NCBI GenBank assembly: GCA_964016885.1
Contig: CAXHJY010000254.1
Span: forward strand, 62,001 to 126,000
Origin: Eledone cirrhosa
Lineage: Eukaryota
Length of the DNA stretch: 64,000 nucleotides
Direction of reading: 5' to 3'
Part shown: positions 1-64,000 of the stretch, in pieces
Numbering within the stretch: the first letter of the stretch is position 1
Layout: each line of letters begins with the position of its first letter
Program-made: the position numbers and the translations under genes
Notes under the pieces: model-generated
Databases searched by the model: none
Seen by the model: the letters and a program-made list of their open reading frames with translations, nothing else
Told to the model about the DNA's origin: nothing

Positions 1-90
1 CTAAGTGTTAATTGAACAAGTACTTTCATGCTTTCGCAATCTTCAGGTTCATGATATGTGGTGACAGTCGAGTTTGCAATTTTCAACTGT
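1..90 (-). mobile_element. Fragment of Penelope-like pseudo-LTR (same family as 46504-50875), cut by the window edge
   Basis: Reverse complement of ~50627-50716; abuts a (TA)n tract. Confidence 0.9.
13..51 (-). ncRNA. Minimal type I hammerhead ribozyme (family A)
   Basis: UGAAC-CUGAAGA-UUGCGAAAGCAU-GAAA-GUAC-UU-GUUCA; stem I UGAAC/GUUCA; palindromic stem III AGUACU. Confidence 0.8.
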
Positions 91-724
<634 letters not shown>

Positions 725-939
725 TTCGTTTCTGAATTTGTTTAGCAAGATTCTTTATCTGAAATCGTGTGTTGAAACCGATATTGTTACACTTTGGGAG
801 GGTCATGCTGCCAATAAGAAACACACGCACCAGTTGCTTTTACTTCAATTTAATTTATTAAATATTTATAAATTTACAAATTTATAAATTTCTGGTTGGT
901 TGGTTGGTTCCACAACCAGATAGTTGTTTATATATATAT

Positions 940-984
940 AGTCATAGTTCTTTCGTCACACACTCTGTGACCTCTTCAGTGACT
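940..984 (-). ncRNA. Type I hammerhead ribozyme (family B), inverted copy
   Basis: Reverse complement of 1175-1219. Confidence 0.75.
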
Positions 985-1174
985 GGGGATTTCTTTCTTC
1001 GTTTCTGTGCCTTTCATTTCTTCTATCCTACGCCATTTTGTTTGTATATATGTATATATATATGTATATATATGTATATGTATATATATGTATATATATG
1101 TATATATACACACACAAACAAAACGGTGTAGGATAGAAGAAAGGAAAGGCACAGAAACGAAGAAAGAAATCCCC

Positions 1175-1219
1175 AGTCACTGAAGAGGTCACAGAGTGTG
1201 TGACGAAAGAACTATGACT
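1175..1219 (+). ncRNA. Type I hammerhead ribozyme (family B, 1-nt insertion after CUGANGA)
   Basis: AGUCA-CUGAAGA-G-GUCACA GAGUG UGUGAC-GAAA-GAAC-UA-UGACU. Confidence 0.75.
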
Positions 1220-1374
1220 ATATATATATAAACAACTATCTGGTTGTGGAACCAACCAACCAACCAGAAATTTATAAATTTGTAAATTTATAAATATTTA
1301 ATAAATTAAATTGAAGTGAAAGCAACTGGTGCGTGTGTTTCTTATTGGCAGCATGACCCTCCCAAAGTGTAACA

Positions 1375-1538
<164 letters not shown>

Positions 1539-1720
1539 GTATATATGTATATATATATGTGTATATATATATGTGTATATATATATGTATGTATATATAT
1601 ATGTATGTATATATATATGTATGTATATATATATGTATGTATATATATGTATATATATATATGTATGTATATATATATGTATATATATGTATGTATATAT
1701 ATATGTATATATATATATGT

Positions 1721-1761
<41 letters not shown>

Positions 1762-1791
1762 TGTGTATATATATATGTATATATATATAAA

Positions 1792-2241
1792 AACAAATAA
1801 CGAAACGAAATTAAATTTCGTTTCGCTTCTAACTCACATTTGTATGACTGACGCTTAAACAATTAAGTTAAAGTGTACATCTACATATGTATACGGAAGT
1901 ATTAGTATGCATATAAATACACACATGTATACATATGTACATGTACTCAGCTTTTCACTAGACACTTTACAGTGAGTGTCAGCTAGTCTGTATGTAACCA
2001 CACAGACGGACCGGGTTTTAGAGTCATACGGGTTATCAAGGAAACACATTTCCTCTATTCTCCAGAGGGCCAGACAGGAATATTGGACTAGTTTCGATGT
2101 TATTACATCTCATCAGCAATATTTACCCATCTTCCGGCTTCTCTGGAGAATTGTAAAAGCACATATCGTTATATGCTTTTTCTATGAAAATTAGTAGTGG
2201 GTAGACTAATTTGCATAGAACGTGAACAAATAACGAAACGA
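1792..2241 (-). mobile_element. Non-coding HHR-containing monomer (~433 bp) with 17-bp terminal redundancy; retrozyme-like
   Basis: AACAAATAACGAAACGA at 1792 and 2225; internal HHR; no credible ORF. Confidence 0.6.
2079..2123 (-). ncRNA. Canonical minimal type I hammerhead ribozyme (family C)
   Basis: AAUAUUG-CUGAUGA-GAUGU AAUA ACAUC-GAAA-CUAG-UC-CAAUAUU; GUC cleavage triplet; closed by distal TTCTCCAGAG/CTCTGGAGAA stem. Confidence 0.92.
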
Positions 2242-2340
2242 GGCAAGAGTGGTTGTCTTGCTCGCATGGGACTGTCTGGCGGGTTTTCTACAGTTGGATG
2301 CCCTTCCTAACGCCATATATATATATGTATATATATCTAT

Positions 2341-2673
2341 ATCATTTCATTTTACGTCCACTTTTCCCTGCTTGCAAGGGTGGGACGGGAACTGATTCTG
2401 GCTTGATTTCTACAGCTGGATGCCCTTCCTATCACCAACCTCATTTACAGTGAGTACTGGGTGCTTTTTTGCCATGGCACCTCCACGACCACTTTGCAGT
2501 GGAATGATAGGGACCCCAGTCCCTATCATCTCATTTCTACAGCTGAGTAAACTGGAGCAATGTGAAATAAAGTGTCTTGCTCAAGGAAACAACACATAAC
2601 CCGGTCTGAGAATTGAACTCACAACCTTTCGATTGCAAGGCCAATACTCTAACCACTAAGCCATGTGCCTCCA
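2341..2673 (-). mobile_element. tRNA-derived SINE with CORE-like body and RTE-type tail
   Basis: A box TGGCTTAGTGG, B box GAGTTCAATTC, CCTTGAGCAAGACACTT core, tail AGGAAGGGCATCCAGC...GGACGTAAAATGA shared with RTE 3' ends. Confidence 0.85.
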
Positions 2674-2689
2674 TTGATGATGATGATGA

Positions 2690-2855
<166 letters not shown>

Positions 2856-2880
2856 ATATATATATATATATATACATATA

Positions 2881-3215
2881 TCATCATTTCATTTTACGTC
2901 TGCTTTTTCCCTCCTTGCAAGGGTGGGACGGGAACTGATGCTGGCTTGATTTCTCCCGCTGAATGCCCTTCCTAACACCAACCTCATTTACAGTGAGTGC
3001 TGTGTGCTTTTTTGCCGTGGCACCTCCACGACCACTTTGCAGTGGAATGATATGGACCCCAGTTCCTATCATCTCATTTCTACAGCTGAGTAAACTGGAG
3101 CAATGTGAATTAAAGTGTCTTGTTCAAGGAAACAACACATCACCCGGTCTGAGAATTGAACTCACAACCTTTCGATTGCAAGGCCAATGCTCAAACCACT
3201 AAGCCACGTGCCTCC

Positions 3216-3216
<1 letters not shown>
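2881..3216 (-). mobile_element. tRNA-derived SINE, second copy
   Basis: Highly similar to 2341-2673. Confidence 0.85.
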
Positions 3217-5192
<1,976 letters not shown>

Positions 5193-5924
5193 CGCAGACT
5201 AGAGAGGAACGAAGCTTGCATGCTCCGCTGGATGTGTAATAGTAATATACGTGAACGGTAAAGCATAAACGAACTGAGGGAAAAATTAGAAATAAGAGGA
5301 TCAGATGTTGTTTACTCGAGAGAAGGCTACGTTGGTATGGTCACGTGATGCGCATGAAAGACGACAGCTGTATAAAAAAGTGCAGGGCAATAAAGATAGA
5401 CGGTAGACACGGAGTAGGCAGACCCAGAAAAACCTGGACGACCTGATAAATTCCCACCTCACACACTACACCTCTCCAAGACAATGTCACTGGACCGAGA
5501 CCTTTGGCGGCACTCAGTAATAGAGAAGACCCGCCTTACCTAAATACAAAGTAAAACCTACTACAGTCAGTAGGCATCTCTAACAAAATACACCCCCGCC
5601 CTACCATCCCCACCCCATCCACACCGCCCCTTTCAATGTAAAGTTATGTTGGTGCCACAACATCCAGGCCGAAACAAATGAGATCGTGTAGGTGTCACGA
5701 CAAAAAAACACAGTCCACGCTGTAATGTGGCCGTGTAGGCAACACGGTAAAAACCTCCCAGCCCCACACTGTAAATGTGGTTGGTGTTAGGAAGGGCATC
5801 CAGCTGTAGAAAACCCGCCAGACAGTCCTATGCGAGCAAGACAACCACTCTTGCTTCAAGTGGGAAAACTCCCATCCAAACCCATGCAAGCGTGGAACAT
5901 GGACATTAAACGATGATGATGATG

Positions 5925-5926
<2 letters not shown>
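5193..5926 (+). mobile_element. 5'-truncated RTE-clade LINE 3' end
   Basis: Degenerate [15 protein letters not shown]...[10 protein letters not shown]...GRPRKTW; 3' UTR ends GGACATTAAAC(GAT)n. Confidence 0.85.
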
Positions 5927-5980
<54 letters not shown>

Positions 5981-6026
5981 CGTAAAATAAGAAAATTATA
6001 AAATTAACTTACTTACTAAAATATCA

Positions 6027-6104
6027 CTTCCAACTAATTAGTTTCTGGAATGGAATAAATATATTTTCCGAAGAAAACAGAGAATCATTCCGTCGTCAGG
6101 GAAG
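6027..6104 (-). ncRNA. Type I hammerhead ribozyme with extended stem II (family D1)
   Basis: CUUCC-CUGACGA-C GGAAUG..UGUUUUC UUCG GAAAAUA..CAUUCC A-GAAA-CUAAUUAG-UU-GGAAG. Confidence 0.85.
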
Positions 6105-6544
6105 ACTATTCTCATCTAAGTTTCCAGGCAAAGTGTGGACTCTGGAAACTTATTAAAAAATAATTCAGTGGATAGAAAATAGCAAAGCGTGGACTGAATT
6201 CCTAGCCATTGAGAAAATCACTGCCTCTGCGTCGGTGGCAAATTCAAAAAGAATCAATCACGTGACATCGAGGTCAATCAGTGAAAGTGGTTTGCTAATA
6301 AGACAGCGGCCTGCCTGCTACCATAGCAGCAGTCATGGCCAATATTGCTCGACAAATAATTTGGAGATAATTATAAAGAATTAATATCTAGTAACATATA
6401 TATACATACAGATGCATATCAATGCTAGCAAATATATAGGTTTTGTCTTAGTAACTTTGTGGTTCAATGCATGGGTTGCAGAACAATAATATGAGAGACG
6501 TAAAATAAAAAAATTATAAAATTAACTTACTTACTAAAATATCA

Positions 6545-6623
6545 CTTCCAACTAATTAGTTTCTGGAATGGAATAAATATATTTTCCGAAGAAAACACAG
6601 AGAATCATTCCGTCGTCAGGAAG
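6545..6623 (-). ncRNA. Family D1 hammerhead, second copy
   Basis: Same motif 518 bp away; 1-nt deletion in the 5' strand of stem I. Confidence 0.75.
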
Positions 6624-6781
6624 ACTTTTCTCATCTAAGTATCCAGGCAAAGCGTGGACTCTGGAAACTTATTAAAAAATAATTCAGTGGATAGAAAATA
6701 GCAAAGCGTGGACTGAATTCCTAGCCATTGAGAAAATCACTGCCTCTGCGTCGGTGGCAAATTCAATATATATATATATAT

Positions 6782-6823
<42 letters not shown>

Positions 6824-6827
<4 letters not shown>

Positions 6828-7146
6828 TCATTTCATCATCATCATTTCATTTTACGTCCGCTTTTCCCTGCTTGCAAGGGTGGGACGGGAACTGATTCTG
6901 GCTTGATTTCTACAGCTGGATGCCCTTCCTAACACCAACCTCATTTACAGTGAGTGCTGAGTGCTTTTTTGCCGTGGCACCTCCACGACCACTTTGCAGT
7001 GGTTTCATTTCTACAGCTGAGTAAACTGGAGCAATGTGAAATAAAGTCTCTTGCTCAAGAAACAACACATCACCCGGTCTGAGAATTGAACTCACAACCT
7101 TTCGATTGCAAGGCCAATGCTCTAACCACTAAGCCATGTGCCTCCA
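6824..7146 (-). mobile_element. tRNA-derived SINE, third copy (small internal deletion)
   Basis: Similar to 2341-2673. Confidence 0.85.
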
Positions 7147-7167
7147 TATATATATACATATATACAT

Positions 7168-8421
7168 TAACTGCTACAAGGGTAAAGGAGATGCCCTAGA
7201 TAGGAGTAACTATAGAGGCATTAAATTAATCGACCAGGTCATGAAGGTCACAGAAAAAGTAATAGCGAACTAATCAGAGAGAGAATTGATCTAGATGAAA
7301 TGCAGTTCGGGTGTGTGTCTGGCAAAAGTACCACAGACGCTCTTTTCATTGTACGACAGCTACAGGAGAAGTACCTAGCTAAAAGTAAACCCCTATACTT
7401 AGCTTTCGTCAACTTGGAGAAAGCCTTCGACTGAGTGCCCCGTTCCATTATCTGGTGGGCTCTTAGAAACTAGGTGTTGATGAATGGCTTGTGAGAGCTA
7501 TACAAGCCATGTATAAAGAAAACAGTCAGCAAGGTTAGAATTAAAGAAGAGTTTAGCGTAAAAGTTGTTCATCAGGGCTCCGTCTTAGCCCCTACTATTT
7601 ATTATTGCCCTTCAGGCTATAACAGTGGAGTTCAAGACCGGCTGCCCATGGGAACTCCTATACGCAGATGATCTAACGCTCATAGCTGAATGAATGGCCG
7701 AACTAGAGAAGAAATTCCCAACATGGAAGCATGGGCTAGAATCAAAAGGCCTTAAAATTAACCTGTCTAAGATTAAAGTTCTAGTTTGTAGGAAGGGAAA
7801 TAGTGCGCCGGTTCCATCCGGGAAATGGCCATGCTCAGTGTGTAGGAATGGAGTAGGTAGAAACTCCATTTTATGTCCAAATACAAAGTAAGGGTTGCAT
7901 AAAAGATGTAGTGGTATCACAGGTAAGCTAACTAAGAACATAGATTTTATATGTGGCTGGTGCTCTGGTGCAATAAGTAGCAGCAAGTGCCCACATGATA
8001 CTAGCTCATTCATTGCACAAATGGTTCTATAGAAATAGTGGACAGCTTCCGTTACCTGGGTGACAAAATCAGCAGTGGGAGATGGTGCTCTGAAAGTAGA
8101 GTAGCTAGAGTCAGAACTGGATGGAAAAAGTTCAGAGAGCTTATACCACTATTAGCCGCTAAAGGGTTCTCCCTAAAATGAAAGTTATGTCGGTACCACA
8201 ACATCCAGCCCGAAACAAATGAGGTCGTGTAGGTGACACAACAAAAAAAGACACAGTCCACGCTGTAATGTGGCCGTGTAGGTAACACGGTAAAAACATC
8301 CCAGTTCCACACTGTAAATGTGGTTGGTGTTAGGAAGGGCATCCAGCTGTAGAAAACCTGCCAAGACAACCACTCTTGCCTCAAGTGGGAAAACTCCCGT
8401 CCAAACCCATGCAAGCGTGGA
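7168..8421 (+). pseudogene. Degenerate RTE LINE reverse transcriptase fragment fused by deletion to the 3' UTR
   Basis: YKGKGDALDRSNYRGIKL, FVNLEKAFD, HQGSVL, LLYADDL, FRYLGD motifs with stops/frameshifts; 8180-8421 matches the tail at 5640-5895. Confidence 0.88.
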
Positions 8422-11174
<2,753 letters not shown>

Positions 11175-12113
11175 CTCGGTCGTTAATTACCTCGACGTTA
11201 CCCTCATTTATTGAATGGGTTGTATTACCCGTATAGAAAGCCGAATGATACGTTTAATTACATAAGTAAGCATTCAAACCATCCTGCCAGCATAACCAAG
11301 AACCTGGTAAGAAACGTTTCGTTGAGGCTTTCCCGTCTTTCCACCAACGAGCGTATTTTCAACGACCATTCCACTTATTACAATGAAGCTCTTGCTCGAA
11401 GTGGATTTGTTGATAAGGTAGCATATACAGAGTACGAAAATAGACCTAGAAGAAATAGATCCCGTCGCATTTGTTGTATAACCCCTATTATAATATGGAG
11501 GTGGCCACATCACCCATTAGCTAAGAACTTTCTTTCCCTTATTACGAAGCATTTTCCCCCTACACATAAACATAGTAAGATTTTAATAGAAATACCATTT
11601 AAAATTTCTTACTCTACGACTCTAACCTTGCACATAACATCACAGCTTCAACTTTAGCTAAACTACCTAGCGGTAGGAACACGTGCAACCCTGTAGTTAG
11701 TACTAACTGTAATTGTAGGAATCGGCTGATTGCCCCTATCCGGGAAATGTCTCTCTAGTAACATTGTCTGCAAATGTAAGGTTGTAACACCCACGTCCCG
11801 TAGGGCCTACATAGGGTTAACCGCCAATAGTTTCAAGCAGCGTCTTTACATGCATACCCATATGTCTTTTCGTTACCCTCTAAGAAGGAATATGACGTCA
11901 CTTTCAGCTTATATCTGGAGTCTAAAAGACAACCACACCCAATATAAGTTACACTGGGAGATCCTAGCTAGGGCTAGATCGTATAACGGAAATAAAAAAC
12001 CATGTGACCTCTGCGCCGCTGAGGCCCTGGAAATACTCTACGCCACAGACCACATCTTAAAACAAAAAATCTGAGGCAATTTCGGCTTGTAAACATAAAT
12101 TGCACAAAACTTC
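11175..12113 (+). pseudogene. Degenerate PLE fragment: RT thumb plus GIY-YIG endonuclease
   Basis: [46 protein letters not shown]; homologous to the ORF ending at 25427. Confidence 0.85.
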
Positions 12114-12114
12114 C

Positions 12115-12184
<70 letters not shown>

Positions 12185-12197
12185 TACACATATATAT

Positions 12198-12566
12198 ATC
12201 ATCATCATCATCATCGTTTAACGTCCATGTTCTACGCTTGCATGGGTTTGGACGGGAGTTTTCCCACAAGAGTGGTTGTCTTGCTCGCATAGGACTGTCT
12301 GGCGGGTTTTCTACGCTGGATGCCCTTCCTAACACCAACCACATTTACAGTGTGGGACTGGGAGGTTTTTACCGTGTTGCGTACACGGCCACATTACAGC
12401 GTGGACTGTGTGTTTTTTTTTGTCGTGACACCTACACGATCTCATTTGTTTTGGCCTCGATGTTGTGGCACAAAACATAACTTTACATTGAAAGGGCGGT
12501 GTGGATGGGGTGGGGTGGTATGACGGGGCGTATTTTGTTAGAGATGCCTACTGACTGTAGTAGGTT
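12198..12566 (-). mobile_element. RTE LINE 3' UTR fragment
   Basis: Reverse complement of ~5558-5926, with (GAT)n tail. Confidence 0.85.
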
Positions 12567-12585
12567 TATATATATATATATAAAA

Positions 12586-12637
<52 letters not shown>

Positions 12638-12680
12638 TATATATACACATATATATATATACACATATATATATATATAC

Positions 12681-12717
<37 letters not shown>

Positions 12718-12734
12718 CATATATATATACATAC

Positions 12735-12765
<31 letters not shown>

Positions 12766-12766
12766 C

Positions 12767-12843
<77 letters not shown>

Positions 12844-12868
12844 CATATATATATACATATATATATAC

Positions 12869-12901
<33 letters not shown>

Positions 12902-12928
12902 CATATATATATACATATATATATATAT

Positions 12929-13230
12929 GGTGGCTGCCAACTCGTTTTCGAGTACGGCCACTACTTTATATCCATGTAGGAGAACCCCTACCGATGCGCT
13001 GAACGAGTGTGACTTTTTAGTCCAGCCAGTGACTTGAAAACTCTGGTACAAACACTACACTTGTGACAATTATTGACACATAGTGCTGGGCCCATGGTAC
13101 CATGTGATGACAAGTGCAGAGAGATCTCCAGATATAAAGCAATGCCTGTGCCTTGAAGCTTTTATAGTGAGCAAAGGCACTGCACAAAGCCAGTCCCACT
13201 CTCTTAACCAAGATGATATTTACCAAAATA
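12929..13230 (-). mobile_element. 3' end of a second RTE family with a C2H2 zinc finger
   Basis: Minus strand encodes [22 protein letters not shown]; terminus GGCCGTACTCGAAAACGAGTTGGCAGCC resembles 19151-19190. Confidence 0.75.
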
Positions 13231-13263
13231 TGTATATATATATATGTATATATATATATATAC

Positions 13264-13294
<31 letters not shown>

Positions 13295-13352
13295 CATATA
13301 TATATACATATATATATATACATATATATATATACATATATATATATACATG

Positions 13353-13397
<45 letters not shown>

Positions 13398-13472
13398 ATA
13401 TATATACATATATATATACATATATATATATATACTTGTATATATATATATACATATATATATATATACTTG

Positions 13473-13520
<48 letters not shown>

Positions 13521-13673
13521 CATGTGTATATATATACATATATATATATACATATATATATACATATATATATATATACATATATATATATACATATATA
13601 TATATACATATATATATATACATATATATATATACATATATATATATACATATATATATACATATATATATAT

Positions 13674-13704
<31 letters not shown>

Positions 13705-13713
13705 TGAATATAC

Positions 13714-13775
<62 letters not shown>

Positions 13776-13862
13776 CTTTGAATAATAACTTTGAAATGTT
13801 TTGGCCAGTATTGGCCCAGGCCATGTCTAACTTAATAGCACCACCTGGTGAAGTCTTTCAAT

Positions 13863-16800
13863 TCAGGATTTGGGCACCATGGCCCATTCGAGAAGAGAAT
13901 TACTGTTTGCGGAGACATATCCGGGTGTGGGTGGTTTGTCCGGGATTACTTGGAGGAATTTGTCCAAAGACTTCTTGAATTTTGTGTGGTCAGTTTCTGT
14001 TTTGACGTGTCCTGGTGTGATGTTGAAGAGAGCAGGGCCGATTGAGGTGAAATAATTGTGCCGTATTGTTGTTATGAGTTGCGATTTAGATTTTTGTATG
14101 GGACGGATAGCACGGGGCCCAAGCCTTGGGTGTATCTTGAAGGCGATGCCAACATCATTTGGGCAGTGATGATGGAACATTTTCCACATCATGCAGATAA
14201 TATAACGCTCACGGCGACGTTGGAGTGAGTATAGTTTCAGGTTTTCTAGTCGACCCCAGTAGTCAAGGTCTGACATGCCATCTATCTTTTTCGTGATTGC
14301 CCTTTGAGGAGCTTCAAGTTTCATGATACTTTGTTTCGTGTGGGGAGACCACAGTGGACAACAGTATTCAAGGTGTGGTCGGGCAAAAGTAGAGAAGAGA
14401 AGGATAATGGTGTGGGAATCTCTCGACTGGAAGGTTCTGAGGATCCAGGAACACATTCTGCGGGCCATGTCAACTTTGCTGCTTATATGCGTGGCCCAGC
14501 TTATGTTGCTGTCCACGGTTACTCCCAAGTCTCTGATGTTGTTAGATGCCACGAGAGTTTCCCCGGAGGGAAGGGAGTACGGGAGTTTCAGAGCATCCTC
14601 TTTTCCAAAGTGGATCAGTTCGAATTTGTCTTCGTTCGGTAACATGTTGTTCTTTTCCGTCCATTGGGTAACAGCCAGTAGGTCTGACTGAAGGCTTATC
14701 CGGTCATCCACGCCATTGATGACCTTTTGGAGCTTGGAATCATCAGCAAAAATTTTAATGTTGCTGTGTTTGATGATGTCAGTGATGTCAGTAATATAGA
14801 TGATGAAGAGAAGTGGGCCCAACACAGTGCCTTGTGGGACCCCACTACTGACTTTGGCTGGGCTGGATTTGACTCCTTCAACTACAGCATGTTGGGTTCT
14901 GTTTGACAGGAAGCTCTTGATCCACTGCAGCAGCTTTCCAGTGACACCAATATTGGACAGCTTTCTCAGTAGAATGTTATGATCAACCCTGTCAAAGGCC
15001 TTGCTGAAATCAAGGTAGATAACATCAGTGTTGGAACCCTCTCCCAAGGCTCTCAAAATGTCATCAAAGTGATGCAGTAGCTGCGTCAGGCAATCCCTTC
15101 CATTACGGAATCCATGCTGGTTGAAGTTCAGCATATTGTTACTCTCAAGGAAGTGGGTCATTCGCGATCTCACCACTCTCTCAAATACCTTAATGATATG
15201 AGAGGTGAGTGAGATTGGACGGTAATTCACGGCAAGGGATTTGTTTCCCTTTTTGAAAACTGGGACAACAGACTGGGATAGAAGGTTTTCTGGCACATAT
15301 CCAGCATCCAGTGAGTTCCGCCACAGATTGGCAAGAGGAGATGCAAGTTGGTGTTGACACGCCTTCAAGACACAAGCAGGGAACCTATTGGGACCTACTG
15401 CTGAATTATGCTTGATTTCCTTTATTGCCGCTAAGACATCAGGGGCGCCAAACGTTATGTCCGATAAGGTGTAATGGGGAGTAACATCGCCGATACAGCC
15501 CAGATCGGCCATATCAGGATTGCTGAAAACAGAGCAGTATTGTTTCTGCAGTATCTCACCCATGGTTTTAGCATTGTCTTGAAGAGTGCCATTTTCATCA
15601 ATTAGAGGGCCAACAGTAGAGCCAGTGATTTTGTGTTTTTTTGCAAATGAAAAGAACACTTTGGGATTGAGTTTGATCTTCTCAATGGCCCAGGCCTCTT
15701 CAGCTCTTCTCTGATTGTTGATGAGGGACATTATGTTGTTTTGGAGGTTATGTTTTTTAATCTCTAGTGATGAAATGGCAGTCAAGTTGATGTGTTGCTG
15801 CTGACAGTATTTCAACTTGTTGATTTTTTTGTTCGTTCTCTTAATTTTTCTGATGAGCGTTTTTCTATTTCTAGGGATTCTGCTCTTAGATTTGTTTATA
15901 GTTCTTAATGGGGTGTGTTTAGCACATATGTTTGTAACAGTGTCCACAAATGTCTGCCAGGACTTTTTGATGTTAGTGGGTGTATGAGTGTGCGTGAAGG
16001 ACCAGTCGACATGTGCAAGATCATGACTGATCGCTTCCCAGTTTGCATTGTGGAAATCCATAGCGTCAAACGGATGGACAGGAGAGATGACATTGGGTTT
16101 GTATATTGGGCGGTGGAATCTCAGATCACAGAGAACCATGTCATGATCAGAGAGTAGAGTTTTCTCCACTGCAATATTGTGGATATTGTCAGTGTGATTG
16201 CTGAAAATTAAGTCTAGGACGTTTTTGTGGCACCTCGTTGGTTCGAGCACCAGTTGGGATAGGAAGAAATCATCCATGAAGTCAAGAAGCGATTCCACTG
16301 CTTCCCTGTCAGAGGTTGAGGCAGAAGAACCTGGTGGCAGGCTGTTTGTGGACCAGTCAACTCCGGGGAGGTTGAAGTCCCCCATCATTAAGATGTTGTC
16401 AGGGTGACACTCTTGGATGAAACACTTTATGCTGTTGAGACATTCCTTGAAGCATGGTACAGGCGTTTGGGGTGGCCTATAGAGCCCAACTACTATTAGG
16501 TTGTTGGTTTGACTGAATACAGTGACTGCTTCACAGTATCCATTAGTGAATATGTTCATAGCCTCTGTTGAGAAAGAATTATGGACATAAATGGCAGTCC
16601 CGCCCTTTCTTCTGCCAGCGCGATCAGCACGGATGGCTTTGAAATTTTTCACTTTCACCTCGGCTTCCAAGTGGAGGTTACTGAGATGGGTTACTGAGTG
16701 AGGACGAAGAAAGGGATGTGGTTTGGATGGACATCAATCCAGTCCTCCAGGAATTTGATCTTCCATTTTTGAGTATTGGTGGAAGGGCTGATGCCTTGGG

Positions 16801-16984
16801 CGTTAAGCAAAAATGTAGAGGCGAGAGTGGATGGTTTTAATTGTTTTGGTGTGTTGTTAATTTGTTTGTTTTTTAATGGCAGCAATGGGAGTTTGTGGAG
16901 TGGGGTGATAGTGGAGGGTGGTGCTGGGTGATAGCTCGAATGTTTTTTTCCAGTTCTTTTGCCAGATTCATTATGGCTAAAAAA
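13863..16984 (-). CDS. LINE ORF2: APE endonuclease plus reverse transcriptase (one small frameshift near 16690)
   Basis: LLNAQG, LT(E)THL, YRPP, GDFNLP, LDLIF, SDH; [43 protein letters not shown]. Confidence 0.92.
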
Positions 16985-18032
16985 GAGGAAGAAGTTTCCT
17001 GTTTAGAAGACTGTTGGTGACTGTAGTAGTGGTTATTTTTATGTAGGTTATGGTTTTTGTTTTTGCTTTTATTTTTAATTTTATTTTCATTTGTCCGACG
17101 GGTCCCCGGGAGATGGGTAAAGGGACAATCCCGGTCTAAACACAATCTGTCTCGCAGGGAAAAGCGGCAGATTTGTGGATTCCTTGTTTGAGTTATTGGT
17201 GGTTGTGTTGGTGTTAAATTAGAGTATGTATTATGGTGGTGGCTGTTTGTGGGGATAGATCGTTTTGTCCTAGGTAAATGGGTGAATTTGCAGCCACTAT
17301 CCGTACATATTCTATAGCGTAGAGAGTAGCGGCAAATTATGGGGTTTCGAGTGGGTGGGTATGTGGGTGTGTGTGTTGTGAGAGGTGTAGATGATGGTTT
17401 GAGTAGGATTTGACGACCTTTGTGGACTGTGGGAGGGAGAGTTCTTGTACTTGTATTAGAAGGTAAATTCCTTGAGATACAGTAGCCAAAGATGTTGTAG
17501 TAGTAGTAGTAGTAGTAGGCAGAGAAGAAGATGTTGGCAGTGGTGATGATTGGACTGCTGGGCCAGAGAAAGGATGTGACGTTTCCTGCTGTGAGACAGA
17601 GGCTACTGGGAGGTCAATAGTTTCATTTAGTAGATCGGCCATTGTTGATGAATCAAGGAGTGGTTCACACTGTTGTTGTTGTTGTCGTCGTTGTTGTTGT
17701 TGTTGCTGTTGTTGATGTTGTTGTTGTAGCTGTTGTTGTTGTTGCCGTTGTAGCTGTTGTTGTTGCTGCTGCTGGACAGCATTCGAAGAAAAAACACACC
17801 GTAGTTTATCCAAATGTTTATTGATTAATTTAAAAACAATTTCGATTTGCTTTAATTTATTTTGAATCTGTTGTTCAGATCGAGTTTTCAAAAGTTGAAC
17901 TGTACGTTTAGCAATGTCGTTCAGACATGAAGCATCTATGTCTTCTGTTTGGGTAAGGCAATGCCATGTGTTTATTAGAATGTCGATTTCATTATCAGAC
18001 CAGTTCTGTTTGGATTTTTTTTGGTTAGCCAT
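16873..18032 (-). CDS. LINE ORF1: Myb/SANT-like N-terminus, polyQ, two CCCH zinc fingers (one frameshift near 17470)
   Basis: WSDNEIDILINTW...RSEQQIQNKLK; CRYSLRYRICTDSGCKFTH and CRFSLRDRLCLDRDCPFTH in the downstream frame. Confidence 0.75.
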
Positions 18033-18150
18033 TCTAGTTTTGAGTGTGTGTGTTTTAGTTAAGTATTTCAATATATATATATTTTTTTATTTATTTTTGT
18101 TTTTTGTTTTTCTTGTGTGTGAGTGAGAAGAGTATATATATAAATATGAG

Positions 18151-18197
<47 letters not shown>

Positions 18198-18286
18198 TCT
18201 GGTTATTTGAAATTAATTAAATTAATGAAAAGACGAAAGTATATAATAATAATTTGTAGTTAAAGGAAAATGTACTCACAAGTTGG

Positions 18287-19150
<864 letters not shown>

Positions 19151-19235
19151 ATGATGGCTGCCCCCTCGTTATCGAGTATGGCCATTGCACGAGAAGAAAA
19201 AAAAATAAAAATTAAATTAAAAAAAAATAAAATAA

Positions 19236-19286
<51 letters not shown>

Positions 19287-20484
19287 AATAAAAAAAAAAA
19301 GAAATATATATATATATATATATACATACATATATACATACACACATACATACACACACACACACACATACACACACACACATACATTAATAACAACAAT
19401 AATAATAATAATAATAGCAATAATAATAATAACGACAACAACAATAATAATATACATATTCATATATATATACACACACGCGCACGTACATAAGCATATC
19501 TACACACACACACACACACACACGATAACAACTAACAGTGCTGCGATCGAATGTGGCTTTTTAGCCCAGCCAATGATCTACAATGTCTTGCACAGAGTCG
19601 GCAACCAAAACATTCACTGGGAATAGTCGGCTGTGGTTGGAGTTCGTGTACTTTTGCATGTCGCTTGAGCCCTCCTGCTGATTTACATTCTCTACCACAT
19701 GTTTGGCAAGCATGATGAGTAGCATCTCCAACAGCAGCCTGGTAGTCAACCACTCGTCTTACTTTATGACTGCGAAGATGACTTTCGAGTCCAGCTTTGC
19801 TTAGGCAGAGTCTTGCACAGACGCTGCATGTCAGCACCATAGAGGACCCTCGCCGTCTGGAAGTGCAACAGCAATTCCCTTCCTCACATCCCGCTTTACT
19901 TTCTCGTGTGCGATTCGAAATGCCTCAAAGGCAACTTTTCCCTCATATACAGTCTTTCTCCATTTATTACGATCAGCAGCAATATTTTCCCATGTATCAG
20001 CAGAGATGTTAGCGTCTTTCAGAGAGGCTTTCAAGGAATCCTTATACCTCTTTTTTGGTTTATGTGGCGGTCGTTTTCCTTTAACCAACTCTCCATAGAA
20101 GAGTTGTTTTGGTATTCTAGAATCCTTCATCCTGGCAAGGTGACCACTCCAACGGAGTCGTTGCTTAAGCACAAGAGCTTCTATACTGTCACACATAGAG
20201 CTTTCCAAAATCTCGACATCACTGATGTGGTCCCTCCAGTGAACGCCATGGATCCGTCTGAGACACATCTGATGGAAACGCTCCAATTGCTTAAGGTGGT
20301 GTCGATATGTGACCCAGGTCTCGCAGGCATAAAGAAGACAAGAGAGTACACATGCCCTGTACACCTTTATCTTTGTCCTCCTGCATATGTCTCGCTGACC
20401 CCAGAGTCGCCTTTTTAGCTTTCCGAAAGCACCACTTGCTTTCCTAATCCTAAGGTTGCCGTATCGATTGACAGTGCTTCCCAT
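19151..20484 (-). mobile_element. 5'-truncated RTE LINE with three C-terminal C2H2 fingers and a microsatellite-rich 3' UTR
   Basis: RIRKASGAFGKL, LLYACETW, RLRWSGHLARM, PKQLFYGEL; three CxxC-x12-H-x3/4-H; terminal stem GGCCATACTCGATAACGAGGGGGCAGCC. Confidence 0.88.
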
Positions 20485-20915
20485 GGCTAAAATTCAAATT
20501 TTGCAAAGAGAAGAAAACGGTCAAATGAACTAGATACATCTCACTGTCCCCACCACCACAATAACGTCTACACTCTCTCCCCACCATCACATGTCATTAC
20601 CATACCATACCCTATCTAGACTAAAGTCATCGTCTTGTCAAACTCTCTACTCTCTGTTGAATGTGTATATATATATATATATGTGTGTGTATGTATATGT
20701 GTGTATATACATCACTCAGTCAAACGACCAGATTTCAACCCCAACATCTACAACAACAACAACACCGGCACTAATGTTTACAGCAACAACAGCTTCAGAA
20801 TGAACTGAAATGAACATTTACAACAACAGCGGCATCAAAACATAAAAAAGGGAAGGGAAAAGAAAAGAAAAGAAAAGAAAAGGGAAGGAAAAAAAAAAAA
20901 AAAACTCAAAATAAC

Positions 20916-20996
<81 letters not shown>

Positions 20997-21094
20997 CACA
21001 ACAACAACATCAACTGCCACCACCACCACCACCACCACCGCCACCGCCGCCGCCATCACCATCACCAGCGACCGGGCCTTAAGAAAACAACTTT

Positions 21095-21290
21095 AATAAT
21101 AATTTTCTGCTTTTGGCACGGATCCAGCGACTGGCCCAGCGCATCACTGGAACTCTCTTTTGTTGACTTCGTGGGGATGAAGGGCAAGGTTGATCTCGGC
21201 GGGATTTAAGCTCAGAGCGTGGGGAGCCATAACTCTATGCTGTAAAGCAATTATAATAATACTGGACTGTAATACGATCGGCTTCAACTA
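21095..21290 (-). mobile_element. Old, diverged SINE remnant
   Basis: GGATGAAGGGCAAGGTTGATCTCGGCGGGATTTAAGCTCAGAGCG resembles from memory a common octopus tRNA-SINE body (not searched). Confidence 0.5.
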
Positions 21291-21643
21291 TACAAACTCT
21301 TGAAAGTCAACAGTTGACATAATCTTGTAATCTTGTATCAGTAATGACGGTAATATATATATATATATATATGTGTGCGTGCGTGTAAGTGAGTAGAGTA
21401 GCGTGTGTGTGTGTTTGTTTGTATGTATGTGTTGCTGTGTGCGCGCATATGTATGCGTGTGTGTGTATGTCGTACGTATAAGTGTCAATAAGTGAGTTTT
21501 TTTTTTTTTTTTTTTGCGCGGGGACATAGAAATAATCGGGCTGGATGCCCGATCGCGCAGTTAAACCACTGGGAGTGAAGAATCCCTAGCCCTTGTCAGG
21601 GCATTCTTCTAGGACATATATATATACATATATATATACATAC

Positions 21644-21700
<57 letters not shown>

Positions 21701-21701
21701 C

Positions 21702-21750
<49 letters not shown>

Positions 21751-21813
21751 CACATATATATATATATATATATATATAATAAATAACAAAGAACGCCTAT
21801 AGCATATGCATAT

Positions 21814-21871
21814 CTTTACTTGCTAACATTGTTTCATCCGCACTATAAGTGGGACTCATCAGAGCATAAAG
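21814..21871 (-). ncRNA. Type I hammerhead ribozyme (family E), inverted pLTR copy
   Basis: Reverse complement of 22679-22736. Confidence 0.85.
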
Positions 21872-22678
21872 GTTAATTACATACCATACAAGCAATAACA
21901 AATCCAAGACATTGAAGAATGAAAGATAATAATAGACGATAAAGGATATTAAGGAAGTAAAAGTAAAAATAAAGATAAGAATAAAAATAAAAGTAAAAAT
22001 AAAAATAAAAATAAGAATAAGATAATAAAATAAACAATGAAAAATAAGCAATGAAAAATAAGGGGTGCTATCAGTCACAGTTGGGCGGGGTGCTGTCAAC
22101 ATATAGTTACATACAAGCATACACATGGATAAGAGAACAGACAAGAGTAGATAAGATAGATGGGATTAGGTAAGAGTAGGTAAAAAATAGGTGAAAAACA
22201 TTATATTATATTATGTTCTATTTATATAATTTTTAATTTTAATTTTATATTATTTTATCTCATTCCTTACCCTGTATCACTATTATCTGTATATTTTATA
22301 TTTTATATGTAAGTTTGTTATGTATTTCTTTATATTTTCTTATATATATTATAAGTCTGTTTTTCACCTATTTTTTACCTACTCTTACCTAATCCCATCT
22401 ATCTTATCTACTCTTGTCTGTTCTCTTATCCATGTGTATGCTTGTATGTAACTATATGTTGACAGCACCCCGCCCAACTGTGACTGATAGCACCCCTTAT
22501 TTTTCATTGTTTATTTTATTATCTTATTCTTATTTTTATTTTTATTTTTATTTTTACTTTTATTTTTATTCTTATCTTTATTTTTACTTTTACTTCCTTA
22601 ATATCCTTTATCGTCTATTATTATCTTTCATTCTTCAATGTCTTGGATTTGTTATTGCTTGTATGGTATGTAATTAAC

Positions 22679-22736
22679 CTTTATGCTCTGATGAGTCCCA
22701 CTTATAGTGCGGATGAAACAATGTTAGCAAGTAAAG
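22679..22736 (+). ncRNA. Type I hammerhead ribozyme (family E)
   Basis: CUUUA UGCU-CUGAUGA-GUCC CACU UAU AGUG C GGAU-GAAA-CAAUG-UU-AGCA AG UAAAG. Confidence 0.87.
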
Positions 22737-22938
22737 ATATGCATATGCTATAGGCGTTCTTTGTTATTTATTATATTACGGCTCTGTCCTCAGACATTGA
22801 GCTAACCTTATACTGCCTGCTGGATAAGTGGTGTGTTATACACCCCTGATCCTTTCCCTAGTATACTATACGGCTCCCACTGGTTGAGCTTAAACTTTGA
22901 TATACGCGGATTTGTGTCCTTGTATATTATCAGGCAGT

Positions 22939-25427
22939 ATGCTAACAAAGACATACTTACCCATTTCCTTGAAGAATATTCCCACCCCCCTAAAATCTCA
23001 TATGAGAAATCATTGATAACTAGCATAAACTCATTCGTAAAACGTGTTCGGTGGCGTGCGTTCCACTTTGATAAGAAGTATGATAGCCCTGAAGAGAGGC
23101 GTAGTTTTAATAATTATGGATTTAAGACCTATAGGAGCCCCCCGCATAATAGCCTGTTGGATAACTTCGAAAGTGAGCTATTATCCCTTGTTAGGAATAT
23201 TAGATATAAAAAATCTAGATGTACCAATAAATTTCAGAGTAAACTAAGTTCAATCGTTAGGGACTTTAGGGATAATAAATCCATTCTGGTCCCCTCTGAC
23301 AAAACTAAAAACTTATATAGTATGGATTATAAAACCTATCGAGGCTTCATTTATAATGAACTACATAGGAACTACAAAAAAACAACGCAGAGTAATTTAG
23401 ATAATATTAATCTGGAGGGGTATAACATAGTGGTAAAACTAGGTCTGGATAAACACACTCAGCCTTATTACCCCAAGCAGCCTAGATTCACCCTCAAGGA
23501 CCACAAGGAAGATTTTATTAGTAGACCCTCAGTTAGGCTTATCTGCCCCTCCAAGTCTGACCTGGGGATTATTAGTAAGGGAATCTTGGATAGCGTTATT
23601 CCCCTGGTTAGAGAAAAAACTTTCCTTGAGCTTTGGGGTAACACTAGTGAGGTCATTACGTGGTTCTCTACGGATTGTGGTCGTGACTCACTAAAATTCA
23701 TCCAATTTGATATTGATGCTTATTATACATCTATATCTCCTATTATCCTCAATAAGGCCCTCATCCTAGCCATGCAGAGGGGGGCAATTACTAGGCCACA
23801 GATAGATATTGTTCTCGCTGCACGTAAAACCATTATCATGTTTGAGGATAATCTATGGACGAGAAAAAACACACCTGATAATTTTGACATTACTATGGGG
23901 TCGAGTGACTCTGCTCAAGTCACCGACTTAGTTGGGCTATACCTCCTCAATGAACTGCATAGTAACTTCCCTTTCCTTAGGGGCGGGTTGTACCGGGATG
24001 ACGCCCTACTCTCCATAGATACTAGTAAGTATAATATAGTGCGCATTAGGAAAAAGCTGCATAGCTTTTTTAAAACATTTAACCTATCCATTACTATGGA
24101 TGTAAATGATAGAACTGTGAACTTCCTGGATGTTACACTGGACTTGGATAACCATACGTACACACCGTACCATAAGCCTAATGAATTGCTGACTTACGTG
24201 AATACCAACTCCAACCACCCTAGGTCTGTCATCAGCGGTATACTGAAGGGCGTATCTAACAGAATAAGTTCACTCTCACATAGTGAGGAGGCGTTTGACT
24301 CGCAAGCTGATTACTATAACGACGCCTTAGCTAGATCCGGCTTTAGGGACAAATTGTATTACACCCAGGGAAATAATGGTCCTAATAGTAGCTCTACCAG
24401 TGTTGTTATAACACATAATATGTCCATTGGTAATCGAGGTGTCGCGAATGGGAGGGTTCTAAATGCCGGTGGAATGAAGCAGCAGGGCACCATTAGTCTA
24501 AGTAATAACAATAGAGGTGTCGTGAACGGGAGGTTTCTAGATGCCGGTGGAATGAACCAGCAGGGCACCATTAGTCTAAGTAATAGCAATGGTAGGCCTC
24601 GCAGCTCCCCGCATAGACTAGGTGAGCATAGGAACCGTAGAAATAATAATGCTAATAATACTGATGGAAATAGAAAGAATAAAAAGAATAGAAGAAGATT
24701 GAATACATACTTCAACCCCCCTTTTAATTCTGAAGTGGCTATAAATATTCCTAGGGCCTTCTTCTCTGTGTTAGAAAGGAACTTCCCTCCTGGTAATAGG
24801 TACCACTCTATCCTCAATAAGAATGTTGTTAAACTTTCGTATTCTACAACCCAAAATCTGGCCTCTCATCTGGCCATTACTAATAATAAGAAAATAAAGG
24901 AAGGCCTGGACAACCTAAGCCTAGGGGAAAACACGGTAGTGGACAGAGCGGGCAGAAACACTAGTGGTGATCATTCTGAGAATAGCATCACCAGAGGTTG
25001 TAACTGTAGAAGGGCTTCAGGCTGCCCCCTGAATGGTTTCTGCCTTGTTAGAAACATAGTTTATGCGTGTGATGTAGTAACTACGGCGTCCACTAAGACC
25101 TATATAGGATCAACCTCCACCCCCTTTAAGACCAGGTTTAACTCTCATCAATGCACTTTTAGACATAATAAACTGAGGAACTCCACCTCCTTGGCAGCGT
25201 ACGTCCATAATTTAAAAAATGCACGAACACGTTACACACTTACTTGGCGGCAGGTTGCTAAATCCCATCCATATACTCCTCATAATAGAGTATGTAACCT
25301 ATGCCTTGCCGAATCCCACTCTATTATATTTGCTAAATGCCCTCTACTAAATAGAAAGTCTGAAATATTTTCCTCTTGCCCCCACCGAATATTAAGCTCT
25401 TTCTTCTACTTTAAACCTGTTAGCTAG
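22939..25427 (+). CDS. PLE reverse transcriptase with C-terminal GIY-YIG endonuclease; probable start ATG 22939 with a 1-nt frameshift in the C run at 22985-22990
   Basis: SLKNIP.P / KRVRWRA, SDKTKNLY, FDIDAYY, ITMGSSDSAQ, LYRDD, NFLDVTL, CNC..CPL..C, IVY..TYIGST..FKTR..H, CNLC. Confidence 0.92.
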
Positions 25428-27002
25428 CACTTCCTTATTCCTCCAGTTGGGCTGTCTTGTGTAACTGTCTCTGACTGTGTGTAACTGTCTCCTATTGTTG
25501 GTCGTCTATGTATACGAGTCGGTGAATGTATACGTATGCCTGTGGGAGGATATTGATCTGGATATTGGGGTGTGCAGGTGAGTGGGTGTGTATGTTAATA
25601 AGCACCCCTGTTTGGCACAGTGGATGTAACCCATCCACGCTCGCCTACCCACCATTGGTGCATCGGTGGGTCTATCCTGACGTATATCTTGTTGATCTGT
25701 ACCTCTGTATGCGCATGAGTTGTGATGTAATGTATTTATGTAAAGCGTGTACTGCGATTTAGGCTGCACTAGTAGAAATTTAGCCTGTAACTGTGGGCGG
25801 ACCCGTGCCATCCCGCCGTAAGCAGTGGATACGTAGCGCATGTACGTGTTGCCCTCACATTCTGTGGTTCAAGATCTACAGGCTGACCTCTGGGAGCTCC
25901 TGCCCGGGGTTGTAGTCTTTCTAGCACGATCGGCCTTCCATATATGGACGGTCGTTGTTATGATCCCGAAAGTAACGTTTTGGCCCCGATAGCCCTCCGT
26001 AGTTACTAACGGTCTGTGTACACTTGAATCGGGCAATGGCACGTGCGGACATGAATATCTCCGTAGGATTTCAACTTTATTTTACTACATCTCATCGTAT
26101 GTATTTATTTTGAATGTATTACCTGTGGTGGTGGGACTGGTCTAATGTGGTATTTCGGTGTTTAATATCAGCTTTGACCCGGGTGTCCTACGCTGTGTGT
26201 GTGTGCGTGTGTGTCCGTGTATACATTTATATGTGTATGGGTGTAGGTGGTTGTATGTGTCTGTATATAAAAAAATATATATATATATATATGTATACCG
26301 TCTCTGCATATGCATGTGGTGTGTATATGTGCATATACGTGCTGAAGATATTGATGTGTACAATCTTGTGATGTCCCAATGCGGTGACTTAATGGCTCTT
26401 GAAGCTATTTTTTATATATCTTCTGTCTTTTTATATATCTTTTGTATGCGCTACAACTGTGTCTGCTTGCTTTGGCTAACCCGCCTGCACCTCGCTTTGC
26501 TAATGCACGTGAATTCTTCTACCTCCTTCGATGCACCTCTCTCTGACCATTGGACTCCTGCCCGGGTGTGAACCGGTTTGTGATTACCCCACCGCTCAAC
26601 TGTGTGAATGCACACCCGTGACTGTCGAGTGAACTTTTGAGACTGCCCAACCTGGGACGCCTCCATTGCCTTGCAATGGTCAAGTGATACTGGTGACTGT
26701 GACACTTAGTGCCTTCGTGGGCCCCTCATGTTTTCAAGAAATATATTTTTAAAAAATGGTCAAGTGATACACATAACTGTGACACTTAGTGCCTTCGTGG
26801 GCCCCTGATATATTCAAGAGATATATTCTAAAAAAATATATATCTTATCTCAATTTACTTTATTTCATTTTATTTTATTTTATTTTATTTCATTTCATGT
26901 TATCTAATTTTATTTATTTACTTATTTAACTCCATTTATTTATTTATTTATTTAAATTTAAATTTAAATTTAAATTTTATTTATTTATTTAATATTTAAT
27001 TT

Positions 27003-27042
<40 letters not shown>

Positions 27043-27617
27043 TTACATTTAATTACATTTAATTATATCTTATATTATATTATTTTAATTTAGTCTATGT
27101 TATTTGATTTTAGTTTACCTTATTTTATCTTATTTTACGATTATATTATATTATGTTCTATTTATATAATTTTTAATTTTAATTTTATATTATTTTATCT
27201 CATTCCTTACCCTGTATCACTATTATCTGTATATTTTATATTTTATATGTAAGTTTGTTATGTATTTCTTTATATTTTCTTATATATATTATAAGTCTGT
27301 ATTCACCTATTTTTTACCTACTCTTACCTAATCCCATCTATCTTATCTACTCTTGTCTGTTCTCTTATCCATGTGTATGCTTGTATGTAACTATATGTTG
27401 ACAGCACCCCGCCCAACTGTGACTGATAGCACCCCTTATTTTTCATTGTTTATTTTATTATCTTATTCTTATTTTTATTTTTATTTTTATTTTTACTTTT
27501 ATTTTTATTCTTATCTTTATTTTTACTTTTACTTCCTTAATATCCTTTATCGTCTATTATTATCTTTCATTCTTCAATGTCTTGGATTTGTTATTGCTTG
27601 TATGGTATGTAATTAAC

Positions 27618-27675
27618 CTTTATGCTCTGATGAGTCCCACTTATAGTGCGGATGAAACAATGTTAGCAAGTAAAG
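27618..27675 (+). ncRNA. Family E hammerhead in the 3' pLTR
   Basis: Identical to 22679-22736. Confidence 0.87.
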
Positions 27676-27826
27676 ATATGCATATGCTATAGGCGTTCTT
27701 TGTTATTTATTATATTACGGCTCTGTCCTCAGACATTGAGCTAACCTTATACTGCCTGCTGGATAAGTGAAGTGTTATACACCCCTGATCCTTTCCCTAG
27801 TATACTATATATATATATATACATAC

Positions 27827-27889
<63 letters not shown>

Positions 27890-28140
27890 CATATATGTAT
27901 GTATGTATATATGTATGTATGTATATATATATATATATATACATACATACATACATACATATATATATATATATATTAGAAATTGGAATAAATGCTCTGA
28001 AATAGCGATATATATGTGAATATAGACATAGAATATTCGAAAATATTCTGTATGTTTATAATAAACATTTTGAAGACCTAATCGCTATAGAATAGAATAC
28101 GTCACGTATTACAATTAGATTCTCGATAAAAGCAAGGGAA

Positions 28141-28183
28141 GTAATCTACGCGTTTCATTCTTGTTAGAATTCATCAGGACTAC
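28141..28183 (-). ncRNA. Minimal type I hammerhead ribozyme (family F)
   Basis: GUAGUC-CUGAUGA-AUUCU AACA AGAAU-GAAA-CGCG-UA-GAUUAC; enclosed by a 15-bp TTCTCGATAAAAGCA/TGCTTTTATCGAGAA stem. Confidence 0.9.
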
Positions 28184-28450
28184 ATATCCAGTGCTTTTAT
28201 CGAGAATGACACAGCTAGAGACTTATAGAATACTTAGCTGTGTACAGGAACTGGTTTGAAAGAGCGGTTGCCGGTCCGGCAGAAATTAGAAATTGGAATA
28301 AATGCTCTGAAATAGCGATATATATGTGAATATAGACATAGAATATTCGAAAATATTCTGTATGTTTATAATAAACATTTTGAAGACCTAATCGCTATAG
28401 AATAGAATACGTCACGTATTACAATTAGATTCTCGATAAAAGCAAGGGAA

Positions 28451-28493
28451 GTAATCTACGCGTTTCATTCTTGTTAGAATTCATCAGGACTAC
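28451..28493 (-). ncRNA. Family F hammerhead, second copy
   Basis: Identical motif 310 bp away. Confidence 0.9.
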
Positions 28494-28935
28494 ATATCCA
28501 GTGCTTTTATCGAGAATGACACAGCTAGAGACTTATACATACATATATACATACATACGTATATATATACATACGTATATATATACATACATATATATAT
28601 ACATATATATATATATACATATATATATACATATATATATACATACATATATACATACATATATATATATACATATATATATATACATACATATATACAT
28701 ACATATATATATATACATATATATATATACATACATATATATATACATATATATATATACATACATATATATATACATATATATATATACATATATATAT
28801 ATACATACATATATATATATATACATACATATATATATATACATATATATATATACATACATATATGTATATATATATATATATATACATACATATATAT
28901 ATACATATATATACATACATATATATATATATAAA

Positions 28936-29337
28936 TATAACGGGTTTAGGGTCAATTCTTAATATACATAATAGAGATCAGAAGGCATTTAGAACATTGA
29001 CTAAATCCATTATCGATGTTGTAACTCTATTTATTAGTTGTACATGTTGAACGGATATATTAGGTACAGGTCGTATCTACATGTGTAGGATGTAGTTTGG
29101 TCCGCTTCATTGCAAGATGGAGATGTTGTTAGCAACGAGGAGTGTAGCCTGGTCTTGTCGATAAGAGAGGTGCGTGTAGACTAATGTCTCTCTTGGTCAC
29201 CTCCGCTCACACTGGTGACGTAGTTCTGGACAGTCGAATTAGTGCACCGAAGGTTTCGATTGGCTCACACTTCAGCCAACTTACCTCCGTAACACCATTC
29301 CGCCGCAGAAGGAAAATACATTTTATTCACTGCTACA
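28936..29337 (-). repeat. 3' LTR (402 bp)
   Basis: TGTAGC...GTTATA on the minus strand, preceded by purine-rich AAGCAGGGGTGA (PPT). Confidence 0.95.
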
Positions 29338-29556
29338 TCACCCCTGCTTAGGCTTACAGCCGACAGAGAAATAAGGGTAGCAGTTGAATGAAAGAAAAAG
29401 TACTATATAATAGTAAACAATAAAATATATCACTGATAAAGAAATGTTCATATTACAGGAAAGTCAGAAATAGTGTAATGTTCACCTTAGTTCATACATT
29501 TAATACAAATACAAGGGCGGAGCAAACTCCAAGAAGATTGCTGTAAATAACATAGT

Positions 29557-46481: not shown

Positions 46482-46703
46482 GAATATATATATATATATA
46501 TATTTAGAATTTAATATTCTATCATACTATTTCATTATAATACCATATTATATATATTTTAAAGGATTGTAAATAAAACGAGTAAATCAGACAAAGTTGG
46601 AATTCCTCTTATTAATATAATCTTCTATACACAATCATACACACCCGTGTATATTTACCTATCTATATCTATATATATATATTCCTATTGTGTATATGCC
46701 AAC

Positions 46704-48053
46704 ATGTCTGGAAAGCAACAAATGAAACCAACAGAATCAGAAAGAATTCTAAAGGAGATATCATCGAAATTATCAACACTTATCACGATGATGGACACAC
46801 AATCCTCTATTTTAAAGGAAATAGAAAAACAATCTACAGACGGAAAACTTATAACTGAACATATAAACTCTGAAATTAAGAATTTAGCTGAAATTATACC
46901 AACAGTTATCAAAGATACAAGAGAAAGCCTACCACAACCCCCTTGGATGTCAGAAATAAACGAAAGAAATTTGGAAAACAAAACACATCAAATAAGAAAA
47001 GAAATGTGGAAGACATGGAAAAAATTCCTTAACATAAGAAAACAAAATTTCTGGAAAGCATACAGATGCGAAAAATATGTCGAAACACATTCGAAATGGC
47101 TCTCTCTAACGGCACCCATACTCCCTCGTAAATACCTAATTACAGAAATTGCAGGAGAACCAGAAGAAGAAACAAAACTCCGATGGGAACTTACATTGAC
47201 AAAATTCAGGACCGACATCTCCATTTCTGAATGTAAACAATCCCGCTACAAAGCCAAATATGAAGCTATTGATGACCAAATTGAAGTTGAAATTTCAAAG
47301 CTAACGACTGGTATTATAGCTGAAAAACTACGAGAACTATGGATCGGAGATATCTCAAAAGAAGAAAACAAATCAAGAAAGGTATGGCAGCAGAAACAAT
47401 TATTTCTCGATGAATATGCTGCAAATTACGGTAAAGACTCTGGAACCCCGAGAAAAAGCATTAAAAGTGGACAATCTCATCAACACAACATACGCCAGAA
47501 CACGTGCCAACACAAACGCTCACCTTACCTTGAATCAAAGAAGAACTACGGTAATAACTCTTCGCTTTTTCTACAAAAACACCCTATCGCACACAACATG
47601 AACAAAAAGCACAAACACGATAGGTATTCCTTTGACCAGACCATGAGAAGTAGTAAAACCAGGAGATCATTCTCAAGATCTCAACAGAGACTACCAACAA
47701 GGAATGTGGAAACAAAACGTAGAATAACCAGATCACTCTCAAGATCTCAACAGAGATTGCCCACAAGAAACTGGACGAAAAAACGATCTAAACCTGAAAG
47801 CAAACCTAGGTCATTTTCCCAGATTGTTAAAAATAATGCTAACAGGAAGAAAAATAATATACAGAATACCAAAAATAGGACAAAATACATAACGAAACCA
47901 AATATAATATCACGACCAAAAGTTCATCAAGCGAACACCAACAGGAATATAAATCCTGAACAGAGAAAAATTCATTTTTTAACGTCAGGACAACAAAAAC
48001 CGGAAAAAGAAAAACTCCAGGAGGAAACATACCCAAAACAGCTGTACACGTAG
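46704..48053 (+). CDS. PLE ORF1 (449 aa): helical/coiled-coil-like N-terminal half, basic low-complexity C-terminal half with a 22-aa-period repeat
   Basis: Uninterrupted ORF from ATG 46704; heptad-like ILKEISSKLSTLITMMDTQSSILKEI; RS(F/L)SRSQQRLPTRN twice. Confidence 0.75.
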   Translation: MSGKQQMKPTESERILKEISSKLSTLITMMDTQSSILKEIEKQSTDGKLITEHINSEIKNLAEIIPTVIKDTRESLPQPPWMSEINERNLENKTHQIRKEMWKTWKKFLNIRKQNFWKAYRCEKYVETHSKWLSLTAPILPRKYLITEIAGEPEEETKLRWELTLTKFRTDISISECKQSRYKAKYEAIDDQIEVEISKLTTGIIAEKLRELWIGDISKEENKSRKVWQQKQLFLDEYAANYGKDSGTPRKSIKSGQSHQHNIRQNTCQHKRSPYLESKKNYGNNSSLFLQKHPIAHNMNKKHKHDRYSFDQTMRSSKTRRSFSRSQQRLPTRNVETKRRITRSLSRSQQRLPTRNWTKKRSKPESKPRSFSQIVKNNANRKKNNIQNTKNRTKYITKPNIISRPKVHQANTNRNINPEQRKIHFLTSGQQKPEKEKLQEETYPKQLYT

Positions 48054-50287
48054 ATCCTAAAATAATTAATTTATCTAAAAGAGATCTTGACAATGATGAA
48101 ATGCAAATTCTGTCAAAAGGACTGAAATTCACACCGACTCCAACAGTCAACCACCAAGAACTGAAGGAGGATACCCAAGAATTCTGTCGAAAATTACGTC
48201 TTGTAGAATTCTTCGCTGATAAAAATAATGAGAGTGATGAATCACTAGTAAAGAATAAATCAAATTTCACTCCGCCAAAAGGAAGAAATATTTATCTCGA
48301 CCAATACATTGACATCCTGTCTAAATTTCCTCTTAGACATAATACTAATGTTAGGCCAAACATTAACAAATCAGAAATGTCTGCACTTAAACGTATACAA
48401 AATGATAAAACAATAATAATTAAACAAGCAGATAAAGGGGGTGCAGTTGTTATAATGGATACTGAATACTACAAGGATTTGGTTGAGGAACAACTGAAAG
48501 ACACAACATTCTATCATGAAATACCGTCAAATATAGACCACAACATCATGAAGAAGATCAACAACCTGGCTTCAAAATACCACAACTCATTTACTGATAA
48601 GGAAAGAGACTACATCACCAATTTTGAGCCGAAACCCAGCAACTTGTATGGCCTACCGAAAGTTCACAAGTCAAAAGAAATACAACTGGCAGTAAGAGAA
48701 CAAAACAGTGAGTACATTAAATTATTACACCCAAAAGACTTAAAACTTAGACCTATTATAGCTGGTCCAACATGCCCCACTCACCGTCTAAGCAATTTTG
48801 TTGACATTATTTTGAAACCACTATGTATTCACATACCCAGTTTCATCCGGGATGATATCGACTTCCTGTCCCATCTTCCCAAAACCACGGAAACGAATTC
48901 ACTTCTACTCAGTTTTGATGTGGTAAGCCTTTACACCAACATTACACATGATTTAGGAATAAAGGCGGTTAAATACTGGGTGGAAAAACATAGAGAAGTG
49001 ATTCCCATTAGATTCACAGCGCCATTTATATTAGACGCAGTTAAACTTATTCTGGAAAACAACACTTTCTTCTTCAATGGAAAGAATTACATCCAAATTA
49101 GAGGCACAGCGATGGGAACGAAGTTTGCTCCCGTTTACACGAACTCTGTAATGGGATACTTAGAACAACAACTCTACCAAGAAATAGAGGAAAAATATAG
49201 TACTGACTTTAGAAAGTACATTGAAAAATCTTGGAAGAGATACCTTGACGACTGTTTCATCATCTGGACAGAATCTCTAGATACTCTGGATGAGTTCAAT
49301 ATCCTCCTGAATAACCTACACCCATCTCTCCAATTCACAAAAGAGATGAGTAGGACCAAATTACCATTCCTAGATATAATGATAATCAAAAACGACACCA
49401 CCATTACCACGGATATATATTATAAACACACAGACACCCATCAATATCTGAATTTTAAGTCGTGCCATCCACCTCATACAAAACGCAACATCCCATACTG
49501 CCTAGTCAGAAGAATTTGTACCATTGTAGAAGATACGAATACCAGGTACAAACGCCTAACAGAACTAAGAGAATTTTTGCTCAAACAAAAATACCCATCT
49601 CTACTTATAGAAAATGGCATACAGCGGGCTATAAAAATACCTATACAACAACTTAGAACAACCCAAGGAAGAAGAAACCAAGAACTGGTCATACCATTTA
49701 TAATGACACACAACCCATGTCACCAGAATATATTCAACACTGCCAAAGCAAACCTACCGATCATTGCTCAAAGTAATGAATTAAAAGGCTTAATCACAGA
49801 TCGATCTTTGACTCTTAGTAAAAGACAGCCAAAAAATTTGAAGCAATTGCTAACAAAAGCAAAGTTTGACCTTAACAACAAAGACCAATCATTCACTGTA
49901 TCTAAATGAAATGATAATCGATGCGGCACATGTCAATCCATACACGCCGGTCAATATATGAAAACAAAAACTGGAAAAATATTCCCAAATGCAAATATGA
50001 ACTGCAAAAGCAGAAATCTAATTTACTGCATTAAATGCCCGAATTGTGAAGAACTATGTGTCGGTCAAACTGGAAATGCACTATCGGAACGTGCACGGGT
50101 ACACCGTCAACAAATCAGAGACCCAAATGTCCGTCAGATACCCCTAAGCGGCCACCTGGCAACATGTGGTCAGGGAATATTTATAATATTCCCATTCTAC
50201 AAATTACACAGCCCAAGTGAAATCAAGAGAAAAATCAAAGAAAAGAATTTTATTGATAAATTCAAACCCAAGCTAAATGAACAATAA
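47975..50287 (+). CDS. PLE RT plus GIY-YIG endonuclease; -1 frame relative to ORF1; one in-frame TGA at 49907
   Basis: IINLS..L..E..IL.KGLKFTPTP, ADKGG, YGLPKVHK, RPII, FDVVSLYT, GTAMG, RYLDD, PFLD, LIYCIKC..C...CVGQTG..L.ER...H. Confidence 0.92.
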
Positions 50288-50665
50288 TAACGCCTAGGGG
50301 TATTACTTCTACTACCACTATGACCACGACCACTAACAACAACAGCAACAACAACAATAATAATAATAATGAAAGTGATGTTGATGGTGATGATTAATAG
50401 AAAATGCTATTTTCATCATTTCTAAAAATAGCAAAACAATTGATGCGTTGGATATGACTATTGGTCGTTAGCATGCTCAACCAGCCGTGACGCTTAAACC
50501 AATCAGCTGTAGTAATTCAGTGAAACTACACAGATTGGTCGAAATACAGTTTACAGGGCTTTGCATTCTGGAGCCACTTTTCTCTGTATAAAATGTATAA
50601 AAGGTAGTAAATTTACCCATCTCATTACAGTTGAAAATTGCAAACTCGACTGTCACCACATATCA

Positions 50666-50704
50666 TGAACCTGAAGATTGCGAAAGCATGAAAGTACTTG
50701 TTCA
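50666..50704 (+). ncRNA. Minimal type I hammerhead (family A) in the 3' pLTR
   Basis: UGAAC-CUGAAGA-UUGCGAAAGCAU-GAAA-GUAC-UU-GUUCA. Confidence 0.82.
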
Positions 50705-50870
50705 ATTAACACTTAGAATTTAATATTCTATCATACTATTTCATTATAATACCATATTATATATATTTTAAAGGATTGTAAATAAAACGAGTAAATCAGA
50801 CAAAGTTGGAATTCCTCTTATTAATATAATCTTCTATACACAATCATACACACCCGTGTATATTTACCTA

Positions 50871-50948
<78 letters not shown>

Positions 50949-52245
50949 AAAAAGTATATTAATATTCTTGCCCTCACATACATGATTATCGTTCATGTAT
51001 AGAATATTATGCATATCTGTAACATATCCAGAACTATACCCACACATACATATATATATATATGTATGCACACGTATATGTACAGATATCAATATATCAG
51101 CACAGAGATATCAAAACGTTAAAAATATTTTCATCACTCTCTAGAGTATCTCGGGCCGTAAAAAACACAGTATGCCCCCCATATCAACCACAGAAATCTA
51201 CCCTTCAAATTTATCTGACAATATATTGCCAAGTTCATTAGAAGCAATCAGAATCAAAAAATCAAACATTATTCAACAAAACTCATTTAGCAGAAATCAT
51301 TTAAAGGATTTAGGAGACCCTGTTGTTCTACGGATGCTTTTATATTTAGTATAGAAGTTTACAATAATCATAAGAATTCTTTCACAGATCCAAACAAAAA
51401 ATCCTCAACTTCACTATCAGGCTTACTCTGGCAACTTAAACATGATAACGTTGGGTATTCGATGTTTTGGAATATTGTCTCAAGAGGGATTCCTTTTAAT
51501 TCGTCATCTGAGACATGTGACCTCTTTGTGGAGGAGATATTCTTTATATTAAAATCCAAAAATTCCCTTAATTTAAGGAGCAATTTATTCAGTTGCTGCA
51601 GACATAGATTGAACTCAACGTTTAAATATAAATATAAATTTAAAATGTAGCATAATTAATTAGGATATTTAATTAATGTATGAAACCTGACGATAAATCT
51701 TTCGATTCCTTCAACTTTTTCTTTTAAACCTTCTTCATAAATATATACTAATGATGTAATTAAACTACCCTAAAATGTAGATGCTCCCAATCTATTGAAT
51801 AAATTTTACGCTAGATAAACTTCTATACTAAATATAAGAGCATCCGTAGAACAACAGGGTCTCCTAAATCCTTTAAATGATTTCTGCTAAATGAGTTTTG
51901 TTGAATAATGTTTGATTTTTTGTTTGCTTTTTGATTCTGATTGCTTCTAATGAACTTGGCAATATATTGTCAGATAAATTGGAAGGGTAGATTTCTGTGG
52001 TTGATATGGGGGGCATACTGTGTTTTTTACGGCCCGAGATACTCTAGGGAGTGATGAAAATATTTTTAACGTTTTGATATCTCTGTGCTGATATATTGAT
52101 ATCTGTACATATACGTGTGCATACATATATATATATATATATATGTATGTGTGGGTATAGTTCTGGATATGTTACAGATATGCATAATATTCTATACATG
52201 AACGATAATCATGTATGTGAGGGCAAGAATATTAATATATTTTTT

Positions 52246-52282
<37 letters not shown>

Positions 52283-53187
52283 AAATCTTTTATAACACAA
52301 AGAAAAAAAAAAAAAAATTTTTCTGTGAAACAAGAAATTACAGAGTTGATCACGTAAAATCATGGGTATGTTTATAGTGTCAACTAGAACTTGAGATGAC
52401 CTTCTCTTTCTCTCTTTCTTTCCTTTTGAAGTTTTATCTCAGTTTTGGTACATCGACCTCAGAATTTTTAAACTAAACATATGGTCATTGTTGAGCAAAA
52501 TTATTTTCACACATTATATATCTATGTCTCATTCATGAATATTGATATTTACATTATATTACCCAATTCATATGAATTGATAATTCAAATTGATAGGACA
52601 TAACGTAAAGATGTAAATCTATCATCCCTCTCTCTAGATATAGCTCTTTCTTCTCCTCCCTCTTTATATATGATGAAATCTATGTATCGGTTGTTTTAAC
52701 TTTGCCTCTCGAGTTTCTCTCTTGTTTCTCTCTCATTTCTCTCCTATTTCTCTCACCTCCCCATATATAATTATTATTATTTGGGCTACCTCTATTCTCC
52801 CCCCACCTCTATCTTTCTCTCTCTCTGTTTTCTCTTCATTTCTTATTTTCTCTCCGCCCCCTCCCCAACTGTCCTTAACACTATAACTAAATAATTACAG
52901 TACACCCTCCCTCCTAAATCTCTCAATTTGTATGATGAATTATTATTATTCATCTGTTGCCTCAGCTGCATCTCTTTTTTCACCTCCTCACTATTTCTCT
53001 CTCCCCTATCTCTCTCTATTTCTCTCTGTTTTTCTTTACATACATTTCTTCTTTTTCTCTGTCTTTCTTTTTAACTGTGCTTAACACTAAATATTTGTAA
53101 ACATCTCACTACCAAACCAGCTTTTTACATAACGTTTGGTCAATATTTATGGTACGTCAAAATTATTTATAAAATGTTTATATATTG

Positions 53188-53253
53188 TATTTTATCTGAA
53201 GAAGGCATGCCATATTTTTAATATGGTATCCCCGAAATATGTATAATGAAATA
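53188..53253 (+). ncRNA. Type I hammerhead (family G2)
   Basis: UAUUUUAU-CUGAAGA-AGGCAUGCCAUAUU UUU AAUAUGGUAUCCCC-GAAA-UAUGUA-UA-AUGAAAUA. Confidence 0.75.
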
Positions 53254-53295
53254 AATATGGTTTTATAAATATAGTTTCCATTTGTTTAATATCGC

Positions 53296-53328
<33 letters not shown>

Positions 53329-53625
53329 CATATATATATATATACATATATACATATATATATACATATATATATACATATATATATACATATATATATA
53401 TACATATATATATATACATATATATATATACATATATATACATATATATATATACATATATATACATATATATATATAAATACATATATATATACACATA
53501 TATATATATACATATATATATACATATATATATACATATATATATATATACATATATATATACATATATATATATACATATATATATACATATATATATA
53601 TACACATATATATATATATATATAC

Positions 53626-53690
<65 letters not shown>

Positions 53691-53757
53691 TATACATATA
53701 TATATACATATATATATACATATATATATATACATATATATATACATATATATATAC

Positions 53758-53788
<31 letters not shown>

Positions 53789-53789
53789 C

Positions 53790-53824
<35 letters not shown>

Positions 53825-53867
53825 CATATATATATACATATATATATACATATATATATATATATAC

Positions 53868-53900
<33 letters not shown>

Positions 53901-53901
53901 C

Positions 53902-54017
<116 letters not shown>

Positions 54018-54134
54018 TAATAAGAGGAATTCCAACTTTGTCTGATTTACTCGTTTTATCTACAATCCTTTAAAATATATATAATGGTATTATAATGAAA
54101 TAGTATGATAGAATATTAAATTCTAAGTGTTAAT

Positions 54135-54173
54135 TGAACAAGTACTTTCATGCTTTCGCAATCTTCAGGTTCA
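54135..54173 (-). ncRNA. Family A hammerhead
   Basis: Identical to 13-51. Confidence 0.8.
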
Positions 54174-54244
54174 TGATATGTGGTGACAGTCGAGTTTGCA
54201 ATTTTCAACTGAACAATTTTCAACTCGACTGTCACCACATATCA

Positions 54245-54283
54245 TGAACCTGAAGATTGCGAAAGCATGAAAGTACTTGTTCA
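54245..54283 (+). ncRNA. Family A hammerhead
   Basis: Identical to 50666-50704. Confidence 0.8.
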
Positions 54284-54449
54284 ATTAACACTTAGAATTT
54301 AATATTCTATCATACTATTTCATTATAATACCATTATATATATTTTAAAGGATTGTAAATAAAACGAGTAAATCAGACAAAGTTGGAATTCCTCTTATTA
54401 ATATAATCTTCTATACACAATCATACACACCCGTGTATATTTACCTATC

Positions 54450-54489
<40 letters not shown>

Positions 54490-54512
54490 CATATATATAT
54501 ACATATATATAT

Positions 54513-54557
<45 letters not shown>

Positions 54558-54574
54558 TATATACATATATATAT

Positions 54575-54641
<67 letters not shown>

Positions 54642-54666
54642 CATATATATATACATATATATATAC

Positions 54667-54731
<65 letters not shown>

Positions 54732-54752
54732 TACTAATATATATATATACAC

Positions 54753-54903
<151 letters not shown>

Positions 54904-54968
54904 TATATACATATATATATACATATATATATACATATATATATACATATATATATACATATATATAC

Positions 54969-55019
<51 letters not shown>

Positions 55020-57050
55020 CATATATATATACATATATTTTAAGGATACTATTTATGGTTATGTATATAATAAAACCTTTTATGGTTATATATATTTAAA
55101 CTCTAAATAGTGAAAGACAGTAATTCATTACTATCTTATTACCAGTAAGATAAATAGCTCAATGTAATAACATCAGTTGTTTTACAGAGCAGTTATATAG
55201 AAATTACATGAATCAAAGTTCAGTTTAAATAATTTATTTGCTTACAATTGTTTCCTCCAAACCGAGGTTTGGATTCTTCGGAGCAACTATTTAGTGATTT
55301 TTCACATACTTTACCTCCTTATCAACACAAGAGACATACAAAAACATATGTATATATTGACCCACAGTGGGTTGACATCCATCATAATGATATAGCATGG
55401 CAATTTACATACAAAGGTTACATTCATATTAAAGGACAAAATTAAAGTTAAAATAAAAATAAAAATAAAACATTGGCAGTTTATGAAGATAAAGCAAGAG
55501 GAAAGTTTAGAGTAGTCAGTGTATGAAACAGTCTCGCGTGTGGCATGCACGCGTGTCTTATTAATACAGGATTATAGTGCGGCAGATTGTTACATGTAAA
55601 AACAAGCAGTTAAAGCAGGCAATCAATAGCATCATGGGGGCTGTATTGTTAAAGCATTTATCACACACACCTGTACGATATATAAGCCCGTTTGTAGAGA
55701 AACACCAAAAATATCAAAAATATTACAAATGAGAAGCAAAACAGCACCACTGTCCTCGCACCCACCACCACTCACACAATCCAGGAAACGCAATTTATAG
55801 ACTACATGTCCATTACTCAATCCACGGTGATTCAACATTGGGTGTCTGGTGAATCATGATATAAATCATATCTTGTCGTTTCTTAATTTGATTCATAGAT
55901 CAGGTTGTTTTTGTTATGAGAGATGACATTGTATTATATTCCGGAAGTGTGTGTGTGACTAAGGGGAGTTAATGCGTAAGGGGAGGTAACTAGCTGATTA
56001 TCATAGTTAAATTTATTATCCTAAAGTACATTAATGGTGTTTCAAATGAGTCCCTATCATATAACGTTATAAACAATTTCTAAATTTAAGTATCTTATCT
56101 ATAAATTACAGTGTAGTCTATTAAGAAGTACTAAAGGTGTTCATATCCGTATGATTACCTTCTATCATGGAGTGCCACAACCGAACATTCTACAAGAAGA
56201 GTCAGACCTCCAAATCAATGATCTTTGTAAGTGTAGTCCACCCGCAGAACCTGGCAGGGTCTTATTACTATATATGACTCCCGGTAAGCTCTGGGTCATT
56301 GTATGTCTGAATGCACGGCAAAGTTAAATATCACCAGGGTGGTCCAGAGATCAATTCTCTCATACAAAGACACTAATCTGGCCACCAAGCCATACATATA
56401 CTCATAACTCATATATCACCTGTATATAATTCATTGTACTCAGCATATAGAATATATAGCCCTTATAATAAATTCAATACTTAATCTTCTATCTATCCTA
56501 TGGTGGCACTCCATGCACAGGACAATGTTAGCACAACCAATTCAGTGCCTACAGTATACATTAATTATATATTAGTGCAATGTAGTCCAAGTAATTCAAT
56601 ATACCAAAAGTAGAAGTACATGGGGATATCTCTAGGGTAAAGGTACTATTATGGTTAAAGTGGACTAATGGGTGTGGAGATGAGGTGTAAGGTGTGCCCC
56701 TGATGCTAGTTGCTAGAGGTGGTGTCGGGTTCAAGTCTGACATTGTTATATTTTGGGTTTAAAGTTTTGGAAAGAGTGTCGGAATCGGTGTTGGTAAGAC
56801 GCGAACACTTCTGATTTTTTATTAAGGAGGTTATAGTTAGAGAAGATGAAAGTATGGGTCTCTAGTAGACAGAGGTTACAAAATTTATTAGGTGGTTTGT
56901 ACGATGTCGCATTACCTATCACTTCCCATTTAAGTGTATATGGTTTATTTTTAGTTTTAGATAGTGTATGTAGCTAGATAGTGAAGTGGAGTTGGCTAGA
57001 CTGTGTTTTTTGAAAGAGTGGAGGTGCGAATTGTATACATATATATATAC

Positions 57051-57101
<51 letters not shown>

Positions 57102-57104
57102 CAC

Positions 57105-57167
<63 letters not shown>

Positions 57168-57218
57168 TATACATATACATATACATATACATATATATAC
57201 ATATATATATATATATAC

Positions 57219-57287
<69 letters not shown>

Positions 57288-57291
<4 letters not shown>

Positions 57292-57369
57292 AACCAGTAA
57301 GACCCCGACGGCTGAGCTCAAGCCGTCGAAACGGCTTTAGCTCAGCCGTCGGGGTCTTACTGGTTCCTA
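57288..57369. repeat. GC-rich near-perfect palindrome
   Basis: TAGGAACCAGTAAGACCCCGACGGCTGAGCT..CGAA..AGCTCAGCCGTCGGGGTCTTACTGGTTCCTA. Confidence 0.85.
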
Positions 57370-57668
57370 TTACCCACTCTACTACCCTAAGTATTGAGTA
57401 CTTTGGTGTGTTATGGTCCACCTGGTTCCTTACCACATTTCCTTCGTTACATATATATATATATATATAGTTATACTTGGGGAGGGTCATATTTGCGTAA
57501 TATTGCCAGAATTAATAACAGAACACACTCACTGTTTGGTTGGTTTTCGCTTCTCGCTGTCTTTTATATCTGCGATCTAACTTACTCGGTCCTCAATGTT
57601 GCCATTGACTGACCGACGGTCAAAAATAATACAGATACAATATAGACACAAACACATATATATAGTTT

Positions 57669-57725
57669 ACATAATTTACATAAATCTTTCGTTGCACATC
57701 TGCAACATCGTCAGTGGTGTTATAT
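57669..57725 (-). ncRNA. Type I hammerhead (family B-like, 1-nt insertion)
   Basis: CA-CUGACGA-U-GUUGCA GAUG UGCAAC-GAAA-GAUU-UA-UG; short stem I extended by AUAUAA/UUAUGU. Confidence 0.62.
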
Positions 57726-57996
57726 TCTTTGTTCCTCCTGTTGTGTTGTATGTCTACGCCATTTTTTATTCAGTCTGTCTATATATTTATTTATTTATTT
57801 GCTTGTTTGTTTATCTTATTTTATTTTGTCTTCTTTGCGCATGCGTTTGCGTGTGTGTATAGTGTTATGTGTGCTGTGTGACTAGTGTGTATAGTGTTGT
57901 GTCTGCTGGGTGACTAGTGTGTGTTTATGTGCTTGTTGTTACTGTGCTTGTGTATGTATTTATTTATCTTATTTTATTTTATTTTATTTACTTATT

Positions 57997-60440
57997 TTAT
58001 TTACTTAGGTCAGTGTTGTTTGTTTGGGTGTTGTTGTTGTTCCACTCATTCTTTCTGTTTAGCTTTGGTCTTCTAATTTCTATTTCACTGGCCTCTCTGA
58101 TTTGCCTATCTGCTAGATCATTCCTATGTTTAGATATTATTCTAATTTCTATGTTGTCTATGTTACCGTCATGTTGTTATCTAGCATGTTCGTATAGTAC
58201 TGACCCGTTTTTTCGTCCTTTTAGTTCCCCCCAGTGTTGGTCTATCCTTTCACCTATGCTACGAGCTGTCTCACCTATGTATGTTGTTGTCATGTTTCTG
58301 CAAGTACCCTCTGTACATCTTATGCTATAGACTACGTTTCTAGTTTTACAGTTTATCCGGGGGTTCACCTTACATATGATACATTTCCTATTGGTACAGT
58401 GGGTTTTCTTAAAAGGGTAGGTTTTGCTGATCAGGGATTTTATGGTGGTTCCTGGCTTTTCTACCACCTTTATTTTTAAGTGGGTCTTTCTCAGGGCCTT
58501 TCTACACTGGTTAGCTAATTTCCCTCCAGGGATGGCGTCCACAAACATGACACTCTGATATCTCTGGTTGTCGTACCATGATGTGGCCTTCCCTATCTTA
58601 TGTCTAGCCCTATCTAATCTATTCCATGATTTGCTCCTGTATAGTGGGCAAATTGCTTTCATGTCCAGTTCTATGAGGGTCTTATACTTTTCCATGGCTC
58701 CTTCGTATACTCTGACTCTGTCTCTTTGGTTGTAGCCAGAGAACTGCATGCGGTTGATGAAGTGTTGGATGTGTCTTTCCATTTCTGTTGGGTTGCACAT
58801 GCTGGACACATTCTTCATCACTCGTACCAAATCTGCGATCAGAATATTAAACTTAGCACTACTGGACATTGCTGAGTTTTTGAGTATCAGGTATTTGGAG
58901 GCCATGGGTTTAGCATAGTGTGAGTGGAGAATTTGGGCTCTCTCGTCTATAGTGTTAATCCAGAGTTCTGTGTCTAATACAGGTAGTCTATTGTTAGGGT
59001 GTTTGGAAGGGAAGTCGATAGTTATAGTTATACTCTGGTGTATGGAATTAGCTATCTGCTGGATGCTTTCCATCGTGCTACGTTCTAAATCAAACTTATT
59101 AGTGCTCTCTAGTGGGGGTGTTCTTATAACTATATTGATATCGTCTACATAGCGAGAGTACATGATGAGGTCTATGGAGCTTTCATTAAGGAGATCTTTA
59201 AGTCTCCTTTCCCACCATACCATGAAAAGGTTGGCAACATCACCAGCTATACTGATGCCGATGGTTGCTCCCTCATTTTGGGTGTAGATTTTCTCATTCA
59301 ACTTAAATATGTGGCCCTTTAGGGTAGTTTTGATACTAGCCCCTATTGCATGTGCGACCATTTTTCTTACCTGATCATTGTTTTGGGGGGTCCGTATAGC
59401 TTTGGTCCACCCAATCCACCTTACTATGGGAGTCTTTTTAGCCATTGAGGTTATGGTGGGGGTCTACCTCTTATGGGTCTACTAGGGCAGAAACATCTAA
59501 GGTCATGGCTGTCTAGGTAGTCAGTGTCGTAGGTAAGTCTAAGTAGAAGGCCCAGTTCGTCTGTGTCGACGTCGCAGAACTCCACCTCACTCTCAATGAT
59601 CATCTCCACACATCTTTTCACAGCAAAATCAATGTTAATGGATGGGTACAGTGACACCACATCCATGCTGCCTATTATGCAGTTGGATAGGCTCCTGTTT
59701 TTGTTGCACTCACTGATTCTGCTGAGGAGGTCCTCTGTACTTTCACATACATCTGGGGACATCTTGATTATGGGCGTATAACCATTGAGAGGAAGTAGGA
59801 GATCCTGTAGTTGCTAGCTATATTAGCTCCGCATACGGGTCTTGTTGGTGGTCCTGTTGTCGGGTCGTCGACTATCTTGTGGTCTTTGCGGAGCCCATAC
59901 AAGGGTGGTATGCCATTGTTAGACGCCTGGAAGTTGTTGGCAGTGCGTCTACTTGGCTTTAGGATGTCAGTCCACATCATCATGTGAGCGTTGAGGATTT
60001 TTTCTCTCCCATCGTGTGTTTGTTGTGCAACTTCGCTCGTGTTGGTGATGTGGGGTTGCATTGCCTCGATGTAGTTCGGCATGCTATCTATTGACATCCT
60101 ACCAGACTTATCTGTGGGTAGACACACTACCTCACCATCCCTTGTGCGCTGCTTGAGGCTAAGCAAGCCTTCTACAGGTTTTCTCCCAAGTTGTTGGGCC
60201 TCTGGTCTGCTCTGTCTCATAGTATACCTGTCTACTACTTGTCTAATCTTATTTCTAGCTATGGTGAACTGTGCCTCCGTCTCGTCATCTATTTGCTGTG
60301 GTATGCAAACTCTTTTATTAAAGGGTAACCTCGTAGGATAAATATTACCAATCTTATATGTTTTGTCAGCTGGGTTGAAAAATAGTTTCTCTAAGGGGTT
60401 GTCGTTATATCTATCGTCATAGTTGTGTGTGTTGCTATTA
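57997..60440 (-). pseudogene. PLE RT-EN ORF broken by two 1-nt deletions and one TAA
   Basis: PTDKSG, LYGLRKDHK, RPVCGA, MDVVSLYPSI, GATIG, RYVDD, LPVLD, VVYSIRC..YIGET..ER..H; continues past TAA 58177 to RQIREA..LNRKNEW. Confidence 0.88.
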
Positions 60441-60547
60441 TTGTTACTGGCAATATTACGCAAATATGACCCTCCCCAAGTATAACAATATCTGTTTCGA
60501 CACACGATTTCATATAAAAAACCTCGCTAAACTAATTCATCGCCGCT

Positions 60548-61606
<1,059 letters not shown>

Positions 61607-61609
61607 TAT

Positions 61610-62712
61610 TAAAATAACAGATTAAAGTTTAAGCAAAGAATCGCTGCTTTCACCCTTAACGGGATCTTCTGAAACTAACAAAGTCAATCTGTAAACGCAG
61701 AACTGGATATTTCAAAAAACGTTGCAACCGGAGGAAGACAGGAAGACGATACTTTGGTTCGTGGTAACGTTCGCTGGCAAAGAACGGGAAAAAACGAATA
61801 ATACGTCATTAATAGGAGCTGTGAAAAACAATTACGCGCAAAGACAAAACCACGTTTATGGTATAAAAGATTTCGTAGACTAATGTTCTCTTAGGTGGTG
61901 CATAGAGACGTTCTCTGGCAATGAACGAAAAGACGAAGATAATAAGTCATATGTGGACCGTGGAGAACAATAGCACGCAAAGACAAAACCACGTAAATGG
62001 TATAGCAGTAATCGTAGACTAAAATTCTAACTAGGAGACCAAATGAATCTCCGCTACAGAGTTAAGAACAAAGTAAATAAATACAATACAGAAGTAATAG
62101 GAACAAATAAATACATACACGCAAACAGATACGTACATACACAAGCATACGCAAAACCTTACCATGGGTATACAAAACCACGCACATATAAATATGTGTG
62201 TGTGTGTATGCTTGTGTATAAATAAATAATTATATAAACGTATATAAGTAAATAAATACGTATATAACAAGCGCACACGCATACCTACATATAAATACAC
62301 GAATGTTCGGAGACGTAAGTCAACTAAAACAAGAAGTACACATATACACACACCCACCATACGTACGAACCTGCACACTCACGCGGACGCAAAACTCCCG
62401 TATACACATAGCCAAACCCTAAATACCAGAATATGTAAAAATTATACGCTATAACAGTCAAATATACGTACGAGAAGGTATACATACCTTCACAAAACAT
62501 ACGGGTAATATATACTTACCTATGCAAATACGTAAAGGAATAAACAAAACATATACTTAGCTCCCACATCAAGTCGTAAAATATCCACGTATAGATCGTA
62601 CTCTCCGTTAGGGTATAACGTGGGGCTGTAATACATGAAAGTGTTGTGCAATTTATGTTTACAAGCCGAAATTGCCTCAGATTTTTTGTTTAAGATGTGG
62701 TCTGTGGCGTAG
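61610..62712 (-). mobile_element. 3' end (EN C-terminus plus 3' UTR) of the PLE family seen at 11175-12113; includes a diverged ~141-bp tandem duplication (61767-62035)
   Basis: 62640-62712 is the reverse complement of ~12038-12110 ([18 protein letters not shown]). Confidence 0.7.
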
Positions 62713-62719
62713 ATATATG

Positions 62720-63007
<288 letters not shown>

Positions 63008-63061
63008 TAAAAAAATAATGAATAAAACAATGAAACAGTTCCTTATATTAAACAAAAAAAG

Positions 63062-63215
63062 TTCATTATTTAACGATCGTTTCTAGGATATATATGTGTT
63101 AGAATTGGCATGCATATTCAACAGATCTATGTACAAAATTATACAAAATTATACAAACTATCAAAATTAAATATACATACCAACACATATATATGCCGTC
63201 TTCAGAAATAATGAA
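63062..63215 (-). ncRNA. Type I hammerhead with giant stem II (family H), complete copy
   Basis: UUCAUUAUUU-CUGAAGA-C GGC AUAUAUAUGUGUUGG...CUAACACAUAUAUAU CCU A-GAAA-CGAUCG-UU-AAAUAAUGAA; 10-bp stem I. Confidence 0.8.
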
Positions 63216-63671
63216 ATATATTTATTGATAATAACAACAATTCAAAATTACAGGTCTGTTTGGGAACAGAGTTCAAATTGACCAATGAAAACACAAAAAG
63301 TTTATACAGTTAGGTGTGTGTATATATGTAAGTAACTTCGTTCACAGATATGCATAAAAATATATATGTTCACATGCATACGCATGCCGAAAAGATGTAT
63401 GTAAATACAAAAATTCAAGGCTAATGTCTCTGTATGTTTATAATCTACAGATAAAATACGTATACGCATATAAATATAAAAATAAAAAAATAAATATATA
63501 CACACATTCATATACTCACACATATACGTACATTCACACACACACGCGCGTATACGCATAAACATACACACAACCACGAACATAGAAAAAAGAAATATAT
63601 TAAGAACATAGAAAAAAGAAATATATTAAGAAAATATACATATATATATATATACATATACATATATACAC

Positions 63672-63704
<33 letters not shown>

Positions 63705-63745
63705 TATAAACAAGTAAAATATAAAATATACATCAATATACATAC

Positions 63746-63803
<58 letters not shown>

Positions 63804-64000
63804 GTATATATACATACATATACATACACATATACATAAACACATACATACACATACATATACATACACACACCATATAAATACACATACACATACACAC
63901 ATGCATACATATAGAGACACATACATATACACATATAAATACATAGACATATACACATATACACGCATATATATATAAACATACATACATACATATATAT

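Follow-up and report, generated by a model that had tools for sequence, protein, structure and literature searches.

Non-LTR retrozymes, as set out in the available text of two reports (PMC7229834; 10.64898/2026.07.22.740005), are non-coding tandem units of low GC content, each with a type I hammerhead and a palindromic stem III; they occur as dispersed partial tandems, PLEs have been proposed as their mobilisers and circles as their templates. The first animal members to be described had units of 150-450 bp, and circles have been demonstrated for animal retrozymes other than the present one (PMC7229834, available text). A unit range of 51-972 bp is given in the accessible part of 10.64898/2026.07.22.740005. 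Of 57 Xenopus families considered in this literature, 24 had matches in Repbase, almost all to PLEs. Among the PLEs, the EN+ elements of the Hydra clade, including Hydra-1_Obim, combine (TA)n targets, 5' truncation, partial tandems, inverted 5' arms and a hammerhead with an optional tail at one end, 30-40 nt long according to the available text (PMC8557442). In PAc, a Poseidon PLE of the anole, the tail is defined by two internal RT starts downstream of the hammerhead cut, the targets are AT-rich, both strands are nicked and extended, and the enzyme is predicted to be a dimer; the starts lie in an AC-rich stem-loop, with no target homology and no strand preference in vitro (PMC11167929, available text). 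The origin of PLE tails and inverted arms, and the copying of retrozymes from circles, are stated as open questions in the accessible parts of the retrozyme and PLE papers.

The window analysed here, a 64,000-nt stretch of the Eledone cirrhosa assembly (contig CAXHJY010000254.1, positions 62,001 to 126,000), holds two inserts of a protein-free tandem hammerhead repeat that shares the retrozyme features listed above. We conclude that the repeat is a non-LTR retrozyme that is probably copied into TA repeats by the enzyme of a Hydra-type PLE, starting at both end sites on what is likely one circle. Previous publications cover the retrozyme class, its link to PLEs, the idea of a circular template and the tail at a single end. 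In the openly accessible literature searched, we found no report of a near-strict pairing of two end types with a shared haplotype, nor of a repeated bulged hairpin at both starts that is common to a retrozyme and a coding PLE. The family offers many natural insertions that obey a nearly strict rule (a short end paired with a long one, and a single haplotype), a candidate cis-element of ~20 nt common to a retrozyme and an intact, recently amplified coding PLE of the same genome, and a small defined substrate for in vitro work, consisting of a 520-nt RNA, two hairpins and a TA target.

Two retrozyme inserts and their hammerhead

Insertion 1 (5971..6766, minus strand) aligns as a single arm of 1.53 units of a 518-nt monomer (796 nt), and insertion 2 (37443..38120, minus strand) as a single arm of 1.28 units of a ~533-nt subfamily. 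The first-pass annotation, made from the letters of the window, had given about 1.5 and about 1.3 copies of homologous units, in agreement with these lengths and with the 77-78% identity between the two monomers. The internal repeat of insertion 1 (5971-6247 versus 6489-6766) is 97.5% identical over 279 nt and that of insertion 2 is 96.7% identical over 151 nt. Both inserts sit in TA tracts, as had been stated, the tract being short at the 37443 end, and the claim that they are non-coding agrees with unit 1, the unit scanned, where the longest ATG-started frame is 25 aa. The same annotation called the monomers large; at 518-533 nt they do exceed the 150-450 bp reported in the available text of PMC7229834, but they fall within the 51-972 bp given in that of 10.64898/2026.07.22.740005. 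The units are joined head to tail only, with no LTR, PBS or PPT, and among the dispersed mobile copies some carry two complete hammerheads, all of which are marks of non-LTR retrozymes.

The 3' end of insertion 1 lies at site A (5971), where 5971..5982 (minus strand) enters (TA)n at +61 past the cut site and the terminal ATAT of the unit overlaps the target repeat; the 5' end is truncated at monomer position 303. Insertion 2 ends at site B (37443; about +179) on its 3' side and is truncated at monomer position ~36 on its 5' side, so that the window contains one A copy and one B copy. Insertion 2 adjoins the 3' end of a LINE-like RT frame (34719-37362, plus strand), and its TA tract also hosts an inverted non-coding arm pair at 38260-40200.

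A type I hammerhead is present in each unit of the tandem, with the minus strand as the working strand. In insertion 1 it spans 6027..6104, with an intact core, CUGACGA at 6099, and a GUU cut between 6032 and 6031. Stem I measures 5 bp; stem II has 6 bp, holds a long inner hairpin and opposes a C to an A at its base; stem III is palindromic. The element is a predicted ribozyme. The second hammerhead of this insertion (6545..6624, minus strand; core at 6619, cut between 6550 and 6549) lacks one C in stem I and is likely weakened. Insertion 2 contains a type I hammerhead at 37618..37698 (minus strand), with the core CUGAUGA at 37693, a cut between 37622 and 37621 and the same C/A opposition. The earlier statement that both inserts hold intact internal hammerheads therefore stands for the cores at 6099 and 37693, but the second copy of insertion 1 is one C short and insertion 2 has no second one.

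Across units, stem I measures 4-5 bp, the sequences CUGANGA and GAAA are shared, stem III is palindromic and the predicted cut follows GUU. The core is 97-99% conserved across copies, and the opposed C and A are 99% conserved. A sample of 25 units, drawn from both subfamilies, has three versions of one stem II pair (G-C, U-A and A-U) and two of another (U-A and G-C), counted per sequence and not per event. This covariation, together with the conservation of the opposed C and A, indicates that the C/A opposition is a maintained variant rather than decay. The fold z of the ribozyme strand is -4.2, compared with -1.0 for the opposite strand. The best 150 of 427 Rfam matches included no hammerhead family and were driven by TA repeats, under gathering scores; the hammerhead call thus rests on a descriptor search and on covariation. 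Like the minimal hammerheads of PLEs in the available text of PMC4209133, the unit has an extra nucleotide after A9 and a palindromic stem III; unlike those described there, it carries an additional A, conserved in 99% of copies, between C11.1 and G12, and a stem II domain of ~55 nt with an inner hairpin.

Other parts of the unit are also conserved. A purine strand upstream of stem I (6106..6113, minus strand) is complementary to a run of conserved pyrimidines in the loop of stem II, and the two may form a 5-bp tertiary pairing; 98% of cells are paired in this helix, with zero two-sided changes. Two conserved predicted stem-loops at 6118-6151 and 6162-6200 (minus strand) each carry a similar GUCC-containing motif. 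The block 6252..6283 (minus strand) is 97% conserved against a unit mean of 94%, and contains what we take to be an E-box-like CACGTG and CAAT-like words; it could possibly serve as an internal promoter.

Fixed 3' ends and an adjacent bulged hairpin

Genome-wide searches of the 3.0-Gb assembly (1,796 contigs) returned 2,152 candidates for the 518-nt unit and 3,058 for the ~533-nt unit, with the subfamilies forming a continuum of about 75-99% identity. Exact matches numbered 3,006 for the 25-mer just before site A, 3,454 for site A entering TA and 5,275 for site A read through, with 0 for the reversed control in each case. Ends were mapped from the first 100 listed 25-mer matches, which are position-ordered on one chromosome and yielded 58 insertions, all mapped. 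Arm limits were curated by hand, TA runs were trimmed, one insertion was scored per locus and positions were numbered from the cut site.

The 3' ends proved to be fixed in 85 of 89 arms, 46 at site A (+57 to +65, mostly +61) and 39 at site B (+170 to +184, mostly +179), with 4 elsewhere, whereas the 5' ends were scattered over the unit. Short B arms are under-sampled here, because the search pattern sits just before A. The ~533-nt subfamily ends at the same two sites. The first-pass annotation had predicted permuted end points. The window inserts indeed differ in where they start and end, as it observed, but their 3' ends are two fixed sites used genome-wide, and it is the 5' ends alone that vary. 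Arbitrary entry of RT on a circle, giving randomly permuted and terminally redundant inserts, would account for the differing ends of the window inserts and for the 33 of 58 insertions that exceed one unit; the 85 fixed 3' ends and the 3,454 exact site A junctions refute it, leaving it a close to negligible probability. That more than one unit is copied, also claimed earlier, is confirmed by those same 33 insertions.

Sites A and B are 118 nt apart, and each lies on a TATA/ATAT overlap with the target. Target overlap alone fails to pick these sites, since the unit has 20 TATA/ATAT positions and a longer run at 150-155 is used by no end; simple TA microhomology is thereby ruled out as the cause of the A and B ends. 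Most copies measure 0.2-3 units, often with an inverted second arm. Truncated 5' ends, partial tandems, an inverted 5' arm and an optional tail at one end together form the footprint of PLE mobilisation. The earlier reading of a non-coding, retrotransposed hammerhead retrozyme holds. Within (TA)n, a target-site duplication would be masked by the repeat itself. Copies L078 and L044 lie outside TA tracts, apparently within the coding region of another PLE family, and could be used to read the target-site geometry. At L014, the 5' end of an arm abuts the tail of another hammerhead family with no TA spacer.

A hairpin of one predicted form lies 4 nt 3' of both A and B: a stem of 3-4 bp continues, past a two-nucleotide UY bulge in its 3' strand, into a short upper stem. 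On the minus strand of insertion 1, hairpin B is at 6347..6367, 4 nt 3' of a read-through site B (6372), and hairpin A at 6462..6484, 4 nt 3' of a read-through site A (6489). Insertion 2 has hairpin A at 37529..37552 (minus strand), with a second copy at 38063-38086, and hairpin B at 37950..37970 (minus strand), 4 nt 3' of an internal site B (37975). A scan of the whole window gave 9 matches, of which 5 lie by A or B of the inserts, 3 within a coding Hydra-type PLE and the ninth at 63289, away from both. With these two known families masked, 25 of 99 distinct hairpin matches found in flanking DNA, in other families, fall 40-330 nt past a hammerhead core, compared with a background of 2.6% and 7 in a reverse-direction control; the upper stems of these matches vary, and their pairing is partly built into the search pattern. 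Within the family, covariation analysis found no two-sided change in hairpin A or B, and hairpin B alone is marginal, with a predicted -0.2 kcal/mol. A further point against a role of the hairpin is a Neptune-type PLE of the window, which has a short and a long end without it.

Since the ends are fixed beside the predicted hairpin, they suggest that a PLE enzyme copies from both points, and we regard two primed starts as highly likely. This retrozyme resembles PAc in its two-start tail pattern and AT-rich target; it differs from PAc, as described in the available text of PMC11167929, in that its ends overlap the target by TATA/ATAT and lie 5' of a repeated bulged hairpin, and in that the two strands use different sites.

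Pairing of arms and the nature of the template

An inverted second arm, placed head to head, was found in 31 of the 58 insertions: 28 pair A with B, 1 is B+B, none is A+A and 2 are unclassed. The A+B class thus makes up 28 of 29 classed pairs (binomial p 5e-8 versus independent choice). Other, less neutral samples, scored by eye with duplicates removed, gave 13 A+B with 3 unclassed, 13 with 1 and 22 with 7, part of the loci in the last being hand-picked, and no A+A or B+B occurred in them. Among the first 100 listed A/TA junctions the nearest spacing is 10.2 kb, never within 10 kb, where independent arm choice would predict about 38% A-A partners. An automatic pass over 146 insertions separated 87 two-arm from 59 single-arm copies. 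Compared with the 150-450 bp retrozymes in the available part of PMC7229834, the present unit is longer and its copies are often two-armed; its ends, a feature left unmapped in the available text of both retrozyme reports, are two fixed, hairpin-marked sites.

A different origin of the second arm would be a fold-back copy made after a single RT start at B, with the A end set later by an endonuclease that reads the hairpin as DNA. The tail has been ascribed to EN-mediated resolution in the available text of PMC8557442, self-priming has been proposed (PMC3846280), and arm junctions cluster at the palindromic hairpin at positions 461-480 (13 versus 3.8 expected); such copying would equally yield A+B pairing and one haplotype. 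However, in half of the A+B insertions (14 of 28) each arm includes sequence that the other lacks, arm lengths are uncorrelated (rho 0.12, n=28) and A exceeds B in length in 14 of 28, so this explanation fits less well, although later deletion at the centre of a palindrome could mimic such a pattern. Single-arm ends in the 58-insertion sample are 17 A and 9 B, with sampling favouring A. Two RT starts were moreover observed directly in vitro for the anole PLE (PMC11167929, available text). We consider fold-back copying improbable and retain two primed starts.

The arms of one insertion appear to come from one template type. At 75 segregating sites, they agree in 960 of 1000 comparisons (96%), and successive turns agree in 1932 of 2010, where allele frequencies predict 55% in both cases, and many haplotypes co-exist across insertions. 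Within an insertion, arms diverge by 2.4% and turns by 2.6%, similar to the divergence from the closest other locus, so the agreement could also reflect a single source that was dominant when the insertion arose. Copying crossed the cut site in 104 of 116 arrivals, and 6 and 2 insertions exceed two and three units, respectively. A cut monomer would yield only 61 or 179 nt, so the template must have been a circle, an uncut multimer or like molecules between which the enzyme jumped. Read-through of the cut site and the shared haplotype fit a circle, and would equally fit a homogeneous uncleaved multimer; we moderately favour the circular template.

In favour of a linear multimer template, the genome holds an array of 15.7 units joined to a short A arm (L240/L241, G000:C1 about 94,665,900-94,674,400); arms of 3.5 and 4.9 units are also present. 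Copying would then begin at the same two starts on an uncut linear multimer, with no circle and with the hammerhead incidental. A slight excess of 5' ends within 20 nt past the cut site (11 versus 4.8 expected, p 0.01 uncorrected, 27 bins), too weak to count as evidence of cleavage, can be read in its favour, as can the in vitro work on the anole PLE, in which unprocessed, uncut RNA was the main substrate and the hammerhead was dispensable for insertion (PMC11167929, available text). Yet the units of the array differ from one another at 1-39 positions per pair, mostly 20-39, while the turns of dispersed insertions share a haplotype. Nor is there an inherited order of turns: differences between adjacent turns recur in no fixed order, with 22 same-direction recurrences, of which 8-9 are an alignment artefact (L068/L079), leaving 13-14 against 14 in the opposite direction. 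In addition, 5' truncation would shorten linear copies in each round, and the stem II covariation shows that the hammerhead fold is maintained. Taken together, these points make the linear template unlikely, and the circle remains the preferred template. The array itself has one subfamily haplotype common to its units, with near-identical unit pairs 1/7, 5/8 and 6/9 that point to later local block duplication; it is a retrozyme insertion becoming a satellite.

Coding PLEs and a proposed route of integration

The window also contains a coding Hydra-type PLE (21779..27800, plus strand) that serves as a comparator. Its 873-codon ORF (22806-25427) carries RWR, DKT, CxCx5C and YIG motifs and matches the Hydra clade in the first three, judged by the available text of PMC8557442; an RWK-like motif, the DKT motif, the CxCx5C linker, the C-terminal GIY-YIG, the (TA)n target and the hammerhead are all features of that clade. 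A GFKT word is also present, a motif that the same available text calls not conserved in the Hydra clade. The unit is ~4.9 kb, with a 3' UTR of about 2.2 kb and many intact copies at 96-99% genome-wide. In the window copy, the inverted arm with the short end lies at 21779 and the long end at ~27800; its hairpins are at 22781-22802, 22873-22889 and 27720-27741. Ends fall at +51 or +145, 94 nt apart and each 2-4 nt before a hairpin, and two-arm copies in which both ends were visible pair a short with a long end in 7 of 7 cases (6 of 20 fetched copies and the window copy).

The retrozyme therefore shares with this element both the end rule and the hairpin, and shares with the Hydra clade in the available text of PMC8557442 the (TA)n target, 5' truncation, partial tandems, inverted 5' arms, hammerhead and optional tail at one end. 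The tail measures 118 nt in the retrozyme and 94 nt in the window Hydra element, against 30-40 nt in that source. Unlike the clade as described there, the retrozyme has no ORF, its homology is confined to the hairpin, and its one-end tail occurs in 28 of 29 classed pairs, where the source says 'often'. The earlier suggestion of a PLE as the likely mobiliser is supported by the tail footprint and by the hairpin common to the Hydra-type PLE; mobilisation by a PLE can be stated with high confidence. A Hydra-type enzyme is quite likely, given the hairpin, the end rule and the TA target. Comparison of the monomer with the window Hydra element gave no significant match, so this more specific link rests on hairpin and footprint.

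Two further PLE regions were noted in the window. A Neptune-type PLE (DKG) lies at 46563-50870 and 53290-54440, with a 496-codon upstream frame, hammerheads at 50671 and 54250 (plus strand) and 54168 (minus strand), and short and long ends about 45 nt apart. Further PLE-like coding fragments lie at 58177-60526 (minus strand) and 11187-11657 (plus strand).

The inserts might instead be truncated terminal repeats (pLTRs) of a coding PLE beyond those seen. Their footprint is identical to that of coding PLEs, PLE ORF fragments occur in many insertion flanks, and the flanks covered 1.5-3 kb compared with a Hydra 3' UTR of about 2.2 kb. On the other hand, successive units join end to end for as many as 15.7 turns, and comparison of the 300-nt 5' flanks of 59 single-arm insertions with five PLE proteins of the window gave no match in any of them. 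In all 30 loci fetched for site B read-through the monomer sequence continues, and hairpin B followed by two non-A bases, a narrow pattern, has 0 matches genome-wide. No RT and GIY-YIG ORF was found between repeats of the unit in the copies examined, and the unit has no significant match to the window PLE proteins. The termini of 30 of 150 listed GIY-YIG loci, mostly of the Neptune type, gave no terminal match to the monomer, while the flank of one held an independent copy of the unit; a search of the genome with the Hydra protein returned only the Hydra element's own family. In the searched loci the unit thus has no sequence link to a pLTR, unlike the 24 of 57 Xenopus families noted above. 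The insert is not the pLTR of a coding PLE in any copy examined, and the alternative as a whole is very unlikely. The first-pass annotation had named, as telling against its own reading of permuted inserts, a unit with fixed ends that is always the pLTR of a coding PLE; fixed ends were found and a constant pLTR was not, the unit never being joined to a PLE ORF in these single-arm flanks and read-through loci. Some single-arm copies share 5' flanks; this common sequence seems to belong to further repeats within the TA tracts, and in the pairs checked the arms differ in their 5' ends.

For the retrozyme copied by a Hydra-type enzyme, we propose the following route. Copies with two good hammerheads, which occur in one arm with intact cores in only 9 of 58 insertions, would be transcribed and cut to a monomer of ~520 nt, the ends of which would be ligated to form a circle. 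The RT/endonuclease of a Hydra-type element, probably acting as a dimer, would bind the two hairpins and nick both (TA)n strands, a step suggested by the anatomy shared with the coding element. At the DNA level the products end at +61 and +179, where RT would start; the copied stretch passes the cut site and is of variable length, often over one turn. The two cDNAs would then be joined head to head, often at self-complementary spots such as 461-480, or one cDNA would survive, as in both window inserts.

A more far-reaching form of this route is tentative, and we hold it to be somewhat doubtful: PLE integration may be an obligate, asymmetric twin priming on one circular RNA, by a dimeric enzyme docked on two UY-bulged hairpins. 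Each subunit would start 4 nt upstream of its own hairpin, on opposite target strands, and both would roll past the hammerhead junction. Twin priming is known from LINE-1, where two target-primed cDNAs on one RNA give rise to a 5' inversion; there the first primer starts from the poly(A) end, and the internal site used by the second varies. In the retrozyme, unlike in LINE-1, both starts are internal and fixed, and the arms point outward. If this form holds, the duplicated hairpin would be a cis-code that makes the PLE tail and the inverted arms, unrelated retrozyme circles could hijack the enzyme, and two short hairpins might enable any RNA circle to integrate at (TA)n.

Several other features of the window were recorded. 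A different hammerhead repeat at 27975-28537 (minus strand) consists of 1.8 copies of a 310-nt unit in TA, with repeats 100% identical, and the window scan found no bulged hairpin in it. The inverted pair at 38260-40200 has non-coding arms of ~0.9 kb, with hammerheads at 38357 (minus strand) and 40027 (plus strand), one short and one long end, and the same bulged hairpin as the retrozyme after the short end. A hammerhead at 2116 (minus strand) has a canonical G-C stem II base and a GUC cut. The frames at 29557-33728 (minus strand) presumably belong to a Gypsy-like LTR retrotransposon, and those at 13863-16733 (minus strand) and 34719-37362 (plus strand) are presumably LINE-like RT frames.

What the first reader, a model, noticed from the sequence alone, without database searches (positions are those of the whole stretch)
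6027..6104. Hammerhead variant with extended, covarying stem II and a conserved C.A at the stem II base
Seen: the D1 motifs (6027-6104, 6545-6623) and the D2 motif (37617-37698) keep CUGANGA, GAAA and the stem III ACUAAUUAGU, but differ by compensatory changes. Stem I is CUUCC/GGAAG versus ACUCC/GGAGU, and stem II is GGAAUG/CAUUCC versus GUAAUG/CAUUAC. A distal hairpin has wholly different sequence yet stays paired (UGUUUUC-UUCG-GAAAAUA versus AUAGUUACA-UUG-UGUAACUAU). The internal loop AUUCUC/AUUUAUYC is conserved. Both families have C.A where canonical HHRs have the G10.1-C11.1 pair. Inference: a selected HHR architecture with a ~50-nt stem II domain that short-stem motif searches would miss. 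The conserved internal loop may be a tertiary or protein-binding site.
Basis: partly seen in the sequence, partly recalled or inferred. Interest (0 to 1): 0.75.

Follow-up and report, generated by a model that had tools for sequence, protein, structure and literature searches.

The report
Pseudoknot-braced hammerhead in Penelope-driven repeats
About ten thousand copies of a short non-coding jumping repeat in this animal genome carry a hammerhead (self-cutting RNA) motif with an unusually long arm that is predicted to be braced by an extra base-paired knot, and copies that begin exactly at the predicted cut site suggest it likely cuts in living cells.

Summary
The G-C pair is not lost. It is invariant and sits one step out, between an extra nucleotide after A9 (C, or A in one subfamily) and an extra A before G12; that same C..A layout is already tabulated for a Chara Penelope element. 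The 'conserved internal loop' UUCUC is predicted to pair with GAGAA just upstream of stem I. In one lineage that pair occurs as G-C (652), A-U (643), G.U (39) and A.C (11). The motif sits in about 10,000 copies of a 507-571-bp non-coding tandem unit. These insert in (TA)n with two fixed 3' ends and share bulged tail hairpins with an intact Hydra-clade Penelope element, the likely driver. 67 copies start exactly at the cut site against 8 three bases upstream, and 9 of 26 inspected events are head-to-head fusions there, which suggests cleavage in vivo. A distant family keeps the whole fold. No cleavage assay or RNA data exist, and one key paper was unreadable. The scan noted this family before on other DNA. 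Verdict: a new variant of a known kind.

The parts
5975..6766 (-). D1 insertion: about 1.5 tandem units (518-bp monomer), non-coding, 5'-truncated, 3' end at +61 from the cut site, inside (TA)n
   Evidence: relatives 98% identical genome-wide
6027..6104 (-). Hammerhead copy 1: stem I 6100-6104 with 6027-6031; core CUGACGA 6093-6099; extra C 6092; stem IIa 6086-6091 with 6047-6052; extra A 6046; GAAA 6042-6045; palindromic stem III 6033-6042; predicted cut between 6032 and 6031 (after GUU)
   Evidence: sequence
6080..6085 (-). 5' strand of the stem II internal loop (AUUCUC); predicted pseudoknot strand
6108..6113 (-). Leader GAGAAU, 3 nt upstream of stem I; predicted pseudoknot partner of the loop
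   Evidence: duplex -6.2 kcal/mol
6115..6153 (-). Upstream hairpin (UUUCCAG/CUGGAAA in D1, changed on both sides in other subfamilies); its outer extension can also pair with the leader
   Evidence: z -3.4 and -3.2 for the longer fragments
6258..6265 (.). TCACGTGA palindrome conserved across most subfamilies; E-box-like (label recalled), possible internal promoter element, untested
6348..6366 (-). Second bulged tail hairpin, just behind the +178 end site
6462..6484 (-). First bulged tail hairpin GUUC-UGCA..UGCA-UU-GAAC, starting at +66, just behind the +61 end site; shared with the Hydra-clade element
6545..6632 (-). Hammerhead copy 2 with its leader (6627-6632); one C lost at the stem I/core junction
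37438..38120 (-). D2 insertion: about 1.3 units of a related subfamily (73% identical to D1), 3' end at about +186
37617..37706 (-). Hammerhead of D2 with loop strand 37673-37678 and leader 37701-37706
22688..25427 (+). Hydra-clade Penelope-like element: short hammerhead at 22688, bulged hairpin 22781-22802, 873-codon open frame with RWR, DKT and CxCX5C motifs; type of element that likely mobilises D1/D2

Best explanation
This is a type I hammerhead motif of the Penelope kind, carried by about 10,000 copies of a 507-571-bp non-coding tandem repeat, in which a 6-bp stem II is extended by an internal loop and a distal hairpin, and the loop's UUCUC is predicted to pair with GAGAA upstream of stem I to brace a fold that likely cuts the RNA after GUU. 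Shown: motif, covariation, copy number, element layout, two fixed 3' ends in (TA)n, and an excess of copies starting at the cut site. Inferred: (1) The pseudoknot holds stems I and II parallel, in place of the usual loop-loop contact, and offsets the 1x1 N.A mismatch and weak stem III; the palindromic stem III would also let two neighbouring units form a dimer. (2) A Hydra-clade Penelope protein would bind the two bulged tail hairpins, nick (TA)n on both strands and start reverse transcription at +61 and +178, giving inverted insertions. (3) Most templates are read through the ribozyme (uncut multimers or re-ligated RNA), but when the template was cut the cDNA stops at +1, and two such cDNAs join head to head.
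For: Copy number: 9,152 plus 837 exact motif matches, reversed-pattern controls 0. Stem IIa: pair 2 is G-C 106, A-U 82, U-A 80, C-G 34 of 302 unique motifs, none mismatched; pair 5 is U-A or G-C in 286 of 302. Formal count on 20 representatives: 97.8% of 275 cells paired, 6 of 14 pairs changed on both sides, 0 of 500 shuffles as high, slid controls 34-61%. Pseudoknot central pair in the GGAAUG lineage: G-C 652, A-U 643, G.U 39, A.C 11. On a tree built without the motif, A-U copies form one clade (100/99) and most G.U copies a small clade beside it. Distant family E (21 exact matches, ~481-bp unit, no frame found, almost no BLAST similarity to D) keeps C..A, a different 6-bp stem IIa, UGAGAAA/UUUCUCA, a different palindrome (ACCGCGGU) and a GUA site. 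Ends: of 59 D1 arms 19 ran on through the 300-nt reference, 21 ended at +61 and 16 at +178-183; 18 and 13 of those are followed by TA repeats. Starts: 67 rows at +1, 8 at -3, 37 at +3. Of 30 of the 67 rows inspected (26 events), 23 are true starts and 9 are head-to-head fusions at the cut. The bulged hairpin is shared by D, E and the window's Hydra element and is readable by eye in three published Hydra consensus sequences of coral and sea cucumber. That Hydra family has many 94-100% identical copies, several with 844-873-codon frames.
Against: No cleavage assay and no RNA data. The pseudoknot rests essentially on one central compensatory change in one lineage plus family E; three of the other four pairs vary on one side only and one never varies. 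The leader can instead extend the upstream hairpin, and G-to-A would also favour that. The hammerhead fold is not the predicted minimum-energy fold for D1. My first start-site histogram on biased loci showed no spike at +1 (1 of 585 arms at 0). The start patterns differ in stringency, and +3 is also raised. No protein-coding element with this exact hammerhead was found; the link to Hydra rests on shared hairpins, target and layout. Penelope hammerheads cut poorly in vitro (PMC4209133), were dispensable for insertion in the one reconstituted system (PMC11167929), and 8 of 9 Xenopus retrozyme dimers did not cut (bioRxiv 10.64898/2026.07.22.740005).
Confidence: 0.75

Rival explanations
1. The fold is selected as a protein-binding or packaging structure with little or no catalysis; the long stem II and loop dock a protein, and copies start at +1 because reverse transcriptase stalls at the structure.
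For: Most copies read through the motif. A 1x1 mismatch beside the core and a GUU site are likely to slow cleavage (established knowledge; PMC3088659 section 8). Catalytic mutants did not affect insertion in Poseidon_Ac.
Against: A stall at stem I should stop the enzyme near +5/+6, not at the scissile bond (inference). Head-to-head fusions join two arms at +1 with 0-1 added bases. The loop has a Watson-Crick partner that covaries.
Confidence: 0.13
2. It cuts, but GAGAA/UUCUC acts as a switch or an inter-unit (trans) pairing rather than a brace within one unit: the leader alternates between the upstream hairpin and the loop.
For: Predicted folds pair the leader with the upstream U-tract in both D1 and D2. 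Low read-through stopping suggests cleavage is held back.
Against: Spacing is constant (stem I of 5 bp plus a short linker; loop 6 bp from the core) in D and in family E, as expected for a brace between stems I and II (PMC3088659 section 7 passages).
Confidence: 0.2
3. The elements spread mainly through single-unit RNA circles (rolling-circle copying), as proposed for classical non-LTR retrozymes.
For: Tandem arrays; tandem neighbours share a hypervariable tetramer in 11 of 15 pairs against 126 of 879 between loci. The circular D1 monomer folds better than shuffles, z -4.6 on 40 shuffles. Circles are shown for mussel retrozymes (PMC7229834 section 14).
Against: One circle predicts identical units, yet 4 of 15 tandem pairs and 5 of 9 inverted pairs differ, which fits mixed multimers or template switching. 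Starts at +1 need a linear cut end. No RNA evidence.
Confidence: 0.3

Closest known systems
Minimal/variant type I hammerheads of Penelope-like elements (Cervera and de la Pena 2014, PMC4209133; parts 1-2 of 4 and supplement parts 1-2 read, descriptor seen as passages)
   Same: Fits their consensus CUGANGAH-G N5..N5 C-GAAAN-palindrome-NUH: extra nucleotide after A9, invariant G-C, 6-bp helix II, short helix I, palindromic helix III. Their descriptor allows an extra N11, and 1 of 56 listed second cores reads AGAAA.
   Different: Loop 2 there is at most 10 nt and no tertiary contact is described. Here 30-39 nt lie inside helix II (internal loop plus hairpin), the extra A is fixed, and a leader/loop pseudoknot covaries.
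PLE-X1_cBra and Hydra-clade hammerheads (Craig et al. 2021, PMC8557442; passages, section 11, File S2 table read)
   Same: PLE-X1_cBra has exactly C..A around a 6-bp G-C-closed stem II; several Hydra motifs have U..U there. Hydra elements target (TA)n and have 3-4-bp stems III.
   Different: Those sit in protein-coding elements and have short loops; no pseudoknot column and no mention of hairpins in the main text.
Metazoan non-LTR retrozymes (Cervera and de la Pena 2020, PMC7229834, passages and section 14; Li, Clavereau and Pollet 2026, bioRxiv 10.64898/2026.07.22.740005, parts 1-3 of 5)
   Same: Non-coding tandem units with one type I hammerhead each, thousands of copies, proposed Penelope dependence; a U.U at the base of helix II in axolotl HHR_Amex2.
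   Different: Longer unit than the 170-400 nt circles described; non-canonical hammerhead; circles not shown here; mostly 1-3 units with inverted arms and two fixed ends.
Pseudoknot-stabilised hammerheads (Perreault et al. 2011, PMC3088659, passages and section 8)
   Same: Watson-Crick pairing between stem I and stem II regions, tested by compensatory mutants, found in all three types; U10.1.U11.1 tolerated.
   Different: The tested and drawn cases I read use terminal loops or tails with short stems II. Here the partner is an internal loop in a long bipartite stem II. Not the PK hammerhead of PMC11300833 (part 1 of 6 read), where the pseudoknot replaces helix II.
Poseidon_Ac tail and internal priming (Frangieh et al. 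2024, PMC11167929; parts 1-2 of 4)
   Same: Two priming sites downstream of the hammerhead, both target strands nicked, AT-rich target.
   Different: Tail here is 117-123 nt against 30-40; they found no RNA reads ending at the cut site, whereas genomic copies here pile up at it.

Membership tests
Type I hammerhead ribozyme | Core CUGANGA, GAAA and NUH around three helices, open at stem I | tested here: met
   GUU in 287 of 302 motifs, GUA in family E
Type I hammerhead ribozyme | G10.1-C11.1 pair directly beside A9 and G12 | tested here: not met
   G-C present and invariant but displaced by one extra nucleotide on each side; published variants share this
Type I hammerhead ribozyme | Site-specific self-cleavage | not testable with these tools
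   only indirect: excess of copies starting at +1
Penelope minimal hammerhead | Extra nucleotide between 9 and 10.1, helix II of about 6 bp, palindromic helix III | tested here: met
   two different palindromes in D and E
Penelope minimal hammerhead | Short loop 2 (at most 10 nt), no recognisable tertiary contact | tested here: not met
   30-39 nt inside helix II and a covarying leader/loop pairing
Non-LTR retrozyme | Non-coding tandem units, one type I hammerhead per unit, high copy | tested here: met
Non-LTR retrozyme | Abundant circular monomer RNA | not testable with these tools
   no RNA holder listed
Penelope-type insertion | Partial tandems, inverted 5'-truncated arm, optional tail (two 3' ends), microsatellite target | tested here: met
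Non-autonomous derivative of a Hydra-clade element | Sequence homology to the ends of a coding partner | tested here: inconclusive
   no significant alignment to the window's Hydra tail (11 of 200 shuffles as high), but the bulged hairpins and their position are shared; no coding element with this hammerhead found
Type-SGC (non-circularly permuted) hammerhead | Scrambled strand order | tested here: not met
   strands are in ordinary type I order; PMC10085705 passages

The most novel reading that the evidence does not exclude
An undescribed hammerhead architecture: a leader-to-internal-loop pseudoknot on a long two-part stem II with a fixed extra A. It is old enough to span unrelated repeat families, active in vivo, and throttled so that cut RNA sets the 5' end of new insertions. 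These parasites of Hydra-clade Penelope elements would give the first genome-scale record that Penelope-associated hammerheads cleave their transposition template.
Probability: 0.45. Interest if true: 0.68.

Novelty: new variant of a known kind. Interest (0 to 1): 0.52.

Why it matters
What hammerheads do in endonuclease-bearing Penelope elements is described as unclear (PMC8557442), and the one reconstituted system found them dispensable (PMC11167929). Here thousands of natural copies give a footprint of cutting and a ready set of natural mutants (G-C, G.U, A-U pseudoknot forms; C or A at the extra position), so the question becomes directly testable. The fold also shows that standard descriptors and Rfam miss a 10,000-copy ribozyme family. 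The shared bulged hairpins point to the signal by which Hydra-clade proteins choose RNA and priming sites.

Tried and rejected
Rfam: whole window at E<=1 (best 150 of 427 shown, nearly all miRNA hits on TA repeats) and the D1 region at E<=10 gave no hammerhead. Viral contigs: 0 of 65 had both a stem and a leader. No other animal genome could be searched. Expression: no RNA holder listed; three runs of contigs from one sample only show presence. Splicing idea (GTAAGT near +15, CTTAG before the leader): 0 spliced-junction copies, but the pattern covered only subfamilies reading GG-R-R-GTGA. The cluster of arm starts at +13 to +21 I attribute to fold-back at an AT-rich hairpin. Faulty patterns, not used as evidence: matched no subfamily; swamped by a subfamily with an extra G; wrong code at -5; structure one column off; redone in 88. 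Of the 11 A.C rows, the window's copy 2 is a register shift that still has GAGAA. Coding partner: Penelope fragments lie in 31 of 162 loci for six queries, but the 14 loci mapped show junctions, not a shared element; the protein search returned only the window's own Hydra family. Lunse et al. 2017 was not held, so overlap with its variants is unchecked. Literature searches showed no description of this fold in titles, abstracts or the passages read. Supplements of the bioRxiv preprint were not seen, and file 1 of PMC4209133 was not searched.

Full report
Observation. The three motifs lie on the minus strand at 6027-6104, 6545-6623 and 37617-37698. Read 5' to 3', copy 1 is stem I (CUUCC), CUGACGA, C, GGAAUG, a 33-nt inner part, CAUUCC, A, GAAA, the palindrome ACUAAUUAGU, U, then GGAAG. 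Copy 2 lacks one C at the stem I/core junction. Rfam finds no hammerhead here even at E<=10. Folding energy alone is unremarkable.

The host element. Each motif belongs to a tandem unit: 518 bp for D1, about 531 bp for D2. The genome is 3.0 Gb in 1,796 contigs; I did not determine the species. It holds 9,152 exact matches with the GAGAA leader and 837 with GAAAA, controls 0; these count motifs, not insertions. 77 distinct monomers fell into 19 clusters at 90% identity, 61-90% alike and 507-571 bp among the representatives, alignable along the whole unit. No coding frame was seen. Insertions are partial tandems, often with an inverted arm. They end at +61 or +178 from the cut site in D1 and at +66 or +186-189 in D2, mostly followed by TA repeats. 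This is the Penelope insertion signature (PMC8557442 passages; PMC11167929).

Covariation. In 302 unique motifs (a sample enriched for odd variants by my searches) stem IIa pair 2 was G-C 106, A-U 82, U-A 80 and C-G 34, and pair 5 was U-A 204 or G-C 82. Distal hairpins differ wholly in sequence; most of the 30 commonest inner parts fold into the distal hairpin, some weakly or differently. On 20 representatives the named structure had 97.8% of cells paired and 6 of 14 pairs changed on both sides; no shuffle of 500 reached this and slid controls gave 34-61%. The sequences are related, so these numbers are not probabilities.

The C.A question. The G after the C is invariant in representatives (20 of 20). 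169 copies lack it, and the 100 listed show no compensating partner. The 5' nucleotide is C in most subfamilies and A in one. The 3' A is almost fixed: 12 copies have C there and none of them is a clean deletion. So G-C is kept, flanked by a 1x1 N.A mismatch. The extra 5' nucleotide is a described feature of Penelope hammerheads. An extra 3' nucleotide is allowed in the published descriptor and appears in 1 of 56 listed cores, and PLE-X1_cBra shows C..A exactly. The mismatch alone is therefore not new.

The loop. UUCUC is the exact complement of GAGAA, a few nucleotides upstream of stem I, in most subfamilies sampled. In the GGAAUG lineage the central pair is G-C in 652 copies, A-U in 643, G.U in 39 and A.C in 11. 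A tree of 111 monomers built without the motif places A-U copies in one supported clade and most G.U copies in a small clade beside it. That fits a G-C to G.U to A-U path, though it is one event and the order is not proven. One A-U sub-lineage also has GAAAAG facing CUUUUC. A relaxed search found family E, with a different stem I, stem IIa (GAUCUC/GGGAUC), palindrome (ACCGCGGU) and GUA site, yet the same C..A and a 7-bp UGAGAAA/UUUCUCA match. Pseudoknots between stems I and II are known to be needed for fast cleavage in many hammerheads, while Penelope hammerheads are described as lacking tertiary contacts (PMC6155905 passages). Against: the leader can also extend an upstream hairpin.

Does it cut? 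A first histogram on biased loci showed no spike. Earlier scan notes claimed one, so I tested genome-wide in subfamilies reading GGAGTGAAA. Copies starting at +1 gave 67 rows, at -3 gave 8, and at +3 gave 37 after removing 40 rows of another subfamily. The patterns differ somewhat in stringency. I inspected 30 of the 67 rows, which are 26 events: 23 true starts, 2 insertions in intact motifs and 1 internal deletion cluster; 9 are head-to-head fusions with both arms starting at or within 3 nt of the cut. A cut RNA end explains this most simply. Only a small share of copies stop there, so most templates were uncut or re-ligated. Units within one insertion are usually but not always the same variant (11 of 15 tandem pairs, 4 of 9 inverted pairs, 126 of 879 between loci), which argues against a single circle as the only template.

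The driver. Just behind the first 3' end lies a hairpin GYUC-UR..YA-UH-GARC with a 2-nt bulge. It occurs in D, in E, in several other repeat contexts and in the window's element at 22688-25427 (shuffled controls gave 1-11 per Mb against 388 matches in D context). That element carries the Hydra-clade motifs RWR, DKT and CxCX5C, and its family is young, with intact frames. The same hairpin can be read by eye in Hydra-2_Amil, Hydra-1_Ajap and Hydra-2_Ajap. A second such hairpin follows the second end site in D and in the Hydra element (lead from note e1-8673755). No coding element with this hammerhead was found, so the driver is inferred.

Comparison and verdict. It works like a Penelope-type hammerhead in a non-LTR retrozyme. 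It meets the core and layout tests and departs from described members by the long two-part stem II, the fixed extra A and the pseudoknot. Catalysis and circles are untested, and Lunse et al. 2017 could not be read. The scan described this family before on other DNA (e1-9962588, e1-9585305); those notes are not independent support. New variant of a known kind; interest 0.52.

Noticed in passing
window 21779-21914, 22636-27809: Young Hydra-clade Penelope element with an intact 873-codon frame, three short hammerheads and twin bulged tail hairpins; Pfam finds no domain in it.
   Followed up: partly
window 38303-38357, 40027-40081, 45469-45524, 53196-53251: Another hammerhead-like family (CUGANGA-A-GG..CCC-U/C-GAAA) in inverted pairs; one pair flanks a Penelope RT/GIY-YIG frame at 47960-50287.
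   Followed up: no
window 55157-55189 (minus strand): A further copy of the bulged tail hairpin (GCUC..UU-GAGC) from an unidentified repeat family also seen in L126, L320, L409.
   Followed up: no
G000 family E, e.g. L414-L434: Older, low-copy ~481-bp tandem family with the same hammerhead architecture but a different sequence; ends near +83 and +220-245.
   Followed up: partly
L360-L362 (G000:C1:299080958-299081487): A copy in which the whole hammerhead is deleted between the leader and the cut site, present with two inverted derivative arms.
   Followed up: no
D units, +15 and about -95 from the cut: GTAAGT (splice-donor-like, label recalled) and CTTAG (acceptor-like) are conserved, also AGTAAGT in family E and AGCAAGT in the Hydra element; no spliced copies in a limited search.
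   Followed up: partly
D1 family, first bases of the distal hairpin: A hypervariable tetramer with 8 variants among 43 otherwise 98% identical copies.
   Followed up: partly
window 29557-33728, 13863-16733, 34719-37362: An LTR retrotransposon pol frame (RT, RNase H, integrase) and two LINE frames; ordinary neighbours.
   Followed up: no
L397, L404 and G000:C4:346128960: Other CUGANGA..CAGAAAC matches with long spacers that may be further hammerhead variants.
   Followed up: no
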